Shown here piece by piece: positions 1 to 62,865 of a stretch of DNA of 62,865 bases. Positions within the stretch are counted from its first letter, which is position 1. Each line of letters starts with the position of its first letter. The position numbers were made by a program, and so were the translations under genes. Source of the DNA: an uncultured Mollicutes bacterium (GTDB taxonomy: Bacteria; Bacillota_I; Bacilli_A; ML615J-28; CAG-313); NCBI GenBank assembly GCA_900538885.1, contig UQAI01000003.1, positions 1-62,865 of the forward strand. The letters run 5' to 3'. A model generated the notes under the pieces. It searched no databases, was not told the origin of the DNA, and was given only the letters and a program-made list of their open reading frames with translations.

Positions 1-51
1 TATTAATAATGTGATAATATATGATTAACTTTATAATTTTGGAGGTACAAG

Positions 52-2622
52 ATGATTAATCGCTATACACGCTTAGAAATGAAAGAATTATGGTCCGATA
101 AAACCAAGTTTGAAACAATGCTTGAAGTTGAACTTGCATCAATTTACGCACATGTTGAAAAAGGTTTAATAAAAGAAGAAGAATATGAATTAATAAAGAA
201 TAAAGCCAAAGTTGATGTTGATCGTATTTTAGAAATAGAAAAAGAAACTAAACATGATGTTATTGCTTTTACAAAAGCTGTATGTGAAAACATGGATATT
301 GAAAAAAGATGGTTTCATTATGGATTAACTAGTACTGATGTAGTTGATACAGCTAATGCATTACTACTAAAAAAAGCCAATGATATTATTGAACGTGATA
401 TCAAGAAGTTTTTAAAAGTATTAAAAGATAAGGCTTTAACATATAAAAAAACATTGTGTATTGGCAGAACTCACGGACAACATGCTGAAGTAACAAGTTT
501 TGGCTTAAAATGGTTATTATGGTATGATGAATTAAATCGCGATTATAATCGTTTTAAAGAAGAAAGAAAAAATGTTGAAACAGTTAAATTAAGTGGGGCA
601 GTCGGTAATTATGCTGATGTGGATCCATTTGTGGAAAAAAGGGTTGCGGAAAGATTAGGTTTAAATCAATCAACCATCGCAACACAAGTATTATCACGTG
701 ACCGCCATATTGGTTATATGAATAGTCTTGTCATGATTTCAAGTTTACTTGAAAAAATAGCAATGGAAGTTCGCCATCTTGCAAGGACAGAAATAGGTGA
801 AGTTAGTGAAGCGTTTAGTACTAATCAAAAAGGTTCAAGCGCAATGCCTCATAAGAAAAACCCAATAGCATCAGAAAATATCTGTGGTTGTGCTAGACTA
901 ATGAAAGCATATCTTGGGGTAACATATGATGATAATCCTTTATGGGATGAACGCGATATTAGCCATTCATCTGCTGAACGAGTAGCATTAAGCGATGCGA
1001 CTACATTAATTGATTATATGCTTAACCGCTATGCTCATGCCTTATCTACGCTTCAAGTAAATGAAGAAAGAATGCTTGAAAACATTGATATCACAAATGG
1101 TGTTGTTTATTCATCTCGCCTTCTACTTAAAATGGTGGAAAAAGGTATGCTTAGAGATGAAGCATACGATATACTTCAAAACCTTGCCTTTAAGGCTTTA
1201 CAAGAGAAAAAGGCTTATATTGATGTTATTAAATCAAGTGAAGTAACAAAAACTTTATCAATTAAAGAAATCGATGAAGCTTTTAATCCAATGCTTGCTC
1301 TACAAAATATTGATGAAATTTATAGTAAAGTGCTTACTCCAAAATGTCGTACCCTTGTAGTACTTGGTAGTGGCTGGGGAGATGAAGGAAAAGGTAAAAT
1401 CACTAATTATTTAAGTGAACAATCAGATTACGTTGTGCGTTTCCAAGGCGGTGACAATGCCGGTCATACAATTCAATTTAATGGTAAAACTTTTAAATTG
1501 CATTTAATCCCATCAGGAATTTTTGATGGAAAAATAAAGAATGTTTTAGGTAATGGTATGGTAATTAATCCTGAGGCTTTAGTAGAAGAATTAAATACTA
1601 TTAAACAAGAAGGCTTTGTATGCAATAATTTATTTATTAGTGACCGTGCTCATGTTATCTTTAACTATCATAAAGAACTTGACAGATGTAATGAAATGGC
1701 TCTTGCGAATAGAAAAATAGGAACAACCTTAAAAGGTATTGGCCCAGCTTATACTGATAAAGTTTCACGTCAAGGCTTAAGAATGGTTGATTTTATTAGT
1801 GATGATTTTTCAAGATTATTTAGAGAAAACGCAACTGCTAAAAATGAAATAATTAAATCAATGGGAGGTAGTCCAATTGATGTTGAAACAAGTCTTCAAA
1901 AATATTTAGAAATAAGCAAAATTATTAAGCCAATGGTTGTTGATACAATTGATTTAATCAATAAGGCTTATGACGAAAATAAAAAAATATTATTTGAAGG
2001 AGCTCAAGGTTCACTTCTTGATATTGATTTTGGTACATATCCATTCGTTACTTCATCTAACCCTTCAAGCGGAGGTGTATCAACAGGTACAGGAATTAGC
2101 CCAACCAAAATTGAAGAAGTACTTGCGATTGTCAAAGCATATTCAACAAGAGTTGGTAGTGGAGCTTTCCCTACTGAGTTATTTGATGAACTTGGTAATT
2201 CAATTAGAGAAAAAGCTCATGAGTATGGAGCAACAACAAAACGTCCACGTCGTATTGGTTGGTTAGATGGTGTCGCATTACGCTATAGCACTAATATCAA
2301 TGGCTTTACAAGCATTTCTTTGATGTTACTTGATATTTTATCAGGTATTGAAAAAATAAAAATTTGTACGGCATACGAATTAGATGGGAAGAAAATTTAT
2401 ACTATTCCTGCTAGTCTTAAAGATTATGAACGTTGTATTCCAGTATATGAAGAATTTGATGGATGGACTGAAGACATTAGTCATGTTACATCATTTGATG
2501 AATTGCCAGAGAATGCTAAAAAATATATTGAGGGTATTGAAAGAATAACCAAAGTACCAGTTAAAATCTTTTCAGTTGGTCCTGATAAAACTCAAACCAT
2601 TGTAAGAGAAGAAATATACTAA
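52..2622 (+). CDS. purB-purA: Fused adenylosuccinate lyase (N-terminal ~430 aa) and adenylosuccinate synthetase (C-terminal ~425 aa) in one 856-aa ORF
   Basis: The N half reads as full-length PurB (MINRYTRLEM..., GLTSTDVVDT, QKGSSAMPHKKNP). The C half starts VVLGSGWGDEGKGK, then QGGDNAGHT, GIGPAY, TTKRPRRIGW and SVGPDKTQT, which reads as full-length PurA. A GGAGGT RBS precedes ATG 52. There is no stop, RBS or start codon at the junction. Confidence 0.9.
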   Translation: MINRYTRLEMKELWSDKTKFETMLEVELASIYAHVEKGLIKEEEYELIKNKAKVDVDRILEIEKETKHDVIAFTKAVCENMDIEKRWFHYGLTSTDVVDTANALLLKKANDIIERDIKKFLKVLKDKALTYKKTLCIGRTHGQHAEVTSFGLKWLLWYDELNRDYNRFKEERKNVETVKLSGAVGNYADVDPFVEKRVAERLGLNQSTIATQVLSRDRHIGYMNSLVMISSLLEKIAMEVRHLARTEIGEVSEAFSTNQKGSSAMPHKKNPIASENICGCARLMKAYLGVTYDDNPLWDERDISHSSAERVALSDATTLIDYMLNRYAHALSTLQVNEERMLENIDITNGVVYSSRLLLKMVEKGMLRDEAYDILQNLAFKALQEKKAYIDVIKSSEVTKTLSIKEIDEAFNPMLALQNIDEIYSKVLTPKCRTLVVLGSGWGDEGKGKITNYLSEQSDYVVRFQGGDNAGHTIQFNGKTFKLHLIPSGIFDGKIKNVLGNGMVINPEALVEELNTIKQEGFVCNNLFISDRAHVIFNYHKELDRCNEMALANRKIGTTLKGIGPAYTDKVSRQGLRMVDFISDDFSRLFRENATAKNEIIKSMGGSPIDVETSLQKYLEISKIIKPMVVDTIDLINKAYDENKKILFEGAQGSLLDIDFGTYPFVTSSNPSSGGVSTGTGISPTKIEEVLAIVKAYSTRVGSGAFPTELFDELGNSIREKAHEYGATTKRPRRIGWLDGVALRYSTNINGFTSISLMLLDILSGIEKIKICTAYELDGKKIYTIPASLKDYERCIPVYEEFDGWTEDISHVTSFDELPENAKKYIEGIERITKVPVKIFSVGPDKTQTIVREEIY

Positions 2623-2649
2623 AAATAAACACAAATGGAGGTGAAAAAC

Positions 2650-3930
2650 GTGCGATATGCGTTAACTAACGGAGTTATTTTAAATGGTAAGAAAGATATG
2701 GAGCCACTAGAAGGGTATTCAATTATTGTTGAAGATGGTAAAATCAAGGAAATTACAAATCAAATGGTTAATGATATTAAAACTATTGATTTAAAAAATA
2801 AATATGTAATGCCTGGCTTAATTAATATGCACGTTCATTTACCTGGGTCTGGTATGCCTAAAGATACTGGCAAACAAAATAAAGAAAGTGTTAATAAACT
2901 ATTAAGTAATCCATTAACTAGGTATATTGTTTATAAACTTTGTGCTAAATTTGCAAGAATTGAATTAATGAGTGGAGTTACAACCATTAGGACGGTTGGA
3001 GGATTATCAAATATTGATTCAAAAATTAGAGATAATATTTTACAAGGTAAAATAAAAGGTCCTAGAATATTGTCATCTAATATGGCTCTTTCGGTACCAG
3101 GCGGTCACATGGCTGGAATCCTTGCATATGAAGCAACAGATGTTGATAGTGCCATTAACTATATTAATAAAATTAGTGAGACTAAACCTAATTTAATTAA
3201 ATTAATGATAACTGGGGGAGTGCTTGATGCGAAAAAGAAGGGTGAACCTGGAGAACTTAAGATGAGTCCAGAAATTATCAAAGCTTCTTGTCAAAGAGCC
3301 CATGAACTAGGTTATAAAGTTGCGGCACATGTTGAATCACCAGAAGGAGTAAAACTAGCACTTGAAAATGGCGTTGACACCATTGAACATGGTGCAAAAT
3401 TAAATGATGAATTAATCGATCTATTTAAAGAACATAAAGCATCGTTAATCACTACCATTTCACCAGCCATTCCGCTTGCTAAATTTGATCAATCGATTAC
3501 TAAAGCTACAGATTTAGTTAAATATAATGGCAATGTTGTTTTTGAAGGCATTGTGTCCGCATCAACTGCAGCCATTGCAAATGACATTATGGTTGGTCTT
3601 GGTACTGATACAGCATGTCCATTTGTTACCCACTATGATACATGGAGAGAACTTGCTTATTTTATAAAATATGTTAAAAACGATAATAAAGAAGCAATTT
3701 ACCGTGCAACTTTAGGTAATGCGATAATCGCAGGAATTGATCATGAAACTGGTAGTATTGAACCTACTAAATCATGTGATTTACTTATTGTAGATGGTAA
3801 TCCAATTGAAGATATTAAAGTTTTAAGTAATCCTGCTATGGTTGTTTTTAAGGGTAAAATTATTAAAAATCCTAAAGTTAAGAAATATAAATATGTTGAA
3901 GAATTATTAAACAAAGAATTAAATAAATAA
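2650..3930 (+). CDS. Amidohydrolase-superfamily metal-dependent hydrolase
   Basis: It has the HxH metal motif (INMHVHLPG), later AAHVE, IEHG and GTDTACP motifs, and a length of about 426 aa. A GGAGGTG RBS at 2637-2643 favours GTG 2650 over the track start ATG 2635. Confidence 0.75.
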   Translation: MRYALTNGVILNGKKDMEPLEGYSIIVEDGKIKEITNQMVNDIKTIDLKNKYVMPGLINMHVHLPGSGMPKDTGKQNKESVNKLLSNPLTRYIVYKLCAKFARIELMSGVTTIRTVGGLSNIDSKIRDNILQGKIKGPRILSSNMALSVPGGHMAGILAYEATDVDSAINYINKISETKPNLIKLMITGGVLDAKKKGEPGELKMSPEIIKASCQRAHELGYKVAAHVESPEGVKLALENGVDTIEHGAKLNDELIDLFKEHKASLITTISPAIPLAKFDQSITKATDLVKYNGNVVFEGIVSASTAAIANDIMVGLGTDTACPFVTHYDTWRELAYFIKYVKNDNKEAIYRATLGNAIIAGIDHETGSIEPTKSCDLLIVDGNPIEDIKVLSNPAMVVFKGKIIKNPKVKKYKYVEELLNKELNK

Positions 3931-3957
3931 GTATTTAAAAGATTAGGGAGAAAATAA

Positions 3958-5271
3958 ATGAGAACAGTAGATATAATTACTAAAAAAAGAGATGGGGGAA
4001 CTTTATCAAAAGCAGAAATTGATTTTGTTATTTCGGGATATGTTAAAGGAGATATTCCTGATTATCAAATTAGTTCATTATTAATGGCTATTTTCTTTAA
4101 AGGAATGAATCAAGAAGAACAATATAATTTAACTAAAGCTATGCTTGAAAGTGGTGAACAAATTGATTTATCCAAAATTAATGGTGTTAAAGTTGATAAA
4201 CACTCAACTGGTGGGGTCGGCGATAAAACTAGTCTAGTAGTAGCCCCTCTTGCTGCAAGTTTTGGAATTAAGATGGCAAAGATGAGCGGAAGAGGACTTG
4301 GACATACTGGTGGTACACTAGATAAACTTGAATCAATTCCAGGATTTAAAATTGAAGTCTCACCAGAACATTTTATTAAACAAGTTAATGAAATTGGTCT
4401 TGCTATAATTGGCCAAAGTGCTAATATTACCCCTGCTGATAAAAAACTTTATGCATTAAGGGATGTCACAGGCACAATTGAATCAGTTCCTTTAATTGCA
4501 TCATCAATAATGTCTAAAAAATTAGCAAGTGGTGCTGATCATATTGTTCTTGATGTAAAGGTTGGAAAAGGTGCCTTTATGAAGGACCTTGATAGTGCTA
4601 CCGTTTTAGCTGAAGCAATGGTTGAAATTGGTAAACTAGCGTCACGTGATACCACAGCTACTTTAACTGATATGTCACAACCTCTTGGATGTGCTGTTGG
4701 TAACACTATTGAAGTAATTGAAGCAATTGAAACCTTAAAAGGAAAAGGACCAAAAGATTTTACGGAACTTTGTGTAGCCTTAACCGCCGAAATTCTAATG
4801 ATCGCAAATCTTGCGAAAGATGAAAAAGAAGCAAGAACAATGGTAGAAGATGCCATTCATAATGGTAGTGGACTTGGGAAACTTCGCGATATGATTATTT
4901 GGCAAGGAGGTAATCCTCAAGTTATAGACGATTATTCATTATTTAAACAAGCAAGTGATGCAATCAATTTAGAATATTTAGAGGATAAAGAAGCTTATAT
5001 TTCAGAAATTGATGCTTTAAAAATAGGCGAGGCCGCAATGCTTCTTGGAGCTGGTCGTGCTACTAAAGAAGATGTAATTGATGAGGCTGTAGGCGTAAAA
5101 GTACTAAAGAAAATTGGTGATAAAGTAACAAAAGGTGATATACTTGCAAAAATATACACTAATGGAAAAGGCACTAAAGCAGCTATAGACTTAATTTTAG
5201 ATGCTTATGTGTTATCAAGTGATGAAGTTAAACCAAATAATATAATATTAAAAGTAATAAGAGGAAAATAA
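3958..5271 (+). CDS. pdp: Pyrimidine-nucleoside (thymidine) phosphorylase
   Basis: It shows end-to-end family resemblance (MRTVDIITKKRDGG, DKHSTGGVGDKTS, SGRGLGHTGGTLDKLES) and has a GGGAG RBS. Confidence 0.9.
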   Translation: MRTVDIITKKRDGGTLSKAEIDFVISGYVKGDIPDYQISSLLMAIFFKGMNQEEQYNLTKAMLESGEQIDLSKINGVKVDKHSTGGVGDKTSLVVAPLAASFGIKMAKMSGRGLGHTGGTLDKLESIPGFKIEVSPEHFIKQVNEIGLAIIGQSANITPADKKLYALRDVTGTIESVPLIASSIMSKKLASGADHIVLDVKVGKGAFMKDLDSATVLAEAMVEIGKLASRDTTATLTDMSQPLGCAVGNTIEVIEAIETLKGKGPKDFTELCVALTAEILMIANLAKDEKEARTMVEDAIHNGSGLGKLRDMIIWQGGNPQVIDDYSLFKQASDAINLEYLEDKEAYISEIDALKIGEAAMLLGAGRATKEDVIDEAVGVKVLKKIGDKVTKGDILAKIYTNGKGTKAAIDLILDAYVLSSDEVKPNNIILKVIRGK

Positions 5272-5274
5272 TAG

Positions 5275-7125
5275 ATGAAAAAAGCAATACATTTTACTCT
5301 TGTTATGAGTCTAATTTGCCTTATTATGGCATTTGCAAGCTGTAAGAAACCGGAAGATGAAGAAAAAGGCTTGGTGGAAATCACATATGTTGCAAATGGT
5401 GGAAATATTGAAGTAACTACTCATAACATTGAAGTAGGCATGATATCTGGACTTTATGTACCAACTCGTGATAACTACAAATTTTTAGGATGGTATAAAG
5501 AAGCTGATTTTTCAGGAGAAACCTATTTTAATTATGAAGCAACAAAAGCTGAAAAAATTACATTATATGCTAAGTGGGAAATAATCATTGACTATGATAA
5601 AGTAACAAATACTAAAGCTGCCATCAATGCTTTAGTTAAAATCATTTCACTAGAAGATGAAGACCAAATTATTTATGCTAGAACACTATATGATGATTTA
5701 AACATAGATGAAAAAAGATTAATAACTAATTATTCAGATCTTGAAAAAGCTGAATTATATCTTTCTTCATTAAAGCAAATTGAAGGATATAAAAAAGATG
5801 CTCAAACGGTAATTGATTTAATCGATAAGATTGGTGAAATAATTGATGAAAACGAAGAAGAAAATATCAATAACGCAAAAGCCGCATATGATGCATTATC
5901 TAAACCAGCAAGGCAATATGTAACTAATTATGATAAACTAACTGATAGTATGAAAAAATTAGAATCATATTTATTAAATCAAATGTATAGTGACGCAAAA
6001 GCAATGAATGTGATGATTGCGAAAATTCCAAGTATTGTTTCATATCCTGATAAAACTTATATTTATGAGGTAAAGGATGCATATGATAATTTAAGGCCAA
6101 CCGCAAAAAAATATGTTAATCTATATTATAAATTAGAAAATGCTCTTCAAGCGATTGATGATATTGAAAAAAACACTAATCAAATTACTTATGTTTTAGG
6201 AAATAGTATTTATACATCACGTGAAGAATTATTTATTGCTTTTATGAGTGATTATTACTACTTTATTAATGCTAATTTTGGCAGTGTTACTCTTGAAACT
6301 AGAAACATTAAAACTTGTCAAGACTTTTTAGATTATGCTAGTAATTATAATGCTGGCCGTGGTCAAATGCGAGCAATCGGTGATGAATTTGCTGAATACT
6401 ATTTAACGCGCGATGTTAATGGCATTATGGAAAATCAGTCTGCTAGTACTTTTATTGGATATTGCCTTGAAAATAATAAACACCGTGATTTTATTGATTT
6501 CTTAAGTAGATTTTTTGCTTATTGGCGTATTGATGAAGGCTATGCTAATAAAACTAATTATGGTGCGGATTTATATGCTGAGGCATGGGCTGCACTTGTT
6601 GATACTTGTAAATTCTTCTATTATACAGTAGATACTTGCTATGTTAAATCTGAAAGAATGAAAGATTGTTACAATTTCACATCATCAGTAGTTTATGGTG
6701 AACTTCCAACGCTACTTAGAGGTGAAGTAACGCTTCCAACTGACCTTAAACTTCGTGGATATCGTTTTGCCGGTTGGTATGATAGTCCTAATTATGATGG
6801 CGAACCAATTAAGGCAGTAAAACCAGGTCAAAAAGTGATTTTATATGCTAAATGGGAAAAAGACGAGAATCAACAAAGCGTTGATGCTGCCTCAAAAGTA
6901 GAAGTATATATCTATAATCTAACTACTGAAAAGGCTAATATTACATCAAGTACCATAGGGTATGTTAGATCAATGTATGATAATTTAACTGAATATGGTA
7001 AAACTTTAGTAAGTAATTATAATGAATTAGTAGAAATTGAAAATAATACTACTGTACAAATCCTTTTAGGTTATTATAATCATATTAGTACAGAATACTA
7101 TTTGGAAAAGAACTCTAGCTTTTAG
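5275..7125 (+). CDS. Surface lipoprotein with two Listeria-Bacteroides (Flg_new-type) repeats and four copies of a helical YD.L....V.NY..L motif
   Basis: A signal peptide ends in the lipobox-like AFAS-C at Cys23. GWY...LYAKWE repeat signatures occur at aa ~35-102 and ~470-528. The RBS AAGAGGAAA lies inside the pdp 3' end. Confidence 0.7.
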   Translation: MKKAIHFTLVMSLICLIMAFASCKKPEDEEKGLVEITYVANGGNIEVTTHNIEVGMISGLYVPTRDNYKFLGWYKEADFSGETYFNYEATKAEKITLYAKWEIIIDYDKVTNTKAAINALVKIISLEDEDQIIYARTLYDDLNIDEKRLITNYSDLEKAELYLSSLKQIEGYKKDAQTVIDLIDKIGEIIDENEEENINNAKAAYDALSKPARQYVTNYDKLTDSMKKLESYLLNQMYSDAKAMNVMIAKIPSIVSYPDKTYIYEVKDAYDNLRPTAKKYVNLYYKLENALQAIDDIEKNTNQITYVLGNSIYTSREELFIAFMSDYYYFINANFGSVTLETRNIKTCQDFLDYASNYNAGRGQMRAIGDEFAEYYLTRDVNGIMENQSASTFIGYCLENNKHRDFIDFLSRFFAYWRIDEGYANKTNYGADLYAEAWAALVDTCKFFYYTVDTCYVKSERMKDCYNFTSSVVYGELPTLLRGEVTLPTDLKLRGYRFAGWYDSPNYDGEPIKAVKPGQKVILYAKWEKDENQQSVDAASKVEVYIYNLTTEKANITSSTIGYVRSMYDNLTEYGKTLVSNYNELVEIENNTTVQILLGYYNHISTEYYLEKNSSF

Positions 7126-7135
7126 AGTTTTTTTC
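7111..7135 (+). terminator. Rho-independent terminator after the lipoprotein gene
   Basis: The stem AACTCTA/TAGAGTT has a 5-nt loop and is followed by a T-run. The TAG stop at 7123-7125 lies in the 3' arm. Confidence 0.7.
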
Positions 7136-7256
7136 TTGATGTTTGTATAAAAATATTATTTCGTAAAAACAATATAATGTTAGATGTTATAACGCTATTT
7201 ATGAGTAAAAAAAATAAAAATATTGTATAATATGTAAATGAAAAAAAGGTGATTAT

Positions 7257-8264
7257 ATGAAATACATTGACAAGATAGAAAACTACAACCCTAAACTTGA
7301 TTTAACTGAAACAGAAATTGCGATTAAGTTTGTAAAAGATACCTTTGAAAAAGAACTTGCTAAAAGTCTTAATCTAATGAGAGTTTCAGCTCCTTTATTT
7401 GTGCTACCACAAAGTGGGTTAAATGATTATTTAAATGGCTATGAGCGAGTTGTAAATTTTGATGTTAAAGCAATAAATAAAAAAGTGGAAATAGTACAGT
7501 CTCTTGCGAAATGGAAACGAAATGCGTTAAAAAAATATAATATGAAGCCAGGGTTTGGAATCTATACAGATATGAATGCTATTAGAAGAGATGAAGATCT
7601 TGACGCTATTCATTCAATTTATGTTGACCAGTGGGACTGGGAAAAGATTATTGATTATAGTGATCGTAATCTTGATTATCTTTTTCAAACGGTTAGAACC
7701 ATATATGAAGTGATTAAAAAAGTTAATACATTGGTTAAAAATAAATTTTTAACTCTTACCACGAATCTTCCATCTGATATCAAGTTTATTAGCACATCTG
7801 AACTTCTTGAAAAATATCCTAATCTAACTGCTAAAGAAAGAGAAGATGCAATTGTTAAAGAATATAAAGCAGTTTTTATTTATCAAATTGGATGGCCATT
7901 AAAAAATGGTAAATCACATGATGGTAGAGCCGCAGATTATGATGATTGGGATTTGAATGGTGATATTCTCGTCTGGAATGATGTTATTCAATGTGCATTT
8001 GAACTTTCATCAATGGGAATAAGAGTAGATGAAACTAGTTTAGTAAAACAACTAACTGAAAAAAATGAAATGGAAAAAATAGAAAACGAGTATTGTCAAA
8101 ATGTAATCAATAAAGTTTTACCACTTACAATTGGTGGAGGAATTGGACAATCTAGACTTTGTATGTTTATGCTACAAAAAGCTCATATCGGCGAAGTTCA
8201 AGTTTCGGTTTGGCCTGAGGAAATAATCAATGAGCTAAATAATAAAAACATTAAATTATTATAG
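7257..8264 (+). CDS. asnA: Aspartate--ammonia ligase (asparagine synthetase A)
   Basis: It has the typical AsnA N-terminus and core (RVSAPLFV, VQSLAKWKR, DWDWEK, GGGIGQSRL) and an AGGTGA RBS. Confidence 0.9.
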   Translation: MKYIDKIENYNPKLDLTETEIAIKFVKDTFEKELAKSLNLMRVSAPLFVLPQSGLNDYLNGYERVVNFDVKAINKKVEIVQSLAKWKRNALKKYNMKPGFGIYTDMNAIRRDEDLDAIHSIYVDQWDWEKIIDYSDRNLDYLFQTVRTIYEVIKKVNTLVKNKFLTLTTNLPSDIKFISTSELLEKYPNLTAKEREDAIVKEYKAVFIYQIGWPLKNGKSHDGRAADYDDWDLNGDILVWNDVIQCAFELSSMGIRVDETSLVKQLTEKNEMEKIENEYCQNVINKVLPLTIGGGIGQSRLCMFMLQKAHIGEVQVSVWPEEIINELNNKNIKLL

Positions 8265-8273
8265 GAGGAATAA

Positions 8274-9734
8274 ATGAGAGCAGCAGGAATACTATTACCA
8301 ATCAGTAGTTTACCAGGAAAATATGGAATTGGAACGTTAGGCGAAGAAGCATTTGCTTTTGTAGACTTTTTAAGTGACGCAAAACAAACATATTGGCAAA
8401 TATTACCATTAGGTCCTACCACATATGGAGATTCACCATATCAAACCTACAGTACATTTGCCGGTAGTGGTTTATACTTAGACTTGGAACACTTATATTC
8501 CGAAAAATTAATAACCAAAAAAGACTTAGAGTTCCAACAAACTACAATAGACTTTGTTAACTATGATAATTTAAAAGTTTCAAGAATGAATTTATATAAA
8601 AAGGCCTCCATAAAGTTCTTTAAAAACCCACCTCAAAAATATGAAGAATTCTTAGAAAAGGAAAATGAATGGGTTATTGGTTATGCCAAATTTAGAGCCT
8701 TAAAAACATATTTTAATGAAAAAAGCTTTAATGAATGGCCTGACGAAGTAATTAAAGGAAATATAAGTGAAGAAATTGCTAATAACATTAAAGATGATGT
8801 AAATCTACATCTATTCATTCAATATATGTTTTACACTAATTATGAAAGACTTAAAAACTATGCTCACCAAAAAGGTGTTCAAATAATTGGTGATTTACCA
8901 ATTTATGTAGCATATGATAGCAGTGATGTATGGCAAAATCCTGAAGAATTTCAACTAGATGAAAATTTGAAACCAACAATGGTAGCGGGATGCCCACCTG
9001 ATAGTTTTTGTGAAGACGGCCAACTTTGGGGCAATCCTCTCTATAATTATCAAGAAATGAAGAAGAACAATTATAAATGGTGGATGCGTCGTTTGAATCA
9101 TTGTTTAAAAATGTTTGATGTATTAAGAATTGATCATTTTAGGGGTTTTGAAGCTTATTTTGCGATACCAGCAACTGATAAAACCGCAAAAAATGGCCAC
9201 TGGGAAAAAGGACCAAATTTTGATATTTTCGCTGAACTTTTTAAAGAGCATAAACACCTTAAAATGATTATGGAAGATTTAGGTTATCTAACCCCAGAGG
9301 TTCATCGCCTTCTTAATCGTACAGGTTTTCCTGGAATGAGAGTTTTAGAGTTTGCTTTTGACGGAAGAAAAGATAATAATTATCTACCACATAATTATGT
9401 TGAAAATACTGTTGTTTATACTGGTACTCACGATAATCTTCCGCTTGTAGGTTGGGTTAAAACCTTAAGTGTTGACCAAATTGATCAAATTATCACATAT
9501 TTTAATTTGGATGATGAGGATGAAATTCCAAGTGCTTTAGTCGAAGCAGCTTTAAGTAGTATTGCTTCCACCGCGATTATTCCCCTTCAAGACTATTTAG
9601 GCTTAGATGAATCATCAAGAATTAATACTCCATCAACCGTTGGATGTAACTGGAAATGGCGAGTAAATAAGGAATTACTTACTTTTGAGATTATTGAAAA
9701 AATAAAAAAATTAACAGAAAAATATTTTAGATAG
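8274..9734 (+). CDS. malQ: 4-alpha-glucanotransferase (amylomaltase)
   Basis: GILLPISSLPGKYGIGTLG, LRIDHFRGF, EDLG and GTHDN are GH77 signatures. It has a GGAGGA RBS. Confidence 0.9.
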   Translation: MRAAGILLPISSLPGKYGIGTLGEEAFAFVDFLSDAKQTYWQILPLGPTTYGDSPYQTYSTFAGSGLYLDLEHLYSEKLITKKDLEFQQTTIDFVNYDNLKVSRMNLYKKASIKFFKNPPQKYEEFLEKENEWVIGYAKFRALKTYFNEKSFNEWPDEVIKGNISEEIANNIKDDVNLHLFIQYMFYTNYERLKNYAHQKGVQIIGDLPIYVAYDSSDVWQNPEEFQLDENLKPTMVAGCPPDSFCEDGQLWGNPLYNYQEMKKNNYKWWMRRLNHCLKMFDVLRIDHFRGFEAYFAIPATDKTAKNGHWEKGPNFDIFAELFKEHKHLKMIMEDLGYLTPEVHRLLNRTGFPGMRVLEFAFDGRKDNNYLPHNYVENTVVYTGTHDNLPLVGWVKTLSVDQIDQIITYFNLDDEDEIPSALVEAALSSIASTAIIPLQDYLGLDESSRINTPSTVGCNWKWRVNKELLTFEIIEKIKKLTEKYFR

Positions 9735-9741
9735 GTGAAAA

Positions 9742-10704
9742 ATGTTAAAGACAATACTTATAATAGTGGGAATCATTCTGTTACTGCTAATTCTATTATT
9801 ACTTGTAGGAGCGATTATCGTTTTTAGATATTGTTATAAACGTTTCCCCGATAATAAAATTGATGATTATGATGAAAAAATAAGAATAAGAGATCCTGAA
9901 TGCATTGAAGTAAGAGATATGTTGCGTAATATGCCTCATGAGACGCTTACCATAACAGGTTCTGATGGTCTTAAAGTTATAGGCTATTTTTATAAACGTA
10001 ATCCAAATAATACCAAATTGGTTATCCTTAGTCATGGTTGGAAAGGTCAAGCTTTACGAGATTGTGTTTTATATTCTAGATTTTATTTTGAACGTGATGA
10101 TTTTGATGTTTTAGTCGTTACCCATTTAGGCCATTATCCAAGTGAAGGAAGATATATAGGTTTTGGAGCCTTAGATGGGTATAACATTAAATTATGGGTT
10201 GATGAAGTTAATAAAATGTGGCCCCACAAATACGATATTTACCTTCATGGTGTATCGATGGGAGCGAATGCTGTTATGATGTCCGCTAAATTTGGACTTG
10301 ATGAATCTGTAAAAGGAATTATCGAAGATTGTGGTTTTACAAGTGGTTATGAACAAATGTGCCATGTTTGTAAAGCTAAATTCCATATTCCGAGTTTTGT
10401 TCTTATGCCAATTGTTAGATTATTTGTTAAAATAATGGTTAAATATGATTGTAAGAAAGAAAATACAATAGAAGCTTTAACACATACAAATATTCCTATT
10501 TTATTTATTCATGGTGACAACGACAATTATGTGCCAACTTGGATGACACTTAAAAATTATGAATTATATGAAGGTCCAAAAGAGTTGATGATAGTTAAAG
10601 GTGCTGCTCACGCGAAAAGTTATCGTACTGATCGAAACGCATATGTTAATAAGGTTATAGATTTTTGCTATAGATATGAATCAAAAAAGAAGCAAAATGG
10701 GTGA
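9742..10704 (+). CDS. Membrane-anchored alpha/beta-fold hydrolase
   Basis: It has an N-terminal TM helix, the GVSMGA nucleophile elbow (GxSxG), and a late HGDNDNYVP / AAHA acid-His region. Confidence 0.75.
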   Translation: MLKTILIIVGIILLLLILLLLVGAIIVFRYCYKRFPDNKIDDYDEKIRIRDPECIEVRDMLRNMPHETLTITGSDGLKVIGYFYKRNPNNTKLVILSHGWKGQALRDCVLYSRFYFERDDFDVLVVTHLGHYPSEGRYIGFGALDGYNIKLWVDEVNKMWPHKYDIYLHGVSMGANAVMMSAKFGLDESVKGIIEDCGFTSGYEQMCHVCKAKFHIPSFVLMPIVRLFVKIMVKYDCKKENTIEALTHTNIPILFIHGDNDNYVPTWMTLKNYELYEGPKELMIVKGAAHAKSYRTDRNAYVNKVIDFCYRYESKKKQNG

Positions 10705-10782
10705 TTAACTTACCGCTTAATATTGTTTAATAGTAGCATTTTTTGTTATTTTATGGTAAAATGTAAAGAGGAGTTGATATCA

Positions 10783-11721
10783 ATGAAACATTGCTTCATA
10801 ATAAATCCATTTGCAGGTAGACATGATTCCACAAAAGATTTAGAAGAAAAATTAGAAAAAATATTTGAAAATAGGAGCGATACCTACGAAATTTATGTAA
10901 CCACTGGTCCTAATGATGCGACTATTGAAATAAAAAAACGTTGTATTGCGAATGAAACAAAAGAAAAACCAGAAGATATTACTTTTTACATTTGTGGCGG
11001 AGATGGAACTTGTTTTGAAGCAATTAATGGAATTGTCGGATATCCTCATGCTCGTATGACAATTGTACCAGTTGGATCTTGTAATGATTTTTTGAAAAGT
11101 TATCCAGAATGTGATTTTTCAATTATTGAAAATTTAATAGATGGTGAAGAAAAAACAATAGATGTTTTAAAGGTTAATGACCGTTATTCACTAAATGTCG
11201 CTAACATAGGTTATGATGCGAAAGTTAATTATGACTGTGTTCGTTTTAGATATAAATATAAAACGGTTAAACAATCCTACAATCACGCCATAATTAGAAA
11301 TATTTTAAAACCCCTTGGTGATATGGTTAAAATAACAACTGATAATAATGAAATATTATTTAATAAAAAAGCGTTATTAATTGTTGTGGCAAATGGCCAG
11401 TATTATGGTGGTGGTTTCAGATGTGCACCTTATGCTATATGTGATGATGGACTACTTGATATTGTAGTTGTAAAAAAAGTTAATATTTTAACTTTTGCTA
11501 GACTTATCAAATACTATAAGATTGGTGAACATCTTGCCAATTCTAAATTTAACAATATTATTACTTACGGAAAAAGTCAAAAAGTTACAATTGAAAGTGA
11601 TGATTTGCTTTGCTTATGTTTGGATGGGGAAACTTTCCATATGAATAAAATAGAAATAGAAAGTGTGCCTAATGCGGTAAGGTTTGTATTTCCTAGAGTA
11701 AAAAGTAAAAATAAAGCATAG
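10783..11721 (+). CDS. Diacylglycerol/lipid kinase family protein (YegS/DagK-like)
   Basis: IINPFAGRH and the GGDGT motif identify the family. An AAAGAGGAG RBS precedes ATG 10783. The 20-codon extension in the track (from 10723) has no RBS. Confidence 0.8.
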   Translation: MKHCFIINPFAGRHDSTKDLEEKLEKIFENRSDTYEIYVTTGPNDATIEIKKRCIANETKEKPEDITFYICGGDGTCFEAINGIVGYPHARMTIVPVGSCNDFLKSYPECDFSIIENLIDGEEKTIDVLKVNDRYSLNVANIGYDAKVNYDCVRFRYKYKTVKQSYNHAIIRNILKPLGDMVKITTDNNEILFNKKALLIVVANGQYYGGGFRCAPYAICDDGLLDIVVVKKVNILTFARLIKYYKIGEHLANSKFNNIITYGKSQKVTIESDDLLCLCLDGETFHMNKIEIESVPNAVRFVFPRVKSKNKA

Positions 11722-11739
11722 TTTGAAGCTATGCTTTTT
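11713..11739 (+). terminator. Rho-independent terminator
   Basis: The stem AAAGCATAG/CTATGCTTT overlaps the TAG stop and is followed by a T-run. Confidence 0.7.
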
Positions 11740-11823
11740 AGTCAATTTAGAATTGATTCATAGTGATTGCTTTTAAATAGGATAAATAGTATAATGATGA
11801 TATAAAAATTAGAGAGGGTTACT

Positions 11824-12455
11824 ATGAAAAAATTGAGAAACTAATTGATTTAGGTGTAAACCTTAATATCTATGATTATCAAAATGAATGTACACCACTT
11901 ACGGGACTCTACAAGACTAAACGTGATGACATTGATAAAGTTGCGATTTTCCTTTTATCAAGAGGTGCTAACCTTAACGAACTTTCAATAATCAATTCAG
12001 CATCATATGATCAAAATACAAAAATATTAACTGTTGATGTATGCGCAATAGATGAAGCACCGAGATTTGTGTATCATTTAAGTGAAAATGTTGTAGGTTA
12101 CATTATAGATAATAATTCACTAGAAGATAAAACTCGATTCGTTACAATTGCTTTTGAAGGAATATATTTATCACTGTATGAAGAACAACAAAATAACATG
12201 GTGGAGATAATGGAAAATATGGAACTTTTAGATAGTTATGTTGACATAATTTTAAAACTTATTTCAATAGATATCAATGCTTCAGGACTTGAAGTAAGAG
12301 AATCACTAGAATCATTTTACTTAATTTTTAGCAGTATATTATCAAATATTGATGAAAAATATTTGACTAGCAAAATAGTAATAGATGATATTAGAGTATT
12401 GAAATCAATCTTGAAAAGTATTGAGGAAATAATAACAGTAAACCCATGTGACTAA
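11824..12455 (+). pseudogene. Ankyrin-like repeat protein gene interrupted by a 1-nt frameshift in an A6 run just after the start codon
   Basis: An AGAGAGGG RBS precedes ATG 11824, which reads MKKLRN-stop. The frame beginning at 11826 is open and reads EKIEKLIDLGVNLNIYDYQNECTPL...SRGANLNEL, continuous with track ORF 12069-12455. One extra A in the run 11827-11832 would restore a ~210-aa ORF. Confidence 0.55.
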
Positions 12456-12487
12456 CATAAAAAAGTATTTTAATTAATGAAATTTAT

Positions 12488-12513
12488 GCAACACTAATTT
12501 GGTGTTGCTTTTT
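12488..12513 (+). terminator. Rho-independent terminator
   Basis: The stem GCAACAC/GTGTTGC has a 7-nt loop and is followed by TTTTT. Confidence 0.75.
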
Positions 12514-12558
12514 GCATTATTTTGAAAGTTTTGACATATAATTTGGTGAGGTAATGAT

Positions 12559-13728
12559 ATGAAAAAAATAAGATTTATTATGAAAAGTATGTTATGCGGA
12601 TTAGTCATCGTAGGTTTGTTATTTATAAAAAGTATGAAAAATACAAAAGCCGATGAAGAACTAGTGAAATATGCGAAAAGTGCCATTTTAATAGAAGTAG
12701 AAACAGGTACTATTTTATATGAATATAATGCACATGAAAGATATGAACCAGCTAGTATGACTAAAATAATGACAATGAAACTAGTATTAGATGCACTAGC
12801 ATCAAAAAGAATTGAAAAAAATCAAATGTTAGCTACAAGTGAAAACGCCAAAAGCAAGGGTGGTACTCAAATATATTTAGAAGTTGGCGAAAAAATGAAG
12901 GTAGAAGATTTGTTTAAAGCCATGGTTATCGCATCTGCAAATGACGCCGCAACAACTCTTGCGGAAGGAATAAGTGGAAGTGAACAATTTTTTGTTTCAC
13001 AAATGAATAATGAAGTAAAAAAACTAGGGCTTAAGAATACCCATTTTAGTAATGTTACAGGCCTTCCAACTGAAAACCATTATAGTTCAAGTTATGATAT
13101 GGCAATGATTGCTCGTAATCTACTAGTTAAATATGAAAATGAAATAATACCATATACAAGCAAATATGAAGACTATGTAAGAGAAGATTCGGATAAACCT
13201 TTCTGGCTGGTTAACACTAACAAACTAATTAAACATGCTGAAGGGGTCGATGGCTTAAAAACGGGATGGACAGAAAGTGCAGGTTACTGCTTGACTTGTA
13301 CGAAGAAAAAAGATGGCATGCGTTTAATTTCAGTGGTAATGAATGCCGATACTGTTCAACATCGCAGTGAAGATACTTTATCACTACTAAATTATGGCTT
13401 TGCAACATATGAAAAAATGGTAATAGTGCCTAAAAATACAGAAGTAAAAAAAGATAAAAATATTTTACTTGATCCTTCAGCTTATAATATAATTACAAGT
13501 AATAGTGTTGTTAAAATTATAAAGAAAAATACTAAACTAAATAATCCTAGAATAGAAATTGAGTATGATATTGAAAAAATTAACAACTTGAACCAATATA
13601 ATATCGGTAAAATGAAAGTATATGTTGATAATGAATTAATTGGTGAGGCATCTTTAGAACTAGAAAAAACGCCAAAGAAAAATTCTTTTATTAATGTACT
13701 GCGATTAATAATTAAACAAATATTTTAA
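12559..13728 (+). CDS. dacF: D-alanyl-D-alanine carboxypeptidase (PBP5/DacF-like, signal peptide)
   Basis: The SxxK motif (ASMTKIMT), SAND (SxN) and KTGWT (KTG) are present. The gene sits directly upstream of spoIIAA-spoIIAB-sigF, as dacF does in Bacillus. Confidence 0.8.
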   Translation: MKKIRFIMKSMLCGLVIVGLLFIKSMKNTKADEELVKYAKSAILIEVETGTILYEYNAHERYEPASMTKIMTMKLVLDALASKRIEKNQMLATSENAKSKGGTQIYLEVGEKMKVEDLFKAMVIASANDAATTLAEGISGSEQFFVSQMNNEVKKLGLKNTHFSNVTGLPTENHYSSSYDMAMIARNLLVKYENEIIPYTSKYEDYVREDSDKPFWLVNTNKLIKHAEGVDGLKTGWTESAGYCLTCTKKKDGMRLISVVMNADTVQHRSEDTLSLLNYGFATYEKMVIVPKNTEVKKDKNILLDPSAYNIITSNSVVKIIKKNTKLNNPRIEIEYDIEKINNLNQYNIGKMKVYVDNELIGEASLELEKTPKKNSFINVLRLIIKQIF

Positions 13729-13754
13729 TTATATTTTAATTTCTATTTAAATGT

Positions 13755-13795
13755 AACAAACTAATTGTTAAAATTGGTTTGTTTTTTCTTTTTGT
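13755..13795 (+). terminator. Rho-independent terminator after dacF
   Basis: A 12-bp stem AACAAACTAATT/AATTGGTTTGTT (one G-U pair) is followed by TTTTCTTTTT. Confidence 0.65.
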
Positions 13796-13859
13796 ATATT
13801 ATCTGACAAAGTGTGAGTGTTCGAAAAATGTAATAAAATAGCAGAATGAATAAGACTTA

Positions 13860-13888
13860 TTGAATATTGGTATATAGTTTGGTACAAT
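13860..13888 (+). promoter_or_regulatory. Sigma-A-like promoter upstream of spoIIAA
   Basis: TTGAAT (13860-13865), a 17-nt spacer, then TACAAT (13883-13888) with a TG extended -10 (TGGTACAAT). Confidence 0.5.
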
Positions 13889-13905
13889 ATTTAAGGGGTG
13901 TAAAA

Positions 13906-14256
13906 ATGGCATTAAATATGCAAATGGCAATAAGAAAAAATCGCTTATTTATTAGATTAAGCGGTGAACTTGATCAATCGGTAACCGAAAACTTAAAAAT
14001 TCGGGTAAGTGAGATTATAGATAAATACATGATTAAACATTTAATTATAAATTTTGAAAAAGTAGCATTTATGGATAGTAGTGGAATAGGATTTATAATA
14101 GGTAGATTTTCACAAATAAGAAAAAGAAACGGAAAAATAGTAATTTGCTCAATGAATGAAATAATAAGCAGAATTGTTGCTTTATCGGGACTCAAAAAAA
14201 TATGTATGATTGCTTCAAACGAACAAGAAGCTGAAAATTATTTGGAGGTAGCATAA
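13906..14256 (+). CDS. spoIIAA: Anti-sigma-F factor antagonist SpoIIAA (STAS domain)
   Basis: It is a 116-aa STAS protein (FMDSSGIGFIIGR) with an AAGGGGTG RBS before ATG 13906. It overlaps the next gene by TAATG. Confidence 0.85.
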   Translation: MALNMQMAIRKNRLFIRLSGELDQSVTENLKIRVSEIIDKYMIKHLIINFEKVAFMDSSGIGFIIGRFSQIRKRNGKIVICSMNEIISRIVALSGLKKICMIASNEQEAENYLEVA

Positions 14257-14690
14257 TGTATAATGAATTAAAAACTAGTTTTCTAGCCCGTAATGAAAAT
14301 GTTTTACTTGCTAGAACAATTACAACTGCTTTTTTGGTAGAGTTAAACTTACCAATTAGCACAGTTAATGAACTTAAAACGATTGTATCAGAAGCCGTAA
14401 CTAATGCGATTGTTCACGGGTATTTGAATGATAGTTCAAAAAAGGTAGAATTAAATCTACGCTTTGATTTAGAAAATATTTATATCGAAGTAGTTGACTA
14501 CGGAATAGGAATAAAAGACATTGAAAAAGCAAAAGAACCATTATTTAGTACAAAAATAGATGAAGAAAGGGCAGGCCTTGGCTTTACAATAATGGAAGTA
14601 TTCACAGATAGATTAGATGTAACATCACGAGTTAATGAGGGCACTAAGGTATTAATGGTAAAAAAATATCATGAACAAGGTGAATACTAG
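14256..14690 (+). CDS. spoIIAB: Anti-sigma-F factor / serine protein kinase SpoIIAB
   Basis: HATPase N-box EAVTNAIVHG, G1 DYGIGI and G2 GLGFTIM. The protein is 144 aa. Confidence 0.9.
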   Translation: MYNELKTSFLARNENVLLARTITTAFLVELNLPISTVNELKTIVSEAVTNAIVHGYLNDSSKKVELNLRFDLENIYIEVVDYGIGIKDIEKAKEPLFSTKIDEERAGLGFTIMEVFTDRLDVTSRVNEGTKVLMVKKYHEQGEY

Positions 14691-15216
14691 TCAATATGAG
14701 TTTTTAGTTGAATCTAACCAGCGATTAGTTTATAAAATTGCAAGGCGATTCAAGGTAAGTTCGTTTGATTATGATGATTTAGTTCAAGCAGGAATGATGG
14801 GACTATTTAATGCGGCGAAAAACTTTGATGTTACTAAAGGGGCAAAGTTTTCCACATATGCTACCTACTGTATTATAGGAGCTATTAAGGATGAACTTGA
14901 AAAACGTAGTTTAATTAAAACTAGCAAATACTATAAGAATCTAACTTCATCAAATGAAAAATCAATAGATCAAACAGATAGTTTAGTTGCGAGAGAATAT
15001 TATCAAGTTGAACTAAAAGAGGATATGAATGATATCGCTGGAAATTACTTAAATTTAGATGCATTTAATTTTACGACTATGGAAAAGGAATTATTAAAAC
15101 TTCGTTTAGAAAATCGATATAGTCAAGTTGAAATTGCGAAGGAACTTGCAATAAGTCAAAGCAAAGTTAGTAGAATGCTTAAAGAAATGCGTGAGAAAAT
15201 TACCATCACTAAATAA
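14671..15216 (+). CDS. sigF: Sporulation sigma factor F-like protein, unusually compact (181 aa)
   Basis: Sigma-70 region 2 (DLVQAGMMGLFNAAKNFD, FSTYATYCIIGAI) and the region 4 HTH (YSQVEIAKELAISQSKVSRMLK) are present. It sits third in the spoIIA operon and overlaps spoIIAB by 20 nt. Confidence 0.7.
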   Translation: MNKVNTSQYEFLVESNQRLVYKIARRFKVSSFDYDDLVQAGMMGLFNAAKNFDVTKGAKFSTYATYCIIGAIKDELEKRSLIKTSKYYKNLTSSNEKSIDQTDSLVAREYYQVELKEDMNDIAGNYLNLDAFNFTTMEKELLKLRLENRYSQVEIAKELAISQSKVSRMLKEMREKITITK

Positions 15217-15229
15217 TATTGCATATATG

Positions 15230-15272
15230 TTGACTTTTACATATAATTATGTATAATATATGCGTATATATT
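15230..15272 (+). promoter_or_regulatory. Promoter plus candidate ArsR-type operator
   Basis: TTGACT (15230-15235), a 16-nt spacer, then TATAAT (15252-15257). An 18-bp imperfect palindrome AATATATGC/GTATATATT (15255-15272) overlaps the -10. Confidence 0.55.
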
Positions 15273-15289
15273 CATATGTGAGGTATAAC

Positions 15290-15589
15290 ATGAATAAAAA
15301 CACGTTAAATGAAAATGATATTTATGAATTATCAGAGTTTTATAAGAATTTATCCGATTTTTCACGAGTAAAAATTATTACATCATTATTAAAAGGGGAA
15401 AAATGTGTACAAGACATTGCAAAAGATGTTGACATGAGTCAAACGGCTGTTTCATATCAATTGAGAATCTTACGCCATGCTAGACTTGTTAAAACAAGAA
15501 GAGATGGTAAAATGATATTTTATTCAATTGTAGATGAACATGTTTTGCAAATACTAGAAATTACAATAGAACATTTAGAACATTTATAG
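15290..15589 (+). CDS. ArsR/SmtB-family metalloregulatory repressor
   Basis: It has a winged HTH (VQDIAKDVDMSQTAVSYQLRILRHARLV) and a GTGAGGT RBS before ATG 15290. It sits directly upstream of the metal ATPase. Confidence 0.85.
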   Translation: MNKNTLNENDIYELSEFYKNLSDFSRVKIITSLLKGEKCVQDIAKDVDMSQTAVSYQLRILRHARLVKTRRDGKMIFYSIVDEHVLQILEITIEHLEHL

Positions 15590-15598
15590 GAGTAAATT

Positions 15599-18061
15599 AT
15601 GCAGTATACATTTAAAGTTAAGGAACTTAAATGCCCTGATTGTGCAAGCTTGCTAGCTACAAACTTACAAAAAATCGAGTATATTAAAGAAGTAAACATT
15701 AATTATGACCGTAAAAAAATTTCAATTGAAGGCCGTAGAAATTTAACAGAAGATGAAGTTAAGATGATTTTATCTACAGTTGTAAACTTAAGCAAATGTC
15801 CATTTCATCAGAATGGTAAAGTTGTAGCTTCAAAAAAGCAAAAGCATCACGAACATAAACATGAACATGCTCATTGTGATTGTTGCGAGCATGAACATAA
15901 TCATGAACATGATGAAAAATGCAATAATTGCACAAAGTATGAAAATGCAAATTCTGACAATAAAGAATTAGGGCCTAATATGGCTATTGATGAGTATATG
16001 TTTGAAAACATTGATTGTCCAAATTGTGCCCTAAAAGTTGAAAGAGCTCTAAATAAATGCAATGACATTATAGATGCAAAAGTTAATTTTGTTAATAAAA
16101 AAATCATTATTACACATCGTAATAACGTTGAAGTTTATGAAACTGTTTGTAAGGAAGTTAAGAAAATCGAAAGTGAAGCAGTAGTTTTAAAGAATAAGAC
16201 TGAAAAAACTAAAAAATCTAAAGTAAGTTTAATTTTATTTATTGTGTCAGTTGCATTATTTATTGCGGCTTCATTGTACTGGATTATCGGAAAAGATGAA
16301 AATTTCTATATGTATATTATATTTGGAGTTATTTATTTCTTAATTGGATATAAAGTACTATATGAATCATTCAAAAACATCATTCACGGTCAAATATTTG
16401 ATGAAAACTTTCTAATGTTGATAGCCTCAGTTGGTGCATTTATTAACAGAGAACCAATCGAAGCTATTATGGTTATCTTATTATATCGTATTGGTGAAAA
16501 GATTCAATCTCGTGCAATCGATAAATCAACAAAGTCAATTCAAGGTCTTATGGAATTAAAAGTAGATAAGGCAACTCTTGAAAGCGGTGAAGTAGTTGAA
16601 TTAAAAGACGTCCATGTTGGTGATATAATCGTTGTTAAGGTTGGGGAAAAAGTTCCTCTTGATGGCGTTGTAATTGATGGTAATACTACCCTTGACACCA
16701 AGTGTTTAACTGGTGAATCATTGCCAAGTGAAATTAATATTGGTGATGAAGTATTATCAGGTTGCATTAATTTAACTAAAGTAATTAAAGTTAGAGTTAC
16801 GGCAGTAGAAAGTGATTCAACAATCAGTAAAGTTGTTAAATTAATAGATGAAGCAAGTAATAAAAAATCAAAGACAGAGAAATTTATTACTAAATTTGCA
16901 AGAATCTATACGCCAATTGTTCTTGTTGCAGCGGTAGTTACAGGTCTTGTGATGAAATTTGCATTAAATATTTCTAATGCTGAAACTATTAATACTGTTT
17001 TAGTTTTCTTAACGGTATCTTGCCCTTGTGCGCTTGTAATTTCAGTTCCTCTTGGTTTCTTTAGTGGTATCGGTAGAGCTTCAAGTGAAGGCATTCTAGT
17101 TAAAGGTGGAAATTATTTAGAATATTTAAGTAAAACTAAATCATTTGTATTTGATAAAACTGGAACATTATCAGAAGGAAACTTTGTTGTTGATGAAATT
17201 AATGTTTTTGGCGGCTACACATATGATAAATTATTAGAGATAACCGCAACAATTGAATCATTCTCAAATCATCCAATTGCAAAATCAGTTGTTACTGCTT
17301 ATCATGGTGATATTAATCAAGATAGAGTTACTGATCTTCAAGAACTTGCCGGTTTTGGCTTAGCTGCTAATTTTGAAGGTAAGAAAGTTTTAATCGGTAA
17401 TGAACGTTTAATGAAGGAAAATAAGATTGACTATGTTCTTGAAACATGCCCAGGATCCGTTGTTTATATTGCGGTTGATGGCGAATTTGTTGGTAGTATT
17501 GTAGTTATTGATGAACTTAAACCTAGAGCTAAAGAAACAATTGAATATTTACGTTCTCAAAGTATTAATACTACAATTTTAAGTGGAGATAGTGAAACAA
17601 TTGTGAATAGTGTTAAGAAAAAATTAGGTGTTGATGAAGCATATGCAAAATTATTACCTAACGAAAAACTTGATATTTTAAGTGATAAACTAAAACAAAA
17701 TAAATCGATTGTTTATGTTGGCGATGGTATCAATGATACACCAAGTTTAAAAATGGCAACTGTTGGTATAGCTATGGGTGCTAAAGGTAGTGATATTGCG
17801 AAAACTGCAGCTGATGTTGTTATTATGAATGATGATATTGGTAAAGTAATTGATGCAATTGCTATTTCTAAGAAAACAATGAAAATTATTTATGAAAACA
17901 TCATTGTGGCCATAGTAATCAAAGTTGGTGTTCTTGTTTTAAGTACTTTACAACTTCTAGGTTCGTATGGTATGTTAATTGGTGTATTATCAGATGTAGG
18001 CCTATGTTTACTTGCAATCTTAAATACACTTAGAATCATTAAAAAGACAAAGAAGTATTAG
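15599..18061 (+). CDS. Heavy-metal-translocating P1B-type ATPase (Zn/Cd/Co-type)
   Basis: Two N-terminal HMA-like domains carry CPDC and CPNC. A His/Cys-rich linker (HHEHKHEHAHCDCCEHEHNHEHDEKC) joins them. The TM CPC motif (SCPCAL), DKTGT and GDGINDTP are all present. Confidence 0.9.
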   Translation: MQYTFKVKELKCPDCASLLATNLQKIEYIKEVNINYDRKKISIEGRRNLTEDEVKMILSTVVNLSKCPFHQNGKVVASKKQKHHEHKHEHAHCDCCEHEHNHEHDEKCNNCTKYENANSDNKELGPNMAIDEYMFENIDCPNCALKVERALNKCNDIIDAKVNFVNKKIIITHRNNVEVYETVCKEVKKIESEAVVLKNKTEKTKKSKVSLILFIVSVALFIAASLYWIIGKDENFYMYIIFGVIYFLIGYKVLYESFKNIIHGQIFDENFLMLIASVGAFINREPIEAIMVILLYRIGEKIQSRAIDKSTKSIQGLMELKVDKATLESGEVVELKDVHVGDIIVVKVGEKVPLDGVVIDGNTTLDTKCLTGESLPSEINIGDEVLSGCINLTKVIKVRVTAVESDSTISKVVKLIDEASNKKSKTEKFITKFARIYTPIVLVAAVVTGLVMKFALNISNAETINTVLVFLTVSCPCALVISVPLGFFSGIGRASSEGILVKGGNYLEYLSKTKSFVFDKTGTLSEGNFVVDEINVFGGYTYDKLLEITATIESFSNHPIAKSVVTAYHGDINQDRVTDLQELAGFGLAANFEGKKVLIGNERLMKENKIDYVLETCPGSVVYIAVDGEFVGSIVVIDELKPRAKETIEYLRSQSINTTILSGDSETIVNSVKKKLGVDEAYAKLLPNEKLDILSDKLKQNKSIVYVGDGINDTPSLKMATVGIAMGAKGSDIAKTAADVVIMNDDIGKVIDAIAISKKTMKIIYENIIVAIVIKVGVLVLSTLQLLGSYGMLIGVLSDVGLCLLAILNTLRIIKKTKKY

Positions 18062-18081
18062 GGTTTCCTAATGCTTTTTTT
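18055..18081 (+). terminator. Rho-independent terminator
   Basis: The stem GTATTAGG/CCTAATGC has a GTTT loop and is followed by TTTTTTT. Confidence 0.7.
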
Positions 18082-18101
18082 ATACATTTGCTTTTCAAAA
18101 G

Positions 18102-18110
18102 TGGTATAAT
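18102..18110 (+). promoter_or_regulatory. Extended -10 promoter element TGGTATAAT
   Basis: A perfect TGnTATAAT lies 26 nt upstream of ATG 18136. The -35 is weak. Confidence 0.45.
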
Positions 18111-18135
18111 AGTTTGGAATTTATGGAGGTATTAT

Positions 18136-18468
18136 ATGCAATTATTTATTGTTGTATTAACAGAAGATGTTTATGTGTCTTCAATATTAAAGAAATTTTC
18201 AGACAACAATTACCATGGAACAGTACTTTCAACTAAAAGTATCAGACATGCGTTAATGGATTCAATCGAACCTGAACCTTACTTTGGTGGTCTTACAAAA
18301 GTAGTAGAAGGTAAAGAAGTTGCACGTCCTATGATTTTTGTTGTTGTAAAGAAAGATGAAGAAATTAAAAAATTAAGTGGACTTGTAAAAGAAGTAGTAG
18401 GAGGAATTAAAGGTAAAGGATTTATGTATTCATTACCTATAAGTTATTTGGAAGGACTTGACGAATAA
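18136..18468 (+). CDS. Small (110 aa) PII/DarA-like protein of unknown function
   Basis: A GGAGGT RBS precedes ATG 18136. The N-terminus MQLFIVVLTEDVYVSSILKKFSDNNYHGTVLST has the beta-alpha-beta pattern of PII-like proteins. Its stop overlaps the next start (TAATG). Confidence 0.5.
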   Translation: MQLFIVVLTEDVYVSSILKKFSDNNYHGTVLSTKSIRHALMDSIEPEPYFGGLTKVVEGKEVARPMIFVVVKKDEEIKKLSGLVKEVVGGIKGKGFMYSLPISYLEGLDE

Positions 18469-19796
18469 TGACATCAGCGTACATATTATTAGGAATAGGT
18501 ATTGCTTTAGTAGCAGGACTTATTTCAAATAGACTTATAAAGTTAGTTCATTTACCTAATGTTACTGCTTATTTAATAGTTGGTATTTTATTAGGACCTT
18601 ATTTATTTAGTTTATTTAATTCCAAACTTGATGGAGTTATTAATAAAGAGATGGTTTCAGCATTTGGTATTATCGTTGATTTAGCTTTAGGTTTCATTGC
18701 TTTTTCAATTGGTAGTGAGTTTAAACTATCAAGTATCAAAAAAATTGGTAAGGGTGTTATCACAATTACAATTATGCAATCATGTATGGCCTTAGTAGCA
18801 GTTGACGTATTTCTTATCATTACATGTTTAATAGTTGGAAATTTAGAAGCCAATTTACCATTAATTCTTACACTTGGAGCAATCGCTACCGCTACAGCCC
18901 CTGCTGCAACGTTAATGGTTGTTAAACAATATAAAGCAAGAGGACCAGTTACTGATATCTTGTTACCTGTAGTTGCGTTTGATGATGCGATTGGATTAAT
19001 TTTATTCTCAATTTCTTTTTCGGTTGCTCAAGTTCTTGCGAGACAATATGCAGGTGTTGCTGGCGCAACCATTAGTATTAAAAATATTCTTTTAATGCCA
19101 CTTTGTGAGATTTTCTTATCTATTGCGATTGGAGCAGTTCTTGGCTTTATCTTAACTCTTGCGATGAAATTCTTTAAATCTAGAGCTAATCGTTTAATCT
19201 GTATGCTTGCAGCAGTAATTTTAGGAGTAGGATTCTGTGAATTATTTGCTGAAAAGTTTAATATGGAATTATCATCATTACTTACTTGTATGATGATAGG
19301 AGCTATTTTCTGTAATATGGAAAAAGATGCCATAAATATCTTAGATGGTGTAGAACGTTGGACTCCTGCTTTATTTATGTTATTCTTTATTTTATCAGGT
19401 GCCGAATTAGATTTCAGTGTTATGGGAAGTTGGACGGTAATCGGTATTTGTGCTGTTTATTTACTTGCAAGATCAGTTGGTAAATATTTTGGTGCAAGCC
19501 TTGGTTGTACTATGACTCATAAAGGAGGAACAATCAAAAAATATTTAGGTTTAACTTTACTACCTCAAGCTGGTGTTGCAATTGGTATGGCTAGAAGTTC
19601 ATCAAGTACTTTTAGAAGTTTTGCCACAGCAGGTTTGAAAGCAGTTAATGAAAGTGGTTATAACTATTTAACTAATATGGCTTCTACCATTACAGCGGTC
19701 GTGCTTTGCGCAACTTTATTTTATGAGTTAGTTGGACCAGTTATTACAAAGATAGCTTTAACTAAAGCTGGTGAAATTCAAACCGTTAATAAATAA
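18468..19796 (+). CDS. Cation:proton antiporter (CPA2/Kef-type membrane domain, no RCK domain)
   Basis: It is 442 aa and polytopic throughout, with Na+/H+-exchanger-family character (LPNVTAYLIVGILLGP). Confidence 0.85.
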   Translation: MTSAYILLGIGIALVAGLISNRLIKLVHLPNVTAYLIVGILLGPYLFSLFNSKLDGVINKEMVSAFGIIVDLALGFIAFSIGSEFKLSSIKKIGKGVITITIMQSCMALVAVDVFLIITCLIVGNLEANLPLILTLGAIATATAPAATLMVVKQYKARGPVTDILLPVVAFDDAIGLILFSISFSVAQVLARQYAGVAGATISIKNILLMPLCEIFLSIAIGAVLGFILTLAMKFFKSRANRLICMLAAVILGVGFCELFAEKFNMELSSLLTCMMIGAIFCNMEKDAINILDGVERWTPALFMLFFILSGAELDFSVMGSWTVIGICAVYLLARSVGKYFGASLGCTMTHKGGTIKKYLGLTLLPQAGVAIGMARSSSSTFRSFATAGLKAVNESGYNYLTNMASTITAVVLCATLFYELVGPVITKIALTKAGEIQTVNK

Positions 19797-19800
19797 AAAT

Positions 19801-19862
19801 AAAGTCTTTAAAGTAATTAGTGAATGTATTTGTTCACAATTTGCTTTAGAGGCTTTTTTAGT
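19801..19862 (+). terminator. Compound hairpin terminator
   Basis: The outer stem AAAGTCTTTAAAG/CTTTAGAGGCTTT (with G-U pairs) encloses the inner hairpin GTGAA/TTCAC and is followed by TTTT. Confidence 0.55.
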
Positions 19863-19873
19863 AGGCTAAATAG

Positions 19874-19903
19874 GTATATTTTCTATTAAAAATGGAAAAA
19901 TAA
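19874..19903 (+). promoter_or_regulatory. Candidate forespore (sigma F/G-type) promoter for spoVA genes
   Basis: GTATA (19874-19878), a 15-nt spacer, then GGAAAAATAA (19894-19903). This approximates the GYATA-N15-GGnnAnAHTR consensus with one mismatch. Confidence 0.3.
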
Positions 19904-19923
19904 TCTAAAAAGGAGATAATAAT

Positions 19924-20367
19924 ATGGAAAATAATAGATTACAAAAATATCAATCAATTATTGAACAAAAACCAGTTAAACGGCCAGTTATTAAAAATGC
20001 CATTTTTGCATTTTTAATTGGAGGAATTATTGGAATTATTGCGGAAGGACTTATTACTTTGTATGTGAAGGCGTTTAAAATAGAAGTGTTAATGGCCAAT
20101 AGTCTTATGTCTATGACTATAGTTTTCATAACTTCAATCTTAACAGGAATTGGCGTATTTGATAAGATTGGACAAATTGCTGGAGCAGGAACATACATTC
20201 CAATTACTGGTTTTTCAAACTCTATGACATCAGCTGCCTTAGAAGGAAAAAGTGAAGGTGTAATTCTAGGCATAATGAGTAATATGTTTAAACTAGCAGG
20301 TGCTGTTATTGTGGCCGGGGTTGTTAGTTCATTTGTTAGTGCCACCATTATTTATTTAATTAGATAG
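19924..20367 (+). CDS. spoVAC: Stage V sporulation protein AC
   Basis: The 147-aa membrane protein has typical SpoVAC sequence (RPVIKNAIFAFLIGGIIG, IPITGFSNS). Confidence 0.9.
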   Translation: MENNRLQKYQSIIEQKPVKRPVIKNAIFAFLIGGIIGIIAEGLITLYVKAFKIEVLMANSLMSMTIVFITSILTGIGVFDKIGQIAGAGTYIPITGFSNSMTSAALEGKSEGVILGIMSNMFKLAGAVIVAGVVSSFVSATIIYLIR

Positions 20368-20368
20368 T

Positions 20369-21376
20369 ATGAAGAAAATTGGTAGAAATAGTTTAAGTTT
20401 TGATAGTGTTTTTATTGAAAACACTGCTGTTGTGACGGGACCAAAAGAAAAAGATGGTCCAATAGGTAGTTATTTTGATTATAGTTATAACAACAATTAT
20501 TGTAATGAAAAAACTTGGGAAAAAGCTGAGATTGCACTTGTTAAAAAAGCTTTTGAAATAATTTGTGAGAAAGAAAATATAAGTCCTAATGATATTGATG
20601 TGATGTTTGGCGGAGATTTAAATAATCAAATTGCGGTTAGTACATATGCAATGCGTAATACTTTTATTCCGTTTCTTGGCACGTTTGCGGCATGTTCAAC
20701 TATTACTGAAAATATTATTTTAGGTAGTATTTATGTCGATAGTATTAAAAATGCTAAGGTTTTGGTCACTAGTTCAAGTCATAATGCCACAAGTGAAAGG
20801 CAATTTCGTTATCCTACTGAATATGGCGGACAAAAGCCTACGTCAATGACTTTCACCGCAACTGCTGCTGGTGCATGTTTATTAGGTATTAAACCTACGC
20901 ATATTAGAGTAAAATCAGGAACAATTGGAAAGATTATTGATGTAAATCAAAAAGATGCTCAAGATATGGGACGAGTAATGGCTCCAAGTGCTGCTGAAAC
21001 GCTTTTTGATCACTTAAGCAATTTTAAAGAAACGGTAGCTGGTTATGATGCCATAGTAACAGGTGATTTATCAGTATATGGTAGTGAATTATTTATTAAG
21101 TGTTGTAGTGAAAATGGAATTATATTAGGAAATAAGCATATGGATGCCGGCAAAAACTTGTATGATATTAAAAAACAAAAAGTATTTGCAGGGGGGAGTG
21201 GTTGTGGTTGTATAACGGCCTATTTACTTAGTTATATCGTTAAAGAATTAATAAAAGGAACATATAAAAAGGTATTAATACTTGCGACAGGGGCACTATT
21301 GAATCCCGTTATGGTGGCTCAAAAGGATACGATTCCTTGTATTAGTCATGCAATATGTTTGGAAAGGTGTGATTAA
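20369..21376 (+). CDS. spoVAD: Stage V sporulation protein AD
   Basis: The 335-aa protein is a thiolase-fold SpoVAD (VVTGPKEKDGP, GGDLNNQI, FAGGSGCGC). Confidence 0.9.
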   Translation: MKKIGRNSLSFDSVFIENTAVVTGPKEKDGPIGSYFDYSYNNNYCNEKTWEKAEIALVKKAFEIICEKENISPNDIDVMFGGDLNNQIAVSTYAMRNTFIPFLGTFAACSTITENIILGSIYVDSIKNAKVLVTSSSHNATSERQFRYPTEYGGQKPTSMTFTATAAGACLLGIKPTHIRVKSGTIGKIIDVNQKDAQDMGRVMAPSAAETLFDHLSNFKETVAGYDAIVTGDLSVYGSELFIKCCSENGIILGNKHMDAGKNLYDIKKQKVFAGGSGCGCITAYLLSYIVKELIKGTYKKVLILATGALLNPVMVAQKDTIPCISHAICLERCD

Positions 21377-21727
21377 ATGAAGTTTTTATTAGCATTTTTA
21401 GTGTGCGGATTAATTTGTATGATTGCGCAGTTAATTATGGATTTATGCAAATTACTGCCAATTCATTTAACAGTTATATATGTTATGCTTGGCTCATTTT
21501 TAGAATGTTTTGGTCTATATGATAAATTGATTGAGATTGCAGGTGGTGGAGCACTAGTTCCCATTTCATCTTTTGGACATTCCCTTACCCATGCCGCAAT
21601 AAAAGCAGCAGAAGATAGTGGAATAATGGGACTTTTTACAGGTATTTTTGATATAACATCTAGTGGTATTTCCGCCGCAATTTTCTCATCATTTATTATT
21701 GCCTTAATTTTTAAACCACGTGGTTAA
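21377..21727 (+). CDS. spoVAE: Stage V sporulation protein AE (AEb-type)
   Basis: It is a 116-aa membrane protein (GGGALVPISSFGHSL) located immediately after spoVAD. Confidence 0.85.
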   Translation: MKFLLAFLVCGLICMIAQLIMDLCKLLPIHLTVIYVMLGSFLECFGLYDKLIEIAGGGALVPISSFGHSLTHAAIKAAEDSGIMGLFTGIFDITSSGISAAIFSSFIIALIFKPRG

Positions 21728-21728
21728 A

Positions 21729-23126
21729 ATGAATAATAAACAAAATTTTCAGTCCCTTGATGAAATTTTAGGGTTAAATATAACATTTGATATTGTTAAA
21801 AGAACAATAACTAATCATAATAATTTAGTTTTTACGTTTTATTATGATTCGTTTTTATCAAATAGTCTTACTATTTCAAGATTAATTACGAGTTTTATTA
21901 AATTAAAAGATAAAATTGATGAGAATAATATAAAAAATGTAATAACTAATAATCTGATTGCTGAAAATTTGAAATTTACTTCAAATTTAACAGATGCAAG
22001 TCAAGCAGTATTTAATGGTGATTTAGTGTTAACATGTGACATTACCCCATTAATGTTTATAGCGGAAACTAAACAGTACCCCACACGTTCAATTAGTGAA
22101 CCTGATGGTGAGAAAGTAGTAAGGGGAAGTAGAGATGGCTTTACCGAGAATTTCGCAACCAATATTGGATTAATTAGAAGAAGAATTAAAACAGGTAAAC
22201 TAGGAATGAAAGTTTATGAATTAGGGACGGTTAGTAAAACAAAAGTGGCTTTAGTTTATTTAAAAGATGTGATTAAACCTAATATTCTTAGGACAATTAT
22301 GGAAAAACTTAATAATATTAAAGTTAAAGAATTAACCATGAGTGATAAAGCTCTCGAAGAACTATTAGTTAATCATCGTTATAGTCCTTACCCATTAGTA
22401 AAGTATACCGAAAGACCAGATACTCTTGCGATTCATTTATATCAAGGAATGTTTGGTTTAATTGTTGATACTTCACCTAGTGCTATCTTAGGTCCAGTTA
22501 GCATTTTTGATCATCTACAACATGCGGAAGAGTTTAGACAAACTGTAGTAGCAGGTTCATATCTTAGGTTAATTAGAATAATAGGAATAGTTATCGCCTT
22601 TTTCAGTATTCCATTGTGGTATGCTTTAACAGATTATAATCTACCTAATATATTAAAACCGTTCATTCCAAGTAGTCATAATCACAATATTCTTTTTTTA
22701 CAATTAATTACAGTACTAATTGGAATTGAATTAATTAGAATGGCTTCAATTCATACACCAAGTGCTTTGTCTACTTCAATGGGGTTAGTTTCAGGACTAA
22801 TAATTGGAGATGTTGCAATAAAGGTTGGATTATTTACTGAACAAATTGTAATTTTAGCAGCGATTTCAGCAATTGGATCTTACATAACTCCAAGTTATGA
22901 ATTATCGCTCGCCAATAAAATGGCTAATATATTTTTACTATTAAGTGTATATTTTTTTAAGATGCCTGGCTTTATCTGTGGAACTATTTTACTTATTATC
23001 TATCTTGCCTGCCTTAAAAGTTTCAAACGGCCTTATCTTTATCCCCTTATTCCCCTTAATATTAAAGATTTATTTAAACAATTATTTAGAGTTCCATACA
23101 AACATAAAGAAAAAACTAAACACTAA
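21729..23126 (+). CDS. spoVAF: GerA-family spore germination protein (SpoVAF-like)
   Basis: GerA-type core (EPDGEKVVRGSRDGFTENF, IRRRIK) plus a C-terminal TM bundle. ATG 21729 lies 1 nt after the spoVAE stop. The track's GTG 21720 is an alternative start. Confidence 0.8.
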   Translation: MNNKQNFQSLDEILGLNITFDIVKRTITNHNNLVFTFYYDSFLSNSLTISRLITSFIKLKDKIDENNIKNVITNNLIAENLKFTSNLTDASQAVFNGDLVLTCDITPLMFIAETKQYPTRSISEPDGEKVVRGSRDGFTENFATNIGLIRRRIKTGKLGMKVYELGTVSKTKVALVYLKDVIKPNILRTIMEKLNNIKVKELTMSDKALEELLVNHRYSPYPLVKYTERPDTLAIHLYQGMFGLIVDTSPSAILGPVSIFDHLQHAEEFRQTVVAGSYLRLIRIIGIVIAFFSIPLWYALTDYNLPNILKPFIPSSHNHNILFLQLITVLIGIELIRMASIHTPSALSTSMGLVSGLIIGDVAIKVGLFTEQIVILAAISAIGSYITPSYELSLANKMANIFLLLSVYFFKMPGFICGTILLIIYLACLKSFKRPYLYPLIPLNIKDLFKQLFRVPYKHKEKTKH

Positions 23127-23148
23127 AATTTTGGTGTTTAGTTTTATA
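23113..23148 (+). terminator. Rho-independent terminator after the spoVA genes
   Basis: An 11-bp stem AAACTAAACAC/GTGTTTAGTTT spans the stop codon. Confidence 0.7.
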
Positions 23149-23161
23149 TTAATCGCTTTAT

Positions 23162-23190
23162 TTGAAAAAAAGTTGAAAAAATGGTATAAT
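23162..23190 (+). promoter_or_regulatory. Sigma-A promoter for rnj
   Basis: TTGAAA (23162-23167), a 17-nt spacer, then TGGTATAAT (23182-23190). Confidence 0.65.
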
Positions 23191-23254
23191 ATATAAAAAT
23201 ATTAGTCTATTATATTAATGATTATAGAAATATAAAAGAAAGGAGGAACTAAAA

Positions 23255-24940
23255 ATGGCAAATTTAAAGATAATGGCTTTAGGTGGGCTTGGTGAAGATG
23301 GTAAAAACCTATATGTTGTGGAAAATGATGAATGCATATTTATTTTAGATGCCGGATTAAGATATCCTGATATAGACATGTATGGGGTTGATGCGGTGGT
23401 GCCAGATATCAGTTATTTAATAGAAAGAAAAAATAAAATTGCTGGCATTTTTGTATCTCACGGTCACGAAGATAATATTGGGGCGATTCCTTATTTATTA
23501 AGAAATTTACCGATTAATGTGTATGGAACCCACTTTACAATTAGTTTAATTGAAACTTTATTAACTGATAACAAAATGGATATTAAGCAATTTCGATTAT
23601 ACCGAATTAATGAAAATAAAGTTTTAAATTTTAAGGGAACAAAAGTAGAATTTTTCAATACTACCCATAGCCTTCCTGAATCAATTGGGGTGGCGATTCA
23701 CACTCCTGATGGAACGATAGTTTATGCTACAGATTTTAATTTCGCTCCAACCAGTGATGAGCATTATACAACAAGTTTCAGTAAAATTTCAGATCTTGGT
23801 AAAGGCAAAGTATTAGCTCTTATGAGTGAAAGTGTTGGCACAACCTCACTTGGTAGAGTAAATAATGATATGATGTTAGAACATAATTTTAATAATATTT
23901 TAACTCATGATAAAGGTAGAATTATTGTAACCGTTTATTCAACAGATTTAAAACGTATTCAAAAAATTATTAATTTAGCCATAGAAGAAAATCGCAAAAT
24001 TGCTTTTGTAGGCTATAAAGGGGTTAAATTTGTTGAAACCGCCATGCTTAATAATTATTTAAAGATACCTGAACAAAATTTAGTAACTTTAAAACCTAAT
24101 TCTGAAATTAACCATAACGATAGTGATAATTTAGTTGTAATTGTTCACGGAAAAAGAGAAGAAGCTTATTCAATGCTTACAAAAATGGTTTTAGGTGAAG
24201 ACAAATACATTCATCTTACTACTAGTGACCAAATAATTATTATGTGTCCACCGGTTTCAGGAACTGAAAAATTAGCAACTAATGCGATTAACACTTTATA
24301 TCAATATGATATGAATCTAACTGTGTATGATCGTACAATTTTAAGGCCATCACATGCAACTAGTGATGACTTAAAATTAATATATAGCGTTTTGAAACCG
24401 AAATATATAATTCCCATTAAAGGTGAATATCGTCATATGTATGAACAACTATTAGTGGCTCAAGATTTTGGCTATGACCGTAGTAGAGTTCTTTTAACTG
24501 ATAATGGTGAAATCTTAAACTTTAAAGATGGCAAACCTGTTGATCGCAGCAAAATAAAAGTTGGTGATATCTTTGTTGATGGATCATTAATTGGTGACGT
24601 TAATGAAGAAGTTATAAAAGACCGTGAAACTTTATCAACTGATGGTGCTTTAATAATAACTATGTATTATGATGTTAGACAAAGAAAGGTTGTTAAAAAG
24701 CCAAATGTAATATCTAAGGGAATTGTTGGAAAAATGGAAGATGAGGAATTAACCAAAAAAGTTTGTGAACTTTCAAAAAGTATTTTTGAAAACTCCTTAT
24801 GGCGTAAAAATTACTCGTTAGAACAAACTGAAAAAACAATTAATGATGAAATTACAAGACTAATCTTTAGAATGACAAAACATAAACCTTTAGTTGTTTT
24901 TGTTCCAATTGAGATTAACGGCCTTAAAAATAAAAATTAA
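23255..24940 (+). CDS. rnj: Ribonuclease J (beta-CASP metallo-beta-lactamase)
   Basis: The 561-aa protein reads MALGGLGEDGKN and VSHGHEDNIG, with beta-CASP and C-terminal domains. It has a strong AAGGAGG RBS. Confidence 0.9.
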   Translation: MANLKIMALGGLGEDGKNLYVVENDECIFILDAGLRYPDIDMYGVDAVVPDISYLIERKNKIAGIFVSHGHEDNIGAIPYLLRNLPINVYGTHFTISLIETLLTDNKMDIKQFRLYRINENKVLNFKGTKVEFFNTTHSLPESIGVAIHTPDGTIVYATDFNFAPTSDEHYTTSFSKISDLGKGKVLALMSESVGTTSLGRVNNDMMLEHNFNNILTHDKGRIIVTVYSTDLKRIQKIINLAIEENRKIAFVGYKGVKFVETAMLNNYLKIPEQNLVTLKPNSEINHNDSDNLVVIVHGKREEAYSMLTKMVLGEDKYIHLTTSDQIIIMCPPVSGTEKLATNAINTLYQYDMNLTVYDRTILRPSHATSDDLKLIYSVLKPKYIIPIKGEYRHMYEQLLVAQDFGYDRSRVLLTDNGEILNFKDGKPVDRSKIKVGDIFVDGSLIGDVNEEVIKDRETLSTDGALIITMYYDVRQRKVVKKPNVISKGIVGKMEDEELTKKVCELSKSIFENSLWRKNYSLEQTEKTINDEITRLIFRMTKHKPLVVFVPIEINGLKNKN

Positions 24941-24995
24941 AATGAGATTGACATTATTTAATAGTAATTATCATATACTTACACAGGTGATGATA

Positions 24996-25664
24996 ATGAA
25001 CTATTTAATAAGTCAATCTTTTAATATTAATTATTATGATTATTCGATTATTGAAGAACAATTTATTAAAAAAACTTATGAGTTAGGGACTACTTATCCC
25101 TTCAAGTGGTATGAGTTTATTAATAAAATAATTGGTAACAAAGAAGTAACATACTTTAAAGATACTACAATGATTATCAATTTATTGAACTTAGAATTAT
25201 CACAAGTAAAAATCTTATTTGAAATATTAAAAGATTATTTAAAAAACAATTTACTTAAAAGAATACTTTACAAACGTGAATATATAATAGTTCATTTTCA
25301 TACCATTAAAACCAAAGAAATTTTTGAAAAAAAGAATCTATGGATGGTAGTATGCTGTTATTATATGCTCAAAGATGAAAATAGTGATGCTGAAATATTT
25401 TTACGGGGAGTAATTCAAAAAGAAGACACGAAAGAACTAGTAGATTTAGTTATTTCTGATAATGATAAAATATATTTAATTAATGCGACAACGCCACTAA
25501 AAAATGTGTATGATGATAGTGAAGTAGTTTATTTGTATTATGAAAAAAGTAGAAATTTAAATATTCCAAGTCATACCAAGCTATTGCGCTTTTCATTTGA
25601 TCGTAATCAATTATTAAATAATTTTGAACATATTAAAGTATTAGAGCGAATATCTAAAGAATAG
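24996..25664 (+). CDS. Hypothetical protein (222 aa)
   Basis: An AGGTG RBS at 24985-24989 precedes ATG 24996. The upstream part of the track ORF overlaps the rnj 3' end and lacks an RBS. I recognised no family. Confidence 0.5.
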   Translation: MNYLISQSFNINYYDYSIIEEQFIKKTYELGTTYPFKWYEFINKIIGNKEVTYFKDTTMIINLLNLELSQVKILFEILKDYLKNNLLKRILYKREYIIVHFHTIKTKEIFEKKNLWMVVCCYYMLKDENSDAEIFLRGVIQKEDTKELVDLVISDNDKIYLINATTPLKNVYDDSEVVYLYYEKSRNLNIPSHTKLLRFSFDRNQLLNNFEHIKVLERISKE

Positions 25665-25718
25665 ATAATACATATTTTTGTTTTATCTTTCTTTTTTTCT
25701 TTCAAAAATAAAAAAATA

Positions 25719-25727
25719 TGGTATAAT
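25719..25727 (+). promoter_or_regulatory. Extended -10 promoter element TGGTATAAT
   Basis: A perfect TGnTATAAT lies 23 nt upstream of ATG 25750. Confidence 0.45.
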
Positions 25728-25749
25728 ATGAGAGTATAGGAGTGATATA

Positions 25750-26736
25750 ATGGCTATGTTTGAATTATGGACATTTAATGATTTGCATGCTGAACAAATC
25801 TTAATAGGCCCACTAAACAAGAATATTAATCTTTTAGAAATGGAACTTAGTGTCAAAATAGATCACATTAATAATAAGTTATTAATGGAGGAAAATGATA
25901 CGAATCGAAAAGTAGAACCATTACTTAAGGAAATAATTACAATGCTCAATGAATTGATAGAGGAAAATATTGCTTGGCAAGAAAGGGACTTAATATACAT
26001 TATTCAATGTTTTAAAGATAGTAAAGACTATGAAATAACGCATGCTGGTATTAAGAATTTTTATCTTAACAAAAAAATCATTGTTCATACCCGTGAAGGA
26101 CAAAAGGTATATCCTAAAACAATAAATCAAATGATTTATTTAGAGGCAATGCAAAAGAATAGCATTATTTTTGCGAAAGGGTCTGCTGGTAGTGGAAAAA
26201 CCTACTTAGCTGTTGCGTTTGCGGTAAGCTTGCTTAAGAAAAATCAAATTAAAAGAATTATTATCACAAGACCTGTGGTTGAAGCAGGCGAAAAACTTGG
26301 TTTTCTACCTGGTGACTTAAAAGAAAAGGTAGATCCTTATTTGATTCCGATTTATGATGCTTTATATGATTTTATTGGTAAAGAACAAACTGAAAGATAC
26401 ATTGAAAAAGGAACCATTGAGATTGCTCCTTTAGCCTACATGCGTGGTAGAACTTTAGACAGTGCTGTAATAATTTTGGATGAAGCCCAAAACACAACAA
26501 CAAATCAAATGAAAATGTTTGTTACACGCTTAGGCTTTAATTCGAAAATGATTATTACTGGTGATGTTACCCAAATTGACTTGCCAAATCGAGAAAAATC
26601 GGGTTTAGTTGAAGCGACTGAACTACTTCAACATTTAGAGGGAGTTTCAATTATTTCATTTAATCGTTTTGATGTAATGCGTCATCCCCTAGTATCTAAA
26701 ATAATTTCTAGATATGAAGGTGGTAACCATGATTAA
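25750..26736 (+). CDS. phoH: PhoH-like ATPase
   Basis: Walker A GSAGSGKTYLAV, ILDEAQN and conserved PhoH core. It is followed by ybeY, as in other Firmicutes. Confidence 0.9.
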   Translation: MAMFELWTFNDLHAEQILIGPLNKNINLLEMELSVKIDHINNKLLMEENDTNRKVEPLLKEIITMLNELIEENIAWQERDLIYIIQCFKDSKDYEITHAGIKNFYLNKKIIVHTREGQKVYPKTINQMIYLEAMQKNSIIFAKGSAGSGKTYLAVAFAVSLLKKNQIKRIIITRPVVEAGEKLGFLPGDLKEKVDPYLIPIYDALYDFIGKEQTERYIEKGTIEIAPLAYMRGRTLDSAVIILDEAQNTTTNQMKMFVTRLGFNSKMIITGDVTQIDLPNREKSGLVEATELLQHLEGVSIISFNRFDVMRHPLVSKIISRYEGGNHD

Positions 26737-27181
26737 ATTTAATTTAGAAGGCAAAATAAAAGAACTTGGAGTTACCTCGCCTAAAGAATTAATAAGAAAA
26801 ATTCTTCATGAAGTGTCACTGCGTTTAGATATGAGGGGAAATCATATTATAAGCTATATTATCGTTGATAATGAAGAAATTCATAAAATTAATTTGGAAT
26901 ATCGTGGTATAGATAGACCAACTGATGTCATAACTTTTGCGGCCATTGATGATGAAAAACCAGGCAAAATTCCTGAAGAATTAGGTGATATTTTCATAAG
27001 TTACGAGAAGGTCGCATCCCAGGCTCTTGACTATGGGCATAGTAAACTTAGAGAATTTGCGTTCCTAGTTACACACGGAGTATTACATAGTTTAGGGTAT
27101 GATCACCAAACTAAAGAAGATGAAAAAGTTATGTTCGAACTACAAGATGAAATATTAAATAAACTAGATATAAGGAGATAA
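26729..27181 (+). CDS. ybeY: rRNA maturation endoribonuclease YbeY
   Basis: The HGVLHSLGYDH metal motif is present. A GAAGGTGG RBS precedes ATG 26729, and the gene overlaps phoH by 8 nt. Confidence 0.9.
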   Translation: MIKFNLEGKIKELGVTSPKELIRKILHEVSLRLDMRGNHIISYIIVDNEEIHKINLEYRGIDRPTDVITFAAIDDEKPGKIPEELGDIFISYEKVASQALDYGHSKLREFAFLVTHGVLHSLGYDHQTKEDEKVMFELQDEILNKLDIRR

Positions 27182-27184
27182 AAA

Positions 27185-27589
27185 ATGGATTTTGAAGAAA
27201 AATATAGACTAGTACACATAGGATATGACAATGCATATGCTAAATACTCACATTTCCAAGTGGGAGCACTAGTAATTTTAAAAGATGGTAATTATGTAAT
27301 AGGATCAAATGTTGAAAATGCCTCATTTGGGTTAAGTAATTGTGCCGAAAGAACAGCTCTTTTCGCAACTTATGCGAAAGGATATCGTAAAGATGATATT
27401 GAAGAATTAGTAATTATGGGAAAAAGTGATAACTTAATATTCCCTTGTGGAGCATGTCGCCAAGTAATCAGTGAATTAATGAATAAAGATGCACTAGTAA
27501 CATTAATAAATTTAGATAAGAAAACCAAGAGCTTTACGGTAGAAGAATTACTACCTTATGCTTTTGCTGAGAGTGATTTAAATGAATAA
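27185..27589 (+). CDS. cdd: Cytidine deaminase
   Basis: CAERTALF and PCGACRQ zinc motifs. The protein is 134 aa. Confidence 0.9.
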   Translation: MDFEEKYRLVHIGYDNAYAKYSHFQVGALVILKDGNYVIGSNVENASFGLSNCAERTALFATYAKGYRKDDIEELVIMGKSDNLIFPCGACRQVISELMNKDALVTLINLDKKTKSFTVEELLPYAFAESDLNE

Positions 27590-28490
27590 AGACTTTAAAT
27601 CAGGTTTTGTGGCGATAATTGGTCGTCCTAATGTAGGTAAAAGTACGTTACTTAACCAATTTTTAAAACAAAAAATTGTCATAGTTTCACCTAAAGCCCA
27701 AACTACAAGAAATAAAATTCAAGGTATTTATACAGATGATGAATCACAAATTGTCTTTATTGATACACCAGGATTTCACAAACCCAAAACTGAATTAGGG
27801 AAAATAATGAATGAATATGTAAGTAGTGCACTTGCTGGGGTTGATGTTGTACTATTAATGTGTGATGTAACTAAAAAAATAACTGAAGATGATCAAAGAA
27901 TGATTAATGAATTATTAAAAGCCAAAATTCCTACAATTTTAGTTGGCAATAAAGTTGATTTAATTAAAGACCAAACTGAATTAGTGGCTAATATGGAAGC
28001 CTATCGAAACATTTTTCCATTTGTTCAAGGAATTGCGATAAGTGCTACGAACAATTATCAAGTAGATGAATTAATAAAATTAATAAAAAGCAATTTAAAA
28101 AATGGCCCAATGTATTATCCTGAAGATCAATTATTAGATCAACCTGAAAGATTTGTTGTTGCTGAAATTATTAGAGAAAAAATACTGCTAAAAACTGATG
28201 ATGAAGTACCACATAGTGTTGCGGTTGAAATAGAAAACTTTAAGGAAAATCCTAACAAACCTGGCCTTGTGGAAATACATGCAGTTATTGTTGTGGAAAG
28301 ACAATCACAAAAAAAGATCATCATCGGCTCAAAAGGTCAAAAAATAAAGGAAATTGGCATTCTTGCAAGACAAGATATTGCTAAATTATTAGGTAATAAA
28401 GTCTATTTGGAATTGTTTGTGAAAGTTGAAGAAAACTGGAGAAATCATAAATCACAACTCTCAAATTTTGGATATACAAAAGATGTATAA
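27582..28490 (+). CDS. era: GTPase Era
   Basis: G1 GRPNVGKST, DTPG, NKVD and a C-terminal KH domain. It overlaps cdd by 8 nt. Confidence 0.95.
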   Translation: MNKDFKSGFVAIIGRPNVGKSTLLNQFLKQKIVIVSPKAQTTRNKIQGIYTDDESQIVFIDTPGFHKPKTELGKIMNEYVSSALAGVDVVLLMCDVTKKITEDDQRMINELLKAKIPTILVGNKVDLIKDQTELVANMEAYRNIFPFVQGIAISATNNYQVDELIKLIKSNLKNGPMYYPEDQLLDQPERFVVAEIIREKILLKTDDEVPHSVAVEIENFKENPNKPGLVEIHAVIVVERQSQKKIIIGSKGQKIKEIGILARQDIAKLLGNKVYLELFVKVEENWRNHKSQLSNFGYTKDV

Positions 28491-28530
28491 AAAATAAAAA
28501 AAGATTCATCCTAATTTTAGGAGGAATATA

Positions 28531-28689
28531 ATGAGTAAATTTGAAGAGACATTGTGGAATAAGTTTTTAAAGAGTGGTAAAATTGATGATTATTTGAACT
28601 ACAAATTTTATATTAGAAAGAAAGAAGAACTAGAAAATGAAGCAAATCATCCAAACCGAAGGTATCGTACTGAAGGTAGTAGAGTATAA
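28531..28689 (+). CDS. yqzL: YqzL-family small protein (52 aa, not in the ORF track)
   Basis: A GGAGGA RBS at 28520-28525 precedes ATG 28531. The protein reads MSKFEETLWNKFLKSGKIDDYLNYKFYIRKKEELENE.... It lies between era and recO, the position yqzL occupies in Bacillus. Confidence 0.6.
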   Translation: MSKFEETLWNKFLKSGKIDDYLNYKFYIRKKEELENEANHPNRRYRTEGSRV

Positions 28690-29371
28690 AGAACAAGCTG
28701 TTCTTGCGGAAATACTAACAAAAACCGGAAAAAAGAATTACATTATTAGAGGTGCGAAAAAAATTACTGGTGGAACAAGACTACTTGCCGAGCCTTTAAC
28801 GAGAATAAGTTTTTTAGCAACCTCCAGTGATGGGCTAGACACTTTAACTGAAGGAACCATCTTAGATAGTTATTTACCTATTAAGCAAAATATTAATAAA
28901 ATGTTATGCTTTTATCCCATTTTGGAAAAGATAATTGTTTTTACTCAACAGGTTACAAGCATTGATATATTTTATCAATTTGTACTTGACATTTTGGAAT
29001 TATTAAAAGGAAATATTGAAGAAAAAGTTGTACTTGCTCTATTTGAAACCAAATTAACTTATCTAATTGGAATTTCCCCAGAATTAAGGTTGTGCTTAAA
29101 ATGTGGTAAAAAAGTACAAGACGCTGTTTTTAGCATTTACAATGGTGGTGTTTACTGCTTAAATTGTGCAACTGATAGTTTTGATTTGACTAGTAACGAA
29201 ACAAAGGTACTTCAACTTTTATATTTTGTTAAACTTAATAAAGTTGACAAGGCATTTGAATCAGTGGTAAAAGATGATATCTCAAAAATATTAAATATTC
29301 TAGATCTTTATTATCAAAAACATTTAGATTTTACAAGTAAAGCTAAAGAAGTAACCAGGGAAATTATGTAA
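28637..29371 (+). CDS. recO: DNA repair protein RecO
   Basis: The N-terminal OB fold (TEGIVLKVVEYKE) and zinc site CLKCGK...CLNC are present. It occupies the conserved position after era. Confidence 0.85.
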   Translation: MKQIIQTEGIVLKVVEYKEQAVLAEILTKTGKKNYIIRGAKKITGGTRLLAEPLTRISFLATSSDGLDTLTEGTILDSYLPIKQNINKMLCFYPILEKIIVFTQQVTSIDIFYQFVLDILELLKGNIEEKVVLALFETKLTYLIGISPELRLCLKCGKKVQDAVFSIYNGGVYCLNCATDSFDLTSNETKVLQLLYFVKLNKVDKAFESVVKDDISKILNILDLYYQKHLDFTSKAKEVTREIM

Positions 29372-29407
29372 GAATTGTGTAAATATTAGTCACAATTCTT
29401 TTTTTTA
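29371..29407 (+). terminator. Rho-independent terminator after recO
   Basis: A 9-bp stem AGAATTGTG/CACAATTCT is followed by T8. Confidence 0.8.
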
Positions 29408-29437
29408 AGTAAAAATTCAATTAAAATGAACAAAATG

Positions 29438-29446
29438 TGGTATAAT
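29438..29446 (+). promoter_or_regulatory. Extended -10 promoter element TGGTATAAT
   Basis: A perfect TGnTATAAT lies 24 nt upstream of ATG 29470. Confidence 0.45.
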
Positions 29447-29469
29447 ATTTTCGATATAGAGGTAATAAA

Positions 29470-29979
29470 ATGAAAATACAAATCACTTTAAACACAGAAG
29501 ACACAATTAAAATTGAATTATATCCAGAAATCGCCCCTAAAACAGTGGAAAATTTCATCAAATTAGTTAGAGCTGGATATTATGAAAATACCGCTTTTCA
29601 TAGAATAATTAAAGGGTTTATGATTCAAACTGGCGGATACAAGATTGAAAATAACACCTTACTTGAACTTGGTGATGTACCTACTATTAATGGTGAATTT
29701 GCAAGTAATGGCTTTAAAAATGAGTTAAAGCACGAATTGGGAGTTATTTCGATGGCAAGAACTTCAGATCCTAATAGTGCTACTTCACAGTTTTTTATTT
29801 GTGCAGGAACCGCTACTTGGTTAGATGGTGAGTATGCCGCATTTGGTCGCACCATTGATGAAGAAAGTAATGAAGTGATTTTAAAAATTGCTAGTGTTCC
29901 AACTATGAACATCGGTGGCGGATTTAGTGATTTTCCAACTTTTGACATTAAAATTATTGATATCAAAGAAATAGAATAA
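29470..29979 (+). CDS. ppiB: Cyclophilin-type peptidyl-prolyl cis-trans isomerase
   Basis: FHRIIKGFMIQTGG and SQFFI signatures. The protein is 169 aa. Confidence 0.9.
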   Translation: MKIQITLNTEDTIKIELYPEIAPKTVENFIKLVRAGYYENTAFHRIIKGFMIQTGGYKIENNTLLELGDVPTINGEFASNGFKNELKHELGVISMARTSDPNSATSQFFICAGTATWLDGEYAAFGRTIDEESNEVILKIASVPTMNIGGGFSDFPTFDIKIIDIKEIE

Positions 29980-29999
29980 ATAATAAAGGAGAATAGTAA

Positions 30000-31181
30000 A
30001 TGTTGAATTTTGATTTTTATTCCCCCACTAAAATATATTTTGGATCTTTCCGTGAATTAGAAGTAGGGAAAATCATAAAAGAATATGGTTATAGTAAAAT
30101 TTTACTTCATTATGGAAAAGGTTCAATTAAAAAAAATGGGCTTTACGGCCGTATTATTGATGTCCTTAAACAAGAGGGAATTAAAGTATTTGAACTTGGT
30201 GGAGTTGAGGCTAATCCAAAAGTATCATTAGTGAGAGAAGGAATAAAACTTGCGAGGGAAAACCAAGTAGAAATGATTCTTGCAGTTGGTGGTGGATCAG
30301 TAATTGACTCAAGTAAGGCAATTGCTTGTGGTTATTATTTAAACTCTGATCCTTGGCTACTTAATGCCCACGAAATTAAGCCAACTAAAGCATTACCAAT
30401 TGGTGTCATTCTAACTATAAGTGCTGCTGGTAGTGAATTAAGCAACTCTTGTGTTCTTACTAATGATGAAACAAAAGTTAAAAGTGGCTTTAATAATGAT
30501 ATTGTTAGACCATTATTTAGCATTATGAATCCGGAACTTACATTTACAGTTTCACGTTTTCAAACTGGCTGTGGAATCGTTGATATTATGATGCATACAA
30601 TGGAAAGATATTTAACAAATGTTGGTAATAATGAATTCGCCTCTAGAATTGCGGAAGGACTGTTGAAAGCGGTTATTAGCGCAGGCAAGATTGCGATAGA
30701 AGAACCTGAAAACTATGAAGCAAGAGCAACATTGATGATTGCAAGTAGTTTTTCACATAATGGTTTAACTGGACTTGGTAGTAAAATATATTTTACTGTT
30801 CATAAACTTGAACATGAAATTAGTGGAACTTTTGATTATGTTGCACATGGAGCGGGTTTATCAGTTTTGTTTTTAGCTTGGGCAAAATATGTTTATAAAG
30901 GTTTTATCCCACTATTCAGCAATCTAGCATATGGTGCATTTGAAATTGATAAATCAATAGAACCAGCCTCAGCCGCGTTAAAGGGAATTTTATTTTTAGA
31001 ATCATATTTCAAAAGACTTAATATGCCAACTACTTTATATGATTTAAATGTCGATATGAGAGAATTAGATAATATGGCTAATCGATTAACTAAAGATGAT
31101 ACAATTAAAATACCAGGTATTAGACAATTAAATAAAGCAGATATAATGGAAATATTTAGAATTGCTAAAGGAGGAAATTAA
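30000..31181 (+). CDS. Iron-containing alcohol dehydrogenase (butanol dehydrogenase-like)
   Basis: The GGGSVIDSSK motif is present, with the His-rich metal site region (HTMERY, HKLEHEISG..HGAG). Confidence 0.85.
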   Translation: MLNFDFYSPTKIYFGSFRELEVGKIIKEYGYSKILLHYGKGSIKKNGLYGRIIDVLKQEGIKVFELGGVEANPKVSLVREGIKLARENQVEMILAVGGGSVIDSSKAIACGYYLNSDPWLLNAHEIKPTKALPIGVILTISAAGSELSNSCVLTNDETKVKSGFNNDIVRPLFSIMNPELTFTVSRFQTGCGIVDIMMHTMERYLTNVGNNEFASRIAEGLLKAVISAGKIAIEEPENYEARATLMIASSFSHNGLTGLGSKIYFTVHKLEHEISGTFDYVAHGAGLSVLFLAWAKYVYKGFIPLFSNLAYGAFEIDKSIEPASAALKGILFLESYFKRLNMPTTLYDLNVDMRELDNMANRLTKDDTIKIPGIRQLNKADIMEIFRIAKGGN

Positions 31182-31182
31182 A

Positions 31183-31758
31183 ATGGCAAAAAAAACTAGA
31201 AAAGAAAGAAAAGAAAAAAGGCAAGGAATATTAAAAGAATTTATTGCATTTATAAATAAAGGTAATGCCTTAGCTCTTGCGATTGGTGTTATTATAGGTG
31301 GAGCTTTTGGTAAAATTGTAACCGCAATTAACGTTAATATTATTTCACCACTTATTGCTTGGATTATTGGTGATACTGATTTAAGTAATTCATTAATTAC
31401 CGTTTTAAAGAGTCATGATAAAGCAACCGCAGCAGATGTTACAGCAGGACTTGCTGATCATGTTGGTCAACCTCTTGATGTGCCAGTTAATGATATTGTA
31501 ATATCATGGGGCGCTCTAATTCAAGCTGTTATTGATTTCTTACTAATTGCGATAATTTTATTCTTAATTATTAAACTTTGCTCTTCAATCGTAAGACATG
31601 CAAGAGAAACAGCTGAAAGATTTCGTAAAAAAGAGGAAGAACCAGAACCTGAAGTTGCCGAAGAACCAGCTCCAGCGCCAATTCCCGCTGATGTTGCTTT
31701 ATTAACAGAAATTAGAGATTTGTTAAAAAAACAAGAAAAAAATGATGAAAACAAATAG
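31183..31758 (+). CDS. mscL: Large-conductance mechanosensitive channel MscL (extended, 191 aa)
   Basis: LKEFIAFINKGNALALAIGVIIGGAFGKIV and the C-terminal LLTEIRDLLKKQ identify MscL. An AAAGGAGG RBS precedes ATG 31183. Confidence 0.85.
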   Translation: MAKKTRKERKEKRQGILKEFIAFINKGNALALAIGVIIGGAFGKIVTAINVNIISPLIAWIIGDTDLSNSLITVLKSHDKATAADVTAGLADHVGQPLDVPVNDIVISWGALIQAVIDFLLIAIILFLIIKLCSSIVRHARETAERFRKKEEEPEPEVAEEPAPAPIPADVALLTEIRDLLKKQEKNDENK

Positions 31759-31764
31759 TAGTAT

Positions 31765-31793
31765 TTGACAATAAAACATATTTATGGTAAAAT
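31765..31793 (+). promoter_or_regulatory. Sigma-A promoter
   Basis: TTGACA (31765-31770), a 17-nt spacer, then TAAAAT with TG extension (TGGTAAAAT 31785-31793). Confidence 0.65.
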
Positions 31794-31829
31794 AATCATA
31801 GGTATGTGAAATAAGAGAGGATTAATGAT

Positions 31830-32180
31830 ATGGAAAAAACTAAAGTATGTCCTAAATGTATGAAAGAACAAAAAATTGATGCCGTAAAATGTGAACAATG
31901 TGGATTTGAATTTCACGTTAAAAAGCAAGAAACTGAAGTAACTGTTTCAAGTAATACTACAATTATTGATGATACAGTTCCTCTTTTTATCTGGCAACTA
32001 ATCAGTTTTTTACTTCCTCCAGTAGGTTTTGTATTATATATAATATGGCAAAATAAATGGTCAAACCGTAGTAAAGCTTGTGGTAAAATGGCTTTAACAA
32101 TGTCAATTGTATGGGCATTTGTAGGAATTGTTTATTTATTCCTTTCAATAGGCATTAAAAGCGGTGACGTATTAGTCTAA
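31830..32180 (+). CDS. Zinc-ribbon membrane protein (116 aa)
   Basis: It has an N-terminal CPKC-x10-CEQC ribbon followed by two TM helices, and an AGAGAGGA RBS. Confidence 0.6.
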   Translation: MEKTKVCPKCMKEQKIDAVKCEQCGFEFHVKKQETEVTVSSNTTIIDDTVPLFIWQLISFLLPPVGFVLYIIWQNKWSNRSKACGKMALTMSIVWAFVGIVYLFLSIGIKSGDVLV

Positions 32181-32257
32181 TTTATAGTATATTGTGTAAC
32201 TATTCTTGACCTTTTTTCTAGTAATGTAGAATGTTAGTAAAAAAAGTTTTTAATTGC

Positions 32258-32286
32258 TTGCTATTTTTTTCATAATGTAGTATAAT
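32258..32286 (+). promoter_or_regulatory. Sigma-A promoter for rpmG
   Basis: TTGCTA (32258-32263), a 17-nt spacer, then TATAAT (32281-32286). Confidence 0.5.
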
Positions 32287-32311
32287 ATTATGGAATTTAG
32301 GAGGTAACATT

Positions 32312-32467
32312 ATGCGTATTAATGTTTTATTAAAATGTACAGAATGTGGCGAAGAAAATTACCTTACTCAAAAAAATAAACGAAACACTCCAGATCGTTT
32401 AGAACAAAAGAAATATTGTCCACGTTGTAAAAAAGCTACTATTCATAAGGAAAAGAATAAGAAGTAG
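32312..32467 (+). CDS. rpmG: 50S ribosomal protein L33 (zinc-binding C+ form; not in the ORF track)
   Basis: A GGAGGT RBS precedes the start. The product is [51 protein letters not shown] (51 aa). Confidence 0.9.
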
Positions 32468-32476
32468 TAAATTGAA

Positions 32477-32500
32477 ATCCATCAATGATGGATTTTTTTT
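32477..32500 (+). terminator. Rho-independent terminator after rpmG
   Basis: The stem ATCCATC/GATGGAT has a 3-nt loop and is followed by T8. Confidence 0.8.
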
Positions 32501-32564
32501 CTTTTTGTCTTCTTTTTACAAATTTTTCACTTAAAATAGTGTTTAATATTATGTAGGTGATATT

Positions 32565-34241
32565 ATGGCAAAAGAAAAGTTATCAGAATATGAACAAAAG
32601 ACCAAGGAATTTATATTTGTTTATGAAGTAGCAGGAATAGTATGTCTATTATTTTCTTTGATCTCAATCGCAAGACTTGGAATTGTAGGAAAATATGGAA
32701 TGTTAACTTTTCGCTTATTCTTTGGTGATTGGTATTTTATTTTTTTACTACTGTTAGGAGCACTAGGTGTTTATTTCCTTTTTGTGCATCATCGCTTTAC
32801 TATAAAAAATATTAGATACCTAGGAACTGTGATGATTGCACTGGCGATAATTACCTTAAGCCATTTTGCAATGCATAATTTTGTCAGTAAATATGAAGGA
32901 AATAGTTTTAAAAATACTATCCTTTTATATTTTGACTATTTCAAAAATGGTCGTAATGATATGATGATTGGTGGAGGTCTAGTTGGCTGCATCCTTTTTT
33001 ATCTTCTTTTTTTATTGTTTTCCAAAGTTGGTACTATCATATTTTGTATTGTCGTAATTTTTGTTGGCATTGTTTTTGTTTGTAAAAAAACAGTGTTTGA
33101 ATTCTTTAAAATGGTAAAAATTGGCTTGAAAAAGTGTTTTGGAGGGGCTTTTAAATATTCTAAAAAAGTTGGTAGTAAATTAAAACAATTTAATGATGAT
33201 TATATTGTTAAAGATAAAGTAACCAAACCACTACCATTAAGAAAACTTAATAATGAGGTTGTTGATACAAGTAAAGAAAATAAATTAATGCTAGAATACA
33301 TAATGAATATAAAAAAAGAGTTAAGTCATTTAAGTATTTTCTATCAAGATATTAGTTATATTATTTGTAATCATATTAGTGTTATTTTTATAAAAACTTA
33401 CCAACAAGTTAATTATGAAGTTTTAAGAATATCACTTTGTAAAATTTTAAATGAGCCATTTTTAATAAGGTATGATAAAAAAAATGATATGATAGTAATT
33501 GAAGTAAATAATTTAATAGGTAATTCATTAAGGATGAAAGAAGCGTTAATTCATTCCTCAACTGAAAATTTGGAAATAGTGATTGGCAAGGATGATCGAA
33601 ATGACTATGTAATATGTGATGAAAACTTACTAATTATTTCTCAAAATGATAGTGTTTATCGTAATTATTTGACATCACTTATTTTTTACCCAAAGTTCCA
33701 AAAAACAATCAATGAATATGAAATTTATTTACTTGATTTAAATAATAATCTATATCAGTTTGAAAATTTAGGAATTGAGTTTGGTACTACTCTTGATTTT
33801 TTACGGACTATTAAGACTAAAATGGATGAAAAACTAGAAGTATTAAATAATAACAATACTAACAACATTGATGAATACAATAAAACTAGTCCTGAAAAAC
33901 TAAAGAAGACATTAGTTTATATAAATGGTATTGAAAAAATAATTGATAGTTTTGAATATAATCAAATACTAGAATATTTGTTGATTACTGGTGGTAACAT
34001 TGGATATAAATTTATTGGTGGCTGTACAAGTGGAGAAATAAACTTAGATAGTTTAATGAAGAGTTTTGCTTACCGGGTATTTTTGGATAATAACTTTAAC
34101 AATGCTTTCAATTATGTCAATCGACGTATGATTAGTAGTATTAATAATAAAATAGAAGGATTTTTAAAATATCGCGATTTGTTAATAAGAATAAGCTTGT
34201 TAATGCTTACAAAAGAAGAACTAGATAAACTAAAAAGGTGA
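32565..34241 (+). CDS. FtsK/SpoIIIE-like membrane protein with degenerate (motif-less) motor domain
   Basis: It has an N-terminal 4-5 TM bundle like the FtsK N domain. The C-terminal ~300 aa follow the FtsK order (IEVNN, LEIVIGKDDRNDYVICD, ...), but Walker A reads SQNDSVYRN and Walker B reads INGIE. Confidence 0.6.
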   Translation: MAKEKLSEYEQKTKEFIFVYEVAGIVCLLFSLISIARLGIVGKYGMLTFRLFFGDWYFIFLLLLGALGVYFLFVHHRFTIKNIRYLGTVMIALAIITLSHFAMHNFVSKYEGNSFKNTILLYFDYFKNGRNDMMIGGGLVGCILFYLLFLLFSKVGTIIFCIVVIFVGIVFVCKKTVFEFFKMVKIGLKKCFGGAFKYSKKVGSKLKQFNDDYIVKDKVTKPLPLRKLNNEVVDTSKENKLMLEYIMNIKKELSHLSIFYQDISYIICNHISVIFIKTYQQVNYEVLRISLCKILNEPFLIRYDKKNDMIVIEVNNLIGNSLRMKEALIHSSTENLEIVIGKDDRNDYVICDENLLIISQNDSVYRNYLTSLIFYPKFQKTINEYEIYLLDLNNNLYQFENLGIEFGTTLDFLRTIKTKMDEKLEVLNNNNTNNIDEYNKTSPEKLKKTLVYINGIEKIIDSFEYNQILEYLLITGGNIGYKFIGGCTSGEINLDSLMKSFAYRVFLDNNFNNAFNYVNRRMISSINNKIEGFLKYRDLLIRISLLMLTKEELDKLKR

Positions 34242-34263
34242 AAGTAGCTTACTTTCACTTTTT
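34232..34263. terminator. Bidirectional terminator shared by convergent genes
   Basis: A perfect 9-bp stem GTGAAAGTA/TACTTTCAC has an A-run upstream and a T-run downstream. It contains both the TGA of the + gene (34239-34241) and the stop of rarA (34255-34257). Confidence 0.7.
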
Positions 34264-35493
34264 ACTATTCTTTTTCATTTCTTCAATTTTGTTATATCTT
34301 TCCATTAGTCCAACTTCAATTTTTGAACTAGGCTTTGGGACGTAATATTTTGCATCTTTTAAAACATCTGGCAAGTATTGTTGATATACCCAAGCATTAG
34401 GGTAATCATGAGGATACTTATAAGGTGTTTGTGCGGGATTAAAGGAGTAAGTATTTTTAAGATGAAGAGGAATACTACCACTTTTGCCGTCATTAACATC
34501 TTGTAAAGCTTTTTCTACCGCGAGCATTGCACTGTTAGATTTTGGCGATAATGCCATTTCAATAACAATAACCGAAAGTGGAAGCTTTGCTTCAGGATTG
34601 CCTAATTCACGTGCAGCTTGACAAGCTGCCACAACACGCGGTCCAATCGTCGGATTTGCAAGACCAATATCTTCGTAGGCAATACAAAGAAGTCGCCTAC
34701 ATAGACTTTGAAGGTCATCCGCAACAATCAGTTTTGATAAATAGTGTAGTGCCGCATCAACATCGCTACCTCTAATTGATTTATGAAGTCCACTCAAAGT
34801 GTCATAGTAACTATCACCATTTGCGTCCATGCTAACATTAGCTTTTTGGATGGTTTTAATGGCATCATTTAAAGTTATATGTTTAGTAGATGATGTTTTG
34901 ATTAGGGTTTCAAAACTGTTAATAAGGGTTCTAATTTCAAGATTTGCCATACTAATTAAATAATCATAGACATCACTATCAATTTCATAGCCTTCACCGA
35001 TTAATGAGTATGCACGGTCAAGTACTTTTCGTAAATCAGAATTGGTTAGATCATTTAATTTGTAAATATGGCAACGTGATCTAATAGCAGGGTTAACCGC
35101 ATGATAGGGATTAACAGTTGTTAGGCCAATCATGATAATTGTTCCATTTTCAACATATGGTAGTAGATAATCTTGAATATCTTTTTTCATACGATGAATT
35201 TCATCAACAATAATTATAGAATCAGTATAAAAACGTGACTCGGTAATTATTTGTCTTAAAGTATCTTTATTATCTGTCGATGCATTGAAACGGAACCATT
35301 TGAGTCCACTCATTTTGCAAGTTGCCTCAGCTATAGTTGTTTTACCACATCCTGGATTACCGTAAAGAATAAAAGAAAAAAGACTTTTCGTCTTTATCAT
35401 TTTAGTAAGGATACCTGTTGGGCCAACTAAATGATCTTGACCGACAATGTGTTCATAATTTTCAGGCCGCATTGTATATGCTAAGGGTTTCAT
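34255..35493 (-). CDS. rarA: Replication-associated recombination protein A (AAA+ ATPase RarA/MgsA)
   Basis: GNPGCGKTT Walker A, IIIVDEIHR and a conserved C-terminal domain. An AGGAGGG RBS precedes ATG 35493. The track's TTG 35514 start lacks an RBS. Confidence 0.9.
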   Translation of the reverse strand: MKPLAYTMRPENYEHIVGQDHLVGPTGILTKMIKTKSLFSFILYGNPGCGKTTIAEATCKMSGLKWFRFNASTDNKDTLRQIITESRFYTDSIIIVDEIHRMKKDIQDYLLPYVENGTIIMIGLTTVNPYHAVNPAIRSRCHIYKLNDLTNSDLRKVLDRAYSLIGEGYEIDSDVYDYLISMANLEIRTLINSFETLIKTSSTKHITLNDAIKTIQKANVSMDANGDSYYDTLSGLHKSIRGSDVDAALHYLSKLIVADDLQSLCRRLLCIAYEDIGLANPTIGPRVVAACQAARELGNPEAKLPLSVIVIEMALSPKSNSAMLAVEKALQDVNDGKSGSIPLHLKNTYSFNPAQTPYKYPHDYPNAWVYQQYLPDVLKDAKYYVPKPSSKIEVGLMERYNKIEEMKKNSKK

Positions 35494-35516
35494 TATATCC
35501 CTCCTATTTTTCAAAA

Positions 35517-35590
35517 TGGTGCCCCATGCCAGAATTGAACTAGCATCTTATCATTACCATTGATATATTCTACCATTGAACTAAAGGGGC
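35517..35590 (-). tRNA. tRNA-Thr (anticodon GGU), CCA encoded
   Basis: The reverse complement folds as a 74-nt cloverleaf: acceptor GCCCCTT/ATGGGGC, D arm GTTC-AATGGTA-GAAT, anticodon arm TATCA-ATGGTAA-TGATA, T arm GCTAG-TTCAATT-CTGGC, then ACCA. Confidence 0.9.
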
Positions 35591-35607
35591 AAATGATATG
35601 CGTAATA

Positions 35608-35636
35608 ATTATACTAAAAAAACAATTAAATTTCTA
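35608..35636 (-). promoter_or_regulatory. Candidate promoter for tRNA-Thr (and possibly rarA)
   Basis: On the minus strand, TAGAAA, a 17-nt spacer, then TATAAT, ending about 17 nt upstream of the tRNA 5' end. The -35 is weak. Confidence 0.3.
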
Positions 35637-35715
35637 TTGAATTACATTTATAAAACGTATAAACATGAAAAATAGTTTCATAATAAGAGTATAAAAGAGT
35701 AAAAAGGATGATAAA

Positions 35716-36414
35716 ATGAGATTATTAAAAAAATGTTTAGCGGAAGGAATTGGAACCGCCGTATTAGTTGTTTTTGCTTGTGGTGTTGCTGTATGGACCA
35801 AAGGTAATGTTATCGCAACCGCTTTAGCTTTTAGTTTAGCTGTTATTGCAATGGCATACTCTATTGGTAATATTTCTGGATGTCACGTTAATCCAGTAGT
35901 ATCGTTAGTGTTATTTTTAGATAAAAAAATAAGAGGTAAAGAATTAATATTTTATATTATTTCACAAATTCTAGGTGCTATAATTGGAAGTTTAGTTTTA
36001 GCCCTTTTCTTTAAAGATGCAAGTAATTTAGGCAGCAATATCATCCAAAACTATTTAATAAAATATAAAGGTAATGATGGAAGTATGCTTTGTCCATATT
36101 TACTTGGTGTACTTGTGGAAATTATTTTAACATTTGTTTTTATGTTAGCAGTACTAGGAGTTTTATCAAAACCAGAAAATAAAAGAATTACAGGAATAAT
36201 CATTGGCCTTTCACTTGGTTTAGTTCATTTACTCGGTTTAGCATTAACAGGAACCTCGGTAAATCCTGCAAGATCAATTGGCCCGGCAATAATAGAGGCT
36301 TTTAGCGGTAAAACTCAAGCATTAAAAGAACTTTGGATTTTCATTATAGGTCCTTGTTTTGGTGGCTGTTTGGCTTTAATAACACACAAATGTTTAACAA
36401 AAAGTAACAAATAG
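35716..36414 (+). CDS. MIP-family channel (aquaporin/glycerol facilitator-like)
   Basis: Six TM helices with an NPV box (HVNPVVS) and an NPA box (VNPARSIGP). Confidence 0.85.
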   Translation: MRLLKKCLAEGIGTAVLVVFACGVAVWTKGNVIATALAFSLAVIAMAYSIGNISGCHVNPVVSLVLFLDKKIRGKELIFYIISQILGAIIGSLVLALFFKDASNLGSNIIQNYLIKYKGNDGSMLCPYLLGVLVEIILTFVFMLAVLGVLSKPENKRITGIIIGLSLGLVHLLGLALTGTSVNPARSIGPAIIEAFSGKTQALKELWIFIIGPCFGGCLALITHKCLTKSNK

Positions 36415-36434
36415 TGGAGGAATCTCCACTTTTT
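36414..36434 (+). terminator. Rho-independent terminator
   Basis: The stem GTGGAG/CTCCAC has a GAAT loop and is followed by TTTTT. Confidence 0.75.
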
Positions 36435-36487
36435 ACTTCTATTTAAGCATAAATTCAGTATAATTTCACCTAATTTTAAAAAAAATG

Positions 36488-36496
36488 TGGTATAAT
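36488..36496 (+). promoter_or_regulatory. Extended -10 promoter element TGGTATAAT
   Basis: A perfect TGnTATAAT lies 32 nt upstream of ATG 36528. Confidence 0.45.
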
Positions 36497-36527
36497 AGTA
36501 TAGTAATATCACACTAGGGGGTGAATT

Positions 36528-37208
36528 ATGTATCAAATATTAATAGTTGACGATGAAATGCAAATCCGTGAATTAGTGAAAAAATATGCACAATTTGAAG
36601 GTTATGAAGTGAGTGAAGCTTGTAACGGCTTAGAGGCAATATCGAAAGTTAACGAAAAAAAGCCAGACATTATTATTATGGATGTGATGATGCCAGAACT
36701 TGATGGTTATTCGGCGGTTAAAGAAATTAGAAAAAATAACAAAATTCCAATTATTATGCTTTCGGCTCGGGGTGAAGAGTATGATAAATTGTATGGATTT
36801 GATCTAGGCATTGATGATTATGTAACTAAGCCTTTTTCACCAAAAGAGTTAATGATGAGAATTAATGCGGTTTTAACAAGATACCATTCAAAAGAGGCTT
36901 CAAAAGAAGAACCAAAGACCTTAACATTTGCAACTCTAAAAATTGATCTTAGTGCTCACATTGTTTATGTGGATGATGTTAAAATAGACTTAACCCATAA
37001 AGAGTATGAATTACTGTTATATCTTGTAAACAATGCTAACGTGGCCGTAACCAGAGAACAATTACTCGAAAAAGTTTGGGGCTATGGTTATTACGGTGAT
37101 GACAGGACACTAGATACGCATATGAAGTCACTTAGAAAAAAGATTGGTAAGTATTCTGACAATATTATTACTATAAGAAGGGTAGGATATCGTTTTGAAA
37201 CTAAATAA
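36528..37208 (+). CDS. OmpR-family two-component response regulator
   Basis: The receiver domain (ILIVDDE, IIIMDVMMPELDG) is followed by a winged-helix output domain (LTHKEYELLLYL, RRVGYRF). Confidence 0.9.
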   Translation: MYQILIVDDEMQIRELVKKYAQFEGYEVSEACNGLEAISKVNEKKPDIIIMDVMMPELDGYSAVKEIRKNNKIPIIMLSARGEEYDKLYGFDLGIDDYVTKPFSPKELMMRINAVLTRYHSKEASKEEPKTLTFATLKIDLSAHIVYVDDVKIDLTHKEYELLLYLVNNANVAVTREQLLEKVWGYGYYGDDRTLDTHMKSLRKKIGKYSDNIITIRRVGYRFETK

Positions 37209-38691
37209 AATGAGCTTAAAGTGGAAATTATTCCTATATATTTTATTTTTCTCGGCGATTGTTATTTTAATTTTTTGTGTCTTTCAAATCTTGTTGCTAG
37301 ATAAAGTATATCGTTCTACTAAAATTAAACAGACAAAATCACTCATGCAAGAAATTTATACAACCATTGATGGTAGTAATGTAACCGCATATGCTAATAA
37401 CAATTCAGAAGAAGTAAAGAAGATAACAAATCTTTTAAAAGATGCGGAAGCTAGTGTTTACTTAGTAAAACAAGTAGTAATGAATCCACTTTTAGGAATT
37501 GTTGAATATCCTTTAATATATGGAGATGGTGATTTTAATACTAAAATTTTGAATGTTGATCAGTTAAATAAAGTGTATCAAGGAATTGAGAAAACTGGTC
37601 AACCTAAGTTTGTAGTCATAAAAGATGATACACGACCTGAATTTCAACAGGTGATAACCGATAAAGTTGATGTTATCGAAAATAATGCGATCATTTATTG
37701 TGAAAGGGTTAAGCTTGCCGATAATTATAGTGATTATATGATTGTGATGTATGCGAGGGTTACTCCGGTACAGCCAGCGATTGACACATTAAAGACACAA
37801 TTGCTTTATATTACTTTAATTGTCATAGCACTCTCAATTTGTATTGCCTTATTAATGTCTAAAGCAATATCAAAACCAATTATTGAACTTACCACTGCCG
37901 CATCTTATTTAGGCGAAGGTGATTATGAAAATCTTGTATTTAATGCGGAAGGGTATAAAGAAATATCAGAATTAAATGATACTTTAAATTACGCGGTTGA
38001 TGAATTAAAGAAAACCGAGACTCTTAATCGCGAATTACTAGCTAATATATCGCATGATTTAAGAACGCCTTTAACTCTTATCACAGGGTATGCGGAAATG
38101 ATTAGAGATTTTCCAAATGAAGATCAAAATGCTAATGTCCAAATTATTATTGATGAAGCAAACCGCCTTAAAAATCTTGTTTCTGACCTTCTTGTTTTAT
38201 CGAGAATTTCCGCTAGAACTGAGCCATTAAATAAAACAAAATTTGATTTAACTGCTTTAATTGAAACTATCGTAACTAGACAACAAAAGTTTTTAGAAGT
38301 AGAATCATTTAAGTTAACTTTTAACTTTAATGAACATATTTATGTTGTTGCTGATAGTGGTAAGATTGAACAAGTAATTTATAATTTTATTAGTAATGCG
38401 GTTAATTATAGTGGTGAATCAAGAACAATTGAAGTCAATCAAATCATTAAAGACAAAATGGTTAGAATCGAAGTTAAAGATTATGGCATTGGTATTAAAA
38501 AAGAAGAACTAGAATATGTATGGCAAAGATATTACCGAGTTGATAAAGGACATCAACGCCCTACCCAAGGTAGTGGTTTAGGACTATCAATCATTAAAGG
38601 TATTTTGGATTATCATGAATTTAAGTATGGAGTAACTTCAGTTGAAAATAAAGGTAGTACTTTTTGGTTTGAAGCACCAATTGCAAAGTAA
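37195..38691 (+). CDS. Sensor histidine kinase (two TM helices, ~170-aa extracytoplasmic loop, HAMP, HisKA, HATPase)
   Basis: H-box SHDLRTPLT, N-box NFISNAVNYS, DYGIGI and GSGLGLSI. TTG 37195 sits 7 nt after GGTAGGA. ATG 37210 is an alternative start. Confidence 0.9.
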   Translation: MKLNKMSLKWKLFLYILFFSAIVILIFCVFQILLLDKVYRSTKIKQTKSLMQEIYTTIDGSNVTAYANNNSEEVKKITNLLKDAEASVYLVKQVVMNPLLGIVEYPLIYGDGDFNTKILNVDQLNKVYQGIEKTGQPKFVVIKDDTRPEFQQVITDKVDVIENNAIIYCERVKLADNYSDYMIVMYARVTPVQPAIDTLKTQLLYITLIVIALSICIALLMSKAISKPIIELTTAASYLGEGDYENLVFNAEGYKEISELNDTLNYAVDELKKTETLNRELLANISHDLRTPLTLITGYAEMIRDFPNEDQNANVQIIIDEANRLKNLVSDLLVLSRISARTEPLNKTKFDLTALIETIVTRQQKFLEVESFKLTFNFNEHIYVVADSGKIEQVIYNFISNAVNYSGESRTIEVNQIIKDKMVRIEVKDYGIGIKKEELEYVWQRYYRVDKGHQRPTQGSGLGLSIIKGILDYHEFKYGVTSVENKGSTFWFEAPIAK

Positions 38692-38721
38692 AATTTACAA
38701 TAATTAGGAAGGAAAAAGGAA

Positions 38722-39948
38722 ATGAAGAAGAAAAGTTTATCAATTATATTATGTATTGTCATGGTATTTTGTTTAGTTGGATGCCGTGCTAATGGTTCAA
38801 CAACTAATAATGTCACAAATAACATTACAAACGAAATTACCAATAAAGTTGTTAATTATGAAGATATTAAAATTACTGATTTGGAAAATGCTGTAGAAGA
38901 AACTGTAAAACGTGTTGAAAATGCAGTGATTGGTGTCATTTTAAAACAAGTAAGTACCGTTAGTGGTAATGTAACATCCGAAGATAATTATGGTATTGGT
39001 AGTGGTGTAATTTACAAGAGAGTTGAAAACTATAATGGTGAAACTTTAACGGGATATACTTATTATGCTATTACTAATCGCCATGTAGTAACTGATGAAG
39101 ATGGAAAATTAAAAGGTGAAAGCAAGGTTTATGTGTATCTTGGCTCTCATGATTTAGAATTAGAAGCCAAGGTAATCGCATATGATGATAAAGATGATTT
39201 AGCTTGCATAACATTTAATTCAAATATTTTCATCCAACCTGTTGAATTTGCAGACAGCGACCAAATTGAGAAAGGTTCATTTGTAATTGCCGTAGGTAAT
39301 CCAGAAGGCTTTGATTATTATGGTTCGGTTACTTTTGGAGTTGTTAGTGGTCCATTACGTTATATTTCTGCTGATACTGACGGTGATGGCACTAAAGATT
39401 TTTATGGTAAATACATTCAACATGATGCATCAATTAATCCTGGAAACAGTGGTGGTGGTCTATTTACTTTAGATGGTAAATTAATAGGCATTAATACTTT
39501 AAAAATTTCATCTAATAACGTTGACAATATGGGATTTGCGATTCCATCTAATGAAGTAAAACTTGTGGTAACTGAATATCTTGAAAAAAATATCAAGATA
39601 GTAAGACCAAGATTAGGTATTTCTGGTACAACAGTAAGAGATTTAACTCCAGCCACAATTTCTCAATTAGGTTTAAAGAGCATTCCTACATCAATTTATG
39701 AAGCAGGCGAAGCAGCTTATGGAATTTATGTTCGCGATGTAACTACTGGTGGAACTATGTCAAGTACTAATATAAGTTCTGATGATATTCTTTTAACATT
39801 CGATGGTGTAAAGTTAAAGAATATGTCAACTCTTTCAGCAATGCTAAATACTTTAACCGATTATAAAGTTGGTTCATCTGTAAAAATTACATATTATGAT
39901 CGTTCTGAAAATAAAGTTGTTGAAACAAATATAGTTTTAAAAGCTTAA
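38722..39948 (+). CDS. htrA: HtrA/DegP-family serine protease lipoprotein with C-terminal PDZ domain
   Basis: Lipobox LVG-C, the trypsin-like catalytic triad context (TNRHVV, DLAC, GNSGGGLF) and a PDZ-like tail. Confidence 0.85.
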   Translation: MKKKSLSIILCIVMVFCLVGCRANGSTTNNVTNNITNEITNKVVNYEDIKITDLENAVEETVKRVENAVIGVILKQVSTVSGNVTSEDNYGIGSGVIYKRVENYNGETLTGYTYYAITNRHVVTDEDGKLKGESKVYVYLGSHDLELEAKVIAYDDKDDLACITFNSNIFIQPVEFADSDQIEKGSFVIAVGNPEGFDYYGSVTFGVVSGPLRYISADTDGDGTKDFYGKYIQHDASINPGNSGGGLFTLDGKLIGINTLKISSNNVDNMGFAIPSNEVKLVVTEYLEKNIKIVRPRLGISGTTVRDLTPATISQLGLKSIPTSIYEAGEAAYGIYVRDVTTGGTMSSTNISSDDILLTFDGVKLKNMSTLSAMLNTLTDYKVGSSVKITYYDRSENKVVETNIVLKA

Positions 39949-39969
39949 AGGTTAATATTATTAGAAAAA

Positions 39970-40011
39970 CTTAAATAATGGATAAAGTATTTCATTATTT
40001 GAGTTTTTTTC
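39970..40011 (+). terminator. Rho-independent terminator after htrA
   Basis: An 11-bp stem CTTAAATAATG/CATTATTTGAG (one G-U pair) is followed by T7. Confidence 0.7.
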
Positions 40012-40078
40012 TTTATCATAAGATTTGCTTTAATGCTCTAAATAAGTGATTTTTTCTTATTAAATAGGGAAAAATTAT

Positions 40079-40108
40079 TTGCAAAAAAGGGTCGAAATAT
40101 GGTATACT
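40079..40108 (+). promoter_or_regulatory. Sigma-A promoter for the ABC-F gene
   Basis: TTGCAA (40079-40084), an 18-nt spacer, then TATACT with TG extension (TGGTATACT 40100-40108). Confidence 0.6.
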
Positions 40109-40136
40109 ATAATGTAGTAATACTAGAGGTAAAATT

Positions 40137-41690
40137 ATGTTAGTAACAGTAGAAAATTTAAATTTGACATACGATAAAAAAAGAATATTTAATAATGCAA
40201 GTTTTAGAATTCTTGAAAATGAAAAAATAGGCGTAATAGGAAATAACGGTGTTGGCAAGTCAACCCTAATTCAAGTCTTATGTGGAAAAGTATTGCCAGA
40301 TAGTGGTACTATTACCTTTGATAAAAATCTAAAAGTAGGTTATTTAGACCAATATATGCATATTAATAAAAAACTTACAATTGAAGAATACCTAAAAGAA
40401 GCATTTAAAGAACTATATAAAGAAGAACAAATAATGAATGAAATGCTTGATGAAATGAAGACTATCACAGATCATACTCTAATTGATCGTTATGTTAGAA
40501 ATACTAGTAGAATTAGAGAGGAACTAGAAAGTAAAGATTTTTACGCCTTAAATTCAAAAATTGCACGTATCGCAACGGGACTTGGGGTGGTTAATTATGG
40601 AATGAAAACCATAATGGAGCATTTATCAGGTGGTCAAAAAATGAAAGTAATATTGACAAAATTATTACTTGAACAGCCTGACTTACTTATTCTCGATGAA
40701 CCAACTAATTTTTTAGATACTGTTCATGTTGATTGGCTCGTTAAATATTTGAAGGAGTATGAAGGAAATTTTTTTATTGTTTCTCATAATCAAGAATTTT
40801 TAAATGATGTTGTAAATGTTATTATGGAATTAGAATTTGGGAAGATTACAAGGTATAAAGGTAATTATGATTCTTACAAAATAAAAAAAGCTATGCAAGT
40901 TGAAAACTATGAACGTGAGTATCTATCACAACAACGTGAAATTAAACAATTAAATGATTATATTGCTAAAAATAAAGTTAGGGCCTCAACTGCTAAAATG
41001 GCAAAAAGTAGGGAGAAAAAACTTGAAAAAATTGAAGTAATGGAAAAACCCAAAAGTGGAGATATTCATTTAAATTTATCTTTTAATTATAAACCAATTT
41101 ATTCTAGAAAGTTTCTAGAAGTAAAAGACTTAGAAATTGGTTATGATAAATCATTACTACCAGCCATGAACTTTGAAATACCAAGTGGCGAAAAACTTGC
41201 GGTTACAGGTTTCAATGGAATTGGTAAATCAACTTTATTAAAAACACTCGTAGGTGAATTAAACCCGATTGAAGGAAGTTTTAAGTTTGTTGATGATGCT
41301 TTAATTGCTTATTTTGAACAAGAACATAATTTTGAACATCCCGAATATACGCCAATGCAAGAAATTTCCAATATCTATCCTTTAATGGATGAAAAAGATG
41401 TTAGAACTAGACTTGCTAGATGTGGGTTAGTAGGCAACTTAGCAATGCAACCAATTAAAACTTTAAGTGGTGGTGAACAAGCCAAACTAAAACTTTGTAA
41501 AATTATGATGAAGAAGGCTAATGTTCTTATTCTTGATGAACCAACTAACCATTTAGATAAAATCGCAAAAGAAGAATTACTAGAATACCTTAAAAAATAT
41601 CAAGGTACAATTATTTTTGCAAGTCATGAAAAAGATTTTATCGAACGTCTTGCCACAAGAATATACAATATTGAAGATTTGTTACTCTAA
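40137..41690 (+). CDS. ABC-F family ATPase (two ABC cassettes, no TM domain)
   Basis: GNNGVGKST / LSGGQ / LLILDEPTN and GFNGIGKST / LSGGE / VLILDEPTN are separated by a charged linker. Confidence 0.9.
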   Translation: MLVTVENLNLTYDKKRIFNNASFRILENEKIGVIGNNGVGKSTLIQVLCGKVLPDSGTITFDKNLKVGYLDQYMHINKKLTIEEYLKEAFKELYKEEQIMNEMLDEMKTITDHTLIDRYVRNTSRIREELESKDFYALNSKIARIATGLGVVNYGMKTIMEHLSGGQKMKVILTKLLLEQPDLLILDEPTNFLDTVHVDWLVKYLKEYEGNFFIVSHNQEFLNDVVNVIMELEFGKITRYKGNYDSYKIKKAMQVENYEREYLSQQREIKQLNDYIAKNKVRASTAKMAKSREKKLEKIEVMEKPKSGDIHLNLSFNYKPIYSRKFLEVKDLEIGYDKSLLPAMNFEIPSGEKLAVTGFNGIGKSTLLKTLVGELNPIEGSFKFVDDALIAYFEQEHNFEHPEYTPMQEISNIYPLMDEKDVRTRLARCGLVGNLAMQPIKTLSGGEQAKLKLCKIMMKKANVLILDEPTNHLDKIAKEELLEYLKKYQGTIIFASHEKDFIERLATRIYNIEDLLL

Positions 41691-41764
41691 AATTATAGTT
41701 ATATGTTTGATAAAAAAAGCATATTTTGATAAAATATACTAATAAGAATAAAAGGAGAATGACT

Positions 41765-42241
41765 ATGGTACGCGTACATATGATGGTAGGAATACCAGGA
41801 AGTGGTAAAAGCACATATGCTAGACAACTAAGCCAAGAAAAAGGGTATAAGATAGTTTCAACCGATGTTATTAGAATGGTGCACCCTGATTGGGAAGAAC
41901 CACTAATTTGGCCTGAAGTTTATCGTTTAACTGCTGAATACTTGAAAAATGGTACCGATGTTATTTTTGATGCTACCAACATTACTCCCAAGGTTAGAAA
42001 TAGATTTAAAGATGAAGTAAGTAAATATTTCAATGAATTTGAAGTAGCAGCATATTATTTTGACACTTTACCAGTGATTTGTGCGAAAAGAGTTGAAATG
42101 CGTAATAAAATGGCTAATGAACTTTATTTGCCAGTTGAAGTTGTCTTTTCATATGGTGAAAAAATTGTTAAACCAACACTGGATGAAGGCTTTATAGAAA
42201 TAATTAATGTTAATAACTTAGAAAGGAAAGAATATGAGTAA
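41765..42241 (+). CDS. P-loop kinase-like ATP-binding protein (AAA_33/polynucleotide-kinase-like)
   Basis: Walker A GIPGSGKST lies near the N-terminus. AAAGGAG sits 7 nt before ATG 41765. The 3' end overlaps polC by 8 nt. Confidence 0.65.
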   Translation: MVRVHMMVGIPGSGKSTYARQLSQEKGYKIVSTDVIRMVHPDWEEPLIWPEVYRLTAEYLKNGTDVIFDATNITPKVRNRFKDEVSKYFNEFEVAAYYFDTLPVICAKRVEMRNKMANELYLPVEVVFSYGEKIVKPTLDEGFIEIINVNNLERKEYE

Positions 42242-45200
42242 TGCAAAGTGGCTTGAAACATTAGAACTTTCAAATATTGAAGTTAATGATGATATTAAAA
42301 ATGGTGAAATTACATCAGTTAAAGTAAAACAAAGCGACAATTCATGGCGTATCTTCATAACTCTTGGACGTGTACTTCCATGGGATCAACTTTCGGATAT
42401 GCTTGAAAAAATTAAAAATGCCTTTATGACAAAATACAATGTTTCTAAGGTGTTATTTACAATTAGATGGTTAGACACCACAATAACAAGTGAAGATTTA
42501 ATTGCTTACTTTAATGCTGGTGTTGATGTATGTAAAAAAATTAAAGCTACAACTATCTTGCTAGCAGAATTTCCTTTTCAGATTAAAGAAAATAACTTAA
42601 TTCTTAAAGTTCCTACTAAAGAAAATCAAAATGTAGTAGATGAACATTTACCATTAATTCAAGCTTTTTTTGTTAATTACGGAATTGGACATATAAAAGT
42701 GAGCAGTTCAATTGATATAGATGAAGTCTCTAAAGGTGATTTACATCATGAATCAATTGTCAGAATGGAAGACCAAAATGAAGCTAAAAGTGTTGAATTA
42801 TATCAACAAAAGAAAGCAGAAGCAGCCGAAGGAAGAGAAGAAGCAACATTTTATCGTAATAACTTCAATCACGTTTTAACTATTGTTCTTCACGAAGTTC
42901 CGATGACTAGTATGGAAGTTGAAGAATTCAAACAAATCAATGGTACCAATAAAGTTGAAACTACTGGTATTGTTGTTAAAACTTCAACTAGAGAACTAAA
43001 AACTAGAGATGGTAGAACTTTAAGATTATTTGAAGGTGTTATTACCGATTTTCAAGATTCAATTATTATCAAAAGATTTTATCGTGAAAGTGATGCGAGA
43101 ATATTTGAAGAAGATATTAAACCTAATAAACGAATTGTTATTCAAGGTAATATTCAATGGGATGATTTTGCCAAAGATGTTGTAATTATGTGTGATCGTG
43201 TTACTGTATGTGGTGTCGATGCATCAAGACAACGTTTTGATAGTAGTCTTGAAAAACGTGTAGAACTTCACGCTCATACTAAAATGTCAGTGCTTGATAG
43301 TATTTTAAATGTTGATGAATATGTTGAACAAGCAAAACGATTTGGACATCGTGCTCTTGCGGTAACAGATCATGCTAATTGTCATATTTTACCAGAGTTT
43401 TTCTCATTATGTAAAAAGAATGATATTAAGCCGATAGCTGGAGTTGAAGCATATTTTGTTGATGATACAAATTTAAGAATTGTTCATCCATATAGTGAAG
43501 ATATAGACCTTAAAAAAGCAACATTTGTAGTTTTTGACCTTGAAACAACAGGATTAAGTGTCAACTATAATGAAATAATTGAAATAGGTGCGGTAAAAGT
43601 AAAAGATGGAATGATTATTGACTCATTTTCAACTTTTGTAAAGCCACGAAAGCCAATTTCTAGTTTTATAACCGAACTAACAAGTATTACAAATGAAATG
43701 GTTGTAAATTCCCCATACATTGAAAGTGTGTTTAAAGATTTCTTAGCCTTCATTGAAGGAAGTGTACTAGTAGCTCAAAACGCTGATTTTGATACTGGTT
43801 TCTTATATCAAACAATGCGCAATCAAAATATGGAAATTACGCGTTATCCATGCATTGATACCCTAGATTTAGCACGTACTTTATATCCAGAAGGATTAAA
43901 AAACTATAAACTTGAAACAATTGCTAAATACTTAAAAGTTGAAATTGAGCAACAACACCGAGCAATCCACGATGCGAGAACAACAACTAATGTATTTAAT
44001 CGTATGCTTGTTGATTTATTTAATGAAGGAATTACGAAATATAATTCTATTAACACCCTAATTAAACCAGAACAACTTGCAAAAACAAAAAGACCAACAC
44101 ATTTATGTATTTTAGTACGCAATAAAACTGGATTAAAGAACTTTTATAAGATCATATCCGATGCTCATACGACTCACTTTAATCGTGATGCTTGTGTACA
44201 TAAGACTGTTCTTGACAAGTATCGTGAAGGCTTATTAGTGGGTAGTGGCTGTGCTAACGGTGATATTTTTGAAACAGCTTATGAAAAGTCATATGAAGAA
44301 TTATTGGATAAAGTAAGTTATTATGATTATTTAGAAGTACAACCCCCAGAATGTTATAATTGGTTGTTTGAAAACTTACCAGATGAAGAACGAATACCAA
44401 TAATTCAAGATATTATTAAAAAAATCATTTCTGCGGGCAATGAGAAAAATGTACTTGTTGTTGCGACAGGTGATGTACATCAATTATTAAAAGAAGATAG
44501 TAAGTATCGAAGCATTTATCTTTCTGTAGCAAGACCTAATGGTGGTGGGCCACATCCACTATCAAGGTATGCACCTTTAAACATGCATTTTAGAAGTACT
44601 ACAGAAATGCTTGATGATTTTAGTTTCTTGCCAGCTAATGAAGCGTATGATTTGGTAGTTACTAATACTAAAAAAATTAATGAAATGATTGAAGATTATC
44701 CGTTATTTCCAAACAAACTATACGTTCCACGTGATGACTTTATGAGTAAAATTGGAGTTCCATCGATGAAAGAGGCGGTATATGATATTTCTTTTGCTAC
44801 AACTCGTAAGAAATATGGTGAAAATTTACCTCTTTATGTTCAAGAACGTTTAGAAAAAGAATTAGAAGCAATAATTGGTCACGGTTATTTTTCAGTATAT
44901 TTCATTTCCCATTTACTAGTTAAAAACTCAAATGAAGCTGGTTATATTGTTGGAAGTAGAGGTTCAGTTGGTAGTAGTTTTGTTGCCACTATGATGGGAA
45001 TAACCGAAGTAAATCCATTAAAACCACATTATGTGTGTCCAAAATGCAAATTTAGTGTTTTTAAACTAAGTGATGAAGAAAAAGAAAGATATCATATGAG
45101 TGTACCTGCAGAACTTGATGCTAAACTTAAAAAAGTTGGTGTAGGTATGGACTTAGAAGATGCATATTGTCCGATTTGTGGTGAAAAACTAAATAAAGAT

Positions 45201-46736
45201 GGTGTTGATATAGCCTTTGAAACTTTCTTAGGCTTTAAAGGAGATAAAGTTCCTGATATTGATTTAAATTTCTCAGGAGAATATCAAGCAAAAGCACATT
45301 TATTCTGTCAAGATACATTTGGTATTGATAATGCTTTTAGAGCAGGTACGGTATCTACGGTTATGGAAAAAACTGCTTTTGCTTATACAAGGGATTATTA
45401 CCGAAATAAGAATATTGAAATTAGAAAAACTGAAATTGAACGAATTGCTAATTTTATTGCAGGATCTAAAAAGACAACAGGTCAACATCCTGGTGGTATT
45501 GTCATTGTTCCTGATGATATTGAGTATACTGATATAATACCAGTTCAATATCCACCAGTTGATAGTTCAGAATTAGAAAATCAAAATTGGCGTACATCGC
45601 ATTATGATTATCATAGCTTTGAAAGCAATTTACTTAAAATGGATATCCTAGGACACGATGATCCAACTGTTATTAAACAATTAATGGATTTTGTTCACGC
45701 CGAACCAGAGGTATTTCCATTTAGTACAGTAGAAGGAATTCCATATGTTGATGACGAGGTTCTTTCCCTTTTTAGTTCTAAAGAAGCACTAAAAATAAAT
45801 GGCGATGATATGGATCGTTTCTCTAGTGGTACTAAAGGAATGCCTGAGTTTGGAACTAATTTTGTTAGAGGAATGCTAGAAACCATTAAGCCAAAAAGCT
45901 ATGAAGATATTATTAAAGTATCGGGACTTTCTCATGGTACTGATGTATGGAACCGAAATGCTGAAGAATTAGTAACAGGATCTAATCCGCTATATCCGAA
46001 GGTTGAATTTAAAGAAGTAATTGGATGTCGTGATGATATTATGCTTTATTTATTAGAGAAGAATCTTCCAGCACATGATGCTTTCACGATTATGGAAGGC
46101 GTAAGAAAAGGAAAAGGCTTAAAACCAGAACAAGAAGCTTTAATGATTAAGTATAATGTTCCGGATTGGTATATTTATAGTTGTAAACGTATTAAATACA
46201 TGTTCCCTAAAGCACATGCGACTGCATATGTAATTATGGCTTTAAGAATCGGTTGGTTTAAGGTTCATCGTCCAATTTACTACTATGCGGCATTCTTCTC
46301 TAAACGTGCTAAGGAATTTGATCCAGAAATATTAGCTAATGGTCGTAATGCTATACGTAATAAAATTACAGAGTTTGAAACAAAACTTTCCAAAAAAGAA
46401 GAACTTACTAATAAAGAAACTGATTTATTAGGAGTACTATATATTGCTTTAGAAATGGTACTTCGTGGTTATTATTTCAGACAAATTGATATTGAAAAAT
46501 CAGAAGCTACTGATTTTGTGATTGCGGATGACAAAAAATCATTATATTTACCATTTATAAGTGTTGATTCATTAGGTGATGCGGTGGCGAAATCGATTAT
46601 TGAAGCTCGAAACAAGCATCAATTTACTTCAAAAGCAGATTTTGAATACCGTACATCAGTAAATAAAAAGCAATATGCAAGATTAAAAACTTTAGGGGTT
46701 TTGGATAACTTACCAGAAAACGATACACTATTATAA
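42234..46736 (+). CDS. polC: DNA polymerase III PolC-type (Gram-positive replicative polymerase)
   Basis: The 1500-aa protein has an OB domain, PHP (VELHAHTKMS), an inserted 3'-5' exonuclease (VVFDLETTGLS, HRAIHDA), a zinc finger CPKC..CPIC and the polymerase core. Confidence 0.95.
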   Translation: MSNAKWLETLELSNIEVNDDIKNGEITSVKVKQSDNSWRIFITLGRVLPWDQLSDMLEKIKNAFMTKYNVSKVLFTIRWLDTTITSEDLIAYFNAGVDVCKKIKATTILLAEFPFQIKENNLILKVPTKENQNVVDEHLPLIQAFFVNYGIGHIKVSSSIDIDEVSKGDLHHESIVRMEDQNEAKSVELYQQKKAEAAEGREEATFYRNNFNHVLTIVLHEVPMTSMEVEEFKQINGTNKVETTGIVVKTSTRELKTRDGRTLRLFEGVITDFQDSIIIKRFYRESDARIFEEDIKPNKRIVIQGNIQWDDFAKDVVIMCDRVTVCGVDASRQRFDSSLEKRVELHAHTKMSVLDSILNVDEYVEQAKRFGHRALAVTDHANCHILPEFFSLCKKNDIKPIAGVEAYFVDDTNLRIVHPYSEDIDLKKATFVVFDLETTGLSVNYNEIIEIGAVKVKDGMIIDSFSTFVKPRKPISSFITELTSITNEMVVNSPYIESVFKDFLAFIEGSVLVAQNADFDTGFLYQTMRNQNMEITRYPCIDTLDLARTLYPEGLKNYKLETIAKYLKVEIEQQHRAIHDARTTTNVFNRMLVDLFNEGITKYNSINTLIKPEQLAKTKRPTHLCILVRNKTGLKNFYKIISDAHTTHFNRDACVHKTVLDKYREGLLVGSGCANGDIFETAYEKSYEELLDKVSYYDYLEVQPPECYNWLFENLPDEERIPIIQDIIKKIISAGNEKNVLVVATGDVHQLLKEDSKYRSIYLSVARPNGGGPHPLSRYAPLNMHFRSTTEMLDDFSFLPANEAYDLVVTNTKKINEMIEDYPLFPNKLYVPRDDFMSKIGVPSMKEAVYDISFATTRKKYGENLPLYVQERLEKELEAIIGHGYFSVYFISHLLVKNSNEAGYIVGSRGSVGSSFVATMMGITEVNPLKPHYVCPKCKFSVFKLSDEEKERYHMSVPAELDAKLKKVGVGMDLEDAYCPICGEKLNKDGVDIAFETFLGFKGDKVPDIDLNFSGEYQAKAHLFCQDTFGIDNAFRAGTVSTVMEKTAFAYTRDYYRNKNIEIRKTEIERIANFIAGSKKTTGQHPGGIVIVPDDIEYTDIIPVQYPPVDSSELENQNWRTSHYDYHSFESNLLKMDILGHDDPTVIKQLMDFVHAEPEVFPFSTVEGIPYVDDEVLSLFSSKEALKINGDDMDRFSSGTKGMPEFGTNFVRGMLETIKPKSYEDIIKVSGLSHGTDVWNRNAEELVTGSNPLYPKVEFKEVIGCRDDIMLYLLEKNLPAHDAFTIMEGVRKGKGLKPEQEALMIKYNVPDWYIYSCKRIKYMFPKAHATAYVIMALRIGWFKVHRPIYYYAAFFSKRAKEFDPEILANGRNAIRNKITEFETKLSKKEELTNKETDLLGVLYIALEMVLRGYYFRQIDIEKSEATDFVIADDKKSLYLPFISVDSLGDAVAKSIIEARNKHQFTSKADFEYRTSVNKKQYARLKTLGVLDNLPENDTLL

Positions 46737-46788
46737 AAAAAGGTATTGTTTTAATAAAAAATGATAAAATATAAAGGAGGATATTGAT

Positions 46789-47538
46789 ATGAAACTTGGA
46801 AATAATTTTGCATTTAAAAATGCGATGAAAGCAGAAGATACATCAAGTACTAGTGCTAGTATTAAAGGAATAGGTCTTAAAACTCTACTATTAGTATTTA
46901 TAATGATTGTTTCAACTATCTTTATGATGTCTAACTTTCATCGTTTTGGTGGCTATGCTTTATACATTTATGTAGGTGTAGCTATCATAAACTTTATTTT
47001 ACAATTTATAATTTGTTTTGTTCCTGCATCAACCAAAATACTTTCAATCCCTTATTCCATTTTTGAGGGTTTAATGCTTGGTACAATCATTGGAATTGTT
47101 GAACTAGTATTACCGGGAGAGGGGTTTCAATTAGCGGGACTTGCGTTAATTTTAACTATCGCCATATTCCTTGCGGCAACAATTCTTTATACAACTGGAG
47201 TAATCAAGGTGGGACATTTCTTTAGAGGCTTTATGCTTTCAGTTTTGCTTGGGATAATGATCTCATCACTTGTAATTAGTGTTATTGGTATATTTAATCC
47301 ATCTATTTACACTTTATTATTTTCTAGTAAATTAGGTATTATTATATCAGTTGTAATGATTATAGTGGCAGGATTATATGTTGTTATAAGCCTAGATAAT
47401 GCAACCCAAATTGTGCTAAGTGGTTGTGATAAAAAGTATGAATGGTATGCTGCATTTGGAATATTATTAAATATAGAATGGTTATTTATTGAAATATTTA
47501 GATTATTGTTGTATCTAAAACAATCAAGTGACAAATAA
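46789..47538 (+). CDS. Bax-inhibitor-1/YccA-like integral membrane protein
   Basis: It has about 7 TM helices. The C-terminal helix AAFGILLNIEWLFIEIFRLLL resembles the BI-1 family tail. It has a strong AAGGAGG RBS. Confidence 0.55.
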   Translation: MKLGNNFAFKNAMKAEDTSSTSASIKGIGLKTLLLVFIMIVSTIFMMSNFHRFGGYALYIYVGVAIINFILQFIICFVPASTKILSIPYSIFEGLMLGTIIGIVELVLPGEGFQLAGLALILTIAIFLAATILYTTGVIKVGHFFRGFMLSVLLGIMISSLVISVIGIFNPSIYTLLFSSKLGIIISVVMIIVAGLYVVISLDNATQIVLSGCDKKYEWYAAFGILLNIEWLFIEIFRLLLYLKQSSDK

Positions 47539-47553
47539 TCTATATCAAAATAG

Positions 47554-47582
47554 TTGTAATATTAAGAAAAAAGTGATAAAAT
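47554..47582 (+). promoter_or_regulatory. Sigma-A promoter for gap
   Basis: TTGTAA (47554-47559), a 17-nt spacer, then TAAAAT with TG extension (TGATAAAAT 47574-47582). Confidence 0.6.
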
Positions 47583-47623
47583 AATATAGTAAAAATTCAA
47601 CAGAAATTTAGGAGGATTATAAA

Positions 47624-48631
47624 ATGGCTGTAAGAATTGCAATTAATGGATTTGGCAGAATTGGACGTTTAGCATTCCGTCAAATGTTTGGACAAAAAGA
47701 CTTTGATATCGTAGCAATCAATGACTTAACTGGTGCTGCAGACCTTGCTTATTTATTAAAGTATGATACTGCACAAGGTCGTTATAAAGACCACGAAGTA
47801 AGTAGTACTGATCATTCAATTATTGTTGATGGTCATGAAATTGAAGTTTATGCTATTAAAGATGCTAATGAATGTCCTTGGAAAGAATTAAATGTTGATG
47901 TAGTAATCGAATGTACTGGTTTCTATGTAAGCAAAGAAAAATCAATGGCACACATCAATGCTGGTGCTAAGAAAGTTATCATTTCTGCTCCTGCAAAAGG
48001 TGTTGACATGACTGTTGTTTACAATGTTAACCACACTAAATTAACTGGTGATGAACAAGTTATTTCTGCTGCTTCATGCACAACTAACTGTTTAGCACCT
48101 ATCGCTAAAGTATTAAATGACAAATTTGGTATCGTTAAAGGCTTCATGACTACTGTTCACGCTTATACTGGTGACCAAAATGTTCTTGACGCTCCTCATA
48201 AAAAAGGTATTCAATCTCGTCGTGCAAGAGCTGCTGCTGCAAACATCGTACCTACTACTACTGGTGCTGCTGTTGCTGTTGGTGAAGTTTTACCTGAATT
48301 AAAAGGCAAACTTGATGGTATGGCACTACGTGTTCCTACAATCACTGGTTCAGTTGTTGACCTAGTTTGGGAACCTGCTCGTCCTGTAACTGTAGAAGAA
48401 GTTAATGCTGCTGTTAAAGAAGCAGTAAATGAGACTATTTATTATACTGAAGATCCTATCGTTTCATCAGACGTTATTGGTCAAACTTGTGGTACATTAT
48501 TTGACGCAAAATGCACAAAGATTATGAATGTTGATGGCAAACAATTAGTTAAGATCATCTCTTGGTACGATAACGAAATGAGTTATACTGCTCAAATGGT
48601 TCGTACTGCCAAATATTTAATTTCTAAATAA
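47624..48631 (+). CDS. gap: Type I glyceraldehyde-3-phosphate dehydrogenase
   Basis: INGFGRIGR, active site [10 protein letters not shown] and WYDNE. It has a strong AGGAGGA RBS and the codon bias of a highly expressed gene. Confidence 0.95.
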
Positions 48632-48645
48632 ATCAAAATCATAAG

Positions 48646-48672
48646 AAGGCTGAGAAAATCAGCCTTTTTTGT
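48646..48672 (+). terminator. Rho-independent terminator after gap
   Basis: The stem AAGGCTGA/TCAGCCTT has a GAAAA loop and is followed by T6. Confidence 0.8.
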
Positions 48673-48734
48673 TTAGTTTTCAGTTTTTTCCATAAAATAT
48701 AAATATAGTTAGATAATAGAAAGGTATAAAAAAT

Positions 48735-49748
48735 ATGGATAAAAAACTGAATAAATTACTAAAAATTTTATTATTGTTATTGATTACTTGGATAGTTTTT
48801 AATATATATCAAGAACTAATAACATTATTAAAAGTTGTAATTAACTTTTTACTACCATTTATTTTGGGGTTTACAATCGCTTTTTTATTAAATCCATTAG
48901 TTGATAAGTTAGAAACAAAAGGCTGTAATCGAAAATCTACTTCATGCGTCTTAGTATTTGGAATAATGATGATCATTTTTAGTGTTATTTTGTTTATTAC
49001 ACCAAGCGTAGTAGAAGAAGGAAATAAACTATTTGATAATCTCCCTTCATACGTTCAAAATGTGAAGGATTTGATTAACAAATTTTTTGGTAAAATCTTA
49101 AAAACACAAATTAATATAGATTTTAAGAAAGAATATTTTCCTATTGTTTTAAAGTATTTTGGTAAAATTATTCAATCCACTTTTTCCTATGTTGTTTCTG
49201 TAATTATTGGTTTTGTTTTGTCGTTATATTTTTTAATAGATTATCATAAAATTATTACGAAATTAAAGGATTACTTGGTCTTGAAAGGTAAAGAAAACGT
49301 ACTTTTTTTATTGAGAGAATTAAATAAAACGATGTATGCATATTTTAAAGGGGTAGTTTTTGTGATAATAATTTTATCAATTTCCAGTACATTGTGTTTT
49401 GTATTGTTAGGAATAGAGTTACCAATTCTTTGGGGAATAATAATTGGGTTAACAAATGTTATTCCTTATGTAGGACCATACATTGGAGGATTTATCGTTG
49501 GACTATTTACTCTTGGTTCGGCCCCTAATAAACTACTCTATGTAATCCTTGTGGTTGTAGTATTACAACTCATAGAAAGTAATTTTATTACGCCAGCTGT
49601 TGAAAGTAAAACTGTTAATACACACCCAATAATTGTGATTCTATTTATGATGCTTTTTAGTGAAATGTTAGGGGTTGTAGGTATGTTATTAGCTGTACCA
49701 ATTTTATCAATTTTGCAAGCTACCATAAAATGGCAAAAATCAAACTAA
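48735..49748 (+). CDS. AI-2E family transporter (UPF0118/PerM-like permease)
   Basis: The polytopic 337-aa protein has a typical family tail (NVIPYVGPYIG, HPIIVIL, LLAVPI). Confidence 0.8.
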   Translation: MDKKLNKLLKILLLLLITWIVFNIYQELITLLKVVINFLLPFILGFTIAFLLNPLVDKLETKGCNRKSTSCVLVFGIMMIIFSVILFITPSVVEEGNKLFDNLPSYVQNVKDLINKFFGKILKTQINIDFKKEYFPIVLKYFGKIIQSTFSYVVSVIIGFVLSLYFLIDYHKIITKLKDYLVLKGKENVLFLLRELNKTMYAYFKGVVFVIIILSISSTLCFVLLGIELPILWGIIIGLTNVIPYVGPYIGGFIVGLFTLGSAPNKLLYVILVVVVLQLIESNFITPAVESKTVNTHPIIVILFMMLFSEMLGVVGMLLAVPILSILQATIKWQKSN

Positions 49749-49784
49749 AATAAAGAAAAAAATGCAAAAAAAAGTATTAATCAT

Positions 49785-49813
49785 TTTACAATAATGATAC
49801 TTTATGGTATAAT
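49785..49813 (+). promoter_or_regulatory. Sigma-A promoter for the paralogous membrane-protein pair
   Basis: TTTACA (49785-49790), a 17-nt spacer, then TGGTATAAT (49805-49813). Confidence 0.6.
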
Positions 49814-49824
49814 AGGTGTATAAA

Positions 49825-49869
49825 ATGCTAAAAAATATAGTAAAATCGGCTGATTTTTCAAGGGAGTGA
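49825..49869 (+). CDS. Candidate 14-codon leader ORF (MLKNIVKSADFSRE)
   Basis: AGGTG at 49814-49818 lies 6 nt before ATG 49825. The TGA stop at 49867-49869 falls directly after the main gene's RBS AAGGGAG and 4 nt before ATG 49874. Confidence 0.25.
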   Translation: MLKNIVKSADFSRE

Positions 49870-49873
49870 ATGT

Positions 49874-50890
49874 ATGTTATCAAAAGGTCAAAAAGTTTAC
49901 ATGTACATTAGTGCAATTTTGTCAATGTTAATTGGAATTGTTGTCTTTGTTCCATTTAGAACATTACCATTTTTGTGCAACATGGAAAATGTAGAAACTA
50001 TTATGAAAGCAGAAATGCTAATTAAATTTGCAATTTTACCTGTTGTAATTATTGCATTATCTATTTATGCAAATGTAAAAAAATATCGTGATATACAAGA
50101 GTGCTTAGATAGATCTAAAGTAGTAAATGTAATGAGCTATTTTCCAATTGTTTCTTACTTATGTGCTATTTTAGTATTTGTTACTCACACATTAGCTTAT
50201 AGCTGTGAACCTCTTGGATTTGGTCCATGGGCTGTAATAATGGTATTACTAATCTTATATTTAGCTTTCTTAGTTGTTGGATTCCATTGTTTTTCTAACT
50301 TATTATTTAAGTTAAATATTACTACAACTATAATATTAGACTGCGTTATATTAGCAGTAACAGCATGTTTTGTTATAGTTGCATGGAGAGTTGACGTAAA
50401 TTACCTTGATGTATTTAAAGCAGAAGAAGCATTCGTTGGACATGGTGACCCAGTCTTATTCTTCCTATACATTATTACAGTTATTTCATTCATTGTTATT
50501 TGTGCAAGACTTGCAAGAATCTTTAAAAAAGACAATCGCAGCATTTATGTATGTGATGAAGCATTTGAAAGAGATTATGATCGTATTGTAAAAAGAGAAT
50601 ATAATCGTGCTTACAATGACATTATGGATGATTTTGAAATTTATTTTAAACATCATTTTGAAGATGAGTTTGATCCAAAAGGAAAAAAACCAGAAACCGA
50701 AAATGAAAATGAAGAAACATTAGATGAAGAACAAGCACCAGCACATTGTGCTAACTGTGGTGCTGAATTAATTCCAGGAAATGATTTCTGTACTAATTGT
50801 GGTACAAAAGTTGAAACTCCAGTAGAAGAGCAAACTGAAACTGAAGAATCAGAAGAAAACACAGAATCTACTGAGACTGTTGAAGAATAA
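49874..50890 (+). CDS. Polytopic membrane protein with C-terminal zinc ribbon and acidic tail (338 aa), paralog of the next gene
   Basis: It has about 6 TM helices, then CANC-x10-CTNC and a T/E-rich tail. I did not recognise the membrane domain as a named family. Confidence 0.6.
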   Translation: MLSKGQKVYMYISAILSMLIGIVVFVPFRTLPFLCNMENVETIMKAEMLIKFAILPVVIIALSIYANVKKYRDIQECLDRSKVVNVMSYFPIVSYLCAILVFVTHTLAYSCEPLGFGPWAVIMVLLILYLAFLVVGFHCFSNLLFKLNITTTIILDCVILAVTACFVIVAWRVDVNYLDVFKAEEAFVGHGDPVLFFLYIITVISFIVICARLARIFKKDNRSIYVCDEAFERDYDRIVKREYNRAYNDIMDDFEIYFKHHFEDEFDPKGKKPETENENEETLDEEQAPAHCANCGAELIPGNDFCTNCGTKVETPVEEQTETEESEENTESTETVEE

Positions 50891-50911
50891 GTAGTAGAAA
50901 GGAAAAATATT

Positions 50912-53869
50912 ATGTTAAATAGTAGAGAGAAGAAAATAATGTTTATAAATAGTATGATTTCCGTTGCTATTGCTTTAGCAATTTGCATTCCTTGGGGATT
51001 AAATGGTGTTCCTCGTGTTGAAATAATTTTGAAAGTAATAGTTTTACCAATTATTGCATTAGTTTTATTTTTATTAAATTTATCAACAAAGTATCGTAAC
51101 TACCGTCCATCATTACGTTACACAACTGTAGCTTGCTATATGCCGATTTTTACTGCAATGGCTGCGTTGTTATTCAATGGTTTAATGATGCTTGTAAGAT
51201 CTGCTGATCCTTATACAACAACTCATTGGATTGTTAATGTAATGGTTTGTTCATTATTATTTGTTAGTATTGCGGTTGTATCTCATCAATTTTATAAATT
51301 TGTGGTAACATTTAGTAAAAATGAAATGATGTTAATTGATACAGCTATTGCGGTATTATTCGTAGGATTATTATTCTACATGAATAATATTGGAAATAAA
51401 TATGTTGATTTAGCCGCAAACAATAATGCGACATTTAACTCATCTGTATTTTTCTTAATTGTCCCAATCGTATTTGGTGCTTTAATTACAGGTTTACATG
51501 TGTTATCAATGGTTAAACTATATAAATTAAATCCTGAATATTCAGTTGATTCAAGAGAACGTTTAATTAAAGAATTTATTGCAGCTCACAAGAGAGAATA
51601 TGATAAAGCTGAACAACACATTCTTGAACAATTATTTACTTATACAAGAGACCAACTAGGATTATGTGGCTTAGAAAACGATGAATTAGAAACATTAAGA
51701 CATGAGATTGAGGTGATTGAAGGTATGAAAACAGCACTTGAAGCAGAAATTGCAGAATTAAAGAAAAGTATCGCTGAAGAACAAGAAAATGCTCCAGCCG
51801 TTGATGCTAGAGTAATTGCATTACAAGATAAATTAGCTCATTTACAAGTTTTACTTGCACAAATGCAATTAGAATATGTTAATGAACAAAATAAAGTAAC
51901 TCAAGAAAGAGCAGTGCTTGAAAATGAAAAGGCAACATTAAATGCTGAAAAAATTGCTTTCGCAAAAGAAAAAGCTGAATACGTTCCTGAAGTAATTGAG
52001 AAAGTAGTTGAAGTTGAAAAACAAGTTGAAGTTATGAGTCCAGAAGATAAAGCTGAACTTGAAACTTTAAGAAAATCTGAAGGTGAACGTCGAGCAGAAC
52101 ATGCTGAACTTGAATATTTAAGAACTTCAGAAGCAGAACGCCGTGCTGATCGTGCTGAACTTGATGCTTTAAGAAGAGCAGAAGCACAACGTATCGCTGA
52201 GCGCATAGAACTTGAAAAATTACGTGAAGCTGAAAAAGCACATGAAGCTGAACTTGCAAGACTTGAAGAAGAAGCAAAAGCTGCTGAAGAAGCACACCAA
52301 GCAGAAGTTGCAAGACTAGCTGAAGAAGCAAAAGCTGCTGAAGAAGCACACCAAGTAGAAGTTACAAGACTTGAAGAAGAAGCAAAAGCAGCTGAAGAAG
52401 CACATCAAGCAGAAGTTGCAAGACTTGAAGAAGAAGCAAAAGCTGCTGAAGAAGCACACCAAGCAGAAGTTGCAAGACTAGCTGAAGAAGCAAAAGCTGC
52501 TGAAGAAGCACACCAAGCAGAAGTTGCAAGACTTGAAGAAGAAGCAAAAACTATTGAAGCAGAACGTCAAGCCGAAAAAGAAGAATTAGCAACATTAAGA
52601 GAAGCTGAAGAAAAACGTCGTGCTGATCATGCCGCAGAACTTGCAAGACTTGAAGAAGAAGCAAAAGCAACTGAAGAAGCGCACCAAGCAGAACTTGCAA
52701 GACTTGAAGAAGAAGCAAAAGCAGTTGAAGAAGCAAGATTAGCTGAAGAAGCAAGAGCAGCTGAAGAAGCAAAAGCAGCTGAAATTGCAAGATTAGCTGA
52801 AGAAGCAAGAGTTGCAAAAGAATTAGAAGAACTTGATGCACTTAGAAAAGCTGAAGCTGAAAGAGAAGCTGAAAGAATCGCTAAAGAAAAAGAAAAAGAA
52901 GCAAGAGAAAAATTAAAGAAGAAAAAAGTATTTAAACCTTCTTATGAAAAAGTTGTTAAATATGCATCAACTATTCCTAATAAAGAAATTAGAGTTGTTC
53001 CAAATGCAAAAGGCAACATTAGTAGATATTTCTACGGCAAGAGATTATTCTTAATCACAATGTCAACAAATAATGATTACCGTATCACTTTCTGCAGTAA
53101 TCAAGAAAAAGCTTTCCCACTAATCGTTGAATATCCTGGTACTATCGTTAAAGCTACAAGTCCTAAAGGTGAACAATGGTTTAGATTAGTTAATAAAGGC
53201 GAATTAGATGAAAAACTAATTAAGAATATTGTTAAAAATTCAATCGCATATTATGACGAAATAGATGCTGAAAAACAAAGATTAATCGAAGAAGAAAAAG
53301 CTCGTAAACAAGCTGAAAAAGATGCTATTAAAGCTGAAAAACAAAGATTAATCGAAGAAGAAAAAGCTCGTAAACAAGCTGAAAAAGATGCTATTAAAGC
53401 TGAAAAACAAAAGGCAATCGAAGAAGAAAGAGCTCGTAAACAAGCAGAAAAAGACGCTGCAATGTCTGCAGTTCAAGCTGAAAAAGATGCTAAATTACAA
53501 GCTGTAGCAGAAGAAAAAGCTCGTAAAGAAGCTGCATTAGCTGCCGAAAAAGCAGAAAAAGCAAAAGCTCTTGAAAAAGAGAAACTAGCAAAACAAAAAG
53601 CTGCTGAAAAAGAAAAAGAAAAACTAGCAAAACAAAAAGCCGCTGAAAAAGAGAAACTAGCAAAACAAAAAGCTGCTGAAAAAGAAAAAGAAAAGCTAGC
53701 AAAACAAAAAGCCGCTGAAAAAGAAAAACTAGCAAAACAAAAAGCTGCTGAAAAAGAAAAAGAAAAGCTAGCAAAACAAAAAGCCGCTGAAAAAGAAAAG
53801 TTAGCAAAACAAAAAGCTGCTGAAAAAGAAAAAGCTGCTCAAGCTTCTGCTGAAGAACAAGCAGCATAA
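50912..53869 (+). CDS. Polytopic membrane protein with ~750-aa A/E/K/R-rich repetitive coiled-coil tail and embedded globular domain (985 aa)
   Basis: A GAAAGGAAA RBS precedes the start. The N-terminal ~230 aa are homologous to the preceding gene. The remainder is heptad-like and built from four tandem-repeat families. Confidence 0.65.
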   Translation: MLNSREKKIMFINSMISVAIALAICIPWGLNGVPRVEIILKVIVLPIIALVLFLLNLSTKYRNYRPSLRYTTVACYMPIFTAMAALLFNGLMMLVRSADPYTTTHWIVNVMVCSLLFVSIAVVSHQFYKFVVTFSKNEMMLIDTAIAVLFVGLLFYMNNIGNKYVDLAANNNATFNSSVFFLIVPIVFGALITGLHVLSMVKLYKLNPEYSVDSRERLIKEFIAAHKREYDKAEQHILEQLFTYTRDQLGLCGLENDELETLRHEIEVIEGMKTALEAEIAELKKSIAEEQENAPAVDARVIALQDKLAHLQVLLAQMQLEYVNEQNKVTQERAVLENEKATLNAEKIAFAKEKAEYVPEVIEKVVEVEKQVEVMSPEDKAELETLRKSEGERRAEHAELEYLRTSEAERRADRAELDALRRAEAQRIAERIELEKLREAEKAHEAELARLEEEAKAAEEAHQAEVARLAEEAKAAEEAHQVEVTRLEEEAKAAEEAHQAEVARLEEEAKAAEEAHQAEVARLAEEAKAAEEAHQAEVARLEEEAKTIEAERQAEKEELATLREAEEKRRADHAAELARLEEEAKATEEAHQAELARLEEEAKAVEEARLAEEARAAEEAKAAEIARLAEEARVAKELEELDALRKAEAEREAERIAKEKEKEAREKLKKKKVFKPSYEKVVKYASTIPNKEIRVVPNAKGNISRYFYGKRLFLITMSTNNDYRITFCSNQEKAFPLIVEYPGTIVKATSPKGEQWFRLVNKGELDEKLIKNIVKNSIAYYDEIDAEKQRLIEEEKARKQAEKDAIKAEKQRLIEEEKARKQAEKDAIKAEKQKAIEEERARKQAEKDAAMSAVQAEKDAKLQAVAEEKARKEAALAAEKAEKAKALEKEKLAKQKAAEKEKEKLAKQKAAEKEKLAKQKAAEKEKEKLAKQKAAEKEKLAKQKAAEKEKEKLAKQKAAEKEKLAKQKAAEKEKAAQASAEEQAA
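52052..52255 (+). repeat. Degenerate 51-bp (17-aa) tandem repeat, about 4 copies, in frame
   Basis: Units start with GCTGAACTTGA at 52052, 52103 and 52154, with a diverged fourth at 52205. They encode AEL(E/D)xLRxxEaeRRA... Confidence 0.75.
52256..52550 (+). repeat. 54-bp (18-aa) tandem repeat, 5 full copies plus a partial, in frame
   Basis: The unit GCAAGACTTGAAGAAGAAGCAAAAGCTGCTGAAGAAGCACACCAAGCAGAAGTT encodes ARLEEEAKAAEEAHQAEV. Copies 1 and 4 are identical, and copies 2 and 5 differ by 1 nt. Confidence 0.9.
53267..53464 (+). repeat. 66-bp (22-aa) tandem repeat, 3 copies, in frame
   Basis: GCTGAAAAACAAAGATTAATCGAAGAAGAAAAAGCTCGTAAACAAGCTGAAAAAGATGCTATTAAA occurs twice exactly (53267 and 53333), followed by a diverged third copy. 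Confidence 0.9.
53573..53835 (+). repeat. 72-bp (24-aa; 33+39 nt sub-units) tandem repeat, about 3.5 copies, in frame
   Basis: EKEKLAKQKAA alternates with EKEKEKLAKQKAA. The DNA copies differ only by a few synonymous or near-synonymous changes. Confidence 0.9.
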
Positions 53870-53904
53870 TATAAATCGTTGATAAAGATTAGTAAATATA
53901 GAGC

Positions 53905-54090
53905 AAATTTTAGAGACTAGTTGGTTGGTGAAAAACTAGATTGCTCGTATTGAAGCTCCTTTTGAGAGGAATTAACAATTCCCGGTAGTTACGTTATAGC
54001 TAATTAAGTGTGTAGTTATGGTAATTACAAATTAGGATGGTACCGCGATTTTATTCGTTCCTATGCTTAGGCATGGGAACTTTTTATTTT
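53905..54090 (+). promoter_or_regulatory. T-box leader (tRNA-Ala responsive) with intrinsic terminator, upstream of alaS
   Basis: The T-box sequence AAATTAGGATGGTACCGCG lies at 54029-54047. The terminator GTTCCTATGC-TTAG-GCATGGGAAC plus T-run lies at 54057-54090. Candidate GCU specifiers are at 53955-53957 or 53943-53945. Confidence 0.8.
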
Positions 54091-54111
54091 GTATGAATGG
54101 AGAAAGATGAC

Positions 54112-56814
54112 ATGAAAAAATTAAAAAGTTATGAAATTAGACAAATGTGGCTTGATTTTTTCGCAAGTAAAGGCCATAAAATAGTGCCAAGTGCATCACT
54201 AATTCCTGTAGATGATCCTACTTTGCTATGGATCAATGCTGGTGTTGCCCCTTTAAAAAAATATTTTGATGGTCGCGAAAAACCAGAAAATCCACGTTTA
54301 TGTAATGCACAAAAGTCATTACGTACCAATGATATTGAAAATGTAGGGAAAACTGCACGTCACCACACCTTTTTTGAAATGTTAGGTAATTTTTCAATTG
54401 GTGATTACTTCAGAAATGAAGCCTTGGAATTCGCAAATGAATTATTATTTGATGAAAAATGGTTTGGAATTCCTCGTGAATTAATTTATATTACTTATTA
54501 TCCCGAAGATAAAGATACCTTCAATAAATGGGTTAGTTTAGGTGTTAACCCAACTCATTTAGTTCCAATTGCTGATAATTTTTGGGAAATAGGTGAAGGA
54601 CCTTGTGGACCCGATACTGAAATTTTCTTTGACCGTGGTGAAAAATATGATCCAGATGGTTTAGGTATTAAATTACTTGCTGAAGATATTGAAAATGATA
54701 GATATATTGAAATTTGGAATATCGTATTTAGCCAATTTAATTCTACTGCTGGTTTAAAACGTGAAGATTATCCCGAATTACCTAGCAAAAACATTGATAC
54801 TGGAGGTGGACTAGAAAGATTTGCCTGTGTTTTCCAAGGTGTCGAAACTAACTATGAAACTGACTTATTTATGCCAATGATAAAATATGTCGAAACTTTA
54901 TCAGGTATTAAATATGATGAATGTTCAGAATCACAAAAAATGGCCTTTAGAGTTATTGTTGATCATATCAGAAGTGTTGTATTCGCTCTTGCTGATGGGG
55001 CAATTTTATCAAACGAAGGTCGTGGTTATGTATTAAGAAGAATTCTTAGACGTGCGGTTAGAATGGGAAAACGTTTAGGTATTAATGAACCTTTCTTATA
55101 TAAAATTGTTTCAGTAGTTATAGAAAATATGAAAAGTTTCTACACTTATTTAGTTGAAAAAGAAACAATTATTACTAAATTAATTAAAATAGAAGAAGAA
55201 AATTTCTTAAAGACACTTGAATCTGGTGAAAAGAAACTTAATGATATAATGGAAAATGCAAAAACTAATATTATTAGTGGTAGTGACGCTTTCTTACTAT
55301 ATGACACTTTTGGCTTTCCAATTGAATTAACTGTTGAAGCAGCTGAGGATAAAGGTTTCTCTGTTGATATTGACGCTTTCAACAATGAACTTCAAAAACA
55401 AAAAGAAAGAGCTCGTAAAGCTCGTAATAGTGAACAATCAATGAATACTCAAAATGAAGAATACATGAATTTTCAAAAAGAATCAGTATTTGTTGGTTAT
55501 GACGCATTAAATTGTGATGCCAAAGTAATAGGAATTTTCAAAAATGGTCATGAAGTAAAAGAAGCTACGGGTGAAGCGATTGTATTATTTGATAAAACAC
55601 CTTTTTATGGTGAAAGTGGCGGCCAAAATGGTGATCAAGGTCGTTTGATAATTAATAATGAAACTTTCAATATTTTAAATACAATGAAATTTCCTAATGG
55701 ACAACATGCTCATATTGTAAATATGAAAGATTCTATCCTACATGAAGGAGATTTAGTTTCTCTAGAAGTAGATGAAGCATTTAGAGCAGATACTGCCGCG
55801 AACCATTCAGCAACACATTTATTAAATGAAGCTTTGAGAATGGTATTAGGTAAACACGTTATTCAACAAGGTAGCCAAGTAACTAATGAAGGCCTACGTT
55901 TTGACTTTAATAATTATGAAAATTTAACTTCTGATCAAATCATTGAAATAGAACAAATTGTTAATAGAGCAATTAAAGATAGTAATATTGTGACTACAAC
56001 TATTACAACAATAGACCAAGCTAAGGCTCTTGGTGCCCAAGCTGTGTTTGGCGAAAAGTATGGTTCAGCCGTTAGATTAGTAGAAATGGCATATAGCAAG
56101 GAACTTTGTGGTGGCACACATGTTAAAAACACTAGTGAAATAGAAAAGTTTGCCATTTTGGGCGTTGAATCAAAAGGATCAGGTATCTTTAGAATTGAAG
56201 CTGCTACTAAAAATAATATAATAACAGCTGAAAAAGAAAAATTAAATAGTATAATTGAAGATTTGAAAAATTTGGAAGAAAAAAGAAAAGCAATTATGGA
56301 TAAAGCAGCTGATGAAAAGATAAATCTAGTATCTAATCCTATTATCTTACCACGCCTTACAGGTAGTTATCAAGATATTTTAAATTATCGCGAAGTGTTA
56401 ACTCAAACTAGAAATGTAATAAAAGACCTAGACAAAGAATTTGATAATATTTATCGTGCTCATAAATCCTCCGATTATGCATCTTTACTTAACGATAAAT
56501 ATCAAGTAAATGGTACTGACGTTGTAATTGCGAAAGTTGTTGATTATGAAATTGATGTAGTAAAAGATATTATTGATAAGATTAGTGCAACAATGTCTAA
56601 TTGTGTTGTGTTTATAGCTAGTGTAAATCATGAAAAAATAGTGTTTATTGCTAAATCAAAGGGCAATTCAAATCGATGTGGCGATCTAGTTAAAGCTGCT
56701 GCTATCATAACAGGTGGTAACGGTGGTGGCAGACCAGATTTTGCTCAAGCCGGCGGTAAGGATGTAAATAAGATCGATGAAGCTCTTGCTAAAGTAAAGG
56801 AAATGATAAAATAA
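54112..56814 (+). CDS. alaS: Alanine--tRNA ligase
   Basis: The N-terminus MKKLKSYEIRQMWLDFFASKGH, the class II core, the editing domain HSATHLL..CGGTHV and a DHHA1 tail (GGGRPDFAQAGG) are present. GGAG lies 9 nt before ATG 54112. Confidence 0.95.
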   Translation: MKKLKSYEIRQMWLDFFASKGHKIVPSASLIPVDDPTLLWINAGVAPLKKYFDGREKPENPRLCNAQKSLRTNDIENVGKTARHHTFFEMLGNFSIGDYFRNEALEFANELLFDEKWFGIPRELIYITYYPEDKDTFNKWVSLGVNPTHLVPIADNFWEIGEGPCGPDTEIFFDRGEKYDPDGLGIKLLAEDIENDRYIEIWNIVFSQFNSTAGLKREDYPELPSKNIDTGGGLERFACVFQGVETNYETDLFMPMIKYVETLSGIKYDECSESQKMAFRVIVDHIRSVVFALADGAILSNEGRGYVLRRILRRAVRMGKRLGINEPFLYKIVSVVIENMKSFYTYLVEKETIITKLIKIEEENFLKTLESGEKKLNDIMENAKTNIISGSDAFLLYDTFGFPIELTVEAAEDKGFSVDIDAFNNELQKQKERARKARNSEQSMNTQNEEYMNFQKESVFVGYDALNCDAKVIGIFKNGHEVKEATGEAIVLFDKTPFYGESGGQNGDQGRLIINNETFNILNTMKFPNGQHAHIVNMKDSILHEGDLVSLEVDEAFRADTAANHSATHLLNEALRMVLGKHVIQQGSQVTNEGLRFDFNNYENLTSDQIIEIEQIVNRAIKDSNIVTTTITTIDQAKALGAQAVFGEKYGSAVRLVEMAYSKELCGGTHVKNTSEIEKFAILGVESKGSGIFRIEAATKNNIITAEKEKLNSIIEDLKNLEEKRKAIMDKAADEKINLVSNPIILPRLTGSYQDILNYREVLTQTRNVIKDLDKEFDNIYRAHKSSDYASLLNDKYQVNGTDVVIAKVVDYEIDVVKDIIDKISATMSNCVVFIASVNHEKIVFIAKSKGNSNRCGDLVKAAAIITGGNGGGRPDFAQAGGKDVNKIDEALAKVKEMIK

Positions 56815-57236
56815 TGAGAATCATGGGACTTGATTTAGGTAATCGTACATGTGGAGTGGCGTTTAGCGATTTATCAGAAACTATTGCTACATCATATAAT
56901 ACAATACGTTTTAGAGAGAAAGATTTGCAAAAATGTTTAGAATGTGTTATAATGTTAATCGCTGAAAGAAAAGTAGATAAGATTGTTCTTGGACATCCAA
57001 TTAATATGAATGGAACGATTGGTCCACAAGCAGAATACGTTTATGAATTCAAAGCAATGTTAGAAAAAAGTACTAATTTAGAAGTTATCTTATATGATGA
57101 AAGACTTACTTCAGTTGAGGTTAACAACTTAATGATTTCGGCTGATTTGAGTAGGGCTAAACGCAAAACCAAAGTTGACACTTTAGCTGCAACTTTAATC
57201 TTACAATCTTATTTAGACAGTAAAAAAAGAAATTAA
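56814..57236 (+). CDS. ruvX: Holliday-junction resolvase-like nuclease RuvX (YqgF)
   Basis: MRIMGLDLGNRTCGVA and DERLTS. It overlaps alaS by TAATG. Confidence 0.9.
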   Translation: MRIMGLDLGNRTCGVAFSDLSETIATSYNTIRFREKDLQKCLECVIMLIAERKVDKIVLGHPINMNGTIGPQAEYVYEFKAMLEKSTNLEVILYDERLTSVEVNNLMISADLSRAKRKTKVDTLAATLILQSYLDSKKRN

Positions 57237-57249
57237 AGGAGATATTAAA

Positions 57250-57618
57250 ATGAGTGAAATCAAACCAACTGATGGTCAATTAACAGTAATTGATGCTGAA
57301 GGCAATGAAAAATTATGTCAAATTTTATTTACATTAGATTCAGAAGAATTCAACAAGAAATATGTTGTATTCTATCCAATTGAAGCATTAAATGATGATG
57401 ATTCTGAACAAATTTCATTAATGGCTGCAATTTATACTGAAGGTGAAGATGGTAATGGTGAATTAAGCGAAATTGAATCTGATGAAGAATGGTCAATGAT
57501 CGAAGATGCTGTTGCTGACTATGAAGAACAAATGGGTGATGAATGTGAATGTGATGATGATTGCAAGTGTCATCATGAAGAACATCATTGCTGCTGCCAT
57601 AATCACGAAGAAGAATAA
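57250..57618 (+). CDS. DUF1292-family protein with Cys/His-rich C-terminal tail
   Basis: The DUF1292-like core (VIDAEGNEKLCQILFTLDSEEFNKKYVVFYP) occupies the conserved position after ruvX. The tail is GDECECDDDCKCHHEEHHCCCHNHEEE. Confidence 0.75.
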   Translation: MSEIKPTDGQLTVIDAEGNEKLCQILFTLDSEEFNKKYVVFYPIEALNDDDSEQISLMAAIYTEGEDGNGELSEIESDEEWSMIEDAVADYEEQMGDECECDDDCKCHHEEHHCCCHNHEEE

Positions 57619-57647
57619 ATATACTTGAATAATTTTACTAATAAATG

Positions 57648-57678
57648 CTCTAACCGTATTTAATGGTTAGAGTTTTTT
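57648..57678 (+). terminator. Rho-independent terminator (+ strand)
   Basis: The stem CTCTAACC/GGTTAGAG is followed by T6. Confidence 0.8.
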
Positions 57679-57700
57679 CTAATTATATTAAATGTTATAT

Positions 57701-57732
57701 AAAAAATAAAAAACCATATCTTTTTGATATGG
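57701..57732 (-). terminator. Rho-independent terminator (- strand) after mrp
   Basis: On the minus strand, the stem CCATATC/GATATGG has an AAAAA loop and is followed by TTTTTTATTTTTT. Confidence 0.75.
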
Positions 57733-57787
57733 CTTTTGAAAGTCTGTAAAGTTTTTGTAAAAACTATATTATAGAATGTAAAATCGT

Positions 57788-58801
57788 TTAGTTTTGATTT
57801 CGATGAATTGCCATTAAAATATAGTCTAAGGCATCGTCATATATTTTACCATTTTTCTCATCTATTTCAAATAAATCTGTGTCATTACTTGGTCTTGCAA
57901 TTGGAATTTTGGTGATAAGCTCAGTATTAAGTTCATTTGCGACTTTTTCTCCACCACCATGGCCAAAAATGTAATCTTTCTCATGATTTATTGGATTTTC
58001 ATAATATGACATATTTTCAATTACACCTAAAATTTCATGTCCTAACTTAGTTGCTGCATGTCCTGCTTTTACTGCTACATGTGAAGCAGATGGATGAGGG
58101 GTAGTTACTAAAATCATTTTGCATTCAGGCACAATATTTTTTATGTCAAGAGTAATATCACCAGTTCCAGGTGGAAAATCAATAATGATAAAATCAGTAT
58201 CGTCTGCCCATTTAACATCGTAGAAGAAGTGATTTAGCATACTGTTAAGCATTCCACCTCGCCATATCACTGGTTGAGATGGCTCAGTAAAAAATTCAGT
58301 TGAAATAATTTCTAAGTTTCCTGCTTTAATAGGAATTATTTTTTTGTTTTCATCATATTTTGGATATTGGTGTTCAAAACCTAAGATGGTAGGAAGACTA
58401 GAACCATAGATATCTGCATCGATTACTCCAACTTTAAAATTACGTTTTACCATACGATATGCTATGTTAGCCGCAACACTGCTTTTTCCAACACCACCTT
58501 TACCACTAATAATGCCAATGTAGGTAATTTGTTTATTAACGGATGGTTTTGCTCCTTTTTCTTGTTCAATTTCTAGGCGAAGTCCTTTATATCCTGCTGT
58601 AATTTTAACAGTTTTAGCAATTTCTCTTTTGAGGATTTTTTCATAAACTTTATCAGAGTTATGCATAGATACAATTAAAGTGATAAGGTCATTATCATCG
58701 TTATATGCAAGGTGCTTAATTGCGTTATTTTCCTTTAAGGTATTACCGTTACTAGGATCAACGATAGCATCTAGCAATTGTCTAAGTTCATGTAATGTCA
58801 T
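57788..58801 (-). CDS. mrp: Mrp/NBP35-family P-loop ATPase with N-terminal DUF59-like domain
   Basis: SGKGGVGKSS deviant Walker A and DFPPGTGD. ATG 58801 follows a GAAGGA RBS and lies 1 nt after the upstream stop. Confidence 0.85.
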   Translation of the reverse strand: MTLHELRQLLDAIVDPSNGNTLKENNAIKHLAYNDDNDLITLIVSMHNSDKVYEKILKREIAKTVKITAGYKGLRLEIEQEKGAKPSVNKQITYIGIISGKGGVGKSSVAANIAYRMVKRNFKVGVIDADIYGSSLPTILGFEHQYPKYDENKKIIPIKAGNLEIISTEFFTEPSQPVIWRGGMLNSMLNHFFYDVKWADDTDFIIIDFPPGTGDITLDIKNIVPECKMILVTTPHPSASHVAVKAGHAATKLGHEILGVIENMSYYENPINHEKDYIFGHGGGEKVANELNTELITKIPIARPSNDTDLFEIDEKNGKIYDDALDYILMAIHRNQN

Positions 58802-58802
58802 T

Positions 58803-59963
58803 TTATTCCTTCTTTCTAATTGGTAATTTGTATTCATTTAAATAAATATTTGGGTTGTTTGTCAATATTCCATATAATTTACTTGCGATAATTTCATAAT
58901 GCAATGATTCAGGTATTTTATTTAATTCATTCGGTGATGAAAATATCATTTTTTTAGTTGTTTTGTCTAAAGCATTAAGATAGCTAAGGCCTATTTCATT
59001 TATACCTAAGATTCGTAGATAATTTATTTTTGAAAAGTCAACTGTCTTTAATTGAATTAAAAGTGAAATAAGCAGACGTCTAATTCTATTAACTGAGTAC
59101 TTTTTATTTTTTAAAGAGTCAAGCAAATTAGAATAAGTGTGAGTAAAGTCACCATTTTTCATAATATAGTTATCAATACCCTCTTTGTTTCCATTTATTT
59201 CTTTAAAAGGATTAATAAACGGAAATTGGAGAGTTTGAAAACTAATTATTCTAAGTAAATTATTTTCAGCCGTTGTTAGGTCAATAAAATGAGGCTTATA
59301 AGGTATATATTTCGTAATATCTTCATTTTTTTGAAAAGTTTCGCGAATATAAGACGCACTAGCGATATTAGAATTAGTGTTTTCTTTTTGATAATAATCG
59401 TTAGTTCTTTTGATTAAATGAAGCTTAATGTTTAGATTTTGATCTCTGATTACGCGGTAGTACTGAAAGCCTAAAGTAAAATTAGGCTTATTAAACTCTT
59501 CGATTTCTGATATGCTAATTCCCATATTCTTTAAGACTTCTGTAAAAATCTTTTTGTGGCTAGTTTGCCTAGACGAGTAGTCTTTTAAAATTTGAGAAAA
59601 TTCATTTGATGTGATTAGATCGTAAAATTTTTCAAATTGCTTAATATCAGTAGTTTCACACCCAATAACAATGTCAGTAACACCTATTTGATTTAAAATA
59701 GAAACGGTACTAGCCGCAAAGTAATTAGCACTTTGGAGGGTGTAACAAATGGGTAGTTCAAGTATAATATCAATATTTTGGTCTTGCAAAATCTTAATTT
59801 TATCAAATTTGTTAATAATGGAAATTTCTCCACGCATTGTAAACGAAGTAGAAGTAATACATATAAAAGGAGAATCAGGAAATATGGCTTTTGCAGAATT
59901 GATTAGATGTTTATGCCCATTATGAAAAGGATTAGCTTCAAAAATTAAACCAACTACATGCAT
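58803..59963 (-). CDS. tmcAL: tRNA(Met) cytidine acetate ligase (UPF0348/YlbM nucleotidyltransferase family)
   Basis: The N-terminal GLIFEANPFHNGHKHL HxGH-type motif is present. The protein is 386 aa and has an AAAGGAG RBS. Confidence 0.75.
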   Translation of the reverse strand: MHVVGLIFEANPFHNGHKHLINSAKAIFPDSPFICITSTSFTMRGEISIINKFDKIKILQDQNIDIILELPICYTLQSANYFAASTVSILNQIGVTDIVIGCETTDIKQFEKFYDLITSNEFSQILKDYSSRQTSHKKIFTEVLKNMGISISEIEEFNKPNFTLGFQYYRVIRDQNLNIKLHLIKRTNDYYQKENTNSNIASASYIRETFQKNEDITKYIPYKPHFIDLTTAENNLLRIISFQTLQFPFINPFKEINGNKEGIDNYIMKNGDFTHTYSNLLDSLKNKKYSVNRIRRLLISLLIQLKTVDFSKINYLRILGINEIGLSYLNALDKTTKKMIFSSPNELNKIPESLHYEIIASKLYGILTNNPNIYLNEYKLPIRKKE

Positions 59964-59992
59964 AATGTACTCCTTTCTTAATTACTTTTACT

Positions 59993-60021
59993 ATTATACC
60001 AAAAAACACATTTTTTCGCAA
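59993..60021 (-). promoter_or_regulatory. Sigma-A promoter for tmcAL-mrp (minus strand)
   Basis: On the minus strand, TTGCGA (60021-60016), a 17-nt spacer, then TGGTATAAT (60001-59993). Confidence 0.6.
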
Positions 60022-60029
60022 TTCTTTTA

Positions 60030-60038
60030 TGTTATAAT
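60030..60038 (+). promoter_or_regulatory. Extended -10 element TGTTATAAT (divergent + strand promoter)
   Basis: A TGnTATAAT lies 20 nt upstream of ATG 60058. The -35 is weak. Confidence 0.4.
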
Positions 60039-60057
60039 TTACTAAATGAGGTGAATT

Positions 60058-60372
60058 ATGAATAAAAAAATAAGTTGTGATGAGTTAAATGAGTTAATTG
60101 ATGTAAAGAAACAGGTAATTGTAAGAATAGTCTCTCGTGCAAGTTATTTGGAATTATTGTCACAGGCGTTGACAGAAAGAATTGTAAAAGAAACTTCGGT
60201 GGGATATGGAATAATGGAAAAAACTGAATTCGAAAGATATTTAAAAAATAATAAACAAAAGACAAATTGTGTGTTTTCTGGCACTATTTATTTAATAAAT
60301 AAAAATAAAAGTGTAAAAAATTTACCATATTTTTGTGGCTATAAGAAAATGTTATCCATAATAACAGAGTAA
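60058..60372 (+). CDS. Hypothetical protein (104 aa)
   Basis: A GAGGTG RBS precedes the start. I recognised no family. Confidence 0.45.
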   Translation: MNKKISCDELNELIDVKKQVIVRIVSRASYLELLSQALTERIVKETSVGYGIMEKTEFERYLKNNKQKTNCVFSGTIYLINKNKSVKNLPYFCGYKKMLSIITE

Positions 60373-60498
60373 TAATAATGTATTCATATACTACTTGATG
60401 CATAACATTCATTATGTATTATATTTTATAAAACTATTAATACAGTATTTGTCCTTTAGCTTTTAGATTGTGTTTTGCTTTAATAATTAGTCAAAATA

Positions 60499-60507
60499 TG
60501 GTATAAT
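60499..60507 (+). promoter_or_regulatory. Extended -10 promoter element TGGTATAAT
   Basis: A perfect TGnTATAAT lies 21 nt upstream of ATG 60528. Confidence 0.45.
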
Positions 60508-60527
60508 ATACAAGTTGGAGGGAGATT

Positions 60528-62000
60528 ATGGATAATCAAAAAGACAAAAAAATAACGAAAGTATTCTATAAAATCAGTGTAATTTTATCAAATCGTAAAA
60601 AGGAATCTAGTAAGGTTTATTTTAGTAAGCCTTCTTTAAAATCAATATTTTTATCAATATTTTCATCACTACTAGTTGTTGATTTTATATTTAGGTTTAT
60701 GAAATTATTTGATTACGAAAATGTGAATGTAACTGAAAACATTTATCAATTAGGTGGAATTGCTGGTGGAGTGATGCTAGCAATTGTTATAATGATTGTT
60801 GTTTCAAAACAAATAATTTTAAAATATTTTAAATATATTTCCGCTCCCTTAGTTATTATTGGTATTTTATTTAGTTATTATTCCTTTAATAATTTTAGTT
60901 TAGCCCTAGGTTCAACCCTACTTGGTTTTGGATATGGAATTATTTTTGGATTAATTGTCAATTTATTTCTGTATTCATTTGGAATGTCAGAACGATTAAT
61001 TTTTAGTTTAGTGCTTATAATGTTATTTTTTAGTTATTCTTTCTATTTTAATGTTTTTATTGGTGATATGGTGAAGCGTATTTATATTCCTTCGTGTTTA
61101 GCCATCATTGTTTACCTATTGTTCATCTTTTGTAATGATTATTTCGTAATAAATGATAGAAGTGAAAAAGTTCCAACTTATTCGTTGGTATTACTTATCG
61201 CAATGTTGTTTATCGTTTGTATGAATCAAGCTTTTGTAGGTGCAATTGAATTAAGTGTTCATACTAGTGGAATTCAAGCGTCAAAATCATATTATTCTAC
61301 GACCTATTATATAGGATTTGTGATTTGTTGCTTAGTTACTGTTTTTGCATTCTTGTATTCTAAAAAAGCAATGATCTTATTAATTATAATTTATTTTATG
61401 TCCGTTTTTGGAGCTCATCAATTAACGATATTTAATACAGCTTTTGATGGTGATGTTGTATTTTGGCGTCAAGCAGCGGATGTAGCATATGGTTTTTCTA
61501 ATTCTTTAGGTTATATAACCATTTTTATGCTGATTGCGAAAATATTAGATGATAAAGCATCACGTTTTAACCTTTTATATGTATCACTATGTACTATTTG
61601 CTTTACCTTTTCAAGTGTTTTTTTACGTAAATATTTAATGAATATCGATATAAGAGCCCTTGCGATTGCATTAATGATAATCAATTTTGTGATAGGTGTT
61701 ATTATTATTATTATTAATGTACTTGAATACATTAGAATAATAAGCACAAATAATGTAGTGACAGAAATTGCCGATAAAGTAGAAGAAAATGATGTGGTGG
61801 TTGATCCAAATGAAGTTTTAACCCCTAAAGAAAAAGTCGTTTTTGAACTTTTAATTGAAGGACTTACTTTAAGACAAATTGCTGGTGAACTTAGCATGAA
61901 GTATGATTCAGTAAATTTTCACTATAAAAACATTTACCGAAAATTAGGTGTTAATTCAAAAATTGAGTTAATTCTAAGATATGGTGATCTAAATAAATAA
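60528..62000 (+). CDS. Polytopic membrane protein with C-terminal LuxR-type HTH (membrane-bound transcriptional regulator)
   Basis: It has about 10-12 TM helices over aa ~35-405, then LTPKEKVVFELLIEGLTLRQIAGELSMKYDSVNFHYKNIYRKLGV (GerE/LuxR HTH). It has a GGAGGGAG RBS. Confidence 0.75.
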   Translation: MDNQKDKKITKVFYKISVILSNRKKESSKVYFSKPSLKSIFLSIFSSLLVVDFIFRFMKLFDYENVNVTENIYQLGGIAGGVMLAIVIMIVVSKQIILKYFKYISAPLVIIGILFSYYSFNNFSLALGSTLLGFGYGIIFGLIVNLFLYSFGMSERLIFSLVLIMLFFSYSFYFNVFIGDMVKRIYIPSCLAIIVYLLFIFCNDYFVINDRSEKVPTYSLVLLIAMLFIVCMNQAFVGAIELSVHTSGIQASKSYYSTTYYIGFVICCLVTVFAFLYSKKAMILLIIIYFMSVFGAHQLTIFNTAFDGDVVFWRQAADVAYGFSNSLGYITIFMLIAKILDDKASRFNLLYVSLCTICFTFSSVFLRKYLMNIDIRALAIALMIINFVIGVIIIIINVLEYIRIISTNNVVTEIADKVEENDVVVDPNEVLTPKEKVVFELLIEGLTLRQIAGELSMKYDSVNFHYKNIYRKLGVNSKIELILRYGDLNK

Positions 62001-62030
62001 CGTATTTTCAGATGAAAATACGTTTTTTTT
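62000..62030 (+). terminator. Rho-independent terminator
   Basis: A 10-bp stem ACGTATTTTC/GAAAATACGT has an AGAT loop and is followed by T-run. Confidence 0.85.
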
Positions 62031-62086
62031 ATTATTAAAATGGAAATTAAAAATTATTAACGTAATATATGGTTGGTGATGTTAAA

Positions 62087-62509
62087 ATGAAAAGAGAAAA
62101 AGGAATCACTATTTTGGAGGTAATACTTGCTATATTAATGATTGGTTTAGCAAGTACGATGGTTATTAAAGTTATCAACCTTTATAATAGTCAAAATGGT
62201 AAATATGAGACGGATCGAGCCTATTACTGCGAAGTTATAAAGGCATATCATTTATTAATGGTCACTAATAATATAAAAACTGAAAATAAAGTTTTTAAAT
62301 ATGAAAATAATCAATATGAAGTATATGTTGATGATATTTTAGTAATGTGGGTAAAAGATAATTCTATTTGTGCAATTGAAAATAATGAACAATATGAGTT
62401 TGAACTAATCTATAATTTTTCATGTAAAATTGAAAATAATTATTTATTACTGTCATTTGATGGGATTAAAGGAAAAGATAGTTTATTTGTGAGGTGGATA
62501 TATGAGTGA
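62087..62509 (+). CDS. Prepilin-type N-terminal-motif protein (type IV pilin / ComG pseudopilin-like, 140 aa)
   Basis: MKREKG-ITILEVILAILMIGLAS matches the class III signal (G then xTLxE plus a hydrophobic helix). GGTGA lies 7 nt before ATG 62087. Confidence 0.55.
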   Translation: MKREKGITILEVILAILMIGLASTMVIKVINLYNSQNGKYETDRAYYCEVIKAYHLLMVTNNIKTENKVFKYENNQYEVYVDDILVMWVKDNSICAIENNEQYEFELIYNFSCKIENNYLLLSFDGIKGKDSLFVRWIYE

Positions 62510-62765
62510 AGTTTATGTTGTAGTTATAAGAAATCGAGTGAAGTGGGAAGTAAGGGTAATTAGCCAAAATAATCAATGTTGTTTTGAAAATGACAATCTA
62601 ATTTCGCTATATGATGATGTTATACGTAGCTTATTGATTTATTATCAAAATAAAAACAAAATAATTTGGTTATTTCACTTTTATAACCAAGCTTATATAA
62701 GAAGTGAAAGTAGTAAAAAAAATAATATTAAAAATGTTTTACAAAATAATGTAATTGTAGTATAG
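62502..62765 (+). CDS. Hypothetical protein (87 aa), overlaps the pilin-like gene by 8 nt
   Basis: It overlaps the preceding gene (ATGAGTGA) and has a GAGGTGG RBS inside that gene's 3' end. I recognised no family. Confidence 0.4.
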   Translation: MSEVYVVVIRNRVKWEVRVISQNNQCCFENDNLISLYDDVIRSLLIYYQNKNKIIWLFHFYNQAYIRSESSKKNNIKNVLQNNVIVV

Positions 62766-62817
62766 TATAGCTTGATATAGCGAATATCAAATAAACTATG
62801 TGAGGAGGTCAAAGAAA

Positions 62818-62865
62818 ATGAAGTCAAGAATCTTAAAGACAGTTGGTCTTATTGCAGCTATGGTA
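62818..62865 (+). CDS. 5' end of a secreted or membrane protein gene (truncated by the window edge)
   Basis: A GAGGAGG RBS precedes MKSRILKTVGLIAAMV..., which looks like a signal peptide. Confidence 0.4.
   Translation, partial: MKSRILKTVGLIAAMV

Follow-up and report, generated by a model that had tools for sequence, protein, structure and literature searches.

A conserved pair of paralogous membrane proteins with six predicted transmembrane helices and a putative YjbR/MmcQ-like head in uncultured gut Firmicutes

The closest described parallels to the gene pair examined here are found in several systems. TolA, a part of Tol-Pal, spans the periplasm from a single transmembrane (TM) helix and has a long Lys/Ala/Glu-rich helical domain II and a globular head. 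Firmicutes have membrane-chromosome tethers and membrane-anchored coiled-coil proteins such as Noc, RacA-DivIVA, EzrA and the N-terminal region of RNase Y. These are attached by one TM helix, an amphipathic helix or a partner protein; to our knowledge no paralogous 6-TM pair and no YjbR domain occurs among them. Proteins of the YjbR family are, as far as known, cytosolic, and the solved MmcQ/YjbR chains are small and stand-alone (117-138 aa). Other known YjbR architectures are fusions to EVE, TerB or GNAT domains (PMC7641849), and DNA binding by YjbR has been predicted from structure, not demonstrated experimentally (PMC7641849, PMC3424535).

Here we describe two adjacent genes, A and B, from a stretch of 62,865 nucleotides (the window) of an uncultured Mollicutes bacterium, which a sequence-only reading had singled out as tandem paralogous membrane proteins with different cytoplasmic tails.

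The gene pair and its genomic setting

Both genes lie on the plus strand, 21 nt apart, as that reading had described. ORF-A (49874..50890, +) encodes 338 aa with a 6-TM N-domain, a zinc ribbon and an acidic tail, and ORF-B (50912..53869, +) encodes 985 aa and has the ribosome-binding site GAAAGGA 8 nt upstream. The pair had been credited with a promoter of its own, and we find one of sigma-A type (TTTACA-17-TATAAT with an extended -10 TG; 49785..49813, +) which matches 11/12 consensus positions and whose spacing from A is the same in close and in distant lineages. A possible leader ORF, also proposed, has to be given up, as 1-nt indels disrupt it in close relatives and distant lineages lack it. 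The ribosome-binding site of ORF-A, read off the sequence, is AAGGGAG (49861..49867, +), and the form AAGGGAGTG or AAGGAGTG is kept upstream of A at nearly all loci. No terminator was found between A and B. With the conserved promoter and ribosome-binding site, the 21-nt gap and no terminator between them, the two genes form an operon.

The pair indeed sits between an AI-2E permease gene (PF01594, scored on the orthologous gene) and the T-box leader of alaS. The latter, with its terminator, forms the downstream boundary (53870..54080, +; RF00230, 112 bits; terminator at 54057-54080, +) and starts on the base after the stop codon of B; no terminator was found between B and the T-box. The neighbours of the locus are the housekeeping genes polC, gap, alaS and ruvX. 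PADLOC models of known anti-phage defence systems (YjbR-EVE contexts) gave no match in this housekeeping context, and a search of the PHROGs phage protein families returned a weak match on the zinc ribbon only. The window also contains spoVAD and a GerA-type gene, from which the host is an endospore former.

The six-helix domain and the pairing of its carriers

The N-domain of A (aa 1-261; 49874..50656, +) comprises six predicted TM helices and a juxtamembrane helix, EYNRAYNDIMDDFEIYF; that of B covers aa 1-252 (50912..51667, +). The homology between them, previously put at about 230 aa, extends over about 250 aa, and the three pairs of segments quoted in its support are all present and in register in the formal alignment. 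BLASTP gives E = 6e-11 with 20% identity across ~270 aa, and hhalign, comparing 14 A-type with 8 B-type N-domains, reports a probability of 99.75% and E = 3e-27 over 244 columns, indicating that the two are true, anciently diverged paralogues. An AF2 model of the A N-domain (pLDDT 82.7, pTM 0.79) has helices at 4-25, 40-75, 82-108, 119-144, 149-181, 193-219 and 228-260. From hydropathy and the positive-inside rule, and not from a dedicated predictor, we predict six TM helices with an N-in/C-in topology; the positive-inside bias is strong, with 17 K/R in predicted cytoplasmic segments versus 4 in external loops, and together with the even TM number it places both termini, by prediction, in the cytoplasm.

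Residues P27, E47, K51, Y89, P91 and D156 (A numbering) are conserved throughout the superfamily. E47 and K51, a Glu/Lys pair at the start of TM2 in both paralogues, occur in 96-99% of sequences, and D156, inside TM5, is found in 60/60 A-type and 29/29 B-type sequences; mean column identity in the A N-domain is 53%. Such conservation exceeds the needs of a passive anchor and, with the Glu/Lys pair and the TM5 Asp, hints that the N-domain has a function of its own. Searches of Pfam and NCBIfam returned sub-threshold noise only, PADLOC models gave no match, a profile search against PDB sequences gave nothing meaningful, and Foldseek of the AF2 model against the PDB reached at best E = 0.66 with TM <= 0.31; an internal 3+3 repeat was not found either. 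That the domain belongs to no named family, as first suspected, thus agrees with every search made, and by sequence and predicted fold it appears to be an orphan, previously undescribed family.

The family seems confined to a narrow set of uncultured Firmicutes from the gut: when 1.84 billion representatives were searched exhaustively by HMM, only 101 clusters came up, all of them the family itself, and the genomes that carry it, uncultured MAGs from the gut, bear the label Bacilli, Acholeplasmatales or Mollicutes. Conservation of the pair in other genomes is complete among the loci examined, as A and B occur together in 31/31, drawn from 16 GTDB species and further metagenomic contigs and representing three unrelated genomic neighbourhoods. 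At one distant locus, L030, some of the neighbour genes encode surface-type domains. In two lineages A and B are fused into one gene (P0064 and P0136, 57% identical, the latter cluster with 20 member sequences), in the order of two tandem N-domains, the YjbR-like domain and a basic tail, and in each of these lineages no gene other than the fusion occupies the corresponding syntenic slot. This natural fusion (a Rosetta stone) and the conserved adjacency support an A-B complex. Partners consisting of the N-domain only ("C-type", 255-312 aa) also exist.

Tails, stalks and heads

The CANC-x10-CTNC motif noticed in the first protein proves to be a zinc ribbon (aa 291-313; 50744..50812, +), which scores 27.9 bits against Pfam PF13240 (Zn_Ribbon_1; gathering cut-off 25), and the tail of A is acidic as described, with a net charge of -22 across 77 aa. 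The ribbon is optional in the family, being present in 11/36 A-type clusters, some of which have two.

The second protein had been read as continuing into about 750 aa of A/E/K/R coiled coil with a globular interruption of ~110 aa. The repeats of that composition (aa 250-985) and the interruption (115 aa, at 669-783) are there; coiled-coil-like content, however, appears limited to some 120 aa by the membrane. In effect, the proximal helical segment (aa 253-375; 51668..52036, +), in which the motif LQDKLAHLQVLLAQMQLEY is kept among B orthologues, has such content: over aa 250-375 LIVMFYW residues make up 33%, with a periodicity of 3.5-3.6 residues (z ~2.2 by a Fourier test of our own making rather than by a dedicated predictor). 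By our own, crude analysis the rest of the stalk is 8-17% hydrophobic and ~50% charged, with frequent i/i+3-4 Glu-Lys pairs, and V/E/K/P repeats (VEKVVEVEK) occur in B spacers of the family; the distal stalk would therefore fit better a charged single helix or a PEVK-like spacer than a coiled coil. It includes an acidic A/E-rich repeat spacer (aa 376-662; 52037..52897, +) built of tandem repeats of 51, 54 and 162 nt, and the whole rod (aa 250-662) has a net charge of -54.

The globular domain (aa 669-783; 52916..53260, +) has a net charge of +7 and is preceded by a basic patch, KEKEKEAREKLKKKK. It had been left anonymous, and we identify it as a probable divergent YjbR/MmcQ (CyaY-like) double-wing domain. 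PF04237 is matched by 10/16 family copies (best E = 7.8e-07) and is precomputed for the members P0009, P0020 and P0022; the window's own copy has no PF04237 match at E <= 1. The family profile of the head places 2a1v at the top of the PDB sequence matches, with E = 0.025 only. The AF2 model of the B head (pLDDT 82.8) has as its three best Foldseek matches solved PF04237 proteins, namely 2fki (TM 0.66/0.68), 2a1v (0.66) and 3h9x/2kfp (0.61-0.63), at probabilities of 0.99-1.00, and its structural neighbours include the DNA-binding C-terminal domain of T4 MotA (TM 0.40-0.47). The protein ends in a basic K/A/E repeat tail (aa 787-985; 53270..53866, +) with a net charge of +15 and repeats of 11, 22 and 24 aa; its tandem repeats of 66 and 72 nt have 94% and 97% matches, respectively. 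That the head and its flanks are positively charged would suit DNA binding but is no proof of it; as no protein of the YjbR family has experimentally demonstrated DNA binding, the ligand of the head is a guess.

The sequence-only reading had presented the two proteins as carrying swapped tails. This applies to the present lineage alone, given that across the family both paralogues draw on common tail modules: in most lineages A also carries the globular domain seen in B, singly or in duplicate, together with a basic tail, and in some it has no head. The A of this lineage has apparently lost its YjbR-like domains and kept only the zinc ribbon. The length of the B tail varies widely among orthologues, by tandem repeats, from 111 to 555 aa in the spacer and from 27 to 398 aa in the terminal tail. 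The charge pattern is shared: all 99 of 99 spacers are acidic, with a mean net charge of -22, 74% of the heads are positive, about a quarter being not basic, and 80% of the terminal tails are positive.

A possible tether, its rivals and the known systems

From what was computed, namely paralogy, predicted topology, operon and promoter, pair conservation, fusion, YjbR fold, charge pattern and length variability, we infer a heteromer, nucleic-acid binding and a tethering role. The resulting picture, a heteromeric membrane anchor with predicted nucleic-acid-binding heads on long stalks, is offered tentatively, at somewhat less than an even chance. On genomic grounds, A and B would most likely assemble through their six-helix domains into a hetero-oligomer. 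Each cytoplasmic tail would start with a conserved juxtamembrane helix and then run on as an acidic spacer whose length differs greatly between lineages, probably a coiled coil close to the membrane and a charged helix or PEVK-like repeat further out; some tails would carry a zinc ribbon. At the end would come a single or double YjbR/MmcQ double-wing domain and, after it, a helical tail rich in lysine. In the window A would contribute its zinc ribbon only, and B a single YjbR-like head on a spacer of ~420 aa. The anchor would hold a polyanion-binding head away from the membrane, its ligand most likely nucleic acid and probably DNA, so that the pair may act as a membrane-nucleoid (or membrane-RNA) tether or spacer. 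Weighing against this reading are the A proteins that have no head in some lineages, the heads that are not basic, the missing Pfam match of the window's own head, and an N-domain conserved far beyond what passive anchoring would require. A bolder version, which we hold to be unlikely, is that A-B represents a new kind of such tether, in which an orphan heterodimeric 6-TM platform bears a repeat-encoded acidic stalk serving as an evolvable molecular ruler that sets the reach of the head into the cytoplasm. If fully helical, a stalk of 111-555 aa could reach roughly 17-83 nm, and if this version is true, a YjbR/MmcQ domain would for the first time have a physiological role.

The six-helix domain might instead be the functional core, as a small A+B transporter, channel or membrane sensor, with regulatory or scaffolding tails and a head that binds a protein or small ligand and not nucleic acid. 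We regard this as somewhat unlikely, even though the N-domain is strongly conserved (53% mean column identity in A), polar positions within or beside the membrane are kept across the superfamily (E47, K51, D156), partners of the N-domain-only C type exist, and the ligand of YjbR is unknown in the literature. No likeness to transporter, channel or sensor families emerged from Pfam, NCBIfam, PDB sequence or Foldseek comparisons, the N-domain is without an internal 3+3 repeat, and the charge pattern is conserved family-wide; moreover, the head and a long spacer are retained in every complete B, an argument for a tail that the function cannot do without.

A protein-recruiting role for the stalks, with the pair serving division, cell shape or sporulation as part of the cytoskeleton or as a scaffold, akin to EzrA or RNase-Y-like membrane-anchored coiled-coil proteins, and no part for nucleic acid, strikes us as decidedly unlikely. 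A long helical region on the cytoplasmic side of a membrane anchor, a conserved proximal coiled-coil segment and an endospore-forming host (spoVAD, GerA-type gene in the window) would suit it, whereas the promoter belongs to housekeeping sigma-A and to no sporulation sigma type, most of the stalk is without a hydrophobic seam, the module conserved at the end is of YjbR type, and Pfam shows no match at E <= 1 to EzrA, DivIVA, SMC or RNase Y. Extracellular tails, forming surface fibrils or adhesins with M-protein-like repeats, are highly improbable: the even TM count and positive-inside bias put the termini in the cytoplasm, a Cys4 zinc ribbon lies within the tail, the sequence has no signal peptide or wall-anchor motif, and YjbR-family proteins are small, stand-alone (solved chains 117-138 aa) and, as far as known, cytosolic. 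The hypervariable length of the repeat arrays, as in surface proteins, and the surface-type domains encoded near L030 are what such fibrils have in their favor.

Compared with known systems, the tentative tether resembles TolA in having a membrane anchor, a long A/K/E-rich charged helical spacer and a small globular head for a distant partner; it differs in its six TM helices and predicted cytoplasmic stalk, and there is no sequence relationship, full-length B giving at E <= 1 in Pfam a noise match to DUF2231 only and none to the TolA, EzrA, DivIVA or SMC families. With Noc, RacA-DivIVA, EzrA and RNase Y it would share, if our inference is right, a DNA/RNA-binding or scaffolding module placed at the membrane, but these have no homology to A or B in Pfam or NCBIfam. 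As to membrane proteins with Zn_Ribbon_1 (PF13240), the ribbon of A is a bona fide CxxC-x10-CxxC, yet it lies C-terminal to the 6-TM domain, in an acidic tail. The likeness of the stalk to ER/K single alpha-helix spacers and to the PEVK segment of titin is compositional only. With the MmcQ/YjbR family (PF04237, formerly DUF419; 2fki, 2a1v, 3h9x/2kfp), B and most A-type relatives would share the alpha-beta4-alpha-beta2-alpha double-wing fold; what sets them apart is that here a charged stalk of 110-555 aa on a 6-TM protein ends in the head, at times duplicated in tandem, with a Lys-rich helix after it.

A paralogous gene pair with an orphan membrane domain

Two same-strand genes lie 21 nt apart on the forward strand, as the sequence-only reading had described: ORF-A (A; 49874-50890, 338 aa) and ORF-B (B; 50912-53869, 985 aa). 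Their first 260-270 residues align from end to end (BLASTP, E = 6e-11, 20% identity), and the three segment pairs quoted in that reading fall in register within the alignment. A profile-profile comparison of 14 A-type with 8 B-type N-domains (the shared N-terminal membrane domain) covers 244 columns with 99.75% probability and E = 3e-27. The homology proposed between the two domains is thus upheld, and judged by these alignment scores the paralogy is well beyond chance. No further copies of either domain were found elsewhere in the window. The flanks are also as claimed, with an AI-2E-family permease gene upstream of A and a T-box before alaS downstream of B.

Both proteins contain six hydrophobic segments and are rich in K/R at the N-terminus, in the TM2-TM3 loop and in the region past TM6; in A, the predicted cytoplasmic segments hold 17 such residues versus 4 in the external loops. 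This distribution predicts an N-in/C-in topology with both tails, that is, everything C-terminal to the N-domain, in the cytoplasm, and the presence of a Cys4 ribbon within the tail of A is consistent with that placement. A confident AlphaFold2 model of the N-domain (pLDDT 82.7, pTM 0.79; 14-sequence alignment) shows six TM helices followed by a juxtamembrane helix (228-260). The domain had been said to fall outside any named family, and the searches agree: Pfam and NCBIfam returned sub-threshold noise only, a profile search of PDB sequences gave nothing meaningful, and Foldseek comparison of the model with the PDB likewise produced noise (best E 0.66, TM <= 0.31). An internal 3+3 or 2+2+2 TM repeat was rejected (hhalign probability <= 1.5%). 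Exhaustive HMMER searching of 1.84 billion representative proteins retrieved only 101 clusters, each match beginning at residue 1, and the databases holding these proteins list them solely as unnamed or "hypothetical protein". Neither this membrane domain nor its paired arrangement has been described in the libraries and paper collections searched.

In the joint alignment of 103 N-domains, P27 is kept in every sequence, E47 in 99 and K51 in 102, the last two separated by one helical turn where TM2 begins, while Y89/P91 at the start of TM3 are nearly universal. D156, within TM5, is present in 60/60 A-type and 29/29 B-type domains. The conservation of the N-domain exceeds the needs of a passive anchor.

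Tails, stalks and heads

The tail of A ends in CANC-x10-CTNC and an acidic stretch, as the earlier reading had it; the ribbon scores 27.9 bits against a cut-off of 25 for PF13240 (Zn_Ribbon_1), is an ordinary member of that family and recurs in 11 of the 36 A-type clusters. B continues beyond its N-domain for 735 repetitive, A/E/K/R-rich residues interrupted by a globular island of 115 aa (aa 669-783), here called the head. Good alignments are obtained between A-type and B-type copies of this domain, and 10/16 homologous copies match PF04237 (MmcQ/YjbR, formerly DUF419; best E 7.8e-07). Against PDB sequences the profile of the head family ranks 2a1v (DUF419/YjbR) best, yet only at E = 0.025. 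For the AlphaFold2 model of the window's head (pLDDT 82.8), the top three structural matches in the PDB are exactly the three solved PF04237 proteins (probability 0.99-1.00), namely E. coli YjbR (2fki, TM 0.66/0.68), DR2400 (2a1v, TM 0.66) and PSPTO_3016 (3h9x/2kfp, TM 0.61-0.63), with the DNA-binding C-terminal domain of T4 MotA ranking lower (TM 0.40-0.47). As modelled, the head adopts a divergent form of the YjbR/MmcQ fold. That family has a CyaY-like "double-wing" fold, and its DNA binding is a prediction by analogy with MotA, never demonstrated (PMC7641849, PMC3424535).

Each complete B protein has one YjbR-like domain, or two in loci L015 and L016 of related genomes and in protein P0073; A-type proteins have none, one or two. 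The tail swap of "zinc ribbon versus coiled coil" is therefore true of this lineage only, whose A has lost its head domain, and the module as a whole is one of known tail domains joined to an orphan membrane platform.

Family-wide, the spacers that run from N-domain to head are acidic in 99/99 cases (mean net -22), and 74% of heads and 80% of the tails past the last head are net positive. In the window, the rod of B (aa 250-662) has a net charge of -54, a KEKEKEAREKLKKKK patch stands just before the head (net +7), and the K/A/E tail carries a net +15. A survey of tail lengths gave 111 to 555 aa for the B spacer up to the first head, and among close relatives B measures 872, 876, 951, 985 (the window) and 1111 aa, the longest in a genome with 93% identity in the A N-domain. 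Such length differences fall in tandem-repeat arrays, some of them 94-97% identical at the DNA level.

The coiled coil proposed for the whole rod may apply to a part of it. By a crude test, coiled-coil-like hydrophobic content is confined to aa 250-375, and the rest of the stalk, with 8-17% hydrophobic and about 50% charged residues, would by its composition suit an ER/K-type single helix or a PEVK-like spacer better. Distant lineages share PEVK-like V/E/K/P repeats (VEKVVEVEK, PVEKVVEV) in their B spacers (window 51970..52030, B aa ~355-372; L008 7993-10638; L030 7911-9608; L031 6843-8378), with a composition akin to that of the titin PEVK entropic spring. Within the B repeat arrays, public MAG assemblies are interrupted by runs of N (L006 ~12560-12660, L017 ~3750, L030 ~9500). 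B is missed or shortened by gene callers, so database B lengths are unreliable.

Distribution, synteny and expression

Homologues of A form 36 clusters in a 5.8-billion-protein collection, and a scan of 185,579 species genomes yielded 16 A-bearing species, all uncultured MAGs variously labelled Bacilli, Acholeplasmatales, Mollicutes, Bacillales, Bacillota or Staphylococcaceae. To judge by their record titles and samples (Hadza stool, goat colon, gut metagenomes), they probably come from the gut. Since the window encodes a D-Ala-D-Ala carboxypeptidase (12559..13728), SpoVAD (20369..21376) and a GerA-type germination protein (21720..23126), the host is a walled endospore former, and on the strength of these genes the wall-less Mollicute implied by some MAG labels was rejected. 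At NCBI, related MAGs bear labels such as Acholeplasmatales or Mollicutes. On the forward strand are a single 856-aa ORF (52..2622) that is a PurB-PurA fusion (adenylosuccinate lyase, Lyase_1 + ADSL_C, aa 14-427; adenylosuccinate synthetase, aa 436-850), and a 616-aa protein (5275..7125) whose Listeria-Bacteroides repeat (Flg_new) domain suggests a surface protein. A 558-aa forward-strand ORF (32565..34241) has no Pfam match at 1e-5; several TM segments at its N-terminus precede an N/I/K-rich remainder with no obvious P-loop, and we take the TM part to be reminiscent of the FtsK/SpoIIIE membrane domain.

A word-indexed homology search with the B N-domain gave almost no matches, and B orthologues were recovered through the genomic context of A and exhaustive HMM searching. 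Across the loci examined the gene order is polC, BaxI, gap, AI-2E permease, A, B, T-box-alaS, ruvX and DUF1292. A third subgroup of 255-312 aa comprises an N-domain with a short acidic tail; homology search of metagenome contigs found none of its members, and their contexts were obtained by exact-protein look-up. It occupies two quite different neighbourhoods, L030 and L031, and because in both the gene directly 3' is a long paralogue with PEVK-like linker, YjbR-like domain and basic tail, the pair moves as a unit. The pair is conserved in other genomes both within and outside the common order. In two lineages, L028 and L029, one gene fills the A-B slot, encoding two tandem N-domains, one YjbR-like domain and a basic tail; the two fusion proteins are 57% identical, and one cluster holds 20 member sequences. 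Of the evidence available at the sequence level, this Rosetta-stone fusion is the strongest sign that the two N-domains may cooperate physically. Defence-system and phage origins were discarded (no PADLOC match; PHROGs noise only).

The pair has its own promoter, as had been claimed: a near-consensus extended -10 type (TTTACA-17-TGnTATAAT, 49785-49813), kept together with the RBS ahead of A in lineages both near and distant. The intervening 5'UTR is not conserved, showing no sequence conservation in distant lineages, and the suggested 14-codon leader ORF falls with it: 1-nt indels shift its frame in L001, L004 and L013, and L006 lacks the ATG. A and B share a reading frame in the window and not in other loci, so a read-through fusion was rejected as a conserved feature. 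No terminator was found between A and B. The alaS T-box leader (53867..54096; RF00230, 112 bits) begins on the base after the B stop codon, and neither a terminator nor a good promoter-like site was found between the two; transcription starting at the A-B promoter may read through into the leader, which would couple the module to the alaS-ruvX unit.

Possible roles of the pair

The best-supported reading, which we hold tentatively, is that the pair is a membrane-nucleic-acid tether or spacer. A and B would form a heteromeric 6-TM platform from which acidic stalks, whose length can evolve, reach into the cytoplasm. On these would sit YjbR-type heads with lysine-rich helices on either side, their most plausible ligand being a polyanion such as DNA or RNA. 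Alternatively, activity might reside in the membrane domain itself, which would then serve as a transporter, channel or sensor. An Asp conserved within the membrane and the Glu/Lys pair speak for this, but the N-domain has no similarity to such families, and we consider it rather unlikely. A protein scaffold for division or sporulation appears less probable still, while surface fibrils, contradicted by both the predicted topology and the zinc ribbon, are very improbable.

The immediate value of these proteins is modest and their interest moderate, since the hosts are uncultured and the role is inferred from sequence. Nevertheless, this is an undescribed family, and a two-gene module kept across a whole clade of uncultured, spore-forming gut Firmicutes and once fused. 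It presents YjbR/MmcQ, a widespread domain still lacking a demonstrated function, in an architecture that gives a clear prediction: membrane-tethered nucleic-acid binding with tunable stalk length. If the tether reading is true, the pair would represent a novel kind of connector between membrane and chromosome (or RNA) and would offer a natural "ruler" series with which to study how the cytoplasm is organised in space; an active membrane domain would instead provide a new small membrane-protein fold marked by the conserved intramembrane Asp and the Glu/Lys pair. The proposed role resembles that of membrane-chromosome tethers in function, and the overall design of anchor, long A/K/E helix and small head is similar to that of TolA, in both cases without homology.
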